Shown here: piece by piece, positions 1 through 64,000 of the stretch
How positions within the stretch are numbered: the first letter of the stretch is position 1
Layout of the letters: each line of letters opens with the position of its first letter
Source of the DNA: Oscillospiraceae bacterium
Lineage (GTDB): Bacteria > Bacillota > Clostridia > Oscillospirales > Oscillospiraceae
Direction of reading: 5' to 3'
Length of the DNA: 64,000 nucleotides
NCBI GenBank assembly: GCA_017397565.1
Contig: JAFQIL010000027.1
Span: forward strand, 3,481-67,480
Program-made: the position numbers and the translations under genes
Notes under the pieces: generated by a model
Databases searched by the model: none
Told to the model about the DNA's origin: nothing
The model's input: only the letters and a program-made list of their open reading frames with translations

Positions 1-3000
1 GATTAAAACTGTCCAAAGCCTCCGAGGCGAATCTGCCGATATACTTCTCCAGGTAGGTCTCATCTTCATCATCGTCACGAGCCGCATACACGAAAGAGAC
101 CAGGAATGCGTTGAGAATCTGTGAAGCCGCCACTGCGCCCCATGTTCTGCGGATACCACCCTTCACGCCCCGCTTGTGCTGCAAGACTGCGTCCACAGCC
201 ATATTGAGGCTTGTGTTAGGCTCTGCGTAGAAGGATGTGATCATCTTTACGCCGCTATCCTTAGAGCGCATGATCTGACTGCGGGACAAAACCGAGTCGT
301 AAACCTGCGTCCGGGTGATGACCTCGGTAAACCTCTCCCCGGCCTTTTGGAAAAATGCGTCAGAAGAGGGGTCCAAATCAGGATTCTGTTTTGCGGTTTC
401 CCGTTTAACTGCGTTCCAAATGTAACACCAGCTGATTTCGTCTGCCAAGGCAGGCGCTCTCGACAAAATGTCCTCCCGGTAGTTCTTATCCTTGAAGAAT
501 CCGGCAAACTTCTCGCCGAAGCTGTCGTACTCCTTGCCCTTTATATACTCCACAGTGCTTTTGCCCATGTTGATATCGAACCGGCCCATCTCTTTGATCA
601 GCGCAATTGGTGCCCACTTTTTGACCTCTTCCCAGGTAGCCTTTCTGCGTTTGCCTTCGATCTTGGGACCGATAAAGTGAATGGGATCAATCAAAGCTTG
701 CGCCCGGACGAGAGCCGACGGCTGCTGTACTACCACGGAAGCGGACAGATACACCGCGCCCTTCTTATGAAGACCCACAAGCTTGTTGATAATACCGGCA
801 TCCGGGTCACTACGGGCGCCGCCGTTGATGTCCTCCAACAGCTTGCTGATGTACTTGTTTGCCTGTCTGCCGTAGGCGTTTTGGATTGCACCCTTGACAG
901 ATTCCGTGTTCACATTTTCTTTAGCCTTGCCGCTGTTGAAATTGTACACCCGGTTAAAGTCCTCAATGGGAAGCACAAACGCATGGTACATACTCATGTC
1001 GTTAACATGCTCAGACCATACCTCTGTAAAGCTTCCCAATACAATGGGATTGGTGGCTCTCGGCGTGGTTTTCTTGGAGAAACCGGAATTTTTCAGCTTC
1101 ACATGACCGGCAGGCTCGTTTTTCTTCTGCAGATACTGATCCGCAGACCGCAGGGGGAAGTAGTTTTTTTCCTTGAAAAGCTTCAAGTCATACAGCGCCA
1201 TGGATACCGTGTTGCCCTTCTGCGCCAGCTCGTTGGAAAGGTAGCTTTGCATATCTTCCACAAACCCCTGTTGCTCCTTGGTTAGTGTTCCCACGATTTC
1301 CGCCAGGATCTCAGGGGACAGGTTATAGGCATTGGCTGTGTTGATGGTGTACTTAATGGGAACACCCAGTTTAGTTCTCTCCACAACCTCCGTCTGACTG
1401 TCATACACAAAGCCGCCTTTTTGCAAATGCTCAAGAGCTTGATCACGGCGGGACAGCGCATACAGGCTCATGATCTGTTCCAGATTCAGCTGGAATTCTC
1501 TTCCGGTGGTGGACTTGAAAGTGTGCTGCTTTTTCAGATCCCATCCGTCGTAGCCGTATTTCTTCACCATGTCCCGGTAGTAATCCCTTGCCTCTGTCAC
1601 ATCCACCGCCCAAACATCCTCGCCCTTGCGGATGTTTTCATACAGCTTGGTAAGGGTATTGGAGCCAATGGCTCTCATGGCATAGATCGGCTTCAGAAGA
1701 CTCCAGCCAAACCGTTTCATACCAGCCATAGATGTGACCGCTTTGATATGCTCGCCGCCTACCGACTTGACCTCGTTTTGCGTGTTGACAGACAGCTGCT
1801 GCACCGTCTCTCTGCGCCCTTCCAGGAAGGTCTTGTTGGCATCACGAACTGCCTTGGACACCGCCTTCACCGCTTCGTAAACCTTTTCCAATTGTGTCAT
1901 GGTCATGTTGCGGATAGGTGTTTCCCCGACAGTTTCTACCAGTTCCTCAAGAATCCCGGACAGCACCTCATCGTAAGCGTTCTGCAGCACAGGATCAGAC
2001 TCTTTTTGGATCTTTTCGTACTCCGTGTGAAGCTTGGAAAGTTGCTCCCCGATCTTATCACCGGCATTGCGGACATTGTCGATCCGTCGGGAGATGTCCT
2101 GAACCAGTTTAGTCTTACCGGCTTTCATAGCCTCTTCCAGCTGCGCCTCCAGATCCCGGATGCGGCTTTCCGCATCAACTGTATCCATGTTGATGGCATC
2201 CAGGATTTCCGACACAGCAGACTTCATACCCTCCGGGATGTGCTTGTCCTTGCTCTCATGCAGCAGAAGGTCGTTCAGCTTTTTCACAGCCTTTTGAACC
2301 TTGTGCCGCATCTCGGTCTTTTGCCGCCCCTCGGTTCTCCGCTGAGACGCTTCCCGGTACTTCTCCGCCGTCCGCTGCCGTTCCAGCTTCCGTTCCCGTT
2401 CCAATAGATCCTTCATGGGTTTGGTAGCTTCTAAGCCAAGAAGCCTCTTGTCCATCCGGTCCAGCTGCCGGGCCATCCGCTTGGCGGTCTCCCGCATTTC
2501 GTTCAACTTGGCGGTGTCCCGGGGACCGGGAGCAAAGGAGTATTCAAAGATTCGCCGGTTCAGTTTGTCCAGCCGGTCTTCCAAATCCTCTGCGTTTTGG
2601 ATCTGATCACGGTACTGCTGAAGCTTCTGCCGCTCTTCATCCGTCTGCGCCGCGCTTTCTAAGGCGTTGGCGAGGAGATAGCGGTTGGAGGTTTCTTCAG
2701 AGGGACGGGCCTGGTAGCGGATGTCCTGGTTTGCAGGATCAAATGTTCCCACATTATCCGTAGCACTCTTTACTTGCTCCGGTCTAAATACAACCGTTTC
2801 AGTAGGTACGGTAATGCCGTCATACTTCGTGTTATTGATGCTGTTGAACAATTCCGCTGCCTCAACCATGTCACCGATGGCAGTTGCACTTACATCTTGG
2901 ATAATTTGGAAAGCATCCCCGGAATTTTGGCCGCCCATGATTGTGTTCAAAATAGCATTTACATCGTAAGTACCATAATTCTCAATAGAATAGTCCTCAT

Positions 3001-6000
3001 TTTTCGCAACCGTTTCAAGAAAACGCCGAACTTGCAACCTGCTGACAGTATCTTTTCCATATTGCAACGGATGTTTTACATTAAGATAAACACTGTATAG
3101 ATTGCCATAGACTCCGGCTTGCTCTGCAGAATCCGTAAAGTAGAAACCTTTTCCGTACATACCGCTGCTTTTTGCTTTGCTTCTGTCAAATACAGTAAAC
3201 TGCGCACCGCTTCCGTGGTACATAACCTTTGGCGTTCCGTCTGCACTGACAATCAAAGACGAAGGCTTACCGTAATTAAACTCCGGGTCGTTGGACTTGA
3301 CAAGATTATAAAGATCTGCTACGCTATATCTGGTGGTTGATTCATCTCTAACGGTGTCTGCGCTATGCAAATCTGCATAGGTAAGGCCGGGGATGGAGTC
3401 AGCCACTTTTTCTATGTATTTCAGATTGTGGAATCTCTTGTCGTTTGGGTGCTTGGGGTCTTGGAAAATTTCCTCAATAGTTATCCTATAAAGGGAAATG
3501 CTATTATCTGGATTCATCCCAAGGGAATACAGCCTGTGATCAAATGCGATTCGGTCAGTAGCAGGAGTTTTAGAGTTGTTGCTATGATGTTCATGAACCT
3601 CTGTGTCCAAAAGAATTCCGTTTTCGATAAGTTCCCTTATCGCTGTTAAGGCATCAACAGACAGGCCGCCTCCTCCGGAATGCGCAACAGTATTCCTTTC
3701 CCCGTCGCCAGAGATTCTAATTTCCCATCCATCGCCTGTACTTTTTTTCGTATCCTTGTTAATAACACTTCCGCGCTGTTGCTTTAAGAAGGCCTTAAAT
3801 TCTGATTTGCCCAAGACCATTTCTGGGATTTTTGCAATAGCAACAAGAGCGCCGTCGTACATTCTCCAATCACCAAACCAAGCTCTAAAAAACGGAGACT
3901 TTGCACCAAGGTCCATATAGTATTTATGCGCCCACTTTTGTGACTTTTTAAGATCTTCCGCGGAGAACTGATTCACACTCTTTCTGCCGATACTCCGCAA
4001 AGTGTGCACGTCCTGGATAGAAATAGGCTTGTTGTACTCTGGATACAACTGCTGGACTGTTGCCCTCGCCTGCATCTGCACCCTGCCGTTGGCAATGTTA
4101 TCGGAAACATCTATGTCTCCACTGATAACTTCGTCGGTATCTGCCAAATCTTTCTGCTTGACAGTTTCTATTTCCTCGGGTATAATTTCTTCATAGAAAG
4201 ATGCATCGTTCAACACCGAAGGCACAGTGCTGCCGGAAGTTCTTTGCGGCGCATCTTTCTTTTTTTCATAAATCACTTCGTTGTTTGAATTTTTCAGAAG
4301 TTCTTTCAGTTTTCCGGTTTTCGGAGGATATGTCGTAACAAGAATATTATACAAGCCGCCCTCATAGCCGTTCATATAAACAGAGTCCTTGTTGTTACCA
4401 ATCTCTATAACTGCAAAAGCTTTATCGCCTGATTCTGTGCCAAATTCAACCACCAAGACATATCGATCGTTGACATTTTGGTAGACAATATATCTAGGAT
4501 CGTTCATTCCTTCGATCATCGCAATAATTTCTTTTGGAGATAGACGATTTAATCTTCCGTTCTCTTCTCCCTCTCTTGTCATTGCATTGTAAGCTTTATC
4601 TGCGCTAATTGCTATCGGGTTGTTGTCAATAATATCTCCTTTCTTCTTTTTGGCCCAATAGATAAGCGTAGCTGGTGTGTTAATTCTAACCGGGATGTAT
4701 GTATTGCCATAAATATCGCCGTTTTCAACTTTCTTCAGCAATTCTAAAACATCCGCTTTGCTTACAGTTCTAGGATCTAGCTTATCTGGATTTTTGGTGG
4801 ATGGCTTTGCCTGTTGCTGGATACCCTCACTATCCACCGCGCCATAAGCCGTGTAATTGTCGCTTGCCTCCACAAGGGCAGCGGCAAATATTTTTTGCAG
4901 TTTTTGCAAAGATTCGCCCATCTGCGCCACAGTCTCTGCTTCCTCAGAACCCGTAGACAACTTGGCGTAGATGTTACGAATGCGCTTGATCAGATTGTCC
5001 AGGAAGTTCTTGATAGCCTGCACGACCCTGGCTCCCTCGGGGCTGGACTCCTTCAGCTTTACCAGCTCGTTTTGCAGATTGCCGTCATTAAACAGCTTCT
5101 GCATGGAGTCTGCCACCACTTCCCGGAACGCCTCATCATAGCTGACATCCCGGTCCCACAGGTATTCCAGTTCCTTCTGCTTGGCTTTGACTCTCTCATC
5201 CATGGACTTTCCGGTCTTGTCGTACTCGTTGATGAGGAAGTCTGCCAGTACCTTATACTGCGCCGGAGCATTGTTCTCGATAAAGTGGGTCAATTCGTGG
5301 GCAAGGGTGTACAGAGTCGCGCCCTTACTTCCCGCAAAGGTGTTCAGATCGATATAGATCCGCCCGTCTTTTCCGGTATACATACCGTTAGGCGCGCTGT
5401 GCAGATTTCCCTTGGAGTCCCGGAACACCCACTTGCCGTTTACCTTTTCGGACTTGAAGAAGACGATCTCACCGCCCAGGCCCAGTTCATTTAAGAATTT
5501 TGCCGTATCCACGCCAACCTTCTGCGCCTTGGATAGAGACTGGTTTGCCTCATCAAAGGCAACGGTGTGACCCTTCATGTCGGTAAAGTATACGCCCCTG
5601 GTTCCTTTCGACTTGGTGCCAGCCTCTGCGGCGGCCTTGGCTTCGCTCTGCGCCTGCTTCTGCTTGGCATCATATTCTTCCCTGGCTTTCTTGCCGTAGG
5701 CATACAGTTCATAGGACTGGCTCTTGGGCATATTGAAGCTGTCCAGTTTGCTTTCGCTGTAGCCGTACCAGCCTGCCTGGTAGGCGTCGATTGCCTCGTT
5801 GATGTAGCTGGGATTTTGGGAATCGACATGCTGCGCCATGAAGTTCGCCGCCCGGACGGTCAAAGTACGGGACTTGGACATAGCTTCATGCAGCATGGCT
5901 TCTTGTTCATTGGCATACTCGATCTCAGACTTGTCAACAACCTTATCGCCCATGTTATAGGTGATCTTTCCGTTGCCGACACTCTCGATCTGTAAGCTTT

Positions 6001-8251
6001 CCACAGCCTCACCGGTGTCCGTCCGGTAGGTCTTCCCATTCTGGGAGACCTTTGGAGCTTCCTTTGCTGTCGTTTTGGTTTCAGGCCGCCCGGACAGCTT
6101 GTTTTGTACCACATTGTAAGCCTGTGTCCGCCGTCCCGCCTGGGTTTCCGGATTCAGAAGCACCGACTGAACCGCCTCTGCCAGCTCCCGGCTGTTCTCC
6201 ATGACAATCGCTTGTGCCTCTTCTGTCAGGCTGAAAAAATACTCAACAAGGTTATTGGCCTGTTTCGCGGTTAACCCCTGCTCCTGAAGAGCCTGTGTCA
6301 GCGCAGCGGTATTCTGCGCAGTCATTTCCGTACTAAAATCTTGCCACATTCTGCCCATAGTGTAGGCATTGACCTTTTTGCCGGAAGAAATTCTGTCATT
6401 TACCCCCTGCGCCAAGGCATACTGCGCACTGTCGGCATCAAACTCCATGCCAAGATTCGTAAGGTCTTGGGCGGTTACCCCTCCCAACATAAGCTGCTGT
6501 CCTGTTCTGGAGGTGTTTACAGTTTCCGCTATGTTGCCGGGACCGCCAAGAACAAGACCGGAAAGACCGCCAAGCAAAGATTCATAGGCAACCTCTTCCC
6601 AGTCCGGCCTGTCTTGCTGGATATTGGTTGCAACCTCTTTAAACCACGGCTCTAAAACCGCCTGAAGGCCTTCTTCCAAAGCTTCGGAGCCAAAATTGCT
6701 GCCCATTTTGATGGCGACACGGGCAAGGACATTGTCAACCTTGTCAAGAATACTGCTGGTAATTTTGCTGGAAAGTTTACCGCCAAAATACGGGATTGCG
6801 TCCAGCAAGTAAGAGAGTCCCGCCTCAGATCCTCCAACCAATGTCGCATAGGTTCTTGCCTGACCTTTGCTATAGCCTGCGTTGATCATGTCTGCGTAGG
6901 CATTGCCGGCTGCACCAATACCCAAGGCAGCAGAACCGGCACCGGGACCGGCGACAGCACCGATAGCCATAGACGGTGCTTGGTTTGCAGTGTTTTGCAA
7001 AAAGTCAAACGCTAACTGTCCCAACGAATGACCGAACAATTTCGGACCGTCATCCGCAAGCTCCTCCCGTGCGTTTGCGCCGTAATACTCAAACTGTCCG
7101 GTGGGGATGTACTCGTCGCTGCCGGTTACCATGTTCCATGTTCCCTTGATCTGTCTGCCTAAGTTCCCAACAGCTGCCCAAAAATGTGCCTTTAAAGCTG
7201 CCATGGTGCTGCCATTGTCGAGTGCGGTGCGTTCGTCTGCCCATCTCTTGTTTTGCCGATCCTGAATAGACTTGTCGTATTCATCCGCCGCAGTTTTGCC
7301 GCCCGTATTGTAATGATAAATGAAGATTGCCTTTTCTTCAGGAGTCATGTAGGTGAAGTGGTCATAAATATCATTGTTGGGGTCGTACCACTCGTCATAA
7401 TGGTTTTCAAGCCAATATTCGTAGTCCTCGTCATAGATAACATCGTACTGGTCGTCTTCCTGTGCACCGTTTTTAGAAGGACCTACAAATTTACTTTTGG
7501 CTTCAAAGTCCGCATTGTTAACAACATCCTCAAGCTTGGCCCATTCCTGATAACGCTTGGAAAGGTTGTAATACTGCTCTTTTTCCGAATAAGCAGCTTG
7601 CATCTGCTCATATCCACCCCAGGGACTTGTGATCTCTGCCAGTCTGTCTTTCAAAGCCTGCTCAGCTGCCATAGCCTGAGAAGAGTCTGCGTAGGCATAG
7701 GGATTAAAGGAACCGATCTGCGCGTATATTTCCGATGCCTCGTCCACAACAGGCTTCATGACATCCATTTCCGTTTGCAATTGTCCAAGGTCAGCATTCA
7801 GGTGGCCTTGATAAACTTGGTTAGCTTGGTAGGCTTCCTGATATGCTGCCTCGTTTTCAAATTTGGAGTAGTAATTGTAGACATCTGTGTAGTTCTGCTG
7901 AAGTGCCGCCATGGAGTTGCGGAAAGATGCGTCATCCATTTTTTGATCTTGACCAAGGTTTTTGGACAGGTTCCATAAGTCTGTTGATGTTTTGGTATAG
8001 ATGTCCGCCGCATTTTTATAGGCAGCAAGATCTTCGGCGGAAAGATATCCGCCGCTGCTGATCTTATTGCGGTACTGCTCCAGGATGTCGTAAGCCTCTT
8101 TATTCTGCCGCTCCCAGCCGTACACGATTGCAGAGTCGTAGGATCTGTTCTCAGTCGGCGTAAACGCACCTACCCCCGTCCTTCTGTCTTCTGTCGGAGT
8201 AAACGAACCTACAGTGCGTCGCCTGTTAGTAGTTGCTTGATATGTGGCCAT
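1..8251 (-). CDS. Giant (>2750 aa, 3'-partial) polyvalent/internal virion protein with zincin metallopeptidase and ADP-ribosyltransferase-like domains
   Basis: Hand translation from ATG 8251 (MATYQATTNR, RBS AAGGGG) showed no stop to the window edge; frame checked at HELTH (~5285-5299), YHGS (~3209-3220) and position 2. Missing from the ORF track because its stop lies outside the window. Confidence 0.85.
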   Translation of the reverse strand, partial: MATYQATTNRRRTVGSFTPTEDRRTGVGAFTPTENRSYDSAIVYGWERQNKEAYDILEQYRNKISSGGYLSAEDLAAYKNAADIYTKTSTDLWNLSKNLGQDQKMDDASFRNSMAALQQNYTDVYNYYSKFENEAAYQEAYQANQVYQGHLNADLGQLQTEMDVMKPVVDEASEIYAQIGSFNPYAYADSSQAMAAEQALKDRLAEITSPWGGYEQMQAAYSEKEQYYNLSKRYQEWAKLEDVVNNADFEAKSKFVGPSKNGAQEDDQYDVIYDEDYEYWLENHYDEWYDPNNDIYDHFTYMTPEEKAIFIYHYNTGGKTAADEYDKSIQDRQNKRWADERTALDNGSTMAALKAHFWAAVGNLGRQIKGTWNMVTGSDEYIPTGQFEYYGANAREELADDGPKLFGHSLGQLAFDFLQNTANQAPSMAIGAVAGPGAGSAALGIGAAGNAYADMINAGYSKGQARTYATLVGGSEAGLSYLLDAIPYFGGKLSSKITSSILDKVDNVLARVAIKMGSNFGSEALEEGLQAVLEPWFKEVATNIQQDRPDWEEVAYESLLGGLSGLVLGGPGNIAETVNTSRTGQQLMLGGVTAQDLTNLGMEFDADSAQYALAQGVNDRISSGKKVNAYTMGRMWQDFSTEMTAQNTAALTQALQEQGLTAKQANNLVEYFFSLTEEAQAIVMENSRELAEAVQSVLLNPETQAGRRTQAYNVVQNKLSGRPETKTTAKEAPKVSQNGKTYRTDTGEAVESLQIESVGNGKITYNMGDKVVDKSEIEYANEQEAMLHEAMSKSRTLTVRAANFMAQHVDSQNPSYINEAIDAYQAGWYGYSESKLDSFNMPKSQSYELYAYGKKAREEYDAKQKQAQSEAKAAAEAGTKSKGTRGVYFTDMKGHTVAFDEANQSLSKAQKVGVDTAKFLNELGLGGEIVFFKSEKVNGKWVFRDSKGNLHSAPNGMYTGKDGRIYIDLNTFAGSKGATLYTLAHELTHFIENNAPAQYKVLADFLINEYDKTGKSMDERVKAKQKELEYLWDRDVSYDEAFREVVADSMQKLFNDGNLQNELVKLKESSPEGARVVQAIKNFLDNLIKRIRNIYAKLSTGSEEAETVAQMGESLQKLQKIFAAALVEASDNYTAYGAVDSEGIQQQAKPSTKNPDKLDPRTVSKADVLELLKKVENGDIYGNTYIPVRINTPATLIYWAKKKKGDIIDNNPIAISADKAYNAMTREGEENGRLNRLSPKEIIAMIEGMNDPRYIVYQNVNDRYVLVVEFGTESGDKAFAVIEIGNNKDSVYMNGYEGGLYNILVTTYPPKTGKLKELLKNSNNEVIYEKKKDAPQRTSGSTVPSVLNDASFYEEIIPEEIETVKQKDLADTDEVISGDIDVSDNIANGRVQMQARATVQQLYPEYNKPISIQDVHTLRSIGRKSVNQFSAEDLKKSQKWAHKYYMDLGAKSPFFRAWFGDWRMYDGALVAIAKIPEMVLGKSEFKAFLKQQRGSVINKDTKKSTGDGWEIRISGDGERNTVAHSGGGGLSVDALTAIRELIENGILLDTEVHEHHSNNSKTPATDRIAFDHRLYSLGMNPDNSISLYRITIEEIFQDPKHPNDKRFHNLKYIEKVADSIPGLTYADLHSADTVRDESTTRYSVADLYNLVKSNDPEFNYGKPSSLIVSADGTPKVMYHGSGAQFTVFDRSKAKSSGMYGKGFYFTDSAEQAGVYGNLYSVYLNVKHPLQYGKDTVSRLQVRRFLETVAKNEDYSIENYGTYDVNAILNTIMGGQNSGDAFQIIQDVSATAIGDMVEAAELFNSINNTKYDGITVPTETVVFRPEQVKSATDNVGTFDPANQDIRYQARPSEETSNRYLLANALESAAQTDEERQKLQQYRDQIQNAEDLEDRLDKLNRRIFEYSFAPGPRDTAKLNEMRETAKRMARQLDRMDKRLLGLEATKPMKDLLERERKLERQRTAEKYREASQRRTEGRQKTEMRHKVQKAVKKLNDLLLHESKDKHIPEGMKSAVSEILDAINMDTVDAESRIRDLEAQLEEAMKAGKTKLVQDISRRIDNVRNAGDKIGEQLSKLHTEYEKIQKESDPVLQNAYDEVLSGILEELVETVGETPIRNMTMTQLEKVYEAVKAVSKAVRDANKTFLEGRRETVQQLSVNTQNEVKSVGGEHIKAVTSMAGMKRFGWSLLKPIYAMRAIGSNTLTKLYENIRKGEDVWAVDVTEARDYYRDMVKKYGYDGWDLKKQHTFKSTTGREFQLNLEQIMSLYALSRRDQALEHLQKGGFVYDSQTEVVERTKLGVPIKYTINTANAYNLSPEILAEIVGTLTKEQQGFVEDMQSYLSNELAQKGNTVSMALYDLKLFKEKNYFPLRSADQYLQKKNEPAGHVKLKNSGFSKKTTPRATNPIVLGSFTEVWSEHVNDMSMYHAFVLPIEDFNRVYNFNSGKAKENVNTESVKGAIQNAYGRQANKYISKLLEDINGGARSDPDAGIINKLVGLHKKGAVYLSASVVVQQPSALVRAQALIDPIHFIGPKIEGKRRKATWEEVKKWAPIALIKEMGRFDINMGKSTVEYIKGKEYDSFGEKFAGFFKDKNYREDILSRAPALADEISWCYIWNAVKRETAKQNPDLDPSSDAFFQKAGERFTEVITRTQVYDSVLSRSQIMRSKDSGVKMITSFYAEPNTSLNMAVDAVLQHKRGVKGGIRRTWGAVAASQILNAFLVSFVYAARDDDEDETYLEKYIGRFASEALDSFN

Positions 8252-8262
8252 GCAAATCCCCC

Positions 8263-9396
8263 TTACTTATACGCGTTTGTTAATTGCCCCAGTCGATTAC
8301 CGCCCGCACTGCTGCCAGTAGTGGTTTTTTCCTCTTCTCCGTAGTCTCGATATTGGTTATTTAAATCATCCCAAATCCAAAGCTTTCCGTCCTCAGTTCT
8401 GTATATAGGCTGCCTTTTACCATTAATTACATCTGATGCACCAGTAATCTCGAGTGGGTAAACCCGTTTTTCCCCGTTAACTTCGATTGTTATATTGTTA
8501 GGCTGATAGCCGTTGGCAAACACACCGTTGGCCACATCCGGGTTCACATCATTGGTGTAGGGGTTGACGCCCTTGCCGTAGGTGTATTCTTTATCGCCAT
8601 ACTGGAATACGTAGTTGCCGTCCCCATCTGTGCGCATAAAGTTATAGTATGTTGGAGTTGTAACCTGGCTTGCCTCCCATTGATCCTGCAGCTGCTTGAC
8701 CTGTTCATCTGTCAGATCGTGCAGCTCCTGATAACCGGAAAAATCACCAAAGCTCGCCTTAACAGCCGCGCTGCTTTCTGCTTCCTGTCTTGCCTGCGCA
8801 GCGGCGTTCGCGTCAAAATTAGCCTGCCACTGCTGGTTGGCGATATCCGTGGCATACTGCTGCCAGCCAAAGGCTCTGCTCTCATCGGCTTCTGCCTTCA
8901 GAGCATCGTTCTGTGCCTGCCACAGATTCTGTGCGTCCATATATCTACCGTAGGCCATCTGATCCTCAGCACTCAACGCCGCATACTGATTGTAGAGGTT
9001 TTCCCCTTCCATCTGATAGCGATCCAGCGCCATTTGGTAATATTGGGGAGCCATGTCGTTGATTCCATTCAGATACCCCTGGTAAGCCTGCTGCCCGGCA
9101 TTCTGTGCCCATGTGTTGCCGTAGCCGCCGGTCATGGTGGAAGCCTGTCCCATGGTGTCTTGCATGGCCATCTTACCCTGCTGAATGTAACGGTCCACCA
9201 TCTGTTGGTACATCCCGTCATCGGCAGCATTGTACTGGAATGGGTCTCTGTTCTGCCAGGCATCCCGGGCAGAGTCCAGTTCTGCCTGCTTGCCGAAGGT
9301 ATACTCTCCCGGCCTTGTCGCCTTGTGGGTCTCATAGGCCTGGTATTTCTTCTTTGTGTCCTCGCTGTCCTGATAGGGTCTGTAATTGTATGCCAT
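8263..9396 (-). CDS. Probable internal virion/ejection protein (Q/Y/A-rich)
   Basis: 377-aa ORF in the late operon between the tail genes and the giant protein; GGYGNTWAQNAGQQAY motif typical of such proteins. Confidence 0.6.
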   Translation of the reverse strand: MAYNYRPYQDSEDTKKKYQAYETHKATRPGEYTFGKQAELDSARDAWQNRDPFQYNAADDGMYQQMVDRYIQQGKMAMQDTMGQASTMTGGYGNTWAQNAGQQAYQGYLNGINDMAPQYYQMALDRYQMEGENLYNQYAALSAEDQMAYGRYMDAQNLWQAQNDALKAEADESRAFGWQQYATDIANQQWQANFDANAAAQARQEAESSAAVKASFGDFSGYQELHDLTDEQVKQLQDQWEASQVTTPTYYNFMRTDGDGNYVFQYGDKEYTYGKGVNPYTNDVNPDVANGVFANGYQPNNITIEVNGEKRVYPLEITGASDVINGKRQPIYRTEDGKLWIWDDLNNQYRDYGEEEKTTTGSSAGGNRLGQLTNAYK

Positions 9397-9407
9397 GTTC
9401 TTCCTCC

Positions 9408-10136
9408 TTACTGAAGACTGAGTCGATAGTTTCCGTTGGTGATCTTTTCAAACTGTAGCCCAGCCACCACCAATGTCCCAGTGACTTCGGCACTGTTTAC
9501 GATCATCTTGTTGTTCTTAAATATCGCTACCGGGTGCTCCGCATCTGCGCTGTCGAACAGTTCCAAGCCGTCAGGCTTAAACTTTGCCGCCGCATTATAA
9601 ACATCGTTTCCTTCCGGATCTGTCGTTACCTGATAGATAGCAACACCGTAAACAGGATTTCCGTCATCGTCTTCGTCGATCTTGCCGGTCTTGATGTAGG
9701 CGTTGGTCTCGATTTTGCTGACCCTTCCATCGATGCCCTCGATCTCCTGTTTGGACGCATAGTTTTGCGTCAGGTTCTCCGAGGTCGCCTCGAACCGGGC
9801 ATTTGTTTCTTCCTGAAACGAACCAAACTCTGACTGCGCAACATATGTACCGCTCAGTTCTGCGCTGATTTTTTGGGAAAATTCCGACACAAATTCAGCA
9901 TTCTTGATGATCAGATCCCGTATCCCGGCGAACGTCTTTTTGGGGGCGGTTGCGTTCTTGACTGCCTCAGAAACAGAGCTTGCTGCCTTTTCCATAACCT
10001 GCGTCTGTTCTCTGTCCACAATCTCAAGCGCAAGGTTCAGCTCGTTGGTCATCTGATACAGATAGCTTTTAATCTGTTGAAGCATTCCCCGGTCTGTTGC
10101 CGCGTTGATATCCGGGAGTCTAAGTGTATAACTCAT
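9408..10136 (-). CDS. Phage structural (tail-associated) protein
   Basis: 242-aa ORF overlapping the upstream gene's stop; helical N-terminus, beta-rich C-terminus; position in the late operon. Confidence 0.55.
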   Translation of the reverse strand: MSYTLRLPDINAATDRGMLQQIKSYLYQMTNELNLALEIVDREQTQVMEKAASSVSEAVKNATAPKKTFAGIRDLIIKNAEFVSEFSQKISAELSGTYVAQSEFGSFQEETNARFEATSENLTQNYASKQEIEGIDGRVSKIETNAYIKTGKIDEDDDGNPVYGVAIYQVTTDPEGNDVYNAAAKFKPDGLELFDSADAEHPVAIFKNNKMIVNSAEVTGTLVVAGLQFEKITNGNYRLSLQ

Positions 10137-11932
10137 GAAACGTCACTCCCTTGGGCAATGGATTTCGTAATTGAGTAGATCCGGCAGTCACCTTCGCCCG
10201 TGATCTTGATGCGCATATAGTCGCTTCTCCTTGGGTGGATGGGGATAGAAAAACTTCTAAGGCTTGTCCCCGTAATGGTGTAGATAGGATGCCAGGAAGT
10301 TTCCATGTCGTACTGCACCCATACCGTAGCTTTTGCGCCGATCTCCATGGACATCCTTATCACCATGCGGCACAGATATTTCATGTCCGGCAAGGAAAGT
10401 CCGATCTCTCCTGTTTGTGCCATCCACTTTACCTTGTCTTCAGTAGCGATCTCCGATCCCACTAAGGTTACGATTTTCCCGTCTGCAAGCCCGTAAAGAA
10501 ACTCATTGCAGCTGCACATCTGCGTAAGGTTTATGTTGTCTTCCCGGTGCCACAAGCCTTTTCCGAGGTCATAAACGAACAAACTCCTGTCATTGCCGGA
10601 TGCCATAGACACATAGTATTTCCGGTTATGAGAAGCCGCTACCGCACCGTGGTAGTTTACCTCGCCCAGTACAGAGGATATCTCTACCGGAAGCGACCCG
10701 TCATACACGCAAATGCCGTTCCGGGACTTATACAGAAGCTTTTCATCCACGATAGCAAGGCTCTTGTGACAATCCCTTTGCACGCCTCGACATTGGGTGG
10801 TCTGCATCTGATAGTTGGCGGGATAGCTGCCGTAGACCTTGTGCAGCCAATTCTCCTTGAAAAATACGGGATAGCCAAGGTGCGTCACCGCTCCGGTAAA
10901 AGCGCCGTCTGTGCCTACGGAGACCGCGTAAGAGTCTGTTGAGATTCCCTGATAGCAATACCAGTTCTTAAAATCGCCAAGCTTGCAGGCGTAGATTTCG
11001 TTTACCGTCTTTCCGTCCACAGTTCCGTACTTACAGCCCCACAGGCGGTTATTGGACTCCGTCACAAAGTCCATGTCCGGCATTTTTCGCTCCACACTGA
11101 TTTCATTCGTAATAGACACCGGTCTTTTCAATACACCGTTGATCACAAAGCTGTCCTGTGTCACAATTTCACCGTTTCCGTCCCTTGTAACGTCCGGGAT
11201 CGCCAAGATCACACAAGTGCCGCTAAGGTCTGCCAGCATCTGCTGATCTTCCAGTAAAGCACCGTCTTCTGCGTCTGCATCGATCAGATCGCCACCGTCC
11301 AGCCCGCCCAAAAACACGCCGTCACCTACGGAGAATGGATTGGCAATGCCCGGTGCTGATATCTTGATGTAAGGTGTCATGCTGACCCATGTCCCGGCGC
11401 TTTCGGAGTATTGCATCAATGCGTTGGGCGTTACCGAGGTGTCGACCCAGTATCCGGTTTGCTCCTCCGGGGCTTCATCTTTCGGCGTTGCCGCGATCTC
11501 CGTGCCATCCTGTCTGCACAGGCTGAATCGCACCTTGCCTGCAGTCTTTTGCACCGCCGCGATAGCGCCTTTGTCGCTGTGAACCTCTGTGTTTATGTAT
11601 TTCCCGTCCGGAAATATCACCGCATAAGCGCCCATGGAAATCACAGTCTTTTCACCGTCTGTCAGACCCAAGTCTATCGATTTTTCGCCAATCACAAAAG
11701 CGCTTCCATCGACATAGCAAAGGTTTGTTTTTTCGATCAAACCGCTGACGTTTTGAGCATCTTCCTTAAATATTCCCCTTTTCTTCCGGGGAGCCAGTAC
11801 CGGAGCGTGGTCTGAGGTCATGTTCTCCATATCGAAAAACTCATTCTCTCCGATCCGAAGATTATGGTTGTAGCCCCCGAAGTTGTCGATCATGCTTCTT
11901 GCTCTGCTGACAGAGTTCAGAAACGGATACAT
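10133..11932 (-). CDS. Tail tubular/stabilisation protein (podovirus nozzle-like)
   Basis: About 599 aa, beta-rich (start MYPFLN at 11932), follows the adaptor gene; NNRLWGC and IYACKLGDFKNW motifs. Confidence 0.6.
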   Translation of the reverse strand: MYPFLNSVSRARSMIDNFGGYNHNLRIGENEFFDMENMTSDHAPVLAPRKKRGIFKEDAQNVSGLIEKTNLCYVDGSAFVIGEKSIDLGLTDGEKTVISMGAYAVIFPDGKYINTEVHSDKGAIAAVQKTAGKVRFSLCRQDGTEIAATPKDEAPEEQTGYWVDTSVTPNALMQYSESAGTWVSMTPYIKISAPGIANPFSVGDGVFLGGLDGGDLIDADAEDGALLEDQQMLADLSGTCVILAIPDVTRDGNGEIVTQDSFVINGVLKRPVSITNEISVERKMPDMDFVTESNNRLWGCKYGTVDGKTVNEIYACKLGDFKNWYCYQGISTDSYAVSVGTDGAFTGAVTHLGYPVFFKENWLHKVYGSYPANYQMQTTQCRGVQRDCHKSLAIVDEKLLYKSRNGICVYDGSLPVEISSVLGEVNYHGAVAASHNRKYYVSMASGNDRSLFVYDLGKGLWHREDNINLTQMCSCNEFLYGLADGKIVTLVGSEIATEDKVKWMAQTGEIGLSLPDMKYLCRMVIRMSMEIGAKATVWVQYDMETSWHPIYTITGTSLRSFSIPIHPRRSDYMRIKITGEGDCRIYSITKSIAQGSDVS

Positions 11933-11936
11933 ACCA

Positions 11937-12308
11937 TCAACCTCCCCAGTGGAAATCGTTATGTCCAGCCAGCGGCATATGGGTTCGCGTATACCACCTG
12001 GCGTAATCTTCAAATTCCTTGTTGTAAAGCAGAACCGCATTGTTGTAATCGTCATACTCCTTGTTGAGAAGATGCACCTGCGCTTCCAACCACCAAACAT
12101 ATGCCGTGCTGTATGGCTCCGGTATTAACAGTTCCGCGTCTTCTGTGCCATATCCCGGAAACTCCGTGATGGCAGGGTTCTCATGGGTCTTTATGATCTG
12201 CTGAAATACCCGCTGATCCACCCTTTCCAGCCATTTGACCTTCTGCTCCGTGTCTACGGTGTTAAATTGTCTCGCGTCAAATTCCGCGATTGCATCCATT
12301 AGCTTCAT
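11937..12308 (-). CDS. Head-tail adaptor-like protein
   Basis: 123 aa with an LLIPEPY..AY motif, downstream of the capsid gene. Confidence 0.55.
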   Translation of the reverse strand: MKLMDAIAEFDARQFNTVDTEQKVKWLERVDQRVFQQIIKTHENPAITEFPGYGTEDAELLIPEPYSTAYVWWLEAQVHLLNKEYDDYNNAVLLYNKEFEDYARWYTRTHMPLAGHNDFHWGG

Positions 12309-12353
12309 AGCTTTCTCCCTTCGAAAAAAGGGGAGCCAGTTGCTCCCCTTGTC

Positions 12354-12599
12354 TTACGGTCTGGTTTTGGCTGCCTGTTCCAGCATATATTCGATCCGGG
12401 CATCCAGGGCTGCCTGGGCCTTCTGAGACCGTTCGCACTCTGCCTTCACCTCGGGCGGTACCAAAGAGGTCTTGCCCCGGGGAAGAATGTACTTCTTGCC
12501 GTTGATTCCGATGATAAAATTCGTCTCTTCGTTTGCTGCACCGCGGGGAATAAACACCTCTACGCGGCCATCAGCCTTTTTTTCAGTCTTCTGTTCCAT
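12354..12599 (-). CDS. Small phage protein downstream of the capsid gene
   Basis: 81-aa ORF with GGAGG RBS and INGKKYILPRG motif. Confidence 0.6.
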   Translation of the reverse strand: MEQKTEKKADGRVEVFIPRGAANEETNFIIGINGKKYILPRGKTSLVPPEVKAECERSQKAQAALDARIEYMLEQAAKTRP

Positions 12600-12620
12600 A
12601 TTGTCCTCCTGTTTGTGTGT

Positions 12621-12640
12621 GGGGGCGGGAGCCCGCCCCC
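12621..12640 (-). terminator. GC hairpin after the major capsid gene
   Basis: GGGGGCGGG-AG-CCCGCCCCC inverted repeat just after the capsid stop; no clear U-tract. Confidence 0.45.
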
Positions 12641-12647
12641 GGCGTAA

Positions 12648-13775
12648 TTAACCAAAGGTGTAAACGCCCTCGTAGTTCGTTTCGTCAATGCCGCTGTAAG
12701 AAGAACAGCTCATGACCCGCAGAATCCGCTCGGTGTACAGCACGGTAGCGCCATTGGTTTCCAGCTTGTAGCCGACGGTGCTGAACTGATTCAGAGGACC
12801 GCCGATCTCATCCTTATCGTGGATGATCATCTCCAGCGCACCGCCCTCGGGATCGATGATGCCAAAAGATTCTTTGCCGAAGAAGAAAGTTGCGTAAGTC
12901 ATAGTGCCGGCCTTGTTCACATAAGCACCGCCCAGAACGGGTGCAAAGACATTTTCAATGAACCGGCAGCCGTGGAGCTCACCGATCTCGCCGTTGTAGA
13001 TTTCCTCGGGAGATGCGTACTTGTGAGCCTCGACCCAAGCATCGGACTTACGCAGATCGTAAGCCACGGAGGGATGGATGACGGCATAGTACTTGCCGTT
13101 AATGGTGGGAACGCGATCCTTCTTCAAGATCGTTACGGCCTTGGCAACCATATCAGGAGTCAGCACTGCCATAACAGTGTCAGAAGCCTCCATCAGGTTG
13201 CAATCAGTGGGAGTAGCGCCGGACTTTGCACCGGTAGCCAGGGTGATGTTGTCGCAGTAGAGCACATTGGTGTTGACCAGCAGAGCATCCCGGATCAAGG
13301 TCTCCTGGGTCTCTGCGGCGGAAGCGCCCATCTCCTCGGTAGCGCCCAGGATCACGGGATCATAGGCCCGCAGCTCCAGCTTGTCAGAGATGGTGGCGTA
13401 AGTACCGTACTGCTTGATTACGCCGGTCTTGGAGCTCATGCCGAACTTCTGACCGGTCGGAATGACACCTTCCTGCAGTTCGGTAGCCTTGTCGAAGGTG
13501 TTCCACTTACGCCACTCCACGGTAGTACCGCGGCCCTTGGGCAGGGGCTGCCGCTTGGCGAACTGGGCGTAATACATATCGATCCGGGCGTTCTCCAGCA
13601 GCTCGGTGTCGTAGAACACCTTCATCTCACCGGAGAGGGTGTTCTTTTCATCAAAGGGAGTTGCCGCACCGGTATGTGCGTTGACATAGTTTTGTGTGGT
13701 GTTCACCAGAGTGCCGGCCTCAGCAAACAGCTGCAGGTTCAGCATGGCGAACAGGATGGAATAAATCTTCTTCAT
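12648..13775 (-). CDS. Major capsid protein (N4-gp56-like family)
   Basis: LQEGVIPTG, IHPSVAYDL, GEIGELHGCRFIE and GGPLNQFSTVGYK motifs; start MKKIYSILFAMLNLQLFA. Confidence 0.88.
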   Translation of the reverse strand: MKKIYSILFAMLNLQLFAEAGTLVNTTQNYVNAHTGAATPFDEKNTLSGEMKVFYDTELLENARIDMYYAQFAKRQPLPKGRGTTVEWRKWNTFDKATELQEGVIPTGQKFGMSSKTGVIKQYGTYATISDKLELRAYDPVILGATEEMGASAAETQETLIRDALLVNTNVLYCDNITLATGAKSGATPTDCNLMEASDTVMAVLTPDMVAKAVTILKKDRVPTINGKYYAVIHPSVAYDLRKSDAWVEAHKYASPEEIYNGEIGELHGCRFIENVFAPVLGGAYVNKAGTMTYATFFFGKESFGIIDPEGGALEMIIHDKDEIGGPLNQFSTVGYKLETNGATVLYTERILRVMSCSSYSGIDETNYEGVYTFG

Positions 13776-13825
13776 AATTGTTTTCTCCTTTTCCTCAATA
13801 ATTGATGTTGAGGGGAGAAACGGAG

Positions 13826-14839
13826 TCATCTCTGACCGGGATATACCTTTTCTCCCCTTGCGTCAGCGTCAAAGATCCGCTTTTTAAGAGCTGCTCTTTG
13901 CTCTTTGCTGGCGTGTCTGTAATCGAATGTACTGGTGGAGGGAGCCATACCCGAAATGCCGTTTTCTCCGGGAATCTGTGACCCGGACTGGATGGCGTTG
14001 GAGATCTTTTGGGCAGTCTGCTGTGCGGCGGCTTGTACCGCTGCCTTGTGCAGCTCGTCATAGTGAATTGCATTGTAGGCCTGCTGGATCGTCAATCCGA
14101 CACCGGGCGCAGTCATCCGCACAAAGGCTGGATTCTGCATTTCCGCACGCAGATCGAACTGCGGCACTGTCTTCTTGAATTCCTCAGCCTGCTGCTCAAG
14201 CTTCTGAAGGTGCTGATCGTACATCTGCTGCTGGATAGTTCGGTTCTCCTCTGCCTTGCGCCGCTTCTCGTTGATCTCGTGCTGCTCCAGCTTGCGGACC
14301 GTAGCTACATCCAGCCCCTTTTCCTCTGCGATCTTGGCGTAGTAAGAATCGTCCTGTTGAATTGCTTTCGAAATTGCCTCATAATCCAGCTGTTCAACAT
14401 CCAATCCGAATCTGCTTGCCATGATCTCCAAGGCAGGGGTAAGCTTCTGTAAGGCATCCTGAGCCTGTCCCGCTTCACGCAGGCGGCCCTTGATAACACC
14501 CTGCATCTGCTTGTTGTATTCCGGGTCTGCCATGATCTCATCCCAGGACATCCTGGTTGCTTTCGGTGTATCTTCCTCCGTGGGCTTGGTTTCCGCAGCG
14601 GCGACCTGCTGTTCTTCCTGTTTGGCAGCAGGCTGTGCCTGTGCCTTTGTAGGAAGGTTATACGCCCGTTTTCTGATCTTGGACTCAGGAACGCCCAATT
14701 CCCGCAGTCTCTGGTGCCCGTCGTCGGCACGGTTTTCGACCGTTGCGGCTCCTTCTCCTGCGTTGCCACCGTCGCCGACGCCTCCGGAAGCGCCTTCACC
14801 GGCAAACAGCTGAAGGTTGAGCCATTTTTCAAATTTCAT
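13826..14839 (-). CDS. Capsid scaffolding protein
   Basis: 337-aa charged/helical ORF just upstream of the capsid gene; N-terminal LNLQLFA motif. Confidence 0.75.
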   Translation of the reverse strand: MKFEKWLNLQLFAGEGASGGVGDGGNAGEGAATVENRADDGHQRLRELGVPESKIRKRAYNLPTKAQAQPAAKQEEQQVAAAETKPTEEDTPKATRMSWDEIMADPEYNKQMQGVIKGRLREAGQAQDALQKLTPALEIMASRFGLDVEQLDYEAISKAIQQDDSYYAKIAEEKGLDVATVRKLEQHEINEKRRKAEENRTIQQQMYDQHLQKLEQQAEEFKKTVPQFDLRAEMQNPAFVRMTAPGVGLTIQQAYNAIHYDELHKAAVQAAAQQTAQKISNAIQSGSQIPGENGISGMAPSTSTFDYRHASKEQRAALKKRIFDADARGEKVYPGQR

Positions 14840-14914
14840 CGAGTAAAGCCTCCGCTAATAATCTGCCGCTAAAGGGGCGGCGAGTCCCTATATAATGCCT
14901 TTTGGCTTATATAC

Positions 14915-15238
14915 TTACTGTCTTACCTCGTAGGTAAGGTTTTCCGGATAGTATGTCTGCAACATTTCAAATCCTGTACAGACCGTATCAAAGATCAATG
15001 TCGTAACACTCTTCATCCGTGTGATCGGGACACAGCTTAGCTCAGCGTCGCCCTCTTGCAGCTTGATGATGGGTGACTTTGCGCTTTCCTGGGTGTAAAG
15101 GGTCCCGATGTTACCTGCCAGTGTGTACACCAGCGCAGAGGCCGCAGCGCAAACCAGGTCATGCCCGGATTCCCCGCTGTGGGCATGGCCGGTCACCGTT
15201 ACCCTGTGGTATTTTCTGTTATAGATAACCTCGATCAT
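14915..15238 (-). CDS. prp: Prp-family (ribosomal-processing) cysteine protease, phage-encoded
   Basis: GHA....G.DLVCAAASAL catalytic His/Cys motif; 107 aa. Confidence 0.85.
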   Translation of the reverse strand: MIEVIYNRKYHRVTVTGHAHSGESGHDLVCAAASALVYTLAGNIGTLYTQESAKSPIIKLQEGDAELSCVPITRMKSVTTLIFDTVCTGFEMLQTYYPENLTYEVRQ

Positions 15239-15241
15239 GCC

Positions 15242-17134
15242 TTAACCTCCTTTCACCTGTGCTCCGTCGGGCTGTGAGGCGTTCTGTGACCGCTCCCGGG
15301 CGTTACGCACGATTCCGTGCTCTTTCTTCTGAATACCGCTGACATTGTCTGCCTGCGTCACGGTAGGCTGTGGGGCAAACTGCTGCGCAGCCTCTCCCAT
15401 CACCCGCACCATGTCCTGATAGATCATCTGCTGCATCATGGGATCTGTTGCCATGCCCATTGCCATCTGCAGATATTTCATAAGCATTTGGTGCATTGTG
15501 CCCATCTGTGCGATGCGCTGCATGATGGTGTCCTTTTCGTCGAAGTCCATCATCTCCAGGCACATCAGGCTTTGGTCCGTCATTTGGGGATTGAAGAAGC
15601 CCATTTGGAAAAACTGCAAGGCGAGCTCGTTCTGACTGACCTTTGTATAGACACTCTTCTTTTGCGCAGAGATCTTGATATCGAACACAGGAAGTCTAAA
15701 GCCCATGTCCTGACCGAATGCGTTGCCTTGGTGCTGTGGCTTGATCCCTGCGTTGGAGTAGCTGGTAAACTGCTCCATACCCATCTGCCCTACGATCCGG
15801 AACTGCCGGGGGATGTCATATCTCTCCCGGATCAGCTCGATGCACATCTCCACAACCTGGCTGTATGCCCGGTAGGAACTTTTCGTGCTGTCCCGGCTGC
15901 CCTTGCCGCTGGCCTCCTGAAGCGCTGCGATGGCGGAAGCAGCTGTTACACCGGAAGCGCCTGTTCCTGTGGCGGTTTCCGTATTGCCGCTGGTCTGCCG
16001 AAGCTCGTCAATGGTCTGTTCCAGCACAGATATGTAGTTACCATCCAGTGAGTTATGCTCTACCCGCCGCAAGGAGGCTTCGTCCACATTGCCCTGCACG
16101 TGAACGATTGGCTTGTCCATATCCAGGAACTCGTCCTCGTTGACGTTGCCATCCTTCCTTGCGAAATATCTCGGCACCGCGCCAACTCGTGCGTTCTTCA
16201 CATAGGCTGTCTTTAATAGATCGATCTCCGTCTGCGGATTGCGGCACAGATCCACATAGCCGTAGCCGCAGGGAGATCCTTCCACGGGGAACAGTGCATC
16301 AAATACGAAGGGGAACTTACCATGGTCGTACAGGCCTCTCTGTGCCCTCTTAGGGTCATTCTCTGTGGCGTACAGAACCACATCGTCCACAAACTTGACG
16401 TAGTGCAACACTTTCTTGGGGCCTGCATACTTGTGGTAGTAGGCATCTATCACAGTAGCCTTGTCGCTGGTATCCACCGCGTCGTCATACAGGAACTTTG
16501 TAGACACAAACCCGGTACTCTTCAGCTTCCCTGCCAGATCCGGATAACGCTCCATCAGCGCATCCTTGTCGTGCAGCTCTGTGTGGAAGAAGTAACGGCT
16601 CTTCTGAATATCCGTAACACCCGGCTCCCAGTATATATTCAGCAAGGACACTCTCTCGATGCTGATATCGCCAAGGCCGTTCAGCTTCGACTGATCCCAC
16701 ACGACCTTGTAAACACCGGTGCCGGTCTTCAGCTTTTGCCACATCACATCGTTGTATGTGGCCTCAAAGTTGTTCTGCTCAAGCACACAGGGGACGATGT
16801 CAGAAAGCTTCTGTGCCTCCTGTTTGTCCTGTTCCTCTCGGGGTAAGATGTTCGGCTCAGGGTATGCCTCGATGGCATCTGCGTGCTTGGATGTGATCAC
16901 ATTGTGCAGCCAGCCTGATTTGCTTTGGAAACCCTTGCCGGAGGTAACACCTTCTTTCTGGATCTCCGTGTCATTGCGCAGCTTCCACCAGTTCTCGCTG
17001 GCGAGAATCCGCTGCTCCGTCCGTGCCTTGCCGGACTTATATTTTTCCAAAACCGCCAGCAGCTGCTTGGTCTGCTCTTTTCCAACAGGAGCAGCCGCTT
17101 TCTGCTGCGGTGCTGTCTCTTTCTGAAACTCCAT
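15242..17134 (-). CDS. Portal protein
   Basis: 630 aa directly after the terminase; GTGVYKVVWD and GVTAASAIAALQE motifs of P22-like portals. Confidence 0.85.
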   Translation of the reverse strand: MEFQKETAPQQKAAAPVGKEQTKQLLAVLEKYKSGKARTEQRILASENWWKLRNDTEIQKEGVTSGKGFQSKSGWLHNVITSKHADAIEAYPEPNILPREEQDKQEAQKLSDIVPCVLEQNNFEATYNDVMWQKLKTGTGVYKVVWDQSKLNGLGDISIERVSLLNIYWEPGVTDIQKSRYFFHTELHDKDALMERYPDLAGKLKSTGFVSTKFLYDDAVDTSDKATVIDAYYHKYAGPKKVLHYVKFVDDVVLYATENDPKRAQRGLYDHGKFPFVFDALFPVEGSPCGYGYVDLCRNPQTEIDLLKTAYVKNARVGAVPRYFARKDGNVNEDEFLDMDKPIVHVQGNVDEASLRRVEHNSLDGNYISVLEQTIDELRQTSGNTETATGTGASGVTAASAIAALQEASGKGSRDSTKSSYRAYSQVVEMCIELIRERYDIPRQFRIVGQMGMEQFTSYSNAGIKPQHQGNAFGQDMGFRLPVFDIKISAQKKSVYTKVSQNELALQFFQMGFFNPQMTDQSLMCLEMMDFDEKDTIMQRIAQMGTMHQMLMKYLQMAMGMATDPMMQQMIYQDMVRVMGEAAQQFAPQPTVTQADNVSGIQKKEHGIVRNARERSQNASQPDGAQVKGG

Positions 17135-17143
17135 AAGCGCCTC

Positions 17144-18619
17144 CTACATGCGTTTCTTAAGCTGATCCAGCGGGTCACTGAGGATCGTCCGCTTCTCCAC
17201 CGGCCTCAGCGGCTCTATGGGGCGGGACATACACATATACCGCCATTCGTCGGCAATGTGATCCTCCAGTTTGCTGTCCAGGTCTTCCGGTTTTGTCTGG
17301 TCATACATCATCAGAGGGATAGTACGAATGAATCCCTTGCAGTTGTCGAATACATACATCCGGGCAAAGCCGTTCTCGTCAAACTGCAGCCGGTAATGGC
17401 ATTGCATCCATCCGGGAATCCGCTCATGATCGCCGGGCGTGAAGTACACCCCATACTTAATCGCAGTGTCCGCAATGCTCTCGCCCCGGGAGCTGTCCCA
17501 AATTGCCGGGTCTGCCACGCCCAGGATATCCCTGCCCTTTAACCATGGGTGTGTGCGCTCTACCTTAGCGATCTCTTCAAACTGCTTGTCCGGTGTCCAC
17601 TTAACACCCTCGTTGGGGACATTGGTACAGCCGTACATCTCCATGATCCGGTAGATCACGCCGTCATAGTCAACAGCCCACCAGGCACAGCTGAAGGGCT
17701 TTGCATAACCAAAGTCATAAGACCTGTAGATCGTCCAGCCTCTGCGAGAGCCGCTGTTCATGTCAAACGCAGGGATTACGTGTGTCCATCTGCCTTGTTC
17801 CTTGGCTTCCTGTGTTGTGATCCCCGCCTCTTTGCACTTTGCTGCATCCGGCTCTGTGCGGAATTCCGTGAAATACTGCCCTTCGAATGTGTCCCAGTCG
17901 CCATATAGTAGGGCATTTCGCTCCTTCTCCGGCAGTAGCGCCAAAGAACCAAGGTAATCCGGGTTGTCTTCCAGCAGCGCCTTGTTGTCGAATACCGTGG
18001 CGGGAATGAATACCCTGTCCCGCTTGATGGTCTTTGTGGTGCCGTCCGGCATCTTCACATCCACCATTTCCACAATGGTCTCCCCGGGCGCTGCCGCATC
18101 GATAAACCTTTGCTTCACCCAACCGTGCCCCACACCGCCGGGGTTCGTGGTGGCTCTTATGTAGCATCGGGTCTTGTGGATGCTCTTAGGCTTCTTGGAG
18201 GGTCTGTTCCGGGAGAACATGTAGCTGTATTCATCCCAGGTAAAGTGCGTCAGCTCGTCAAATCCAATAAAGTCGTACCGCTTGCCCTGATAATTGGTCT
18301 TATCTTTACTGTGCTGCATAGATCCAAAGAAGATCTTTGCGCCGCTTGGGAATACCCAGCAGTGCTTTGACTCGTTGTACCTTGCTTTAGGGAACGCCAG
18401 TGAATATATCGCAAGGCTTCGGTCTATCAGCTCACTCAGCTGTGGATATGTCTTCCGGAAGATAATTCCACGGTAATGGGGAATGTGTACCTGCCTTAAC
18501 GCCTCCGCTAACAGGGCGTCAGACTTGCCACCACCCGCTGCGCCGCCGTATAGACATTCATACTCCGGCCGTTCCATAAACCGCTGCTGCTTCTCCTGAG
18601 GACTCCATACAACATTCAT
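17144..18619 (-). CDS. terL: Terminase large subunit
   Basis: Walker A YGGAAGGGKS, Walker B FDELTHF, ATTNPGG, nuclease motifs DFGY and EDHIADEWRY. Confidence 0.95.
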   Translation of the reverse strand: MNVVWSPQEKQQRFMERPEYECLYGGAAGGGKSDALLAEALRQVHIPHYRGIIFRKTYPQLSELIDRSLAIYSLAFPKARYNESKHCWVFPSGAKIFFGSMQHSKDKTNYQGKRYDFIGFDELTHFTWDEYSYMFSRNRPSKKPKSIHKTRCYIRATTNPGGVGHGWVKQRFIDAAAPGETIVEMVDVKMPDGTTKTIKRDRVFIPATVFDNKALLEDNPDYLGSLALLPEKERNALLYGDWDTFEGQYFTEFRTEPDAAKCKEAGITTQEAKEQGRWTHVIPAFDMNSGSRRGWTIYRSYDFGYAKPFSCAWWAVDYDGVIYRIMEMYGCTNVPNEGVKWTPDKQFEEIAKVERTHPWLKGRDILGVADPAIWDSSRGESIADTAIKYGVYFTPGDHERIPGWMQCHYRLQFDENGFARMYVFDNCKGFIRTIPLMMYDQTKPEDLDSKLEDHIADEWRYMCMSRPIEPLRPVEKRTILSDPLDQLKKRM

Positions 18620-18622
18620 GGA

Positions 18623-19171
18623 TTAACCTCCTTTAACCGGCGGCAGCAGTACCACACCGGTCTCATCGTCATCATCACTATCCGCCGCAGCCTGCCGCTG
18701 CAGATTGGCGATCCTGGCTTCCTGTTCTCTGCGATCCAACTCAGACTTCAGCATTTGGATCTCCTTCAGATCCTTCAATGCCGCAGTGATCTGCCGCAAA
18801 CCGGAGCGATCGACAATGCCACCCTCTCTGGCTTCCCTATACTCTGTGGTTTCTTCGGTAGTGCCGTTATCTGTTTTGATCTTTCTGGTGACGATGACCA
18901 GATCCAATTCGTTTACGGCCTGATCCAATTTGGTCAATAACTTGTCCGTGATCCCCTCGATTCGGGCCATTTTGTCAGCTGTTTTGTCACTGATTTTGTC
19001 TATGATTTTTGCTTGCGTTTTGCTTGCATTTTGCTGACGGTTGCTTACCCAACCTTCTTTCTTTGCCCTGCGGGCAATTGTGGCCTGATCTAATCCATAT
19101 TTCTGCGCCAGCTTACGGTAACTGGTTTCCGTAGTGATGTATTCTGTTTTGATCTTTTTCCAGTCAGCCAT
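18623..19171 (-). CDS. terS: Terminase small subunit
   Basis: N-terminal HTH (MADWKKIKTEY..SYRKLAQKYG), immediately upstream of terL. Confidence 0.8.
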   Translation of the reverse strand: MADWKKIKTEYITTETSYRKLAQKYGLDQATIARRAKKEGWVSNRQQNASKTQAKIIDKISDKTADKMARIEGITDKLLTKLDQAVNELDLVIVTRKIKTDNGTTEETTEYREAREGGIVDRSGLRQITAALKDLKEIQMLKSELDRREQEARIANLQRQAAADSDDDDETGVVLLPPVKGG

Positions 19172-19264
19172 GCGCCTCCCTCCTGTATACTTTCATCGTA
19201 ACATTCCAATCGTCCCCCCCCTAAAAGCGCAAAAAAGAGGAGGCCGAAGCCTCCCCTTTGTTCC

Positions 19265-19645
19265 TTAGTTGTTGATGTCTATATCAGGCAATGCGGTATA
19301 GAAGTGAACCTTGTAATGATACGGATCAGTTACTGTTCCTGAGATATCCTCTACAACATAAATGACATATTCATTCAGGTATATGTAATTCTTCTTGTAC
19401 TCGCTTGCACCTGTCTTGCAGGTCACAACAAGTTCACTATTGCTGTTGTTGGAAATGCTCATATAACCTTCCATTTCCATGACAATCAAATCTGTTCTGG
19501 CGTTATAGACGGTGATTTTCCGTAAGCACTGGAAGTTGTCTGCTGCTTGTGAGAGATTGCGATTTACATTATCGGCAGCTCTGCAACCAGCAAACATAGT
19601 GACCACCATCACCAAAACCAAAAGAATTGCGAATAACTTTTTCAT
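19265..19645 (-). CDS. Phage lipoprotein
   Basis: Signal peptide with lipobox FAGC; followed by a hairpin at ~19231-19260. Confidence 0.75.
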   Translation of the reverse strand: MKKLFAILLVLVMVVTMFAGCRAADNVNRNLSQAADNFQCLRKITVYNARTDLIVMEMEGYMSISNNSNSELVVTCKTGASEYKKNYIYLNEYVIYVVEDISGTVTDPYHYKVHFYTALPDIDINN

Positions 19646-19716
19646 AATGTTTTCCTCCTAAAATGTAAAGTGTAGTTATAATATCTGTAGCAATATTGAA
19701 AGTTTGCCACAGGATA

Positions 19717-21979
19717 TCACTTGTTTTTGCGAGCCTCACGCTTTGTTTTGCGCCCATAGCACGGTTCTGTGCGAGTGTTCTCTCCACAGACCTTGAAATA
19801 GATGCAGCCTCTGCACGGATACTTAGCCATGGTCAGCACCTTCTTCCACCACTCCGAACAGTCTCATTTCGGCTCTTGTGCTTTCAGCAACATCATTTTT
19901 GCTACTGTTTCAATACTTGCACCAACGCTTTCTAACATTTCGCAAAATGCCGTTGCATAAGAAAAAGAGTTGACTTTTTCGTTTTCCTCAAATTCGGTAT
20001 AAAGTTTCATAATCATTCTCCTTCCGCAGGCTGTTTGAGCCATTTGCACCAGCAAGCATCACAAGCGTCCCATCCATATTCGTCTTTGGCGCAGTCCCAA
20101 TCCATTTTTGGAGGACATCCATCAGCAACAGCGCTTGTAAATATCTTTGCAATTTCCTCATCACTCATAGCCCGGATGCGGTCTGCGTTGGTCTGTGGCT
20201 TGGTATTGTATAAACGGCATTTAATCCGACTTCTTTGCACTATCCAATATGGATGCTCTGGGTCGTGCACGACATCTTCTCCGTATGGATTCTGCAAGCA
20301 CTCGCCTTGTGTCGTTCCTCCTATTGCCTTAAAGTAGCAACACGAACCGCACTTGTTCGTAAGGTCAATTTTTGGAAGCATAATCATTCTCCCTCTCTCC
20401 TTTCTCATTTCACAGGATGAAATTCTTTGACGAGCTCCTTTTCTTCTGGATAAAGCAGCTTGTCCTTGATAGCCATGAAGTATGCCTGTTGCCACGGAAT
20501 CTCTATTCCGTATATTGCACGAATCGTATTGTATATAAAGTCTGCTTCTTTCGCTCTCCGAATGTGCCGTGCGTATGCTACTTCATCCATCCTCATTCCC
20601 TCCGTCCATCTTTGCCCCGCAGTTGGGGCAGTAATCGCTGGCGGTTATACTGACCTTCTTGCAAGCGGTGCAACAATAACTCCCAATAAATCCGTTTGGT
20701 TGTATTGCCCATGGTTCCCACCGCCCATGCACCACAACAACAGAATCTTCTTTGGCTTTTTGCAAATAGTGGTGCATCATCTGTTCCACACGGAATGTTG
20801 GAATCAACCTCGCACCGTTTGTGTAAAATTCCTTGTGGTCTCTAAATGAATAATCCTCAAGGAATACCGCCCAATCTTTGGGAAAATTCATACAATCACC
20901 CATTGTCAGTTCTCCTTTCTCTTTCTCCATGTGACCAACGGATTGCAGTTTAGAACGCAGCGCATAAAGTTGGTAAAACTCTTACCCTCGATTCTTTCTA
21001 TTGGATAACCATATTTGTCCCTTAATTTCATTCTCCATCTCTCCTTTCTCCGTAGGAACAGAAATCGTCAGGATTGACAATTCCAACCATTTTCTTGTTG
21101 CAAACACCATCGCACAAGCCTTTGAAACCTAAGTGCTTGCAATCCTTGCACCGCACCACTGGAACAGCATCAATTTTCAACGCGTTGACAATGTCATCAG
21201 CATCAGCTACCCAATTTCTTGTCACACATCCACCACCCCACGGCTTCGGTCCGGCTATTCGTTTGTCATTGATAGTTAGGCAATTACCCTCGCAACCTCT
21301 GATTTCTTCTATTACCACAGTTTTGCCATTCATTGTCATTTCCCTACCTTCCCATTCCTGTCGCAATTGTGCCACTTTTCGCCATCAAAGCAACGATAAA
21401 GTCCGCTCGTTCCAGTTGGATATGGATAACCAATAATGGGTGGGTCATATTTCTTAAACATCCTCATTCCCTCCGTCCATCTTTGCACCGCAGAACGGAC
21501 AATGCGTGAACCGTTCTTTCCACCGCTTAACAACCTCTCTGCTGTCATCCTTGAACACATTCTCGCACACAGAGCAATCTATTCCGTGTTTAATAATTCT
21601 GCCCACGTGGTCAACAGTATGGCTGTCGATCCAGTATCCATGCACCACTTCCACGGCATCCACGGTAGGCTGTTTTTCAATAATTGTCAGAATCTCATGC
21701 TGCCGTTGTGCAATCCGTGTAAACCAATCAGGATCATAAGGCGCGGTTCTTGCCACCTCGCTTATAGTTCCTTGAATGTCGGTAATCAGTTTTTTGACAT
21801 CAATCAGTAGCTTTTCATTTGCCATCTTCCAGCATCTCCTTTATAGTTTCGTCAATCATCTGCACAGCATCAGCCAAGGCTTTTCCGGCACTATCCGTCA
21901 ACCCATAGGAAACACCCTCGATAATGCCCAATCCTCGTTGGATGGTGCAGATTTGGCTGATTAGCTTTTCATTTGCCAT
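19717..21979 (-). other. Cluster of small accessory phage ORFs (nin-like region), many Cys-rich
   Basis: Tightly packed or overlapping ORFs: 19717-19830, 19864-20010, 20013-~20381, 20405-20596, 20583-20903, 21028-21339, 21336-21461, 21454-21825, 21815-21979; CPNCGAKMD, CPFCGAKMD and RCKDCKH motifs. Confidence 0.7.
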
Positions 21980-22169
21980 CTTCTGCCCTCCTGTTCCATG
22001 CTTTGATTGCCGCTTTTTCCGTAGGATAATTGCGGTATGTTCTGCCAAGACATTTTGTGTCTTTACATCTTGGGAAAAAGCCTTCAGGTTTCCAGTGGTT
22101 ATAGCAACTGCGTTTGTGGCCGATTTCTGCTTCTCCACCGCAAAACGGACAAGACTTTAATTCAGCCAT
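21969..22169 (-). CDS. Lar-like restriction alleviation protein
   Basis: LKSCPFCGGEA ... AAIKAWNRR signature. Confidence 0.7.
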   Translation of the reverse strand: MAELKSCPFCGGEAEIGHKRSCYNHWKPEGFFPRCKDTKCLGRTYRNYPTEKAAIKAWNRRAEDGK

Positions 22170-22974
22170 CTTTCAATTCCTCCTCAAACATATTTTTCTG
22201 CCGCGGCATATCGAAATTGCACCACAGAACCTCTGTCCGCTGATCCGCGTTCTGATTGTAGGATTTTCGGGTGATCCTGCCCCACCCTTTCAGTTCATGG
22301 TCGTACATCTCATGTGGGTACCCGGAAAGAATCACTGGGCCTTTGTGCTGCAGGAGTGCTGCCAGCAGATCAATGTGATCCTGCTCAGTCATTTCGTACC
22401 GGTACTGCTTGCCGCCTCTCGTGTCCAGCAGATACGGTGGGTCTGCATAGATCAGAACATTGTCAAAGTTAAAGCGCCGAATAAGATCCAGTGCCGGCCG
22501 GTTTTCAATTTGTACCTCTTTCAGCCGCCCACACAGTTGCTGTACCAGTTCCGGCATCTTCGCCCAGTACCTTGCTGCATAACTACCTTGGCGTCCTGCA
22601 ATATCGATTTTGAAACCGGTCTGAGTATAGGTCTTGAAACCGTATCCCATCTTGGATCTGATAGCAAAGCGGTAGGCTCTGTCCAGAGGATCTGCGCCCC
22701 GGTTTTTGTGCGCATCATCGAATACATCACGGGCATAGGGTGTCAGGTCTATAAGTCTGGACAGTTCTTCCGGTTGCTCCCGGAGGACAGTGAAGAAGTT
22801 CACGATGTCGCCGTCTATGTCGTTAATGGTTTCGATTGCAGAAGGCGGCTTGTTGAACAGCACCGCACCGCTGCCGAAGAACGGCTCCAGGTACGACCGG
22901 TGCGGAGGCATCAAGGAAACAATCTCTTCTGCCATGCCCCACTTTGCACCGGGGTAGTTAAGTAATGCGTTCAT
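22162..22974 (-). CDS. DNA adenine methyltransferase (D12 class)
   Basis: YPGAKW, EPFFGSGAV, NDID and DPPY motifs. Confidence 0.92.
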   Translation of the reverse strand: MNALLNYPGAKWGMAEEIVSLMPPHRSYLEPFFGSGAVLFNKPPSAIETINDIDGDIVNFFTVLREQPEELSRLIDLTPYARDVFDDAHKNRGADPLDRAYRFAIRSKMGYGFKTYTQTGFKIDIAGRQGSYAARYWAKMPELVQQLCGRLKEVQIENRPALDLIRRFNFDNVLIYADPPYLLDTRGGKQYRYEMTEQDHIDLLAALLQHKGPVILSGYPHEMYDHELKGWGRITRKSYNQNADQRTEVLWCNFDMPRQKNMFEEELKDG

Positions 22975-24016
22975 CGTATTCTCCTCTCAAACAGTGATAT
23001 CTGTTCCCCTGCGTCTGCAACAAACTTTGGCGGATCGTCCAGCATCCTCCACCGGAAAGTCCTATCTGACGGGACCTTCCGTTCCACTTCCATCTGAAAG
23101 CGCCGGTCAAAGTCATGAACCGTGTGGCCGTCTGCCTTAAAGGTCACCGGACTGTCTGTGTCCCATTTCAGAAGTAAGGCCCAGTGATCCGGGTAATTAC
23201 GCCAAAGGTTGCGTAAGGAATCCACGCCCTGGTTGTGGCAGAACCAGCAACCATCTCTGCAAGATATCTCGTAGGAAGGTCCCAGGCACCGCCCATATTG
23301 GCAGTACAGGCCACACAGATCCTCTTCAATGCCGAACTCCACCAAGGGAGCCCGTTTCCATTCGTTCAGTTGCCCGAACCTATCAGGCTCGTCAGCAGCA
23401 ATACCCAAATACTCCACGATATTTCTTTTCCCGCGCCTCGTGGGGCGCTCGGCGGAGAGGGGGGTGTTCTGACCTTGTCGATTTTGAGTTTCCGGCACCA
23501 TGGGGATATCTGACATGGGAATCCTTGTATCCGGTACCCATGTATGCTTGAGCTTCTGGCAATAGTTGTATCCGGTGTTGGGAGGGAATCCTGTAATCGT
23601 TCCCTGCACTCTGTGGCTTGGCATTCCGCTTGAGTCCGGCTTGACACCACGGATTCCACAAGTCCGGGAAGCCGAGGATCGATCCGGGCTTGAGCCCGTC
23701 TCTCTCTCTCTCTCTCTACTTGAACAGATTGTGAACGGCGTACCGGCACATGATAAAACATCTGCTCATAGGTCTTTTTGCTGCCGTCCTTGTTCCGGGC
23801 ACACAGATGTTCTACATCTATCCGGTACAGATTCCAGATCCGCTCGTCCATCCGAGCTTTGAATTCCTCCATAGGCGGCAGATTGGCGGATACGGTATCC
23901 GTTGCCCACACATCGGTGGTGGTTATCCTATCCAACGGTAAATTCCTGGTGAAGATCACATCCAGCATTTTCAGACTGTCCTTGCCGTAGGATATTCGGG
24001 CTATGTATTCAGGCAT
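22971..24016 (-). CDS. PAPS-reductase-like (PP-loop) protein split by a frameshift, with three alternative central cassettes
   Basis: N-half has SYGKDS (frame of ORF 23366..24022); C-half has YLGIAADEPDR and GCWFC (frame of ORF 22971..23624). The span is 1046 nt, so it needs -2 or +1 nt to be in frame. Confidence 0.8.
23699..23717 (-). repeat. (AG)9A dinucleotide tract, candidate phase-variation site
   Basis: TCTCTCTCTCTCTCTCTCT on the + strand, inside the PAPS-reductase-like gene. Confidence 0.9.
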
Positions 24017-24025
24017 GCCCACACC

Positions 24026-25831
24026 TCACACTGCCACGGCGTTATGGAACTGCGCCATAGTGTCCAGCTTGCCGACGCCCCACTCCGGGAAGTTCGCCCG
24101 GACCATAGCTTCCGCCAATGGTGGGCAGACCGCGTTGCCGCACCGAGCTACCTGCTTGTTCTTGCCGTAGGCGTTACCCATGTAGTCCTTTTCAATCTGA
24201 TAGTCCACCGGGAATCCCATTGCGTTATAAAGCTCTCTGGGTGTCAGCATCCGCAGAGTGATATCCGCAATGAAATAAGCAATGCCCCGGATGATCAGCA
24301 GGATAATCTCATCTTCCTTCAGATCATAGCCGCAATACTTGTTCAGAAGTTCCCGGATCTGCGGCCACCGGCCAAGATCACGCCCCTGCTCCACCTTTGC
24401 AAGAACTGCTCTGCATTCGGCATATTCCAGGCCCTGGGCGGTGATGGTGTTTAACGTGTCAGTGGGGTGTTGCCCCAGCTCCTGCCCCTTGAACTTCACC
24501 ACATGGGCAGAGCACAAACCATGCCGCGGCAAAGCGGTAACTGTAGACAGTGGGTCGCCAACTCTGTCGCCGCAGCCCTTATATTCGCCATTAAAATACT
24601 TGTCGATGTGAGCACAGACCACCGCCTCCCTGTCGTGTGCCGTCACAGTATGCAAAGGCTGCACCGCATCCAGAGGATTGCCGTTGCCGTAATATTCCAC
24701 CAGCTGTGCGCTTGCTAAGCCGTAGCGGTTGGCTGCATCCACCGTCTGGATGGGATCTCTAACTGATTGCCCACGCACCTTCTCTGTCTGCTCTGTGTGG
24801 TATTGGATCAGATTGGCAGCAGACAACACCTGCCCGCCGGCAGAACGTATTGTATGTACTGGCTCATTTGCCGCAGATCCAACACTTCCACCTGTGTTGC
24901 TGAAAGTGAACGGCGCCATAATCGGCCGTGCCACCTCATGTGACCCTACCGCTGTTACCGTAGTCAATGGTCTATCAACACTCTGTGCAGCGTTGGCAAA
25001 TTTTTGCTGAACAATGAAAGGCTTTCCGCTCTTGATGGTAAACTTGTCCACACCGCGGATTACCCGGCGCAGGGTGTTGTCTGCCAAAGGCCGGATTGCG
25101 TTGACGCCGTACCGCTCCTTGATTTCCTGCTTGCTGTCGAAGATAGAATAGTTGGGCAGTGTCCAGTCGATGATTTCCGCAGCAGAACGCCACGGTTTCA
25201 ATTGTCCGGTCTTGACTTCCTCACTGTCTCGGGGTGCATGTGTCCGCTCCGGCCAGACAATCGGCTTACCATCGCAACGGGCAATTAGTGCAAACCGTTT
25301 CCGGGTGGTAGGCGCACCATAGTCAGCTGCTATCAGTTCCCGGTACTCCACCACATAGCCCAGCTCCTCAAGCTGTTTGATAAACTGCTTGAAGGTCTTC
25401 CCGGAATGTTTCTTCACGGGTTTGCCCTTGCGGACAGGCCCCCAAGTTTGAAACTCCTCTACATTCTCCAACATGATCACTCGGGGACGGACGGTACCCG
25501 CCCACCGCAACACGATCCAAGCAAGGCCCCGAATCTTCCGGTCCCGGAGCGCCGCGCCCTTTGCCTTGGAGAAATGTTTGCAATCCGGAGAGAACCATGC
25601 AAGGCCTACCGGACGGCCCTTGCAAACCTCCACAGGGTCTACATCCCAGACGGATGCTTGCAGGTGCTCTGTGTACGGGTGATTCGTCTTGTGGAGTAGG
25701 ATTGCGTCCGGGTCATGGTTGATAGCAATCGCTACCGGTCTTCCTGCCGCCAACTCAATTCCCGTGGAAGCTCCGCCACCGCCGGCAAAGTTGTCCACAA
25801 TGATCTCGTCAAAAATATCTATTTGGCTCAC
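24026..25831 (-). CDS. DNA cytosine-5 methyltransferase with repeated variable region
   Basis: FAGGGG (motif I), SPDC (IV), ENVEEF (VI), RKR (VIII), GNAVCPP (X); GTG start at 25831 with GGAGG. Confidence 0.92.
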   Translation of the reverse strand: MSQIDIFDEIIVDNFAGGGGASTGIELAAGRPVAIAINHDPDAILLHKTNHPYTEHLQASVWDVDPVEVCKGRPVGLAWFSPDCKHFSKAKGAALRDRKIRGLAWIVLRWAGTVRPRVIMLENVEEFQTWGPVRKGKPVKKHSGKTFKQFIKQLEELGYVVEYRELIAADYGAPTTRKRFALIARCDGKPIVWPERTHAPRDSEEVKTGQLKPWRSAAEIIDWTLPNYSIFDSKQEIKERYGVNAIRPLADNTLRRVIRGVDKFTIKSGKPFIVQQKFANAAQSVDRPLTTVTAVGSHEVARPIMAPFTFSNTGGSVGSAANEPVHTIRSAGGQVLSAANLIQYHTEQTEKVRGQSVRDPIQTVDAANRYGLASAQLVEYYGNGNPLDAVQPLHTVTAHDREAVVCAHIDKYFNGEYKGCGDRVGDPLSTVTALPRHGLCSAHVVKFKGQELGQHPTDTLNTITAQGLEYAECRAVLAKVEQGRDLGRWPQIRELLNKYCGYDLKEDEIILLIIRGIAYFIADITLRMLTPRELYNAMGFPVDYQIEKDYMGNAYGKNKQVARCGNAVCPPLAEAMVRANFPEWGVGKLDTMAQFHNAVAV

Positions 25832-26136
25832 AACCCTAACCTCCTCTTTATGTACGCCATCCGCATATCCCACCACTTCCAGTAGTTGCCGCAGGGGATG
25901 TTGCACAGATGCTCCGCCTTGCAGTCCACGCAAGGACCTCTCTGCAGAAACTCCCGCACATCGTCAGGGTGACTGTACTGGAAGAACTTTCTGTTTTTCT
26001 CCGGTCTTACCAGTCTTCTGGCCATGGCGTTGATCTGCTTCTGCCGGTACCGATACCGGATCTTCCAATCTTCACATCCTTGTCCACCTGTGCAGACCTT
26101 CTCGCATTTATCACACGGACTCGGATACTTGTCCAT
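25828..26136 (-). CDS. Cys-rich hypothetical phage protein
   Basis: MDKYPSPCDKC..., two PCxxC...C repeats. Confidence 0.55.
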   Translation of the reverse strand: MDKYPSPCDKCEKVCTGGQGCEDWKIRYRYRQKQINAMARRLVRPEKNRKFFQYSHPDDVREFLQRGPCVDCKAEHLCNIPCGNYWKWWDMRMAYIKRRLGL

Positions 26137-26362
26137 CTTTGACCTCCTCTTCAAAACGCTCCGCGAGCATCTTTGCGATCCGACAGTCACCGTATTCGTA
26201 AGACTCACAATATTGCTTCCGATAATCTTCCAAACTGGCAGGGTCCGCAAAGCCAAGGTGCAATCTTGTGCACTCCTTGATGCCCTCGCAGAATATCTCC
26301 TGCCGCTGATTTGCCCGGTAAAATGGGCAAATCGCTTTCTTGCTGGGGCTATGTTTTGGCAT
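26111..26362 (-). CDS. Cys-rich hypothetical phage protein
   Basis: MPKHSPSKKAICPFY...IFCEG...YC...C, with GGAGG RBS. Confidence 0.55.
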   Translation of the reverse strand: MPKHSPSKKAICPFYRANQRQEIFCEGIKECTRLHLGFADPASLEDYRKQYCESYEYGDCRIAKMLAERFEEEVKDGQVSESV

Positions 26363-26363
26363 A

Positions 26364-26507
26364 TCAAACCTCCTGTCCAAATAACTCTCTCTCCCTGGCC
26401 TCCTCATAAGCCAGGTCTTCATCAAAGTCTTCCTCCTCGTCCCGGTCCCGGTACCGGTACGGATAGCCCGTCTCCTCAATCCGGGTAATAGCAGGGTGCT
26501 GGATCAT
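26364..26507 (-). CDS. Small acidic protein (47 aa, not in the ORF track)
   Basis: MIQHPAITRIEETGYP...; its ATG overlaps the stop of the replication gene. Confidence 0.45.
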   Translation of the reverse strand: MIQHPAITRIEETGYPYRYRDRDEEEDFDEDLAYEEARERELFGQEV

Positions 26508-27145
26508 TCTGCCATCAACCTCCTAACCGCTGCGATCTCCTTCGCATCAGGCTTTCTGACCTTTGGACTCGGCGCCTGATATCCTTCGTCCTCCCACCTT
26601 TTCCCATTGAGCCATGTGGCAGGGTGTGGGATAAACTCCCCGTTATCTTTAGTCCACTGAGGAGACCTAACCTGTTTGTCCAATGCGTCCAGCAACACCT
26701 GCAGTGGGACATCCACTTTCGCAAAGGCTGCCAAGGCTTTCTCCTTCCCCACCTTCCGGGGGTAAACTGCCCAAAAACGGTCAAATTCCTCGCGCGTTAG
26801 ACATTTGTCCTTATTCTTTTTCTTATTCTTGTCCTTGTTCTTATTCTTGCTTTCGATTTCCTCTTGCTTGCCGTTTGCTTCGGTTTGCTTAAGGTTTGCT
26901 TCGGTTTGCTTGCCGTTTGCACGACCTCCGAGGCTGCCGTTTTCCGCCTTTCTTCGGCTGGCATCCAGAGTCGGCTTGATGATCTCAAAGGCAATAGCTG
27001 CCGCGTCAGGAAGATCTTCCGGTTCTTCTCCGGTAATGGCATACCGGCAAACGGCATCATAGGCAGCGCACCGGGCGTTTTTGTTTTTGATCCGGGAAAT
27101 AGACCGGAAAAAGCTCGCGTAAAAGGTAAACTGATTTCTCTCCAC
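26504..27145 (-). CDS. Phage replication initiator / replisome organiser
   Basis: N-terminal FTFYASF domain, central repeats, C-terminal FDRFWAVYPRKVGK and PHPATWLNGKRWEDE motifs. Confidence 0.85.
   Translation of the reverse strand: MERNQFTFYASFFRSISRIKNKNARCAAYDAVCRYAITGEEPEDLPDAAAIAFEIIKPTLDASRRKAENGSLGGRANGKQTEANLKQTEANGKQEEIESKNKNKDKNKKKNKDKCLTREEFDRFWAVYPRKVGKEKALAAFAKVDVPLQVLLDALDKQVRSPQWTKDNGEFIPHPATWLNGKRWEDEGYQAPSPKVRKPDAKEIAAVRRLMAE
26864..26920. repeat. Iteron-like direct repeats (probable phage origin)
   Basis: Five GTTTGC(TT) units spaced 10-11 bp apart inside the initiator gene, next to an A/T-skewed tract. Confidence 0.7.
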
Positions 27146-27559
27146 TTACTCACAACCCTTCATTTCAATCACCAGCTTAGGTTCTAAGCCGTAGATCTTT
27201 CTGGCGCAGACAGCAACCACCCGGGAATCATCCTTGTAGGCGACTCCGTTCAGCGCATCCAGCACCACCTTAAGTACGTTATCGATGTCCGGCTTCCGGG
27301 ACGGAAGAATCCTACCTGCCTGCATCCCAGCCACAGCAGCCTTGCTTGCCCCTTTCTGGATTGGATAGACCGCTGTAACCTCCACAGCAACAAAGCCGGT
27401 ATCAGGCCACCGGAAGGCCTTTAACGCCTTCCGGTAATACGCCACGATCTTATCTTCATAGGCCCTTGTCTCACTGTCCGTATACGGACGTCCATCCCGG
27501 GTGAACCGGGGGCGGCCTTTACCCCTGGGCTCACCCGGAACCTCAAATGCTACGCCCAT
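27146..27559 (-). CDS. rusA: RusA-family Holliday junction resolvase
   Basis: PRGKGRPRF and KPDIDNVLKVVLDALNGVAYKDDSRV motifs. Confidence 0.9.
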   Translation of the reverse strand: MGVAFEVPGEPRGKGRPRFTRDGRPYTDSETRAYEDKIVAYYRKALKAFRWPDTGFVAVEVTAVYPIQKGASKAAVAGMQAGRILPSRKPDIDNVLKVVLDALNGVAYKDDSRVVAVCARKIYGLEPKLVIEMKGCE

Positions 27560-27560
27560 G

Positions 27561-27992
27561 TCAGAAAGGCAGCCGGGGATCGTCCCCGTCCATAGGCGCG
27601 TATGCCTGAGGCGCTTGATAGCTCTGATGTCTGTTGTGGCTCGGTGCAGAATAGCTACCCTGGGCACCGCTGTCCTCTTTCTTACTGTCGGCAAAGTAGG
27701 CGTTCTCCACGATCACCTCTGCGCTGATGCGCTTGTTGCCGTCCTTGTCGGTCCACTCCCGCATTTCCAGTCTGCCGTCGGCAACCATCATCCGCCCCTT
27801 GGCGAAATACTTGGACACGAACTCGCCGGTCTGCCGCCACGCCACGCAGTTGATAAAGTCGGCCTTCTTCTCTTCCTTGGAATAATCCCGGTCTACAGCC
27901 AGCGTAAAGCTTGCTACGGCAGTACCGCTTCCGGTGCGGCGCAGCTCCGGGTCTTTGGTCAGTCTTCCCATGATCGTAATGTGATTCAGCAT
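27561..27992 (-). CDS. ssb: Single-stranded DNA-binding protein
   Basis: MLNHITIMGRLTKDPELR, DFINCVAW, acidic LPF tail. Confidence 0.95.
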   Translation of the reverse strand: MLNHITIMGRLTKDPELRRTGSGTAVASFTLAVDRDYSKEEKKADFINCVAWRQTGEFVSKYFAKGRMMVADGRLEMREWTDKDGNKRISAEVIVENAYFADSKKEDSGAQGSYSAPSHNRHQSYQAPQAYAPMDGDDPRLPF

Positions 27993-28213
27993 TTCTTATC
28001 CTCCAAACTGTAAACTCCGTAACGGACTCTGTTTCCGTTCTTGTTTATGTATTCTTTGTATTCCGTCTTGATGGGAATACCCTTGCTCCGCAGATCATGG
28101 ATTCTTGCGGATAGTCTCTCGCACTCACATAGCCGCCTTGCGATCTTCGCCGTAATGGGGCCTTTATCTTTGAGCCAGAACAGGATCATCTTGCATTGGG
28201 TATCTTTATCCAT
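27986..28213 (-). CDS. Winged helix-turn-helix protein
   Basis: GPIT...RLSARIHDLR.KG motif. Confidence 0.65.
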   Translation of the reverse strand: MDKDTQCKMILFWLKDKGPITAKIARRLCECERLSARIHDLRSKGIPIKTEYKEYINKNGNRVRYGVYSLEDKKC

Positions 28214-28547
28214 AAACGCCTCCTTTTCTGTAGTAGAGCATTTCTTCATTCCAATCGGGGTAATGGTCCTTCAGATACTCCCGGAACCATCCCCTAAGCT
28301 TATCCCGATCAGTTGTCTGATCGTATCGCCTGTGGCACACAGGGCACAGCGTTAACCCATTCTCTGCGATCCCTAAGCCGCCCTGCGCCCGGGAGATAAA
28401 ATGGGCATTTGACCATACCGGTGACTCGTCAGACGGTGCCGCTGCGCCGCAGTTGACGCAGCAGGGCCACCCGTCAATACTGTCCCGTTTCATAATTGCA
28501 ATCTTTGTTTTGCGATCAAAATCTCTTGCCTTTGTATCCTTACGCAT
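28206..28547 (-). CDS. HNH/NinG-like nuclease
   Basis: CVNCG...AHFISRAQGGLG..ENGLTLCPVCH. Confidence 0.75.
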   Translation of the reverse strand: MRKDTKARDFDRKTKIAIMKRDSIDGWPCCVNCGAAAPSDESPVWSNAHFISRAQGGLGIAENGLTLCPVCHRRYDQTTDRDKLRGWFREYLKDHYPDWNEEMLYYRKGGVYG

Positions 28548-29073
28548 GCCATCCCTCCGTCAGTAGGGACAACTGCTCCGGCGTTAGAGTCTCTATGCCC
28601 AACGCTTTGCAATCCTGTACAAGGTTGTCGATCAGCTGTCCCATCTGCCGGGTATCGTACGTAGAGGAGCCGTAATACGCCTGCAGGTTTCGGTAGCCGG
28701 TGATCTTGGATTTTCCAAGGTCGTAGCACGGCCACCCTAGCCCCTTCGCTTCCCATGTCTCCTTAAACTTCTGAACCGCATCTTCCCGGACCGGAAGGAT
28801 CTCAAAATTGCCGCCGATGTTCACAATCGCTTGCCGGTAAACCTCCTTGGGTGTGATCCGCATGGCATCTGCCAGCTTGCCGATCAGCACCCAGGCATAG
28901 GCATTGGCATCCAGGCTTCGCTTCTTCCGGTGCTCCTTGATGGTGAGGTCGTAGTAGATATCCCGGCGGGTTCTCAGCCAGTTCATCACGCTGCCCCGTG
29001 AATTAACGGGAATATCAATGATCAGCTGCCCCGCCTCCAGCCGGGCAGCCTTAAAAGTAATCGTGTCAGACAT
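28540..29073 (-). CDS. NinB-like protein
   Basis: KKRSLDANAYAWVLIGKLA and GSSTYDT..M..LID motifs. Confidence 0.7.
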   Translation of the reverse strand: MSDTITFKAARLEAGQLIIDIPVNSRGSVMNWLRTRRDIYYDLTIKEHRKKRSLDANAYAWVLIGKLADAMRITPKEVYRQAIVNIGGNFEILPVREDAVQKFKETWEAKGLGWPCYDLGKSKITGYRNLQAYYGSSTYDTRQMGQLIDNLVQDCKALGIETLTPEQLSLLTEGWHA

Positions 29074-29626
29074 TGGGGAAAACTCCTCTCTTCAGGCAGT
29101 CCGCCAGGATTCTCAGCTTCGGCAGATATACCGTTTCAATCCACTTGCGGTCATACACCACCGGGATCTGCTGCAGTCGCCTGTGATCGATGTCCCGCAA
29201 GAAATTGTCGTAATCCGCTTCTTCTAACCCGTAAGCTACGATGTCTGCCTCATAGATCCCGGAAGCAAACATCTGTACCTGCACTTGGTTGATATATTTG
29301 GGTGGCGTTTTCTGCCACCCTTTTGCCCATTGGTAGGTCTTAACCTCTTTGATCCTGTACGGCGTGTTTCCGTCCAGATTAACCCGTAGCCGCAAGTCTT
29401 CCAGTAGGATCTGACGGTCTTTCTCTAGATCCGGAAGCCCAAGGCTGTCCAAAATGCGATGCTCCCAGTTAGTTCCGGCAAGGGTATATCGGTTGTCAAA
29501 GTGGTCTTGGTTAATGCCGATTTTCTGCAACCACCATTTCTCCCAGGTTTTCGTCTTCCAATTTCCGATTACCTTGTCGGTATCAGAGGCGCCGAAATAC
29601 CCAGATCTGTCGTGGTCCGCAATCAT
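29066..29626 (-). CDS. YqaJ/lambda-exonuclease-like protein
   Basis: RSGYFGASD, NLDG, EVKT and QVQVQM motifs. Confidence 0.75.
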   Translation of the reverse strand: MIADHDRSGYFGASDTDKVIGNWKTKTWEKWWLQKIGINQDHFDNRYTLAGTNWEHRILDSLGLPDLEKDRQILLEDLRLRVNLDGNTPYRIKEVKTYQWAKGWQKTPPKYINQVQVQMFASGIYEADIVAYGLEEADYDNFLRDIDHRRLQQIPVVYDRKWIETVYLPKLRILADCLKRGVFPNV

Positions 29627-30279
29627 AACGCCATCAACTTCCCTTCGAATCTGTGCAACTGATCAAAGTAGGTAAACACCACCCGAACCTCATCCTCGCT
29701 CATTTCCAGTTTGGCCGCGATCTCCTTTGTGGTCATACCCTTCTTGATTGCATTTGTGTATTCGATCTGCATTCGCTCTTTGATAGCAAACAGGCTGTGA
29801 CTGCTCAGATCCTCCGCGGGCGTATTGTCATCCGCCTCGTCTCCGCCGCTCACCCAAAGGCCAAATCCCAAACCGGTCCGCATCGCAACACCCTTAACAA
29901 ATGCTCTGGTCTGCGCATTCCACAGCCGCTGCTGCGTTAAGGAGTTATCTTTCACCGGATTGCTGCCATTCATCAGCGGATATTGCGCCTCGAATTCCAG
30001 GTCATCAATGACGATCTTTACCCTTACCTCATAGCATCTGTTCGTGTTCTCTTTGCTGTCTGTAAACACTTGGTCACACATGATTAGTGAGGACCCGTTT
30101 GCGTTCACACACGGCTCGAAGTAGACCACTTCCGCGCCATTCTCATGGAGCAGTTCTTTGCACTTTGCCCAGTTCAGATATGGAACCTCGATTTTGCGGC
30201 CCCTATCATCCTTTGCCTCGCGATATTCGCAATGCGGAAGCACATCCACCTTCCGCAGCTCTGCATAGCTCTTAAGCAT
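29623..30279 (-). CDS. Sak3/DUF1071-like single-strand annealing protein
   Basis: PYLNWA, PLMNG and RAFVKGVA..GLG motifs; paired with the exonuclease. Confidence 0.7.
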   Translation of the reverse strand: MLKSYAELRKVDVLPHCEYREAKDDRGRKIEVPYLNWAKCKELLHENGAEVVYFEPCVNANGSSLIMCDQVFTDSKENTNRCYEVRVKIVIDDLEFEAQYPLMNGSNPVKDNSLTQQRLWNAQTRAFVKGVAMRTGLGFGLWVSGGDEADDNTPAEDLSSHSLFAIKERMQIEYTNAIKKGMTTKEIAAKLEMSEDEVRVVFTYFDQLHRFEGKLMAL

Positions 30280-30529
30280 CCTTACTTTCCTCCTTCTCAT
30301 ATTTCAGGCGATAGATCGCCTCGACCTCATAGATCACTGTAATGGCGCTATACATTGCATACTCCGTCGCATCCACATCCACATACTGTTCCATCTGTGC
30401 GACCACCAGGTTGCCTCCATTGATGCTTACCAGATCTCCCTTGTAAACGTACTCGCTGGTGGGACATATCGCCAGCACCGGCGCACCGGTTTCGTTCTCT
30501 GCTAAAATAAGTCTCTTATAATTTGCCAT
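30272..30529 (-). CDS. Hypothetical phage protein
   Basis: 85-aa ORF with GGAGG RBS. Confidence 0.6.
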   Translation of the reverse strand: MANYKRLILAENETGAPVLAICPTSEYVYKGDLVSINGGNLVVAQMEQYVDVDATEYAMYSAITVIYEVEAIYRLKYEKEESKDA

Positions 30530-30682
30530 TTGACATCCTCCTAAAAATCTGTTATATTAGGAGTGTTGGGACACTCCAATGCCGCTTCCGGATCTTGCTC
30601 ATCCGGGGCGGTTTTTTCTTTTCTGCAATCGCAGATCTCGCAGGGGTCTAAATGCGCCCCACAGTACGGACATACTCTCATG

Positions 30683-30931
30683 TCAAAACTGTAGTGTCCG
30701 CCAAACCAGCCCAAGCTGGAACGCGCCGGTTGTCAGTGCAATCGCGCTGAGGATCACTGCGAAGATCACATGGATAAAACCAATCACCTGTAAACCAAGG
30801 ATCAGCAGCAGTGCCGCCAGTACCGGAGTCAGAACCTTGACCAGCGTCTTATAGGATGCTTTTTTGCGACTGTTGATCGCCTCCCGCCTCCGCTGCTCAA
30901 CCCTTTCGTTGAAATTTTCATAAGTTGGCAT
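30683..30931 (-). CDS. Small membrane protein
   Basis: 82 aa with two hydrophobic segments, directly after the RT gene. Confidence 0.6.
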   Translation of the reverse strand: MPTYENFNERVEQRRREAINSRKKASYKTLVKVLTPVLAALLLILGLQVIGFIHVIFAVILSAIALTTGAFQLGLVWRTLQF

Positions 30932-30934
30932 AAT

Positions 30935-31981
30935 TTATTCTCCTTCCGTTGTATTGCCCCGCAGGGCGTTTTCAATTGCAATATCCATTCCTAAAGACAG
31001 TTTGTAGCAATCCCCATGGGAGAGGTGGTTCTTCCAGGCACCGTAGGATGCTTGGAACTTCTCCATCGGCAGCTTTCCGGCTGCCACCAGTTTCGCCATC
31101 CGCAGAAACTTCCGCTGAGCATTGCGCTTATTCTGATTCTTCAGCCTGCGGATCGGCCTGCCTCCCGGCGTGATGTATGTATGGAAACCCAGGAAACTTA
31201 CCCCATTCTTAAACGGGAATATCTGCGTCTTGCCGTTCAGCTCCAGCTCCAGTGTCTCCAAATACGCGGTTATGACCTCCAGGCAATCCTGCAAGTACGC
31301 CTTGCTTGGATGGATCAAATAAAAATCATCCATATACCTGCCGTAGTATTCGATCCCCAGCTCATGCTTGATCAGCTTGTCCATGCCGTCCAAGTAAAGC
31401 AGCGCAAAGCCTTGGTTGATCTGATTGCCCAGCGGCAGTCCCTTCCCCTCGGTGCTGTCGATAAACAGCTCACAGAGCCAACAGATATCCGGGTCATCGC
31501 CAAAGTGGTACCTGACAATATCCTTCAGCTGCTCGTGGGCAATGTTGTAGAAAAACTTGGTGACATCACACTTGAGGATGTAGCCATCCATGCCATACCG
31601 GTCATAAAACTGCTGCATCTGCTCACCGAGCCGGTTAAGGCCGAACAATGTGCCTTTGCCCTTCTGCCCGGCACAGTTATCCCGGAGGAATACCCGCTGC
31701 AGCCTGGGCATGATCACGTTGTCGCACAGACAATGCTGTATGACCTTATCCTTAAAAGCCGTGGTTTGAATGATGCGCTCCTTCGGCTCGTACACCTTAA
31801 ACTCGGTGTATTCTGATACCGTATAGGTCTTATCCTTCAGCTGGGAAATGAGGGTGTGTACGCCATCCAGAGCGGCCACATTGAACCGCGCAGAACTCTT
31901 TTTGTACCCTTTCCCACATTTCGCCTTGCGGAATGCCTTATACATATTCTGAAAATTCGTTACTTTCTCAAACTCGGTCAT
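30935..31981 (-). CDS. DGR reverse transcriptase
   Basis: EPKERII, FKDKVIQH, GKGT, LKCDVTKFF, GLPLGNQINQ, RYMDDF and FLGF motifs; about 348 aa with no maturase or endonuclease domain; start MTEFEK at 31981. Confidence 0.95.
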   Translation of the reverse strand: MTEFEKVTNFQNMYKAFRKAKCGKGYKKSSARFNVAALDGVHTLISQLKDKTYTVSEYTEFKVYEPKERIIQTTAFKDKVIQHCLCDNVIMPRLQRVFLRDNCAGQKGKGTLFGLNRLGEQMQQFYDRYGMDGYILKCDVTKFFYNIAHEQLKDIVRYHFGDDPDICWLCELFIDSTEGKGLPLGNQINQGFALLYLDGMDKLIKHELGIEYYGRYMDDFYLIHPSKAYLQDCLEVITAYLETLELELNGKTQIFPFKNGVSFLGFHTYITPGGRPIRRLKNQNKRNAQRKFLRMAKLVAAGKLPMEKFQASYGAWKNHLSHGDCYKLSLGMDIAIENALRGNTTEGE

Positions 31982-32087
31982 ACAGCCTTGCCCTCTTCTG
32001 TTTATCCGCTTTGCGGAAAGGTCGTGCGTTCTTTTGATGTGGTGCATGGATTTCGGCTGCTGCCTACTCTGTCGAGCGCTCCACCAG

Positions 32088-32158
32088 AACGGGCGAACGC
32101 CGTTGTTGTCGTTGTTGTAGTTGTCATTGTTGATGTTGCCGGACGGCGAGACGCAAAG
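32088..32158 (-). repeat. DGR template repeat (TR)
   Basis: CTTTGCGTCTCGCCGTCCGGC-AAC ATC AAC AAT GAC AAC TAC AAC AAC GAC AAC AAC-GGCGTTCGCCCGTT between avd and RT. Confidence 0.95.
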
Positions 32159-32185
32159 AAAAATACAACGCACGGCCTGGGTATC

Positions 32186-32554
32186 TTATTGCCGTTCCTT
32201 CGTTCTCCATGCCAGAGACATATATTTCACATCCCGTACCATCTTGGACCAGTATTCTGCTGAACTGTCAGTCAGCAGCCCCAGTTCCATGGACAGTTCT
32301 ATGTAAAACAGCAGCTCGTCGCATAATGTGATCGCCCTGGTTATCGTTTCGCACCGCTCCTGCTTCCGGGTCATATTGTTTACCCGGTTCGCTTCGAACA
32401 GTGTGTCATATATATCCAGGCTCTTTATCTGCATGCGGTCTACGAGGGAATGGCGATACTTCTTTGGGTATCGGTTGCAGTTGGATGTAAGTTTGAAGGT
32501 GTGAACCGCCAGTTCCTTCGCCTTGACAATCACCTTCAAATCATTCTCAGCCAT
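32186..32554 (-). CDS. avd: DGR accessory variability determinant (Avd-like four-helix bundle)
   Basis: 122 aa with YPKKYRHSLVDRM motif, immediately upstream of TR and RT. Confidence 0.88.
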   Translation of the reverse strand: MAENDLKVIVKAKELAVHTFKLTSNCNRYPKKYRHSLVDRMQIKSLDIYDTLFEANRVNNMTRKQERCETITRAITLCDELLFYIELSMELGLLTDSSAEYWSKMVRDVKYMSLAWRTKERQ

Positions 32555-32557
32555 CGA

Positions 32558-33097
32558 TTACTCCTCGAAAGATTGAAAGATAGTAGATTTGAAGAATAAA
32601 AACGGGCGAACGCCGCCGTCGCCGCTGCCGCAGTGGTCATCGCGGATGCGGCCGGACGGCGAGACGCAAAGGGTCCAGTACGGATCATCGTGGGGCTTCG
32701 CAGAATCCGGGGTAGCAAGCCACCACCAACCGCTGGCAGGGTACTGATCGAAGATCTCCACATTGGCGCGGTAGAACTCCAAGGTAGGCAGGCTGATAAG
32801 GGATTCCATTACGCCGTAGGTTTTGAGACCGCACAGAGTAGTAAGATCTGTCTGCACAGTGCAAAGATTCTCTTCTCCCACCGCCTCGATGATTTTGGGA
32901 AGGATCTCTTTTTCCATCCGCTTCAGTACATCACTGGTACGCAGATCGTTGTTGTCACCAAACCGGGAGTGGAAAGCGATGTCCTTCATCACCACAGGGG
33001 TCTTACCATCCACCTCGGGAAACTTGATGAATTCCATACCCGCTACCTGGAAGGTAGCGCCATCCTTTACGCCGGAAAAGTTGATAGTCTTATCCAT
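32558..33097 (-). CDS. DGR target protein 1 (CLec-fold / DUF6273-like)
   Basis: WWWLATP...CVSPSG[VR]GVRPF C-terminus containing VR1. Confidence 0.88.
   Translation of the reverse strand: MDKTINFSGVKDGATFQVAGMEFIKFPEVDGKTPVVMKDIAFHSRFGDNNDLRTSDVLKRMEKEILPKIIEAVGEENLCTVQTDLTTLCGLKTYGVMESLISLPTLEFYRANVEIFDQYPASGWWWLATPDSAKPHDDPYWTLCVSPSGRIRDDHCGSGDGGVRPFLFFKSTIFQSFEE
32601..32671 (-). repeat. DGR variable region VR1
   Basis: 71-bp match to TR with 14 mismatches, all at TR adenines. Confidence 0.95.
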
Positions 33098-33111
33098 GAT
33101 TATTTCTCCTC

Positions 33112-33723
33112 TCATTTCGATACAAAGATATTAGATTTTAAGATGCAAAACGGGCGAACGCCGAGGAAGTCGCCGAAGTAGCCGACACCGCTGATGCGGC
33201 CGGACGGCGAGACGCATTTTACCCAGTTGGCATTTTCGTGAGCAGGTGTGCTGTAGGGCGTTGCCAGCCACCACCATGCATCCAGCTTGTGCTTATCCAG
33301 GATCTGCACGAATTTCCGGTACATATCCGCTGTCAGCAAGGACGCCTTGCGCTGTACCGTGCCGTAGTCCTTTAATCCATCGTCAGATGTGAGATCTACC
33401 GTGTGCAGGATAAGATTTTCTTCACCAACAAGTTCTGCCAATTCTTCGGCAAACTCATTGCAGATCTCATCCACATTGGATTCGTCATAATTGTTGTTTC
33501 CGCCGAATTCCTCTCCGGTTTTCAGCAAGTCCTTCCGGATCAGCGCTGTACCCTCTTCCCGGTGCTCCAGCACGATGAATTCATGCTTGCCCACCTTTAC
33601 GATGTCCCCGGGAGCCGTGTCCGCCAGCTTCACCGCCGGCAGCTGAAAGCTGTCTTTGATGCTCTCGACCTGCTCATCAGTCAAGCCGATCTTCTGCCCA
33701 TTGATGGAAATGTAATTTTTCAT
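33112..33723 (-). CDS. DGR target protein 2 (paralogue of target 1)
   Basis: WWWLATP...CVSPSG[VR]GVRPF C-terminus containing VR2. Confidence 0.88.
   Translation of the reverse strand: MKNYISINGQKIGLTDEQVESIKDSFQLPAVKLADTAPGDIVKVGKHEFIVLEHREEGTALIRKDLLKTGEEFGGNNNYDESNVDEICNEFAEELAELVGEENLILHTVDLTSDDGLKDYGTVQRKASLLTADMYRKFVQILDKHKLDAWWWLATPYSTPAHENANWVKCVSPSGRISGVGYFGDFLGVRPFCILKSNIFVSK
33149..33216 (-). repeat. DGR variable region VR2
   Basis: 68-bp match to TR with 16 mismatches, all at TR adenines. Confidence 0.95.
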
Positions 33724-33749
33724 GTTTACCTCCTAAGAAAGTTATTTTT

Positions 33750-33956
33750 TCAATTCAGCTGCCAGCCAATTGCCGCCCGTTCTTCTGTCCACCGCTTAAA
33801 GCTTTCAATAGGGATCAACCGTTTGTTGCCCAGGCAGATCACCGGAAAACCTTCTGTCCGGATCAGCTGATACATAACCGTTTTACTGACCCCCAGAGCC
33901 GCAGCGGCCTCAGCCACTGTATATGTCAGCTTCTGAGGAACGATAGGGATTTCCAT
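33750..33956 (-). CDS. xis: Excisionase-like HTH protein
   Basis: TYTVAEAAAALGVSKT.MYQLI...FP...G.K.LIP signature. Confidence 0.85.
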   Translation of the reverse strand: MEIPIVPQKLTYTVAEAAAALGVSKTVMYQLIRTEGFPVICLGNKRLIPIESFKRWTEERAAIGWQLN

Positions 33957-34000
33957 GCCTTTCGCCTCCTTTCCGTCCGCAATAACGGACTGTATTCGTG

Positions 34001-34198
34001 TTACTCTGTGGGTGTAGCAGAAACGATCCTGCTCAGTGCAGAGCGAATCTTAACCTCAGCACCTGCGGGTGTCTTCTTCCCGTTTAAAACAGCGCTCAAA
34101 TATTTTGGGTGCCAACCAACAGATTCCGCAAGCCTCTTATGGGTTACGCCCCTGAGGTGCATTTCACCAATAATCTCTGCTGTCCATTGTGCAGGCAT
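34001..34198 (-). CDS. Cro-like HTH regulator
   Basis: MPAQWTAEIIGEMH..., HTH, divergent from the repressor, AAAGGAGG RBS. Confidence 0.75.
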   Translation of the reverse strand: MPAQWTAEIIGEMHLRGVTHKRLAESVGWHPKYLSAVLNGKKTPAGAEVKIRSALSRIVSATPTE

Positions 34199-34227
34199 AC
34201 AAAAGTAACCTCCTTTGCAAAAAGTAG

Positions 34228-34256
34228 TTGACCTTGGTAATCTTTTGTGATATGAT
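34228..34256 (+). promoter_or_regulatory. Rightward (lysogenic) sigma-A promoter
   Basis: TTGACC-17-TATGAT with TG extension. Confidence 0.7.
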
Positions 34257-34315
34257 TGTTTTGCCACAAACAAATATTATCAAGCAGTAGATTACTTTGG
34301 TCGCCTCATGTCTGT

Positions 34316-34344
34316 ATTATACGGCTACTTTGGTAATCTGTCAA
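34316..34344 (-). promoter_or_regulatory. Leftward (early lytic) sigma-A promoter
   Basis: Perfect TTGACA-17-TATAAT. Confidence 0.8.
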
Positions 34345-34405
34345 CGATCAAAAAGCTACTTTAGTAATCTTCTGCGAATTGCACAAATTTCAGGGGGGTA
34401 GTTTT

Positions 34406-34756
34406 GTGTTTTTTGACAGGTTGAAGAAACTGTGCGACGAAAAAGGTATCAGTACCTATAAGGCGTGTACGGATATAGGGCTAAACCGCGCCGCTGTAGC
34501 CAAATGGAAAAATGGAAGCATTCCCAGCGGCAGCACTGCCGCAAAACTAGCTGATTATTTTGGTGTGACCACAGACTATCTGCTTGGCAAAGAGAAAAAA
34601 GAAACGCCCCTCATCAATGGAGATGAGGAGCTGACGGAGTATGTAGAAATGTTAAAAACCAGGCCGGAGTGCCGGATGCTGTTCCAGCTATCCAAGAACG
34701 CCACCAAGGAGGATGTTGAGGCCGCTGTGCGGATCATCGAGGCACTTCGGAAATAA
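34406..34756 (+). CDS. CI-like XRE repressor
   Basis: HTH motif ..KLADYFGVTTDYLLG. Confidence 0.88.
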   Translation: MFFDRLKKLCDEKGISTYKACTDIGLNRAAVAKWKNGSIPSGSTAAKLADYFGVTTDYLLGKEKKETPLINGDEELTEYVEMLKTRPECRMLFQLSKNATKEDVEAAVRIIEALRK

Positions 34757-34764
34757 TTGACGAA

Positions 34765-34995
34765 GTGAGGCGATATCTTGTGGGTAACAATATCTTTGTG
34801 CGCAGCATTCCCTTGCCGGAAGCAGTCAAGGCTGTTGTGCTGCCGAATGACGACGGCACTTTCGATATTTATATCAATTCAAATCTGCCGGAAGAAGTTC
34901 AGCAGAAGGCGTTGGTCCATGAGTTGGAGCATATTCGCAGAAATCATTTTTATAACGACGACCCCGTCTGGCTCAATGAGCAGGAAGCCGGGTAG
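34765..34995 (+). CDS. ImmA/IrrE-like metallopeptidase (anti-repressor)
   Basis: IYINSNL...HELEH, directly after the repressor. Confidence 0.75.
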   Translation: MRRYLVGNNIFVRSIPLPEAVKAVVLPNDDGTFDIYINSNLPEEVQQKALVHELEHIRRNHFYNDDPVWLNEQEAG

Positions 34996-35013
34996 AGGTG
35001 TAGGAGCATTTTT

Positions 35014-36018
35014 ATGGATACACAATATCAATGCCGCCCTAATGAATCAAACTCAAGTCGCTATATATTGGAAAACACCGAACTTGATAGTATTACCGAC
35101 AAAGAGGTTATTTCTTTACTTATTGAGTACAAAACCCTTTTAAGCAAGTACGACCAACTTGACGCCGAGTTATCCAATTACAACAAAATATTATTTTATC
35201 AACCAGACTTTGCTAAAGAAAATAGATTTTCGCAAAAAGCCAATGCTATTGTATCTAAAATGGATAAACTTGATGACCAAATACTAGATTTAGAAACAAG
35301 GCCGCAGCTTTTAGAAATTGTCGAAAAACATAGAGCAGAAAAAACAAGGCAACGAGCAAAAGAAGAGCGTGATAATCGCCTACATCGATTCCGCACAGAT
35401 CCAAGTTTTGATCCAGACAAATTAACAAGCACAGATATCGCTTGGGTTGCAGCGCAAAAAGACCTAGATGCCGATACCGTAAAGAAGATATTATATCTTG
35501 AGCGCCAGGAAATGTTGCAAAAAGTAGCCCCCGCTCCACAAAGCAATACGAATCGTGCTAATCGACGGGAACATGTGGAAACCGAAAAGAACGAAAGAAA
35601 CACGGGAAAAGCCTGGTTAATTGTTCTCCTAATTTATGCTGTTCTGTTTATAGTCCCTCTGATCCCAAACGGAGGTAAGACTGTATATGTTACAAAAACA
35701 GGAGAATGTTACCACACTTCGTCATGCGAATCTTTAAGTCACAGCAAAATCAAAACAACAATCGAAGAAGCTATCAGCAAAGGTTTTCGGCGGTGTAATA
35801 ATTGTGACCCGCCGGTGTTTCGAGCAAATGATGTCGCGCCGGTTTCGCTAAGTGCTGTTTCTGATATTTTGCTTATTGCAGTCCCTGTCTCTATTTTCAC
35901 TTGGTGTGCCACTGTTTTTATTTTTCCGTTTTTTAATATAGACCGGGAAGACTTCAAGTTTCGATGGCTATATTTACTTTCTGTTTTCATTCTCGCTCTA
36001 CATAAGTTTGTGATATGA
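35014..36018 (+). CDS. AT-rich membrane protein with a His/Cys metal-binding domain
   Basis: Three hydrophobic segments; VYVTKTGECYH..C...C..C motif. Confidence 0.7.
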   Translation: MDTQYQCRPNESNSSRYILENTELDSITDKEVISLLIEYKTLLSKYDQLDAELSNYNKILFYQPDFAKENRFSQKANAIVSKMDKLDDQILDLETRPQLLEIVEKHRAEKTRQRAKEERDNRLHRFRTDPSFDPDKLTSTDIAWVAAQKDLDADTVKKILYLERQEMLQKVAPAPQSNTNRANRREHVETEKNERNTGKAWLIVLLIYAVLFIVPLIPNGGKTVYVTKTGECYHTSSCESLSHSKIKTTIEEAISKGFRRCNNCDPPVFRANDVAPVSLSAVSDILLIAVPVSIFTWCATVFIFPFFNIDREDFKFRWLYLLSVFILALHKFVI

Positions 36019-36147
36019 TTCTTAAAAGCAAAAATGCCCTCCCGGAGTTGCAGCTCCGAGAGGGCAAGATAGAACACCCATTATGTCGCAATAGGGGAAT
36101 TCTACTATTATGGTAGCATAACCCCTGCTAAAATGCAAGGAGGAAAT

Positions 36148-37305
36148 ATGGCAAGAAAAGCCGCAGCCGGCACCGGAACGATCCGAAAGAAGACACAGAT
36201 CAAACACGGAAAAGAATATACCTGGTGGGAGGCCCGTTATACCACAGGCTACGATCCTGGCACCGGAAAGCAGATCCAGAAGACGATCACCGGGAAAACC
36301 CAAAAGGAAGTCTCTCAAAAGCTGAAAGCCGCCACCGCCGCCATCGACGAGGGTACCTATGTGGCTCCCTGCAAAATGACCGTTGGTCAGTGGATGGACA
36401 CCTGGCGGGAAGAATATCTGGGCAGTGTCAAACCCTTGACTCTACAAACATACTCTCTGCAAATTGACAAGCATATCAAACCCGGACTTGGTGCCACCAA
36501 ACTGGACACATTGACACCACACCTGGTCCAAAAATTCTATAATTCCCTGCAGATGTCTCCGAAGTCTGTCAAAAATGTCCACGGTGTTCTCCACAGTGCC
36601 CTGCAGCAAGCCGTACTGAACGGTCTGATCTCCGTAAATCCCACTAACGCCTGCAAGCTCCCCAAGGTGGAGAAGTACGAGATCCAGCCGCTGGAGCCGC
36701 ATCAGGTTGCTGCGCTGCTGCAGGAGGCCCGTAAGGACAGTTATGCCAACCTGTTCACTGTTGCCGTCTTCACCGGCATGCGGCAGGGAGAGCTTTTAGG
36801 CCTGTCCTGGGACAATGTGAATTTTGAAACCGGCATTATTACCGTCAAGCAGCAGCTGCAATGTAAAGACGGAAACTATTTTCTGCAAACCCCAAAAAAC
36901 GGCAAGGGCCGCACCATTCTGCCGGCGCAGGTTGTCATGGACACCCTTAAGGCCGAACAAGCGAAGCAGCAGAAGGCGCAGGAATCTTCCATGGGTGCAT
37001 GGAGCAATCCGCACAATTTTGTATTTACGGACGCACTGGGTAAGCATTTGGTGCGACGCACAGTGGTTAAACATTTTAAGGCAATCACAGAACGGGCAGG
37101 GATCACAGCCCGTTTTCACGATCTTCGCCACAGCTTTGCCGTCAATTCTCTCATGATTGGAGATGATGTCAAGACGGTACAAGCTAACCTTGGCCATGCT
37201 ACAGCAGCATTTACATTGGATGTGTACGGGCATATCACACAGAAAATGCAAGAGGACAGTGCCAACCGAATGCAGCAGTTCTTCGAGTCCGTAAGGGTAC
37301 AATAA
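36148..37305 (+). CDS. int: Tyrosine integrase
   Basis: TGMRQGE (R), FHDLRH (HxxR), LGHA and VYGH catalytic residues. Confidence 0.95.
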   Translation: MARKAAAGTGTIRKKTQIKHGKEYTWWEARYTTGYDPGTGKQIQKTITGKTQKEVSQKLKAATAAIDEGTYVAPCKMTVGQWMDTWREEYLGSVKPLTLQTYSLQIDKHIKPGLGATKLDTLTPHLVQKFYNSLQMSPKSVKNVHGVLHSALQQAVLNGLISVNPTNACKLPKVEKYEIQPLEPHQVAALLQEARKDSYANLFTVAVFTGMRQGELLGLSWDNVNFETGIITVKQQLQCKDGNYFLQTPKNGKGRTILPAQVVMDTLKAEQAKQQKAQESSMGAWSNPHNFVFTDALGKHLVRRTVVKHFKAITERAGITARFHDLRHSFAVNSLMIGDDVKTVQANLGHATAAFTLDVYGHITQKMQEDSANRMQQFFESVRVQ

Positions 37306-37373
37306 AGGGTACGGCGATTTCATGTTTTATAATTTAGAACATTAATTATCCTAAAATAGATCTAAATAGCAAC

Positions 37374-37412
37374 AAAAACCCACCGACAGCAAACTTTTGT
37401 CGGTGGGTTTTT

Positions 37413-37413
<1 letters not shown>
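37374..37413. terminator. Bidirectional intrinsic terminator between int and tRNA-Trp
   Basis: AAAAACCCACCGACA...TGTCGGTGGGTTTTT inverted repeat. Confidence 0.8.
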
Positions 37414-37488
<75 letters not shown>

Positions 37489-37518
37489 ATATATGAAAGG
37501 CTTTCGCCTGATTTTTTG

Positions 37519-37595
37519 TGGTGGGCCTTCAGGGATTCGAACCCGGGACGATCCGGTTATGAGCCGGAGGCTCTAACCAACTGAGCTAAAGGCCC
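37519..37595 (-). tRNA. tRNA with CAT anticodon, probably Ile2
   Basis: 77-nt cloverleaf GGGCCTTTAGCTCAGTTGGTTAGAGC...CTCATAA...GGCCCACCA; body resembles Firmicutes tRNA-Ile2. Confidence 0.9.
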
Positions 37596-37632
37596 ATAAT
37601 TATCGCGGGTGCTGCGCACCATCACGAAGCGT

Positions 37633-37661
37633 ATTGTAACACTTCTAACGGCTTCTGTCAA
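37633..37661 (-). promoter_or_regulatory. tRNA operon promoter
   Basis: TTGACA-17-TACAAT upstream of the tRNAs. Confidence 0.75.
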
Positions 37662-37705
37662 GCAATTCCTTTGATTTTTTTCTTCAAAGAAAACACCGCC
37701 TGGAA

Positions 37706-37983
37706 AGGCGGGCTCGCATAGGGATTTATACGCTCCAAAGCGGTTCTTTTCCCGCTATACTGCACCAAAAAGCCACGGCAGGCGTCAGCCTTGCCGTGAC
37801 TTTTTATCTTGTCTTGCGGAAAAATCAGCCTCTTTGGAGTGCTTCGCAGTTTTGAAGTTAAGATTTTTTCTCACAAATAATCTCAGAGGACGAAGAAATA
37901 CTGGATGTATTTCTAGGACGATGGATTCTTTGTGGGGAAAAAGATTTCTTCAAAACCGTGTAAATCCCTATGCGAGCCCGCCT
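37706..37983. mobile_element. MITE-like element (278 bp)
   Basis: 27-bp terminal inverted repeats with one mismatch (37706-37732 / 37957-37983); no transposase. Confidence 0.65.
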
Positions 37984-37991
37984 AACGGTGT

Positions 37992-38984
37992 TTATTCCTT
38001 TGTTTGCTCCGCTGCCCGGGAGCTGGGTCTTCTGCGCCGGCGGCGTGAGGATTTCCGGGGTTCCGGATCCGCCTTCTCTGACCGGCGGGCATAGGCCTCC
38101 GCTGCCTCCGAGGTAGCTTCATAGGTCAGCCGGCTGACCCGCACCTTTCCGTCAGGCTGTTCCGAAAGCCGGATGCGGATCAAGAATCCGCCATCTTCCG
38201 GGCAGGTTGCCAGATCCATATACCGGCGCCCCGGCTGGGCAAACCAGCGCTTGCCTGTCAGCTGTCCGCCACACACAGGGCAGATATTTTCTTCTTCTGT
38301 CATGGCACGGATGGCTTCCTGCTTATCCCGATAGTCATAAAACACCTTCCGGGCGATACAGCCGGGAAGCTCTGCTCCATGGAAGCCGTTTTCATGGTTC
38401 TTTAACGCCTGATCATATTCCTCAGCGCCCTTGCGCAAATTAAGCCGGGCGCAGATCAGTGCTGTATGATAGGCATCCCCCAAGGCATCATGGGCAGGTC
38501 TTGTGGCCTCGATCTCAAAGATCTCCATGGCGGTTTTCAACGCCTTTTGGGAATTGGACTGGTCTGTTTGGGCATTGAAGATCATCTGGGCATTATACCA
38601 GCGGCCTGTCCAGTCCTCCGGCAGCTGATACAGCCGCAGATTCTCCCGCAGAATACCAACATCGTCAAAACCCCAGGTCAGGAAAATAACATCTTCGCCG
38701 CACCATTGCCGAAACTGCTCCATGGCTTCCGGAAACGGAATTCCCTCTTCCTTCAGCCGGGCTTCCTTGATACCGGTAAGCTTACTGACCCGGCGGTTCA
38801 AATGCCGGTAAACCTTAGGGCGGATCAATACCTGAAATTCATCCGCCACCTGCTGATCCTCCGTCACACGCACCGCGCCGATCTGAATGATCTCGCCGCG
38901 GATGGCAACCGGCAGAACCTTTTTGGCAGACGGAGAACCGGGCCAGGGCTGATTCCACTCCATATCCAAAACAATATAATCCAT
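37992..38984 (-). CDS. DEDDh 3'-5' exonuclease with C-terminal Cys motifs
   Basis: VLDMEWN, EIIQIGAV, WG.DD and HDALGDA motifs. Confidence 0.85.
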   Translation of the reverse strand: MDYIVLDMEWNQPWPGSPSAKKVLPVAIRGEIIQIGAVRVTEDQQVADEFQVLIRPKVYRHLNRRVSKLTGIKEARLKEEGIPFPEAMEQFRQWCGEDVIFLTWGFDDVGILRENLRLYQLPEDWTGRWYNAQMIFNAQTDQSNSQKALKTAMEIFEIEATRPAHDALGDAYHTALICARLNLRKGAEEYDQALKNHENGFHGAELPGCIARKVFYDYRDKQEAIRAMTEEENICPVCGGQLTGKRWFAQPGRRYMDLATCPEDGGFLIRIRLSEQPDGKVRVSRLTYEATSEAAEAYARRSEKADPEPRKSSRRRRRRPSSRAAEQTKE

Positions 38985-39065
38985 TCACGCAACCTCTGTT
39001 TCCTGTCTTATCTTGTATCATATCACATAAAGACCGTCTGTGTAAACAGCAAGTTGCGAATATCC

Positions 39066-39668
39066 TCACTTTTTCGGAATCAATTTCTTTCTGTCCAGCT
39101 CCCCTTCCTGCCAGCCTACCGGCTTTTCGCATACCGGGCAGGGATCGCAGGCGCGTTTTCCCTCATAGGTGTAGCCGCAGTTTAAGCACCGCCACAGGAT
39201 CGGCTTGTTCTTTTCCGTCAGAGTTCCCGCTTTCATCTGCTCCTGCAAAGACAGAAACGCATTGTGGTGCACCCCCTCGATCCGAGCGATCTGCAGCCAC
39301 AGCCTGGCCGCGTCGTCCTGCCCTTCCCGACGGGCCACTTCCGCAAAGGCGGGGTACGCCTCATCATGCTCATGCCGCTCCCCTTGAGCCGCATAGCCCA
39401 GGTTTTCCAAAGTCGTTCCCAGTCGGAAAGGATAGCCGGCAGCCACATCCAGGTTGTCGCTGCTCCCCCCTAAGCGGCAGAGCATTTCCAAAAACGCCTC
39501 CCCATGCACCGCTTCATTGGCGGCAGTTTCTTCAAAGACCCGGGCGATCCACTCCCAGCCTTCCTTCCGCGCCACCTTGGCATAGACAGTATACCGAGTC
39601 CGTGCCTGGGATTCCCCGGCAAATGACCGGGCAAGATTCATCACGGTTTGATTGGTCGTATTTTCCAT
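39066..39668 (-). CDS. Rubrerythrin family protein
   Basis: FAGESQARTRY, ExxH pairs, C-terminal CLNCG...CPVC. Confidence 0.9.
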   Translation of the reverse strand: MENTTNQTVMNLARSFAGESQARTRYTVYAKVARKEGWEWIARVFEETAANEAVHGEAFLEMLCRLGGSSDNLDVAAGYPFRLGTTLENLGYAAQGERHEHDEAYPAFAEVARREGQDDAARLWLQIARIEGVHHNAFLSLQEQMKAGTLTEKNKPILWRCLNCGYTYEGKRACDPCPVCEKPVGWQEGELDRKKLIPKK

Positions 39669-39764
39669 AGAATAACCTCCTTCTGTACCAAAAGGTTTTC
39701 CGGAAAGTCCCAATTCTATGCAAAAAGAGCGTGTTGCGAAATAACGCAGCACGCCCTTCGTATC

Positions 39765-40703
39765 TTATTTCTTAAACCACACCCGGGGATTGATGACTCG
39801 CGGATCGATACCGGTGAAGGCATCGTGCAGCAGCTTCATCTGCTCATCGGTCAGCTTTACCGTCTGATCAAAGAGCTGGCAGTTGCTTTCCAGCTGGGCA
39901 ACATTATCGCAGCCCAAAACTGTAGTGGTCACGCCGGGGACAGACTGGACAAACGACAGCGCCAGCACCGCCGGAGAAAGACCGAACTCCTTGCAGAAGC
40001 CGCAATACTTTTCCAAGTAAGGCAGGCAGAAATCAAGCCGGGGATCCAGGCTTTCCGGGGTATGGAACACCAAGCCCTGCAAGAACACGCTGCGGACAAA
40101 GACCATCATACCGGACTTTTCCAGCTTTTCCATCTCACCGTCATTGATCTTGACCCAATCAAAAACATTCATAGGAATTTGGGTAGCATCGAAGCCGGAG
40201 TCGGCAATTACACCGTAGTCATGCTCAGAGTAGGCAGAAATGGCACTGTAGCGGTAAGCCTTCTGTGCTTTCAGTTCTTCAAAGACCTTGCGGACATTGT
40301 CCCGGTCATCGGCATAATCTTCATAGTTGTGCAGCATCAGGCAGTCGATGGTATCCACACCCAGAGTCTTCTGACATCCCTCGGTCTGCCGCAAAATATC
40401 GTCCCGGACGATATCGAAAGAACCGTGCTTCAGCGGGCCGATCTTGGTCACCACCCAGGGACATTTCTTGCCCTCAGCCTTGCGCTTTTGCAGCCAGCGT
40501 CCAATGACCGCCTCGGAATCGCCGTAATTATTGGCGGTATCCAAATTATCTACGCCCAGCTCCATAGCCCGGTCCAGCAGCGCAAAGGCCTTTTCCTCAG
40601 AGGGCTTTGCCCGGTCTTCGCCGATGCCGTAGTTCATACCCAGCTGGACTGTTCCCAAAGAGAACATGGACAGCTTCTGCTCTTTTGCGGTGATGTACTT
40701 CAT
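39765..40703 (-). CDS. Aldo/keto reductase
   Basis: LGTVQLG, DTANNYGDSE, TK and LH motifs. Confidence 0.9.
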   Translation of the reverse strand: MKYITAKEQKLSMFSLGTVQLGMNYGIGEDRAKPSEEKAFALLDRAMELGVDNLDTANNYGDSEAVIGRWLQKRKAEGKKCPWVVTKIGPLKHGSFDIVRDDILRQTEGCQKTLGVDTIDCLMLHNYEDYADDRDNVRKVFEELKAQKAYRYSAISAYSEHDYGVIADSGFDATQIPMNVFDWVKINDGEMEKLEKSGMMVFVRSVFLQGLVFHTPESLDPRLDFCLPYLEKYCGFCKEFGLSPAVLALSFVQSVPGVTTTVLGCDNVAQLESNCQLFDQTVKLTDEQMKLLHDAFTGIDPRVINPRVWFKK

Positions 40704-40721
40704 AACATTGCTTCCTTTCTT

Positions 40722-41723
40722 TTATGCGTACTGCTCATACAGCTTCAAAACCTCTTCGGCAGTCTTTACACCGTCAGAGGCATTTACTTCTCTTAAAGAG
40801 GCCGCGGCGGCGCAGGCGCCCATTTTCAGAGCCTGCTCCATATTCATACCGGTCTCAGCAGCATACAGGATGCCGGCGCAGAAGGCATCTCCGGCACCGA
40901 CGGTGCCCTTGATCCAGCCCTTGGGCAGCTTCAGACTGGGGACCTCCCAATACTGACCGTTTTCGTCGATTCCGCAGCCAACCTCGGGACAGTGGATCAC
41001 CGCCCAGGTAGATACACCCAGCTCCTTCAGCTTTTCCAGGGCCTTTGGCATATTCTCGATATGTAAGGTACCATTCTCGTCCCGGAGCAACACACCGGTG
41101 GTCTGCTGAGCTTCCAGCTCGTTGATCACGCAGTAATCGGCATACTTCAGTGCCGGGGTCACCAGCTTCACAAAACGGTCACCGGTTTCGGAAACCACAT
41201 CGATGGAGGTCTTCATGCCGGCCTGTTGGGCCTTGTGCAAAAGCCGGGCCATTTTGGTGCCGTATTCATCATCCGGTGCATCCAAAGCAGGCAGCAGCAG
41301 AATATAACCAATGTGGAAAATATTCACATTCAACTTGTCAAGATCAATATGGTCTTCACAGTAATGAGCATTAGCGCCGGCATGCTGGAAGAAGGTACGC
41401 TCCTTGGTCTGATTGTTGCTCATAACCACAGTAAAGGAAGTGCGTCCGTTGCGCATAACCTGTGACAAATCAATGTTGGGATACTGCTGCAGCTGCTCCA
41501 GCATGTAATCCCCTTCTGCGTCGAAGCCCGCAAAGCCGGAGGCCACCAAAGGCATATCCGGTGCCAGCTTTGCCAGATCCGTAATGGTATTACAGACAGA
41601 GCCGCCGGTGGAGTTCTGAATTCCCTCGGTGATATGGGTCAATTCATTTTGTTTCGGCCAGGTCTCGATGGGATACGTAATATCCACGATCATATTTCCT
41701 GCGCAGCAAATTCCTTTTCTCAT
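40722..41723 (-). CDS. PfkB-family carbohydrate kinase
   Basis: GGS..N, NELE and GAGDAF motifs. Confidence 0.9.
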   Translation of the reverse strand: MRKGICCAGNMIVDITYPIETWPKQNELTHITEGIQNSTGGSVCNTITDLAKLAPDMPLVASGFAGFDAEGDYMLEQLQQYPNIDLSQVMRNGRTSFTVVMSNNQTKERTFFQHAGANAHYCEDHIDLDKLNVNIFHIGYILLLPALDAPDDEYGTKMARLLHKAQQAGMKTSIDVVSETGDRFVKLVTPALKYADYCVINELEAQQTTGVLLRDENGTLHIENMPKALEKLKELGVSTWAVIHCPEVGCGIDENGQYWEVPSLKLPKGWIKGTVGAGDAFCAGILYAAETGMNMEQALKMGACAAAASLREVNASDGVKTAEEVLKLYEQYA

Positions 41724-41941
41724 GTGTTTTCCTCCGTTTCAAATCGGGTTTGCTTTTTCATTTTATCATATTCTGGCAAATATACAACCCAAAAATAGCA
41801 AAAAGTGTTTTCCCATCGTGCTTAAAATTTATCATTTCGTACACAGAAATAATCAACCCTTGCTTTTTCCCGGGCCTGGCAGTATAATGTAGGGGAACAA
41901 ATTGCGCATATCTGCCACACAGAGGACAAGGAGGGGATATC

Positions 41942-42823
41942 ATGGCATTTGAACTGACCCCGGTTCAAAAAGAAATTGAAATCACAGGCTTTCATGCCAT
42001 TTACTATCTGGAATTTGATATTGATTTCTACCATCCCCCGGAGAGCCATGATTTTTGGGAACTGGTATATGTAGACTACGGCACCATTGATGCGATTGTA
42101 GACGGTGTTGGCTGCTCTTTGTCCTCCGGACAGGTGATCTTCCACCAGCCTACGGAACCCCATTCCCACATCGGCAACGGGCACGATGCCGGCAACGTGG
42201 TGGTCATCAGCTTTTCCTGCGACAGCCCTGTGATGTCTTTTTTCAACCGCAAGATCTTCTCCCTGCAGAAAAACTCCCAAAAGGTTCTGTCTCTGTTTTT
42301 GGCAGAGGCCGCCAACGCCTTGGGGCAGATCTGTCGGGACTACAGTGACACCTCCCCTCTGGATTTTTCCAATGCCCCTCTGGGCTCTACCCAGCTGATG
42401 CAGGGATACCTGACAGAGTTTTTGTTTTCCCTCATCCGTAACAGCAGCACCACCGCCGTTACTCCTTTGGAGGCCACCCAAGACGCCCGGCAGCTGGCAG
42501 AAAGCTCCTTGGTAAACTCCATCATTTATTTTATTCAGGATAATTTGGACAAGCCCCCTTCCCTGGCCTTGCTTTGCTCCCATTTTTCCGTAGGTCGCAC
42601 CTATCTGTCCCGTATTTTTAAGGAAGCCACCGGAAACAGCCCGGTAAATTTCTGGATAGGCGCCAAAATGAAGGAAGCCAAAAAGCTGATCCGGGAAGGA
42701 AACTTAAATGTAACCCAAATTTCCGAAGCCCTTGGCTTTGCCGGTATACACCATTTCACCCGGATGTTCAAGCGCATCACGGGCATGTCCCCCACCGCTT
42801 ATAAAAACACCGTTGTCCGATAG
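41942..42823 (+). CDS. AraC-family regulator
   Basis: Cupin N-terminus (ESHDFWELVYVD) and AraC double HTH. Confidence 0.92.
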   Translation: MAFELTPVQKEIEITGFHAIYYLEFDIDFYHPPESHDFWELVYVDYGTIDAIVDGVGCSLSSGQVIFHQPTEPHSHIGNGHDAGNVVVISFSCDSPVMSFFNRKIFSLQKNSQKVLSLFLAEAANALGQICRDYSDTSPLDFSNAPLGSTQLMQGYLTEFLFSLIRNSSTTAVTPLEATQDARQLAESSLVNSIIYFIQDNLDKPPSLALLCSHFSVGRTYLSRIFKEATGNSPVNFWIGAKMKEAKKLIREGNLNVTQISEALGFAGIHHFTRMFKRITGMSPTAYKNTVVR

Positions 42824-42992
42824 AAAAAAATCCGGGGATATCCCCCGGTTTTTTTCGTCTTTCTTCTCCCTCTAAGACTTGACTTATGTATCCAGAAAAT
42901 GTATACTGAACCTGTATAAAAAATATGCTTTGCCCTTCTTTTTCAAGATTGGACAAGCAACCAAATTTGAAACAAAAAAGGAGATACTCAAA

Positions 42993-43880
42993 ATGAAATT
43001 TGGATTTGTACCTGCTCTGGGCACCCCCCTGGACGAAAACGGCAACCTGATTGTAGAAAGCTACAAGAAGCAAGTTAATGACATGATCGACCGCGGTGCT
43101 TCCGGTCTGCTGTCCATGGGCTCCATGGGTATTCAGGCTTTCCTGAAGATGGAAGTTTGCCCTCAGGTCGCTAAGGCTGCTGTGGAAGCTGCTGCCGGCC
43201 GCGTTCCCGTATTTGTAGGTGCTATGGCCTGCTCCATCGCTCAGGCTAAGCAGCGTATGGCTGCTATGGAGGATCTGGACATCACCGCTTTTGTGTTTAC
43301 CACTCCTTACTATCATTCCTGCAATCCTGCTCAGATCATCAACTACTTCAAGAATGTTGCTGCCGCTACCAAGCACGGCATCCTGATGTACGATCTGCCC
43401 GGTGTTACCAACTCCAAGATCACTTATAATATTGTTAAGACCCTGATCAAGGAAGTCCCCAACCTGATGGGTATCAAGTCCGCTGACATCAAGCTGTTCC
43501 GCACCCTGAAGCTGGATCCCGAGGTTCCCGAAGACTTTATTATGGTTTACTCCGGTCTGGACACCTTTGATGTTGCCTATAAGTGGGGCATCGACAAGTG
43601 CCTGGACGGCATGCTGCCTGTGACTCCCGCCAACACCCAAGGTCTGTTCACCGCTATGGCTGAGGGCGATTACGCCAAGGCTGCCAAGCACCTGGACAAC
43701 ATCGTAGGCCTGCGCGACCTGATGGCCGGCTGCGACCTGTGGCCCTCTTTCTCCAAGGGCATGAACCTGCTGGGTTACGAAGGCAACTTCTTCCCCGACT
43801 ATGTGCTGCCCTTCAATGAGGCAAACCTGGAGAAGCTGCGTGAGAAGATGATCAGCATCGGTGAACCTGTGGTTGGCTAA
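42993..43880 (+). CDS. DHDPS/NanA-family aldolase
   Basis: GSMG, TPYY, YDLP (Tyr) and GIKS (Schiff-base Lys). Confidence 0.88.
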   Translation: MKFGFVPALGTPLDENGNLIVESYKKQVNDMIDRGASGLLSMGSMGIQAFLKMEVCPQVAKAAVEAAAGRVPVFVGAMACSIAQAKQRMAAMEDLDITAFVFTTPYYHSCNPAQIINYFKNVAAATKHGILMYDLPGVTNSKITYNIVKTLIKEVPNLMGIKSADIKLFRTLKLDPEVPEDFIMVYSGLDTFDVAYKWGIDKCLDGMLPVTPANTQGLFTAMAEGDYAKAAKHLDNIVGLRDLMAGCDLWPSFSKGMNLLGYEGNFFPDYVLPFNEANLEKLREKMISIGEPVVG

Positions 43881-43898
43881 TAGCCGGAGGAACTTACT

Positions 43899-44699
43899 GT
43901 GAGAAATGCAAGAGACTTATTTGACCTGACCGGTCGGATCGCCATCGTCACCGGCGGTCGTGGTCTTTACGGTGCTTCCATCACCATCGGTCTTTGTGAA
44001 ATGGGCGCTACCGTGGTCATTGCTTCCCGCAATGCCGCCAAGTGCGAGGAGCTGGCTTCCGAACTGCGGGAGCAGGGCTATCAGGCTTACGGCATGGCAT
44101 TGGATCTCAGCGACGACGAATCCATCAAGGCCCTGGCTAAGAATGTTTACGACCGTTTCGGTAAGATCGATATTCTGGTCAACAATGCTGTGGATCGCCG
44201 CAATCTGACCTCTTTGGCAGATGCCACCCGGGAAAAGCTGCAGGATTCTGCCAGCACCAACCTCAACGGTCAGATCCTGCTGAGCCAGGCTGTTTTGGAG
44301 TACATGATCCCCGCCGAAAGCGGTTCTATCATCAACATCAGCTCCATGCGCGGTCTGGACTGCCCCCACTTCCCCTTCTATCCGGAGACCTGGGGCGATC
44401 AGCCTGTCAACTACACCACCGAAAAGTGGGCCATGGTTGGTCTGACCAAGTATATGGCCGGCCGCTACGGCAAGCATGGCATCCGGGTCAACTGTATTGC
44501 CCCCGGCGGCTTCAGCCCCGGACTGGCCAACAACCCCGCCAAGCAGGCATTTATCAACAACTACATCGAAAACTGCCCCCTGCATCGCTGGGCCAGTGAC
44601 GATGACATTAAGGGTCCCGTAGCATTTTTGGCCAGCGACGCATCCGGCTATGTCACCGGTGCTACCTTGGTCATGGATGGCGGCTGGACCATTTGGTAA
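43899..44699 (+). CDS. SDR-family oxidoreductase
   Basis: TGGRGLYG, NNA, YTTEK and DGGW motifs. Confidence 0.9.
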   Translation: MRNARDLFDLTGRIAIVTGGRGLYGASITIGLCEMGATVVIASRNAAKCEELASELREQGYQAYGMALDLSDDESIKALAKNVYDRFGKIDILVNNAVDRRNLTSLADATREKLQDSASTNLNGQILLSQAVLEYMIPAESGSIINISSMRGLDCPHFPFYPETWGDQPVNYTTEKWAMVGLTKYMAGRYGKHGIRVNCIAPGGFSPGLANNPAKQAFINNYIENCPLHRWASDDDIKGPVAFLASDASGYVTGATLVMDGGWTIW

Positions 44700-44711
44700 G
44701 GAGGAAATAGC

Positions 44712-45644
44712 ATGATTTCCTGTAAGGACTTTATCCCTGTTTACAGTGAGATCTTCTGCTACCTGGAGTCTCATTTTGGCCGTCAGGAAGTGGATAACTA
44801 CTGGGACGCCATTTTTAAGGTAAACGCCAATAAGAAAAGTCCCCTGCTGATCTGTCTGGAAAAGGAAGGCCTCAAGGGCTGCTTTACCTATTGGAACGGC
44901 ACCTTGAATGAAGAAGCCGCCCATTTTTCCATGTACTTAAACGAGAAGCGTGGTTTCTTTATCATTGATATGCACCGCTGCCCCTCCAAGGGCCGTCTTG
45001 TGGATCTGCAAGCACAGGTTGGCTTAAAGCCCTACCCCGATTATTGCCTGCATTGCGACGGTTACCGCAGCGCCTGTAACGCTGTGGGTTTGGAGTACAT
45101 TTACAACTTCCAAAACATGGACAAGGCCGGCTGCTCTATCCTCATCTACGATCCCAAGATCTTTGACGGACGGGTTATCATGGATGAAAATACGCAGATC
45201 ATGCACCGCAACGCTTCCGACAACGAGTATTACCACCCCAGCTTCCACAAGAGCTTAAACCAGGGTCTGCACTATGTGGGCGAAACCCATGGAGAAGCCG
45301 GTATTTTGGAGGTTCTGTCCAACTATGTCCAGCGGGTGGTCAAGCCTCTGATGGGTGAGGTATCCCTCGCCTCCATCGAAAAAATGATCCAAGAGGATTA
45401 CGCCAAAGAAAAGTCCTCCGATCTCGTCACTACCAAGCTGACCGAGAACGGTCTGACGGTTTCTGTGGTCTCCTGCCCCGCTGAAAAGTACATGCGGGAG
45501 AACGGTTACGTTGTTTCCCCCTGGTATCGCTACGCCACCACCGGCGTTATGGATGAGCTGGCTAAGCTGGCCGACTGCACCTTCGTTATGGATTCCTATG
45601 ACGAGCAGACCGGCGGGGCTAAGTATCACTTCACAAAGAATTAA
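44712..45644 (+). CDS. Hypothetical protein with internal duplication
   Basis: 310-aa ORF with strong RBS inside the operon. Confidence 0.7.
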   Translation: MISCKDFIPVYSEIFCYLESHFGRQEVDNYWDAIFKVNANKKSPLLICLEKEGLKGCFTYWNGTLNEEAAHFSMYLNEKRGFFIIDMHRCPSKGRLVDLQAQVGLKPYPDYCLHCDGYRSACNAVGLEYIYNFQNMDKAGCSILIYDPKIFDGRVIMDENTQIMHRNASDNEYYHPSFHKSLNQGLHYVGETHGEAGILEVLSNYVQRVVKPLMGEVSLASIEKMIQEDYAKEKSSDLVTTKLTENGLTVSVVSCPAEKYMRENGYVVSPWYRYATTGVMDELAKLADCTFVMDSYDEQTGGAKYHFTKN

Positions 45645-45653
45645 GAGGTCGTT

Positions 45654-47084
45654 ATGTCTGTTTACCTAGCTATCGATCTGGGTACCACCGGCTGCCGCAG
45701 CATTTTGTTTGACACCAAGCTGCGGCAGCTTGGTGTTGCTTATGAAGAATACGGACTGATCACCCCCCGGGAAAACTGGGTGGAACAGGATGCCGAGCTT
45801 TGGTGGGAGCTGACCCTGCGTACAGCGGAAAAAGCCATTGCTCAGGCCGGCATCGATGCCAAAACCATTGATGGTATCAGTATCAGTTCCCAAGGCATCA
45901 CCATTGTACCCGTGGATGAAACAGGAAAGCCGCTGTGCAATGCCTTAAGCTGGCTGGATGTCCGGGCTGAGGAGGAAACTGCCCAGCTGGAAGCCGATTG
46001 GGGTAACACCTTCCTGTTTGCCCACACCGGCAAGCCCATCAACGCTTGCTATACCCTGCCAAAAATGCTGTGGCTGATGAAAAATCAGCCAGAACTCAGC
46101 CAGAAGGCATGGAAATTCCTCATGCCTATGGATTATTTGATCGGAAAATTCACCGGCAACTTCGTTACGGACCATTCCATGGCCTCCGGCACTTTGATGT
46201 ATGACATCAAGAATTGTTGCTGGAGCCAGCAGGTACTGGAACGTTATGGCATTGATGAAAGCAAGCTGCCCCAGATCCTGTGGAGCGGCGAAAGTGCCGG
46301 TACTGTGCTGCCTGAGGTGGCGCAGAAGCTGGGGCTTCGCTCTGACTGTGTGGTTGCCGTGGGTGCGCAGGATCAAAAGTGTGCCTCCTTGGGCGCAGGT
46401 CTTTGCGATGGCACCATGACCGTTTCTTTGGGCACAGCCGCAGCCATTATCAAGCTGTGGAACAGCCCGGAAACCGAAACCTTCACCAAGGTCGGTTGGT
46501 GCGGCAATGTCAAAAAAGGCACTTGGGTCACCGAAGGTGTCATCAATACCGCCGGTACCTGCCTGCGGTGGGTGCGGGATCTGATGTTCCCCGGTGAAAG
46601 CTACGACACCATCAACAAAGAAGCCCAGGCTGCCCGGGATGCCGGCAACCGGGTGGTGTTCTACCCCTACCTCAACGGTCCTTCCGGCCCGGATTTCTAT
46701 CCCGATGCCCAGGGCTGCTTCTACGGTGTAGACTTAGCCGCCAAGCGGGGCAACTTCGCCCTGGCTGTCATGGAAGGCGTTGCCTATCAGCTGCGGATCA
46801 TGCTGGAAGCCATGGATGCCTACGGCAATGTTGACAAGCTGATTTTCTTTGGCGGCGGTGCCAACAGTCCGTTGTGGTGTCAGCTGATCGCGGACATCAC
46901 CGGCATGGATATTTCTGTAACTGCCAACCCCGAAGCTGCCGGTGCCGGTGCTGCCATGCTGGCTGCCCAGGCTGCCGGTGTGCAGCTGGAGCCTCTGACC
47001 ATCGGACAGGTTTACAAGAGCGCAGGCGGTTACGAAGAAAAATATCAGCATTACAGAGCCTTGGAATATAGGCTTTGGAAATAA
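45654..47084 (+). CDS. FGGY-family sugar kinase
   Basis: IDLGTTG, W.D.RA, DQ, SLGT and GGGANS motifs. Confidence 0.92.
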   Translation: MSVYLAIDLGTTGCRSILFDTKLRQLGVAYEEYGLITPRENWVEQDAELWWELTLRTAEKAIAQAGIDAKTIDGISISSQGITIVPVDETGKPLCNALSWLDVRAEEETAQLEADWGNTFLFAHTGKPINACYTLPKMLWLMKNQPELSQKAWKFLMPMDYLIGKFTGNFVTDHSMASGTLMYDIKNCCWSQQVLERYGIDESKLPQILWSGESAGTVLPEVAQKLGLRSDCVVAVGAQDQKCASLGAGLCDGTMTVSLGTAAAIIKLWNSPETETFTKVGWCGNVKKGTWVTEGVINTAGTCLRWVRDLMFPGESYDTINKEAQAARDAGNRVVFYPYLNGPSGPDFYPDAQGCFYGVDLAAKRGNFALAVMEGVAYQLRIMLEAMDAYGNVDKLIFFGGGANSPLWCQLIADITGMDISVTANPEAAGAGAAMLAAQAAGVQLEPLTIGQVYKSAGGYEEKYQHYRALEYRLWK

Positions 47085-47094
47085 GAGGTGCAGC

Positions 47095-48246
47095 ATGATT
47101 TGTATCGAAAACGCCAAAGTGGTGCTGGAAAACGGAATTTTTTGGGATGGCATCGTTTTAGTGGAGGAAGATCGCATCGTCTCCGTTGGAAAACGGGGGG
47201 AAGTGGAGATTCCCGAAGGTGCTCAGCGTATTGACGCAGAAAGTGCTTATGTAGGTCCCGGCTTTGTGGATATCCATGTCCACGGTGGCGGCGGTCATAT
47301 GTTCTGGCAAGAGCCCGAACAGGCGGCGGCACATTTTCTGCGTCGTGGCACTACCAGCATCTTCCCTACATTGTACCACTCTTTGGACAAGCAGACTTAC
47401 TTGGAGTCCATCGAGAGGGTCAAAGCCACCATGGGCCCTGACAGTCCCATCCGGGGTTTTTATATGGAAGGTCCTTACATGAACCCGGATTTCGGCGCCA
47501 GCAAAAAGTATAACAAGTGGCTGGGAGAGATCCTCCCGGAAGCTTACAAAGAAGTTGTGGACGAGGCCGGTTCTCTGGTAAAGGTTTGGGTAGTGGCTCC
47601 CGAACGGGAAGGCATCGAAGGCTTTGTGCAGTATGCCAAATCCGTAAACCCCGATGTGATCTTTTCCGTCGGTCACAGCCGGGCTACCCCGGAGCAGATC
47701 CGCAAGCTGAAAAAGTACGGTCTAAACCATCTAACCCACTGTATGGATGCCACCGGTCGGGTCAGTGCCTGGGCTGGCACCCGGGGCGCAGGTCCCGATG
47801 AAGCCTGCTTCCTGGATCCGGATATGTACGCGGAGCTGATCTGCGATTCCGGTGCCGTTCATGTCAATCCCGAGCTGCAGCGGCTGATTCTGAGAAACAA
47901 AGGTATCGACAAGGTTGTTCTGATTTCCGACTGTTCCGGCCGTAAAGAGGGTGAAAACCCCGCTCCGGAGGGTCTGCGTCACATGACCGATCTGAGCTTT
48001 GACGATCAGGGCAATCTGGGCGGCAGCCGCCTGTCTATGGATATGGCTTGCCGCAATATCATGACCCACACAAACTGCGGCATTGCCCAGGCCTTTTTGA
48101 TGGCTTCCCGCAATCCCGCCCGGTCCATCGGTATGGACGACGAGATCGGCACCATTGAAGCCGGCAAGCGGGCAGATCTGGTGTTTGTGGACGATATGTT
48201 CCATGTACAAAAAGTTATGCTGTCAGGTAAACTGCAGCAGTTATAA
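47095..48246 (+). CDS. N-acetylhexosamine-phosphate deacetylase-like (NagA family)
   Basis: PGFVDIHVHG, EGPY, APE, GHS and NPA motifs. Confidence 0.85.
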   Translation: MICIENAKVVLENGIFWDGIVLVEEDRIVSVGKRGEVEIPEGAQRIDAESAYVGPGFVDIHVHGGGGHMFWQEPEQAAAHFLRRGTTSIFPTLYHSLDKQTYLESIERVKATMGPDSPIRGFYMEGPYMNPDFGASKKYNKWLGEILPEAYKEVVDEAGSLVKVWVVAPEREGIEGFVQYAKSVNPDVIFSVGHSRATPEQIRKLKKYGLNHLTHCMDATGRVSAWAGTRGAGPDEACFLDPDMYAELICDSGAVHVNPELQRLILRNKGIDKVVLISDCSGRKEGENPAPEGLRHMTDLSFDDQGNLGGSRLSMDMACRNIMTHTNCGIAQAFLMASRNPARSIGMDDEIGTIEAGKRADLVFVDDMFHVQKVMLSGKLQQL

Positions 48247-48261
48247 AAGGAGGAATTCATT

Positions 48262-49590
48262 ATGTTGAAAGCAGGAATGGCCCGGGTAGACATCACCCCT
48301 CCCCAGGGTCTGGAATTGGCGGGTTATCCCCACTATCCCCGTAACAACACAGGCGCTCACGATCCTTTGTACGCCGCCTGCATGTACTTAGCTGACGGCG
48401 GCCAGGAAGTGGCCATGGTGACACTGGATCTGCTGTTCTTCTCCAAGAAGCACGTGGCCGAGGTTCGTCGCCGTACCGCCGCAGCCTGCGGTGTTGCCAA
48501 CGTGATGATCAGCTGCTCTCACACCCACTCCGGCCCCTGGGCCTCCGGTCGTCTGGACATCGAAAGTCTGGAAGCCGGCAAGGAGCAGCCCAAGGAATAT
48601 GTGGAAAGCCTGATCCAAAACATTACCAACATCATTTCCGAAGCCAAGGCCAATGCCTTTGATGCCGCCTTTGGTGCCGGCACTGCCGTCTGCGGCGCAG
48701 AGTCCGGTGTGGGCGGCAACCGCCGTATCCCCGGCGGCCCCCACGATCCTCTGGTCAGCGTCATGGCTGTCAAGGATATGGGCGGTAAGATCCGGGGCAT
48801 GTTTGTTAACTACACTCTGCACCCCACCTTCATCCACGAGTGGAGCAATGTCTGCACCGCAGACTATCCCTGCTACCTGAAGCTGGAGCTGGAGGAGCAG
48901 GAGCCCGGTGTTATCGTGGGCTTCTCTCAGGGTGCTTCCGGCAACCAGTCCAGCCGCTACTACCGTCAGGGCGAAAGCTATGACGAGGCTGAGCGCGTGG
49001 GCAGAATTTTGGGTAAGGCCGCCCACACCACTTTGGCAAAAATGGAGTGGACCTCAGAGCTTCCCATCGCCGTTGCCGGTTGCGAGCTGCCTCTGGAGCT
49101 GCGTGACTTCGGTACGGAAGAAGAGCTCGTCGCTCAGGTTGAGCATGACGAAGCTATTTACAAAGAGCTGTATGCCAAATACGGCAAGTCCACCAACCGG
49201 GATGAGTACTATCTGTGGCAGAATGCCAATTTGAAGCTGCTGGGCTCTGAAGATCAGCTGGGCTACATCCGGATGCAGAAGAAGGGTATCAAGATCGAGC
49301 TGCTGGACGACGAAGCTCCCATGGAGATCCAGGTCTTCAAGCTGGGCGGCTGCTGCGTTGTGGGTATCCCCGGCGAGGCTTTCGTGGAATACGGTCTGTA
49401 TGTCAAGGCCATGGCCGGTTTCGGCATGGTGGTATTCAACGAGCTGACCAACGGTGTTCTGCCCGGCTACCTGTACACTCCCGAATCTCTGGTCACAGGC
49501 GGCTACGAAACCGACACCTCCATGCTGGGTGAAAAGTTCGGTCCTCACATGGTAGAAGCCGTTCTGAAAACTGTAGAAAAAGTAAAGTAA
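48262..49590 (+). CDS. Neutral/alkaline ceramidase-like amidohydrolase
   Basis: DITPP, HDPL, SHTHSGP, HPT, ADYP and PGE motifs. Confidence 0.8.
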   Translation: MLKAGMARVDITPPQGLELAGYPHYPRNNTGAHDPLYAACMYLADGGQEVAMVTLDLLFFSKKHVAEVRRRTAAACGVANVMISCSHTHSGPWASGRLDIESLEAGKEQPKEYVESLIQNITNIISEAKANAFDAAFGAGTAVCGAESGVGGNRRIPGGPHDPLVSVMAVKDMGGKIRGMFVNYTLHPTFIHEWSNVCTADYPCYLKLELEEQEPGVIVGFSQGASGNQSSRYYRQGESYDEAERVGRILGKAAHTTLAKMEWTSELPIAVAGCELPLELRDFGTEEELVAQVEHDEAIYKELYAKYGKSTNRDEYYLWQNANLKLLGSEDQLGYIRMQKKGIKIELLDDEAPMEIQVFKLGGCCVVGIPGEAFVEYGLYVKAMAGFGMVVFNELTNGVLPGYLYTPESLVTGGYETDTSMLGEKFGPHMVEAVLKTVEKVK

Positions 49591-49602
49591 AGGAGAAAAA
49601 CC

Positions 49603-50550
49603 ATGAGCTTTGATACTTTCCGTCACGATTTTTACCCCTTTAAGAACCAGTCCGAGATCGACCGGGTTCGCAAAATCACCTTTGAAGACATCGTTGCCAT
49701 GAACGGCAAGCACCCCACCAACCCCAACATCAAGCTGGATGTGCGCCGCAACGACGAGTTTGAGATCGTTATGATCGCCGATATGGTCAAGCGGATCATG
49801 GATTCTGACCGTCTGGATCAGAAGTGTGTCATGATCATGTGTAACCCCAACCCCACCTACCGGAAGGTTGCCTATCTGCTGCATGAGCTGAATGTCAACT
49901 GCCGTAATGTCAAGTTCTACATGATGGACGAGTGGGCAGACGAGGACGGCAATGTGGCTCCCCTGACCTACAAGGCAGGCTTCGGCTACGCTTTCCAGAA
50001 GTACATGGTGGACAACATCATGGATCTTGGCTTCAAGGAAGAGAACTTCATTTACCACAGCAATGAGATCACTCCCATCTACTCCAAGATGCTGGAAGAT
50101 GACGGTGAAGCCGATATCGTTTACTCCGGTCCCGGCTGGCCCGGTCACTTGGCCTTCATTGACCCCGTAGAAGACTGGTTCAAGCCCACCATGGAAGAGT
50201 ACCTGGAGCAGGGCGCTAAGGTTGCCAAGCTGCATCCTCTGACCATTGCCCAGAACAGCCTCCACGGCGGCTTCGGCTGCTCCGGCGACATCAGCAGAGT
50301 TCCTCCCATGGGCGCTATGATGGGTCCCCGTGACGCCATGAAGGCCAAGAATGTGCTGGATATGCACGGTATCACCACTGCCGGTTCTCATGTCACCTGG
50401 CAGCGTCTGACCTCCCGTCTGTGCCTGTTCGGCGAGCCTGCACAGGAAGTTCCTGCTTCCGTGCTGCAGCTGCGTCAGAACCCCACTCACGTGATCATCA
50501 GTGAGAACCTGGCCGCTACCATTCAGGACGACGAATTCTTCCAGTATTGA
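49603..50550 (+). CDS. NagB-like sugar-phosphate deaminase/isomerase
   Basis: MDEW, G.G..GHLAF and PAS.LQ motifs. Confidence 0.75.
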   Translation: MSFDTFRHDFYPFKNQSEIDRVRKITFEDIVAMNGKHPTNPNIKLDVRRNDEFEIVMIADMVKRIMDSDRLDQKCVMIMCNPNPTYRKVAYLLHELNVNCRNVKFYMMDEWADEDGNVAPLTYKAGFGYAFQKYMVDNIMDLGFKEENFIYHSNEITPIYSKMLEDDGEADIVYSGPGWPGHLAFIDPVEDWFKPTMEEYLEQGAKVAKLHPLTIAQNSLHGGFGCSGDISRVPPMGAMMGPRDAMKAKNVLDMHGITTAGSHVTWQRLTSRLCLFGEPAQEVPASVLQLRQNPTHVIISENLAATIQDDEFFQY

Positions 50551-50574
50551 TTTCTTTCTCCAGGAGGGCAGCTT

Positions 50575-51333
50575 ATGCGGATCTTCGATTTTCACCTGCA
50601 CCCCGGCTATGATTTTCATGCTCCGGCTTTGGATCATGCCACCTTTACAGGTCGCTTAAAAGAAGATGGCATTGTCAAGTGCGCCGGCTCTTTTGCCGGC
50701 AAGGATTGCAGAAACCTTCCCATTGCGCAATACGCTCAGTTGATCCCGGAATATAACCGCTCGATCTGGGACTTTCATGATCTGGAGCCGGATTTTTTGG
50801 TTCCAGGCATCCACATCCACCCGGATCATGTGGATATGTCTGCGGCAGAGCTTCAGAAGCACCATGAAAAAGGCGGCACCCTGGTAGGCGAGTTGGTGCA
50901 TTACATGATGGGCTGGAATTACAGCCACCCCGGTCTTCTTCCCCTGCTGGATTATGCCCGGGAGCTTGACATGGTGGTCAGCATCCATCCCACCAGTGAT
51001 TTTGCCTCTTTGGAGCGCATCATGGACAATGTCCCCGGCTTGAAGCTCGTCCTGGCTCACTTAAGCGGCTACGGACTTTACGACCGGACGCTGGAATTTA
51101 TGAAAAAATACGAAACCGTGTACACAGACCTTTCTGCCCACGGTACGGATTTTGATACCACCGTTGCCGATGCTGTCAATAAAATCGGCAGCCAGAGGAT
51201 CCTCTACGGCACCGATTATCCCGGCTACAAGTCCCGTCCCTTTATCGACATTGTGCTAAATGCAAAGATACGGGAAGAAGAAAAGGAAAATATTTTCTAT
51301 AACAACGCTGCTGCTCTACTAAAAACAGTATAA
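50575..51333 (+). CDS. Amidohydrolase family protein
   Basis: DFHLH, GE, IH, AH and GTDYP motifs. Confidence 0.85.
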   Translation: MRIFDFHLHPGYDFHAPALDHATFTGRLKEDGIVKCAGSFAGKDCRNLPIAQYAQLIPEYNRSIWDFHDLEPDFLVPGIHIHPDHVDMSAAELQKHHEKGGTLVGELVHYMMGWNYSHPGLLPLLDYARELDMVVSIHPTSDFASLERIMDNVPGLKLVLAHLSGYGLYDRTLEFMKKYETVYTDLSAHGTDFDTTVADAVNKIGSQRILYGTDYPGYKSRPFIDIVLNAKIREEEKENIFYNNAAALLKTV

Positions 51334-51341
51334 CTTACGCA

Positions 51342-51385
51342 AAATAACGGGAGGATTTCTGTAAAGTCCTCCCGTTATTGATTTT
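51342..51385 (+). terminator. Intrinsic terminator
   Basis: AATAACGGGAGGA...TCCTCCCGTTATT inverted repeat followed by a T-rich tract. Confidence 0.75.
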
Positions 51386-51508
51386 TCAGAAATTTGCCAT
51401 TTTTTATAAAATTTAAACCAATATTAACTATTCCCCATTGATTTTGCCACAGAATATCCCTATAATATATAAGTTAACACACCAAACTTTAAAAAAGGAG
51501 CGTCTCTG

Positions 51509-54169
51509 ATGAAAAAAACCTACACCCAGTCCGCGGAAGAAGTCCTGCGCGATCTTGGTGCAACCCCTGAAGGCCTTACCACCGCTCAGGCAGAAGAACG
51601 GCTGGCCAAATACGGTCCCAATAAGCTTAAGGAAGCGCCGAAGCCTACCCTTATGCAGCGTTTTTTGCAGCAGCTGAAGGATCCTATGCTGATCATTCTG
51701 CTGGTAGCCGCCGGTGTTTCCGCGCTGACCGGCATGTTGTCCGGCGAAAGCGAATGGACCGAGGTCATCATTATTTTGGCTGTTGTTTTGCTGAACGCTG
51801 TCTTGGGCGTTGTTCAGGAAAGCAAGGCGGAAGCTGCCATTGAAGCCTTGCAGACCATGACCGCCGCTACCTGTAAGGTGCTGCGGGATGGGAAAATGGT
51901 CATTCTCCATTCCGACGAGCTGGTTCCCGGCGATGTTGTTCTGCTGGAGGCAGGCGATGCCGTTCCCGCTGACGGCCGTATCATCGAAAACGCCAGCCTG
52001 AAGATCGAAGAAGCCGCTCTCACCGGCGAGTCTGTGCCCGTTAACAAGGTGCTGGACACCCTGGGACTGACAGAAGGTCAGGAAGACATCCCTTTGGGCG
52101 ACCGGAAGAACATGTGCTACATGGGCTCCACTGTGGTTTACGGCCGCGGCAAGGCGGTCATTGTCAAAACCGGTATGGATACCGAAATGGGTAAGATAGC
52201 CGGCGCTTTGGCTGCTACCGCAGAAGAGCAGACCCCCCTGCAGAAGAAGCTGGACAGTTTAGGCAAAACGCTTTCCTTCCTAGTGCTGGGTATCTGTCTT
52301 TTTATCTTTGCTTTTAACCTGTTCATCGCCCGGGAGCAGCTGACCCAACAGGGCCATACCCTGAAGGTGATTCTGGAGACCTTCATGGTTGCCGTTTCTT
52401 TGGCAGTTGCCGCCATTCCCGAGGGCTTGGCTACGGTGGTTACTGTGGTGCTGTCCATCGGTGTTACCAAAATGTCCAAGCGTAACGCAGTCATCCGTCG
52501 GCTGACGGCTGTGGAGACTCTGGGCTGCACTCAGGTGATCTGCTCCGATAAAACCGGTACTCTGACCCAGAACAAAATGACCGTAGTTGACCATATTGGT
52601 CCTACTGAATTGGTAGCTACCGCCATGGCTCTGTGTTCCGATGCCAATCTGAACGAAAACAACCAGGCCGAAGGCGAACCCACCGAATGCGCTTTGGTGA
52701 ATTTCGCCTACTCTGTAGGTCTGCATAAAGCCCAGCTGGAAAAAGCAACACCCCGTGTGGACGAAGCTCCCTTTGACTCCGGTCGGAAGATGATGTCCAC
52801 CGTCCATGCCGTAGACGGAAAGTTCGTCCAATACACCAAGGGTGGCCCTGACGTGGTGCTTGCCAAGTGTACCCATTACTATGAAGATGGGGACATCAAG
52901 CCCATGACCGATGAAAAGCGCAGCCAGATCATGGCTGCCAACAAGGCCATGGCTGATAAGGCCCTGCGTGTTTTGGCCGCCGCTATGCGGAATTGGAGCG
53001 AAAAGCCTTCCGATAACACCCCCGAATTCCTGGAGCAGGATCTGATCTTCCTGGGTCTGACCGGCATGATCGACCCGGTTCGTCCTGAAGTCAAGGCCGC
53101 CATTGAGGAATGCCGCAGCGCCGGCATCCGGGCAGTTATGATCACCGGTGACCACAAGGACACTGCCGTGGCCATCGCCAAGGAGCTGGGCATCATCATC
53201 GATGCTTCTCAGGCCATTACCGGTGCCGAGCTGGACGACATCTCCGACGAAGACTTGCCGGAAGCTGTGCAAAAATACGGCGTTTACGCCCGTGTACAGC
53301 CCGAGCACAAGACCCGGATCGTCAATGCTTGGAAATCCCTGGGCGCTATCACTGCCATGACCGGTGACGGTGTCAACGATGCTCCCTCCATCAAGTCCGC
53401 AGACATTGGCGTTGGCATGGGCATCACCGGCACCGACGTCACCAAGAACGTTGCCGATATGGTGCTGGCTGATGATAACTTCGCCACCATCGTGGCCGCT
53501 GTTGGTGAAGGTCGTCGGATCTACGACAACATCCGTAAGGCCATCCAGTTCCTGCTGGCTTCCAATATGTCCGAGGTTTTGGGTGTGTTCTTTGCCACCT
53601 TGATGGGATTTACCCTGCTGGAACCTGTGCACCTTCTGTTTATTAACCTGGTTACTGACTGCTTCCCCGCCCTGGCTTTGGGCATGGAAGAAGCTGAGCC
53701 GGATACTATGAACCGCCCGCCCCGTAATTCCAAGGACGGTATCTTCTCCGGTGGTCTTGGTTTCGATGTGATCTATCAAGGCATTTTGGTCACCTTTTTG
53801 ACCATCGCTTCCTATATCATCGGACACTGCTTTGAGGCAGGCCGGTTTGAAATGCCTGTAGGCGTTTCTCCCGACGGCATGTCCATGGCATTCCTGACCA
53901 TGTCCATGTGCGAGATCTTCCACTCCTTCAACCTGCGGTCTCAGCGCAAGTCCATCTTCAGGCTGAAGAGCCACAACAAAATCCTGTGGGCCGCTATGCT
54001 GGGTTCCTTCCTGTTGACTTTGGCGCTGCTGTATGTACCCTTCCTGCGTAGTGCCTTTGGCTTTGAGTATATCAGCCTCACTGAGTTTGCCGTTGCCCTA
54101 GCTTTGGCCTTCCTGGTAATTCCCATCGTGGAGATCGTCAAACTCATCCAGCGCAAGCTGGCAAAATAA
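51509..54169 (+). CDS. Cation (Ca2+-type) P-type ATPase
   Basis: TGES, IPEGL, DKTGT, TGD and GDGVND motifs. Confidence 0.95.
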   Translation: MKKTYTQSAEEVLRDLGATPEGLTTAQAEERLAKYGPNKLKEAPKPTLMQRFLQQLKDPMLIILLVAAGVSALTGMLSGESEWTEVIIILAVVLLNAVLGVVQESKAEAAIEALQTMTAATCKVLRDGKMVILHSDELVPGDVVLLEAGDAVPADGRIIENASLKIEEAALTGESVPVNKVLDTLGLTEGQEDIPLGDRKNMCYMGSTVVYGRGKAVIVKTGMDTEMGKIAGALAATAEEQTPLQKKLDSLGKTLSFLVLGICLFIFAFNLFIAREQLTQQGHTLKVILETFMVAVSLAVAAIPEGLATVVTVVLSIGVTKMSKRNAVIRRLTAVETLGCTQVICSDKTGTLTQNKMTVVDHIGPTELVATAMALCSDANLNENNQAEGEPTECALVNFAYSVGLHKAQLEKATPRVDEAPFDSGRKMMSTVHAVDGKFVQYTKGGPDVVLAKCTHYYEDGDIKPMTDEKRSQIMAANKAMADKALRVLAAAMRNWSEKPSDNTPEFLEQDLIFLGLTGMIDPVRPEVKAAIEECRSAGIRAVMITGDHKDTAVAIAKELGIIIDASQAITGAELDDISDEDLPEAVQKYGVYARVQPEHKTRIVNAWKSLGAITAMTGDGVNDAPSIKSADIGVGMGITGTDVTKNVADMVLADDNFATIVAAVGEGRRIYDNIRKAIQFLLASNMSEVLGVFFATLMGFTLLEPVHLLFINLVTDCFPALALGMEEAEPDTMNRPPRNSKDGIFSGGLGFDVIYQGILVTFLTIASYIIGHCFEAGRFEMPVGVSPDGMSMAFLTMSMCEIFHSFNLRSQRKSIFRLKSHNKILWAAMLGSFLLTLALLYVPFLRSAFGFEYISLTEFAVALALAFLVIPIVEIVKLIQRKLAK

Positions 54170-54182
54170 TTCCCCAAATAAG

Positions 54183-54220
54183 CAAAAATAGGCACTTCGC
54201 TTTTGAAGTGCCTATTTTTA
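54183..54220. terminator. Bidirectional terminator
   Basis: AAAAATAGGCACTTC...GAAGTGCCTATTTTT between convergent genes. Confidence 0.8.
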
Positions 54221-54236
54221 TTTGGTTTTTTGTCAG

Positions 54237-54824
54237 TTACAAAATTTCCTTCACTTTTTCATAAACCGCCTGACCGAGAGCCAGGTGGTTCTGTGCATCC
54301 ATGTGGCAGCCATCTGCGGGGGATGCCTTGGCAAATTGGGCGGCATCCATCCAGTACGCGCCTACTTTTTCTGCCACTTCCGCGGTCATTTCGGGGAATT
54401 TCTGCGCAGTTCTCTCAATGGGAGAGATCAGCAGAAGCTTCGGTTCTCCGGGGAATACCGGAGAAGTGCCGGGGAAGCATTTGTTGGCCTTCATAATTCT
54501 GTCTGCCAAAACATAGAGTCCATCCCGGTAGCCTGCATGATCTGTATAGTGACCGTCGTTGGTGCCCAGCATCACGATTACCAAATCCAGCGGCTTTGCG
54601 CGATACAGGGAATAACCCAGTCCCTTGAGGCCATTTCGGCATTGGTTTGCCGGATCATCCCACATGGTTGTTCTGCCGTTAATACCGTCAGGAATCACTT
54701 CATATTCTTCGCCAAGCAACCGGGCCAAAACGCTTGTCCAGCGCACCTCTTTCGGATGACGGGTCAACACCCCGGGAACGCAACCCCAGGTATTGGAGTC
54801 GCCATAGCACAATATCGTTTTCAT
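54237..54824 (-). CDS. SGNH/GDSL hydrolase
   Basis: GDSNTWG, GRTT, GTND and DGCH motifs. Confidence 0.9.
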   Translation of the reverse strand: MKTILCYGDSNTWGCVPGVLTRHPKEVRWTSVLARLLGEEYEVIPDGINGRTTMWDDPANQCRNGLKGLGYSLYRAKPLDLVIVMLGTNDGHYTDHAGYRDGLYVLADRIMKANKCFPGTSPVFPGEPKLLLISPIERTAQKFPEMTAEVAEKVGAYWMDAAQFAKASPADGCHMDAQNHLALGQAVYEKVKEIL

Positions 54825-54938
54825 AAATTCTCCTTCAAACAACGAATGATACATCCTGTTTCATAAGAGTATTCTCAATTCTATCAAAGCATAAATTTAC
54901 ATTTTTAACCTATATTTGCACTGTCCGGCATCTTGCCT

Positions 54939-55403
54939 TTATCGGTTAAGCTTCTCAGGCAACGGGATGCTCCCCATATAATCATCCAGAATTTGTGCCG
55001 CCAGGGCTACCATCCGGGCGCAGGGTCGTACCTTATAAAACTCCGGGGTCCTGGGGGTGGGATTGGGGTCAGACGGGGGGTTCTTCAAAATCTCCCGGCA
55101 GACGATGCTCCCCATCTTCTCCCGAAACTTCCCCGCCAGCTCCTGTACCAACCGGTAATGGGCCATTTTAATCGTATCGTCACCGGGAGTTTCGTAGCCA
55201 TACAGGTAGCCTGCCACCATCAGCATCCCGCTGACCGCGCCGCAAACCTCCCGCATACGCCCCATGCCGCCACCGAAGGACGACGACATCCGGGCAGCCA
55301 CATCCCGATCCAGACCTGTCACATCACAAAAGGCCACCATCACCGCCTGAGCGCAGTTATAGCCGTTATAGAACAGCTCTGCAGCATACATACTGTGATC
55401 CAT
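54939..55403 (-). CDS. C-GCAxxG-C-C family redox protein
   Basis: NCAQAV, FGGG, CGAVSG and CREI motifs. Confidence 0.88.
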   Translation of the reverse strand: MDHSMYAAELFYNGYNCAQAVMVAFCDVTGLDRDVAARMSSSFGGGMGRMREVCGAVSGMLMVAGYLYGYETPGDDTIKMAHYRLVQELAGKFREKMGSIVCREILKNPPSDPNPTPRTPEFYKVRPCARMVALAAQILDDYMGSIPLPEKLNR

Positions 55404-55414
55404 TGTACGCCTCC

Positions 55415-56173
55415 TCATCTGGGCTCGCTGCGGTAAGGTCCATCACTGGGATGTCCGCTTTGCAGCTTTTCCATAGCCCGTGTCACCGCATCCCGGGAGT
55501 TTTTCCAATCCGCGCTGGCATTGCGGTAATCGAATTTCTCAATAAACCAATCCAGGTCACCTTTGACCCGGATCAGATTGTTCCTGGTCAGAGGAAGCAC
55601 CGTTTTATAAAACCATTCATATCGGTTGTTGGGCAGCTCTTCCGGAGCCATTTCCAAAAGGTGAATAAAATGGTACATACAAAAGCCCTTGCTGCTTTCT
55701 ACCCGGCGGCAGAATTCTTCATCCTTCAGCATGGCAAAAAAGGTTCGGAAGAATCTGTCCATATTGTCTTCGATCTTGTCACAGATAAAGCAAGAACCCA
55801 AGCGGTTTTTTGTCCAGGAAACCAGTTCGCTTTCCTCAGGCGCGCCTTTCTTGGCAAACAGCTTCCGCTTTTCCGGTGGCTCATAGCAGTCCATCCGGTT
55901 TTCCAGTGTCTCCAAAAAGCCCACATAGTAGGTTTGCAGGATCAAGGCATTGCCCAAAGCATTGCCGTAGTCAAACATTTTCTTCATATGATCCCGGCAG
56001 AAGCCTTTCCTGTCTGTAACGCCCCGGACATCCGGTTCCATATAGCTGGCGCAAGGGCCTACCGTATAACGGATGGCTGACTGCTCTGCCTGTCGCTCCA
56101 ACCAGCAAAAGGGGCACTCGTCACCGGATTCATAGGCTTCATGGATCGGCATGGTATCGATCTGTTCCCGCAT
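55415..56173 (-). CDS. Conserved Cys-rich protein (DUF6062-like)
   Basis: Duplicated CPFC..GFC.xH / CFIC..GFC.xH motifs. Confidence 0.75.
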   Translation of the reverse strand: MREQIDTMPIHEAYESGDECPFCWLERQAEQSAIRYTVGPCASYMEPDVRGVTDRKGFCRDHMKKMFDYGNALGNALILQTYYVGFLETLENRMDCYEPPEKRKLFAKKGAPEESELVSWTKNRLGSCFICDKIEDNMDRFFRTFFAMLKDEEFCRRVESSKGFCMYHFIHLLEMAPEELPNNRYEWFYKTVLPLTRNNLIRVKGDLDWFIEKFDYRNASADWKNSRDAVTRAMEKLQSGHPSDGPYRSEPR

Positions 56174-56258
56174 AGCTGCACCTCCTGTTTTTCCCTCAGT
56201 TTATCACAGGAAACCGTAAAAAGCAACCCGGAAGCCTGGGCTTCCGGGTTTTATCGTC

Positions 56259-58277
56259 TTAGGATTTTCTCTTTTTTCTGCCAAACAGGAACCAGCCAGT
56301 AACGCCAACAGCCAAAACCGCAACCGCCAGCCAAACAAAGTTTCTTCCGGAGGGCTGTTCTTCCACAGAACCGCTGTTGATTTTGGTTGCACCCTGATAC
56401 AGCCCCTCCACATAACGGGAGGTCTCTTCAGACAGGAACTGATAAGAAGTGCCCTTGCTCAGCAGCTCCTCATCGGGATAGACGATCTCACTTTCCGCAA
56501 GATACTCTTCCATATAGTCCTTGGCCGCAGAGATGGGAGATGCGTAGCAGATATAGTCCATATTGGCGCCGGAGATTTCCGGATCGCACATAAAGTTAAT
56601 GAACAATTCTGCCGCTTCCTTCTCTGTTGCGCAGCTGGGAATGCACATGGCATCGGTAAACAGGTTAAAGCCCTGATGCTCCGGCAGATAGAAGGCCAAA
56701 TCTTCATTCTCTTCCATCATCAGCATACAGTCGCCGGCATAGTAGGCGGCGATGTAGGCTTCTTCATTTTCCATGGTAGCGTAGATCTGATCCATCACAT
56801 ACTGCTGAACCAGCGGCCGCTGCTGGGCCAATTTATCCGCGCAGGCCTGGAGCTCTGCTTTGTCTGTAGTGTTTACGCTATATCCCAGCAGATACTGGGC
56901 GATACCGAAAGCATCCCGGGAATTGTCGATCATCAGGATCTTGCCGGCATACTTTTCGTTCCACATCAGCTCCCAGCCGGTGACATCGGCCTCATCCACA
57001 TACTTGGTGTTATAGAGGATGCCTACCGTACCCCAGGTGTAGGGAACAGAATATTTATTCTCCGGATCGTAGTCGGGGTTCTTAAACTGCTCATCCACAT
57101 AGGAGAAATTGGGAATGTTGTCGAAATCCAGCTCCAACAGCATACCTTCGTTTCTCATCCGGTGGATCATATAATCCGAGGGGATGATCACATCCACGCT
57201 GATGCCACCGTTTTTCAACTTGGAGTACAACACCTCATTGGACTCATACTCCGACATTCTCACATCGATATTCGGATAGCGTTTTTCAAATTCTGCCACC
57301 AGATCCATAGTACCGTCGGTACCGTCGGCCATGTTCATGCCCCAGTTGTAAACATTCAGCACCGTCTTATCCTGCCGCCCGTTGACAAACAGGAAGCCAC
57401 AGCCAACTACCATGCTTGCAGCCGCCACACCGGCGATCCACCGGCGGGCAATCTTCCACCCCCGGGATACCGGCCGTTTGCTGGCCCTTTTCCTGTCAGA
57501 CCGCAGTTGCAGCAGATTCATAGTCAGCATCAGCACAAAGATCAAGCCGAACAGCAGGGTAAACATGGCATAGACCTTGGGATGGATGGGTTTTTTCGTA
57601 TAGGTGTAGATTTCAACCGGCAAGGTCACAAAATCAGAGCCGGTGACAAAATAGCTGATAACGAAATCGTCCAGGCTCATGGTAAAGGCCATGATACCGC
57701 CGGATACCACACCGGGCATGATCTCATGGATGATCACCTTGAAGAAGGCCTTCACCGGGGTGCAGCCCAAGTCCATGGCCGCATCCGTCAGAGCCGGGTT
57801 CATCTGCTGCAGCTTGGGCATAACATTGAGGATCACATAAGGCAGTCCAAAAGTTACATGGGCCAGCAGCAATGTGCCGAAATTCAAAGATTCCCGCTGG
57901 CTCAGCAGTCCCGTACCCACAAAAACAAACAGCAGCGACAGGCTGACACCGGTGACGATATCCGGGTTTGTCATGGGGATATTGGTCAGACTCAAAACAG
58001 CCTTGCGCATCTTCGGCTTCAGGGAATGGATGCCCACAGCTGCCAAAGTACCGAAGGCCACAGAAATACCGGTAGACAGCAGCGCAATCAGGACAGAGTT
58101 GCCCAGCAGTCCCAGCAGATCCTTATCCCGGAACAGCTCTGCGTACTGTCCGAAGGTAAAGCCTTCGAAGTTGGTGATGTCTTTTCCCGTGTTAAAGGAT
58201 GCCACGATCAGCACCACCATGGGAATATACAGGAACACAAACATCAAAACCGTGAGGATGCGGTTTGCCTTTCTCAT
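56259..58277 (-). CDS. potCD: Fused polyamine ABC permease (PotC) and substrate-binding protein (PotD)
   Basis: N-terminal permease (DAAMDLG, SLDDF) followed by LNVYNW, PSDY and PYTWGTVG. Confidence 0.88.
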   Translation of the reverse strand: MRKANRILTVLMFVFLYIPMVVLIVASFNTGKDITNFEGFTFGQYAELFRDKDLLGLLGNSVLIALLSTGISVAFGTLAAVGIHSLKPKMRKAVLSLTNIPMTNPDIVTGVSLSLLFVFVGTGLLSQRESLNFGTLLLAHVTFGLPYVILNVMPKLQQMNPALTDAAMDLGCTPVKAFFKVIIHEIMPGVVSGGIMAFTMSLDDFVISYFVTGSDFVTLPVEIYTYTKKPIHPKVYAMFTLLFGLIFVLMLTMNLLQLRSDRKRASKRPVSRGWKIARRWIAGVAAASMVVGCGFLFVNGRQDKTVLNVYNWGMNMADGTDGTMDLVAEFEKRYPNIDVRMSEYESNEVLYSKLKNGGISVDVIIPSDYMIHRMRNEGMLLELDFDNIPNFSYVDEQFKNPDYDPENKYSVPYTWGTVGILYNTKYVDEADVTGWELMWNEKYAGKILMIDNSRDAFGIAQYLLGYSVNTTDKAELQACADKLAQQRPLVQQYVMDQIYATMENEEAYIAAYYAGDCMLMMEENEDLAFYLPEHQGFNLFTDAMCIPSCATEKEAAELFINFMCDPEISGANMDYICYASPISAAKDYMEEYLAESEIVYPDEELLSKGTSYQFLSEETSRYVEGLYQGATKINSGSVEEQPSGRNFVWLAVAVLAVGVTGWFLFGRKKRKS

Positions 58278-59095
58278 ACGATAACACCGCCTTCCTCATC
58301 CTTACCCAGCCGGTTCATAATGCCGGTACAAACCAGCACCAGAGCCATCAGCACCAGACTTAAAACAGCGCCCAGGTTGGGGTTGTCTCCCTGCTTAAAG
58401 AGTCGCTCGATCAAGTCGCCGATCAGCACCGTATCGGTGCCGCCCAGCTTTTGGGAGATATAGAAGGTAGACACCGCCGGCACAAACACCATGGTGATAC
58501 CAGAGAAAATGCCGGGAACCGACAGGGGCAGGATCACCTTGGTAAAGGTTTGCAGACTATTGCAGCCCAGATCCTCTGCCGCCTCGATCAGCCGGTTGTC
58601 GATCTTCACCAGTGTAGCATACAGGGGTAGGATCATATAGGGCAGATAGTTATATACCATACCCAAAATCACAGCGCCGGGAGTGCGGATCAGCTGCAGC
58701 CGTCCGATACCGATCCAATCCAGAAAATTATTGATGATGCCGGTATCCTGCAAAAGGCCTACCCAAGCCAGAGTCCTGAGCAAAAAGCTCATACACATGG
58801 GAAGCATCACCAGCATGTACAGGATCTTCTGCATGACCGGTGTACGGTGGGCGATATAGTAAGCCACCGGGTATCCCAGCAGCAGACACAGTCCCGCGGA
58901 AATCAGGCTGTAGAGCACAGACTGTCCCAGCACCGGCATATACATCCCAAGATCCCGAATGTTATCCAGGGTAAACGCGCCGGTGTCCGGGTCTGTCAAA
59001 GCGTAGTAGCCCACCACGCACAGCGGAATCAGTGTAAAAGCCACCATCCAAAGGATGTAGGGCACACTGAGCAAAACAGACTTATTCTTCCTCAT
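58274..59095 (-). CDS. potB: Polyamine ABC permease
   Basis: EAAEDLG motif; operon position. Confidence 0.88.
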
Positions 59096-60203
59096 CGCCG
59101 GCATCCTCCGTCAACTCGTCATACTCGGCGGAGTAAGAGCTGTAGTCACCAAACATACCGGAATATTCGCTCTTGTGCATGATGTGGATATCCTCCGGAT
59201 TCAGACGAATGCCGATCTGTGCACCCACAGGCTGGAAATCCGTAGTTTGGATCAGCCACTTGAAGCCCTTGAATTCCACGATAATATCATAATTCAGGCC
59301 CTTGAAGGTGATACCGGTAACGGTGCCCACCAGATGTCCCTGGTCAGGCTCCACAATGTCGATATCCTCCGGCCGAATGACCACATCCACCGGCTCGTTG
59401 GGCTCAAAGCCGGCATCCACACAGGTAAAGGTCCTGCCAAAGAACTTAACTTTATAATCTGCCAGCATAATACCGTCCAGGATGTTACTTTCGCCAATGA
59501 AGTCTGCCACAAAGGCGTTCTCCGGCTCGTTGTAAATATCCTCGGGCTTGCCGATCTGCTGGATCCGACCCTTATCCATAACAACCACAGTATCAGACAT
59601 GGAAAGCGCCTCTTCCTGATCGTGGGTAACATAGACAAAAGTGATGCCGGTAGCCTGCTGGATCCGCTTCAGCTCGTTCTGCATATCCTTACGCAGGCGA
59701 AGATCCAAAGCGCCCAAAGGCTCGTCCAGCAGCAAGACCTTCGGCTCATTGACCAGTGCTCTGGCAATGGCGACACGCTGCTGCTGTCCGCCGGACAAGG
59801 AGGATACATTTCGGTGGCCGTAGCCCTTCAGACTAACCACCTCCAGCATATGATTGACCCGCTGTTCGATCTCTTCCTTGGGTACTTTCGCCACCCGAAG
59901 GCCAAAGGCAATATTATCAAATACATTCAGGTGCGGAAACAGCGCATACCGCTGGAACACAGTATTGATCTGCCGTTTATAAGGCGGCACCTCATTGATA
60001 CATTCCCCGTCAAAAATCACCGTACCGGATGTTGGCGTAAGGAAGCCGCCAATGATCCGCAATGTAGTGGTTTTTCCGCAGCCGGAAGGACCCAGCAGGG
60101 TTAAAAATTCATGGTCATTGATATAGAGATTGATGCCGTCGAGAATACGCTCCCCGTCGAACTCCATGGTAAGATCCCGGAGCCTGATGAGTTCCTTGGA
60201 CAT
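59082..60203 (-). CDS. potA: Polyamine ABC ATPase
   Basis: [21 protein letters not shown] and THDQEEA motifs. Confidence 0.92.
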
Positions 60204-60320
60204 TATCCTCCCCCGTTCCTTTTCGTAGATTTCGTCACAATATGACAAGTATACATATACTAAAAATTCTGCCTTTTGTCAATGGATTTGCCCGGTTACA
60301 GGTAAGAATATTTTTCATTT

Positions 60321-61208
60321 TCACCGGTCAAGCATTTGCCTTTTCAGGCTGCCCTGTTCTTTTCGGTAAGCATTGGGTGTTTTTCCACAGATCCGACGGA
60401 ACATTTTTGTAAAGTAGGAGCTGCTCCCCCACCCGGTACGCATAGCCACCTCTGTCACAGAAAGCTCTGTTGCTTCCAAAAGCTTTTCCGCAGCCCGGAC
60501 GCGGTATTCCAAAAGATACTCCATGGGAGACTGGTTGATGGATGCCCGGAAGCAGCGCAGGCACTCCCGGGTGCTGACGGTGCCGGCCTCGGCGATCTGG
60601 TCCAAGGTCAGCTTTTCGGCAAAGTTTTCCTGGATAAATGCCAGCATGGTAAGCATTCTGTCCTGATTCTTGGATGGGACTGTCTCAATTCTGGTTTGGG
60701 AGAGCTCCTCCAAAAGCAGCAACCAAATCTCGCTGAGAAGATTTCTTGTCTGAAACTCCACATTCTCCTGCGCCTGCAGCAAGGAAAGCTGCCGCAGCTT
60801 TTGCAGGAGCTGCTTTTGCGTCTGCGTCTGTCCCCGGATCGGCAGCAAATCCAGCTTCCGGTTTTGGATCACCGGATTCAGATATTTCGTTTCATATACG
60901 CTCTTAAAGTGACCGCCCAAAAACACAGGATGGAACAAATGAGAATCAATGAAGCACCCACCGGTATCTGTCATGGCAGTCAGCACATTGCTGTTGATAA
61001 AAAAGCCTTCCCCTTTTTCAAACGTCTGGGTCTGTCCGGCGGTAGATACCTTTACGCTTCCGGCTTGCACATATCCAAACTCCAGCGCTTCATGCCAGTG
61101 CCAGGGCACTGCCGTTTTCCCCATATCCACAGGGTGAAACGCATAGGGGTACGCATTGTGCAGTCCCTCCACCTCTTCCATCTGATTGCTTCTGATCTGC
61201 AGCTTCAT
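60321..61208 (-). CDS. AraC-family regulator
   Basis: PWHWH cupin and C-terminal AraC HTH. Confidence 0.9.
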   Translation of the reverse strand: MKLQIRSNQMEEVEGLHNAYPYAFHPVDMGKTAVPWHWHEALEFGYVQAGSVKVSTAGQTQTFEKGEGFFINSNVLTAMTDTGGCFIDSHLFHPVFLGGHFKSVYETKYLNPVIQNRKLDLLPIRGQTQTQKQLLQKLRQLSLLQAQENVEFQTRNLLSEIWLLLLEELSQTRIETVPSKNQDRMLTMLAFIQENFAEKLTLDQIAEAGTVSTRECLRCFRASINQSPMEYLLEYRVRAAEKLLEATELSVTEVAMRTGWGSSSYFTKMFRRICGKTPNAYRKEQGSLKRQMLDR

Positions 61209-61357
61209 ATTGAGTATATCCTTTCTAAAAACAGTAAAAGTTGGCTATATCGTTATATTTTAAGGCTATATATTGATTGTAATACGCAATATTGTCTTTA
61301 TAATAATATTATACAGAGGTTATGAAAAAAGTAAAGTATTTTTAAGGAGGAGCGCAT

Positions 61358-61444
61358 ATGACTTCTATCATTTATCTGATCATCTTTTTGGCAGGTCTGT
61401 ACGGTCTTCAGGTTTTAGAGAGCTGGTTGAATATAGAGGCATAA
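61358..61444 (+). CDS. Candidate 28-aa hydrophobic peptide
   Basis: AAGGAGG RBS; MTSIIYLIIFLAGLYGLQVLESWLNIEA; terminator follows. Confidence 0.4.
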   Translation: MTSIIYLIIFLAGLYGLQVLESWLNIEA

Positions 61445-61464
61445 ACCAGCCTCGACGGTACAAC

Positions 61465-61498
61465 AAAAGCGCGCAGTAGCAACTACTGCGCGCTTTTC
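61465..61498. terminator. Bidirectional terminator
   Basis: AAAAGCGCGCAGTAG-CAA-CTACTGCGCGCTTTT. Confidence 0.8.
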
Positions 61499-61508
61499 TA
61501 TGCATACG

Positions 61509-62894
61509 TTACGCCAAATAGATCGCCTTGCAGGCCAGCATGGTCTCGTAGCAATCCAGCTTGGAAACCAGCTCCAGAGGAGCATGCATGCTTAAAACAG
61601 GCACGCCGGCATCCACGGTAACGATGTTGCGGTTGGCCATATAGGCAGCCACCGTGCCGCCACCGCCCTGGTCGACCTTACCCAGGGTCGCGATCTGCCA
61701 AATGACACCGGCCTTGGCGAAGGTGGTGCGGATATGACCCATAGCCTCAGCGGAAGCATCGGATGCGCCGCCCTTACCCCGGGAGCCGGTATACTTGCAG
61801 ATGGAGATACCGTAGTTCAAACGGGAATTGTTCCGGCTATCGGAAACTTCGGCAAAGTTGGGGTCGTAAGCGTTGGAAACATCAGCGCTGAGGCAGAAGG
61901 AATTGGCAAAGCAGTCCTCCAGCTTCACGCCCTGGGCATCACACAAGCCGCCCATGAAATGCTCAAAGTAATGGCTCTGCATACCGGAAATACCCACGGA
62001 GCCGATCTCTTCCTTGTCAGCCAGGATGCAGACAGCCGTCTTGGTGGGCGTTTCAATGTTAAACAGGGCTTCCAGCTCAGCGTAGGCGCAGACCCGGTCG
62101 TCATGACCGTAGGCACTGAGCAGACTCCGGTCGAAGCCTACCTCACGGCATTTGCCGGCAGGAACGATAACCAGTTCCGCAGACAGGAAGTCTTCCTCGA
62201 TGAGGCCGTACTTTTCGTTGAGCCACTTCATGATGTTCAGCTTCACAAGATCGCTGCCCTCGCCCTCGATAGGCTCAGAGCCCAAAATCACATTCAGCTG
62301 CTCACCGGCAATAACCTTACCGGCAGTTTTTTGCATCTGATCCGCAGCCAGATGGGGCAGCAGATCAGAGACCATCAGCACAGGATCAGCGGGATCTTCG
62401 CCAATGGTGATGGTGATGACGCTGCCGTCCTTGCGGTAAACCACACCATGGAGCGCCAGCTCAATGGTGGGCCACTGATACTTCTTGATGCCGCCGTAGT
62501 AGTGGGTCTTGAAGTAGGCGATCTCAGAGTCCTCGTACAAAGGATTGGGCTTCAGGTCCATTCGGGGGCTGTCTACATGGGCAGCGCAGATGTTTGCGCC
62601 CTTCGCCAGAGATTCTTTGCCTACGACCGCCAAAGCGATGGCCTTGTCACGGCAGTTATAATAAATCTTTTCGCCGGGATTGGCAGTCATGCCGGGGGTA
62701 AAGGGCTTAAAGCCCAGCTTTTCCGCTTCTGCAATTGCCCAGGCGGTAGCTTCCCGCTCCGTTTTGCAAGCATCCATGAAAGCCATGTAGCGCTTGCAGT
62801 ATTCATTCATTTCAGCCTTCTGCTCCGCGGTAATACGGGTATAGCCGTTCTTCGGCGCGGCAAGCAGAGCTTCGCGCAATTCTTCATTGGTCAT
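61509..62894 (-). CDS. M18 family aminopeptidase
   Basis: AHVDSPR, YYGGIKKYQW, DDRVC, KEEIGS and SMHAP motifs. Confidence 0.92.
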   Translation of the reverse strand: MTNEELREALLAAPKNGYTRITAEQKAEMNEYCKRYMAFMDACKTEREATAWAIAEAEKLGFKPFTPGMTANPGEKIYYNCRDKAIALAVVGKESLAKGANICAAHVDSPRMDLKPNPLYEDSEIAYFKTHYYGGIKKYQWPTIELALHGVVYRKDGSVITITIGEDPADPVLMVSDLLPHLAADQMQKTAGKVIAGEQLNVILGSEPIEGEGSDLVKLNIMKWLNEKYGLIEEDFLSAELVIVPAGKCREVGFDRSLLSAYGHDDRVCAYAELEALFNIETPTKTAVCILADKEEIGSVGISGMQSHYFEHFMGGLCDAQGVKLEDCFANSFCLSADVSNAYDPNFAEVSDSRNNSRLNYGISICKYTGSRGKGGASDASAEAMGHIRTTFAKAGVIWQIATLGKVDQGGGGTVAAYMANRNIVTVDAGVPVLSMHAPLELVSKLDCYETMLACKAIYLA

Positions 62895-62908
62895 AGGTCA
62901 TATCTCCT

Positions 62909-63496
62909 TTATTGGTTTTCTTTCATTATACCCAGAGAAAACAAAAATGCAAGGCATTTTGCCTGAAACGCCTCTAGATTTCCGTCGTTGACAAGCACAT
63001 GGTTACATTTTTCCCGAAACCAAGCTTCCTCGTGCTGGGCGGAAACACGGCTGCGGGCGTATTCTTCTGAAATGCCGTCCCGACCCATAAGCCGCTTGAT
63101 CCGATCTTCTAAGGGTGCGGTGACGGCTACGGTCACATCACAAAGCTCCGCAAGGCCGCCCTCAAACAGGCCGATGGCATCGATGGCTGTCAGCTTCGTC
63201 CGTTCCTCTAGTTTACATAACACTTCCCGTTTTACTGCGCTGTGGGTGATTTGGTTTAAGTCTTCCAAAGCAGATTTATCTGCAAAAACGATGTTTCCCA
63301 GCTTTTTTCGGTTCAAAGTGCCCTGTTCTACCACACCGGGAAAACGATCCTCAATAGCACGAAGCAAGGACAAATCCTGCTTCAGCTGCTGATGGTAAAT
63401 CTCATCACAGTCCAACACCCTTCCGCCCTGCTCCCGAATGACATTCAAAAGAGTGGTCTTTCCGGAACCGGTGCCGCCGGTAATGCCCAGAATCAT
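62909..63496 (-). CDS. coaE: Dephospho-CoA kinase
   Basis: GITGGTGSGKT, D.D.I.H and NRKKLG.IVF motifs. Confidence 0.92.
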   Translation of the reverse strand: MILGITGGTGSGKTTLLNVIREQGGRVLDCDEIYHQQLKQDLSLLRAIEDRFPGVVEQGTLNRKKLGNIVFADKSALEDLNQITHSAVKREVLCKLEERTKLTAIDAIGLFEGGLAELCDVTVAVTAPLEDRIKRLMGRDGISEEYARSRVSAQHEEAWFREKCNHVLVNDGNLEAFQAKCLAFLFSLGIMKENQ

Positions 63497-64000
63497 CACT
63501 CCACCTCCGCATCCACGATTTGGAAGGCTGCCGCTTTTTTTAGCCGATTCTGCACCGCATAGGCTACACCGCCCCCTTCGGGACATCGGGCATAGACCTT
63601 CCGGACAGCCGGATCATCCAGCTCCCGCAGCGCAGCAAACAGGCCTGCGGACAAAGTATTTACATCTGCTTCTTTTCCGTAAGCCAAGGGTGAAAAGCCC
63701 TCATAAAGCGGAAGCTCTTCTTCAAAACACAGCACCCGATCACCGGGGGCAAAGTATCGGCGAATGTAAGATGCCGCCTTTTCCCGGGAACCGGCTACGA
63801 TCAGTACCTCTGCCTGTGGGGCATAATGCTTGTATTTCATGCCGGGGGCCTTGACTACCGCTTCTTTGTCAATTTGCGCGGTAACTGCTTTATCTACCAC
63901 CAGCTCCCCCAACACCTGATAAAGCTGTTCCGGGGTGATGCCGCCGGGACGCAGCAGACGGGGCTGCCCGTCAGTCAAGTCGATAATCGTAGATTCCACG
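63496..64000 (-). CDS. sua5: Sua5/TsaC threonylcarbamoyl-AMP synthase (5'-partial)
   Basis: ESTIID, LLRPG, PGMKYKHYAP and NRLKKAA motifs. Confidence 0.92.
   Translation of the reverse strand, partial: VESTIIDLTDGQPRLLRPGGITPEQLYQVLGELVVDKAVTAQIDKEAVVKAPGMKYKHYAPQAEVLIVAGSREKAASYIRRYFAPGDRVLCFEEELPLYEGFSPLAYGKEADVNTLSAGLFAALRELDDPAVRKVYARCPEGGGVAYAVQNRLKKAAAFQIVDAEVE

Follow-up and report, generated by a model that had tools for sequence, protein, structure and literature searches.

A candidate three-frame cassette switch in a prophage gene related to PAPS reductases and DNA phosphorothioation enzymes

A prophage gene of a gut Clostridia genome is frameshifted between its two constant halves as assembled, and between these halves lie three diverged copies of an active-site loop, one in each reading frame. 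Is such a gene broken, or does it work, and how could ribosomes arriving in any of three frames reach the one frame of the C-half? We propose that the three loop copies would form a heritable three-way switch, in which a repeat tract would choose the cassette and a slippery run with a predicted pseudoknot would shift ribosomes back by -1 or -2 into the C-half frame, such that one gene would give three full-length versions of a probable DNA-modifying enzyme. We put the probability of this whole explanation (tract-set choice of cassette, return by frameshifting, and a probable DNA-modifying enzyme) at roughly 0.62, judging from comparisons of sequence. The parts of the gene in the window, by which we mean the whole stretch of 64,000 nucleotides analysed, are as follows.

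23718..24016, minus strand: constant N-half, from the PP-loop SYGKDS to TYEQMFYH; matches the N-part of the family profile
23699..23717, minus strand: entry tract (AG)9A, the proposed frame selector; a sequence feature whose length differs among near-identical relatives
23685..23698, minus strand: small hairpin after the tract; present here, not conserved, probably incidental
23629..23679, minus strand: cassette A, GFPDLWNPWCQAGLK, in the third frame; would need a -2 (or +1) return
23547..23597, minus strand: cassette B, GFPPNTGYNYCQKLK, in the C-half frame; no shift needed
23483..23530, minus strand: cassette C, GFPCQISPWCRKLK, in the N-half frame as assembled; would need a -1 return
23454..23465, minus strand: putative slip site, with C-half-frame codons CCC (23462-23460) and CTC (23459-23457); a variant of the family's TTTTY run
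23414..23448, minus strand: putative H-type pseudoknot, from sequence pairing anchored on relatives
23448-23444 with 23437-23433, minus strand: putative stem 1 of the pseudoknot
23443-23438 with 23419-23414, minus strand: putative stem 2 of the pseudoknot
23432-23420, minus strand: putative A-rich loop of the pseudoknot; contains GGGAAAA (23426-23432)
22971..23426, minus strand: constant C-half, from YLGIAADE to RDGCWFC; phrog_424, E 5.6e-8

The tract, the three cassettes, a C6 run (23459-23464), two hairpins and a heptamer had been named in the original prediction, and all are found on the minus strand where it had placed them; cassette B shares the frame of the C-half and C that of the N-half, with A in the third, also as claimed. 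The cassettes are spaced by 82 and 67 nt. The stops nearest to the block are at 23768 (upstream) in the C-half frame, 23368 (downstream) in the N-half frame, and 23718 (just before the tract) and 23394 in the third frame; all of these lie outside the block, and the three frames are thus open from tract to exit. None of 20,000 first-order Markov sequences and none of 20,000 shuffles of the 239-nt block is stop-free in all frames. A scan of the 64-kb window found no dinucleotide repeat of at least five units other than the AG tract.

Four protein-based scans gave 263 loci, some of them duplicated, three of the scans being limited to their 80 best matches (out of 433, 247, and at least 416). With the window included, 223 loci have both anchors, and 180 of these are distinct; 8 loci are without the C anchor and the remainder without the N anchor. 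Cassettes of the GFP..WC..LK type are present in two or three frames in 72 of the 180 distinct genes, which we refer to as multi-frame; 90 are plain, being short and in frame by definition, and 18 are others. Of the 72 multi-frame genes, 67 have an AG or G tract separating the halves, versus none of the 90 plain ones, and several of the tract-less multi-frame genes bear (GAAG)n or G5-G6 runs that are outside the search pattern. The last three cassettes are spaced 3n+1 and 3n+1 in 37 of 43 three-frame genes, and the cassette register relative to the C-half rotates among lineages (120, 012, and 201). On the test proposed with the original prediction, homologues do share multi-frame arrays, AG or G tracts, open frames and 3n+1 spacing, but not a C tract at the exit, where the run is mostly T4-T5.

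Multi-frame genes occur in phages and prophages of gut Clostridia. In a quick tree of 161 rows they fall mainly in two well-supported clades with plain genes between, and the locus counts are therefore not independent; the two clades may reflect a single origin with losses, or module exchange. Four of the 12 GenBank phage matches (nd4, phiCD119, AR1074-1, and NatCom_21982) carry plain or in-frame two-cassette genes without a switch, and among 300 genomes of the host family three have a match, the two examined being plain genes.

Several variants of the layout are seen among these loci. Nested arrangements of two tracts, with as many as four cassettes, are present in L019, L040-L043, L102, L110, L161, L169, L180, L184, and L227; some of their modules are longer, taking in the preceding TYE..FY helix, and the tract types are AG, G, and GAAG. 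Tandem cassette pairs in a single frame are found in L020, L022, L134, L137, L157, L158, L167, L170, and phage nd4 (L264); these in-frame genes have no exit element, their off-frames are full of stops, and L020 has its AG tract after the cassettes. They are possibly a precursor or an end state of the switch. In one clade among L269-L345, a second G-run lies just before the CxxC, at R-G-G-C-W-F-C of the C-half, and the window is without it; of these 77 loci it is G8 and in frame in 22, and G7 or G9 and out of frame in 7, and is likely an added ON/OFF switch.

What enzyme would be switched? A PAPS-reductase-fold gene related to DNA phosphorothioation enzymes was predicted, and this assignment is supported by both fold and profile. 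The SYGKDS PP-loop, as expected of the PAPS-reductase fold, is nearly invariant in the family, and the structure model of a plain relative (pLDDT 93) has a PAPS reductase as its top VIA match (Z 11.8, rmsd 3.1, 158 aligned). The plain relative matches phrog_424 (E 5e-25) and, over residues 4-212, the SspD profile of PADLOC (E 7e-9), placing it by remote similarity with a Dnd/Ssp profile. Neither it nor the window gene matches a Pfam family, including PAPS_reduct, and there is no match to a CysH model in NCBIfam. The C-terminal catalytic motif of CysH is ECGLH, and this is absent from a 77-sequence family consensus. Four cysteines are conserved in the family, one of them inside the cassette. 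PDB chain 21fy_C (PptA) is the only family-like match among solved sequences, a weak profile match (E 0.005) over the cassette and CxxC region, and the literature searched holds no paper on it. In the model of a natural in-frame three-cassette product (L001) the core is intact, the linker is looped out of the fold, and residues 124-151 are disordered.

The variable part of the cassettes is the counterpart of the DndC loop GYPAPTRSFRW and has the same loop pattern; recognition of the DNA motif is predicted for the DndC loop, and mutating this loop abolished modification (PMC12193691, in part). This match to a published specificity loop makes switching of DNA targets plausible, if unproven, and by analogy with DndC we give even odds that the cassette loop would set the DNA target. 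Phosphorothioation would be the most likely chemistry, which we suggest tentatively.

The setting of the gene bears on the same issue. The host bin (1.8 Mb, 61% complete) is metagenome-derived, with the window being its contig C29, and the prophage occupies the first 37 kb of the window, with terminase, portal, major head, replication and recombination genes, and an integrase. The cassette gene is the sole member of its family in the host bin and lies on the minus strand between two DNA methyltransferase genes.

24026..25933, minus strand: C5-cytosine DNA methyltransferase, the upstream neighbour; PF00145, E 3.9e-26
22162..22974, minus strand: D12-class N6-adenine DNA methyltransferase, the downstream neighbour, overlapping the C-half stop; PF02086, E 1.5e-18

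A fixed methyltransferase partner is not supported, as neighbours vary between loci; by tblastn, methyltransferase neighbours are present at 7 of 54 multi-frame versus 16 of 54 plain loci. We also note a diversity-generating retroelement in the same prophage, adjoining the immunity region (30938-33723, minus strand), comprising Avd and a reverse transcriptase, a pair of target genes in tandem, and a template repeat at ~32088-32158; mismatches in the variable copies at 32601 and 33149 fall at template adenines in 14/14 and 16/19 cases, respectively. The only other long homopolymer found in the window is a C8 run (19214-19221; G8 when read on the minus strand) that separates the terminase small subunit gene from the next upstream gene. 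At the edge of the window, an open reading frame of 2,750 aa or more (1-8251, minus strand) matches unnamed PHROGs only.

It is conceivable that the same switch acts on another substrate, such as tRNA, a nucleotide or signalling molecule, or a host defence protein, without sequence-specific marking of DNA. The best Foldseek matches are TtuA, NcsA, MnmA, and LarE (tRNA thiolases and PP-loop sulfur transferases; E 1e-4 to 1e-3), no Dnd/Ssp partner is named among the 37 prophage ORFs in a PHROGs scan (in a host genome 61% complete), and the inconstancy of the methyltransferase neighbours also points this way. In contrast, VIA ranks the PAPS/APS-reductase branch above the tRNA thiolases for the plain-relative model, the closest profile is that of SspD, the variable part is exactly the segment that gives DndC its target specificity, and the window gene sits between two DNA methyltransferases. 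We regard a substrate other than DNA as unlikely, though a serious candidate.

The choice among the loops would lie with the tract. The AG tract would gain or lose units in replication by slipped-strand mispairing and so set the frame, with the present length giving cassette C, one unit less cassette B, and one unit more cassette A. Among clusters of near-identical genes (blocks at least 97% identical with tracts masked), tract length differs in 10 of 24, many of the others being one contig fetched twice; with new loci added and identical blocks collapsed it differs in 14 of 15, a figure that the collapsing inflates and that is drawn from assembled consensus lengths, which are error-prone at repeats. 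AG runs of 16, 18, and 20 nt within one cluster provide all three frames, and one bin has two gene copies with tracts of 19 and 21 nt. The N-half is in frames 0, 1, and 2 in 16, 13, and 14 of the 43 three-frame genes. Repeat length thus changes frame among near-identical genomes at the level of the family, as in a simple-sequence-repeat (SSR) contingency locus, but the shifted frames are not null, as ON/OFF switching would have them; they are open and hold conserved cassettes.

For the tract of the window itself, there are contigs from 4 of 20 runs, and three of these break inside the tract, although a co-occurring relative sharing the flank could produce such a break, and the breaks are not taken as variation in length; contigs of three runs are identical to the block on both sides of it. 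An IMG/VR search with the tract's flanks returned the contig of L001 alone and no near-identical copy. The proposal of a three-state cassette switch set by the entry tract is supported by the cassettes, the tracts, and the frame-wise selection of the relatives, but its entry hairpin is not, as only 8 of 29 AG-tract genes fold there at <= -6 kcal/mol.

Selection is evident in each of the three frames. Of the 43 three-frame genes, 41 have a tract by the search pattern, and 39 of these 41 are stop-free in all frames between the last tract and the exit; both exceptions hold a second, later tract. Stops in the blocks number 5 in 9,242 codons versus 660 in 16,061 off-frame codons of the constant halves (0.0005 versus 0.041 per codon), and in genes with two cassettes it is the unused frame that contains the stops. 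Between nearest cassette pairs (19, 36, and 35 pairs for frames 0, 1, and 2), synonymous and non-synonymous changes in the cassette's own frame number 67/32, 134/47, and 105/36, and the ratio is reversed when frame-1 cassettes are read in the other frames (12/159 and 12/160). In two cassette types that are absent from the C-half frame (15 and 16 occurrences), third positions account for 12 of 14 variable columns and for 7 of 7, respectively. Change of this coding type in their own frames implies that off-frame cassettes are used as protein. These sequence patterns make it very probable that the switch architecture is real and under selection.

The same data weigh on a simpler arrangement, in which activity is confined to the cassette in the C-half frame, the tract turns the gene ON or OFF, and the other cassettes are a silent store drawn upon through rare indels or recombination. 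The rotation of cassette register among lineages would suit such a store, but nearly all variation in cassette types never found in the C-half frame is at third positions, some genes carry the cassettes that follow their last tract solely in frames 1 and 2, and the unused frame of two-cassette genes fills with stops. Furthermore, the off-frames stay open until the slip codon and close right after it, and the exit element would be left without a job. We consider a silent store improbable.

With off-frame cassettes apparently translated, a return to the C-half frame would be needed. A TTTT run on a C-half-frame codon lies 45-51 nt before the anchor in 66 of the 72 multi-frame genes and at 27 nt in one more, such that 67 of 72 have it versus 1 of 90 plain genes. 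In 63 of 66 runs the first T occupies codon position 1. Among 56 distinct exits, the same residue is coded one base on in 54 and two bases on in 53, and the run reads as Phe (Pro/Leu in the window) in all three frames. A perfect 5-bp stem follows in 54 of 56 exits at a spacing of 7 nt (42 exits), 8 nt (10), or 6 nt (2), with ten sequence variants; it is found in none of the 90 plain genes and at 1.7% of control positions. A second stem of five pairs, between the loop and the C-half start, is complete in 47 of 54, with 256 of 270 cells paired versus a mean of 229 and a maximum of 238 in 2,000 partner shuffles, all below the observed value. In an ungapped subset of 18 sequences, 7 of 12 pairs change on both sides versus 1.3 in shuffles, and slid controls reach at most 55% paired, although relatedness of the sequences can inflate both the stem-pairing and covariation controls. 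RNAalifold gives no consensus structure on a MAFFT alignment of the 54 exits, pseudoknots being beyond the method; in that alignment the stems are out of register and the window row is miscut, and pairs were therefore counted by anchoring and, in an ungapped subset of 19 exits, with a pair-counting tool. The window exit folds like its shuffles (z -0.19) by a single-fold method that does not handle pseudoknots.

Over 39 loci, the 60 nt that precede the slip codon contain 0 off-frame stops in total and the 60 nt that follow it contain 66, and their onset right after this codon locates the change of frame to the run. The hallmarks of a frameshift signal are all present: a slippery run of fixed phase, a spacer of 5-9 nt, and a conserved downstream structure. 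A canonical X XXY YYZ heptamer is absent; the codon preceding the run is GGG or CCC in 18 of 67 genes, the window has CCC-CTC, and in many relatives this codon re-pairs poorly. A scan of IMG/VR with the exit as a DNA pattern returned 77 hits, all of this family and all at two in-phase lengths of the seven allowed, a family specificity partly built in by the eight C-half bases within the pattern; among 37 new distinct blocks, 35 are multi-frame and 34 have a tract.

The original prediction had placed the return elsewhere. Its G-GGA-AAA heptamer fares poorly: only 2 of 72 multi-frame genes have an XXX-AAA/TTT word at that place, one being the window and the other L232, whose word is simply its exit run. 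The heptamer is private to the window, where GGGAAAA falls in the predicted pseudoknot loop. An off-frame stop also follows the upstream run within 10 nt in 21 of 39 three-frame genes, well before the heptamer position.

Read most simply, the exit would act on the ribosome: a tRNA on the run would move back one or two bases, pushed by the pseudoknot. As the run starts on the first base of a C-half-frame codon, a backward slip would go no further than the C-half frame. In most genes the spacer is 6 nt when measured from the -1 codon and 5 nt from the -2 codon, and on a U6A run -2 shifting is best at spacers 1-2 nt shorter than those for -1 (PMC3458567, in part), a rule that these two lengths, as seen from frames 1 and 2 respectively, fit, with the caveat that this study was non-bacterial and that the family runs (T4-T5) are shorter than U6A. 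The CCC-CTC exit of the window is atypical, being common to the sister L002 and loosely to L164; a -2 slip on it re-pairs both tRNAs and a -1 slip, needed as assembled, re-pairs one. It would thus be ideal for -2 (cassette A) and weaker for -1 (cassette C). Cassettes not in use would be translated as a flexible out-of-frame linker. Phasing, spacing and pairing together suggest that the exit probably acts on the ribosome, with -1 or -2 return.

A split enzyme would also accommodate the stops that closely follow the run: off-frame products would end after the cassette, and the C-half would be re-initiated at a GTG in NIVEY, with the structure serving translational coupling. A GTG is at the NIVEY position in 66 of 72 multi-frame genes, and the 3' arm of stem 1 resembles a ribosome-binding site. 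However, the GTG lies within stem 2, whose pairing is kept where the codon is not a start (L019, L105, and L155), the G-rich arm is separated from the GTG by a long stretch of variable length (loop of 10-13 nt), and re-initiation gives no account of a phase-locked run coding the same residue in three frames. We view it as a rather remote prospect.

Slightly more remote is a return at the level of DNA or transcript, by an indel in the exit run, as in the predicted gain or loss of a C in the C6 run, or by RNA polymerase slippage. The window does have a C6 run, and homopolymers can slip, but exit runs are T4-T6 (T4-T5 in most relatives) and of identical length within 15 of 15 near-identical clusters, and gain or loss of a C is discarded as the route of return. 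Nor would polymerase slippage demand the phase seen in 63 of 66 runs, and the structure lies downstream, untranscribed at the time of slippage.

A decaying duplication or assembly artefact, suggested by a gene frameshifted as assembled in a prophage from a metagenome bin, is refuted by conservation, as dozens of diverged phages share the design and show selection of the coding type, contigs of three runs agree with the block on both sides of the tract, and true decayed remnants (L053, L109, and L113) look different. These remnants appear locked, with the tract lost or short and surplus cassettes or the exit element eroded; tract loss thus coincides with eroded exits in them, and the in-frame two-cassette genes are without both tract and exit.

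The likely use of a three-way cassette switch would be bet-hedging, with progeny differently marked against host restriction or modification-dependent defence. A broader formulation, which we offer as a conjecture falling somewhat short of even odds, is that this is a new generator of diversity in which mutually exclusive three-frame 'exons' are chosen by slippage and funnelled by a pseudoknot into one constant C-half, nested tracts provide at least four states, and a stand-alone phage enzyme resembling those of DNA phosphorothioation draws its recognition loops from the cassettes as from an exchangeable alphabet. If the switch is true, a bacterial-type gene could give alternative proteins without splicing, inversion, or recombination, and a recoding signal would merge frames where known ones split them. 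Working switches may then be hidden among the many gut-phage genes annotated as broken, and the natural loop variants on a constant scaffold would offer a handle both on the function of the common phage 'PAPS reductase' genes and on how a DndC/SspD-type loop codes for its DNA target.

Frame-multiplexed cassettes are not described in the literature searched, which comprised titles and abstract openings; word searches of the first 300,000 characters of PMC5009743 and of PMC3711429 likewise find none. The parts are each known, and it is their combination, frame-multiplexed modules with a frame-merging signal, that matches no system found there or otherwise known to us. In phasevarions and Type III mod genes a repeat in the coding sequence sets the frame, heritably and reversibly, with shifted frames OFF (PMC3711429, in part). 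The gene described here resembles such SSR phase variation in having a repeat within a coding sequence set the frame of a DNA-modification-type gene, and differs in that each frame carries a different cassette and a second element appears to restore the frame. Fletchervirus phages of Campylobacter have hypermutable poly-G tracts that turn receptor-binding proteins ON or OFF or truncate them; this too is repeat-driven phase variation inside phage genes, but these tracts are not known to come with frame-multiplexed cassettes or a frame-restoring signal. The futC gene of Helicobacter pylori combines a poly-C tract with a dnaX-like -1 frameshift site, and thus has a phase-variable tract and a ribosomal frameshift site within one gene, although the shift there rescues a single product, and neither alternative functional modules between the two sites nor a three-frame funnel is known.

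Sites for -2 frameshifting are known in arteriviruses and Trichomonas vaginalis virus. On U6A with a stem-loop or pseudoknot, both -1 and -2 outcomes are obtained in a spacer-dependent manner, and these U-rich sites share with our exit a U-run, a short spacer, and a downstream pseudoknot (PMC3458567, in part). They split one frame, whereas the exit here would merge three into one. The enzymes DndC and SspD have in common with the family the PAPS-reductase fold, PP-loop, G(F/Y)P..W-C loop, and CxxC (PMC12193691, in part). In contrast, the phage proteins are ~260 aa, remotely similar, and without recognised partners in the prophage, and the cellular genes are single-loop, unlike the multi-cassette phage genes. 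Invertible Type I hsdS loci and shufflons switch specificity by DNA rearrangement, and are alike in having one locus with mutually exclusive specificity modules and a constant enzyme; those modules are exchanged by inversion or recombination, whereas here they are fixed and would be chosen by frame.
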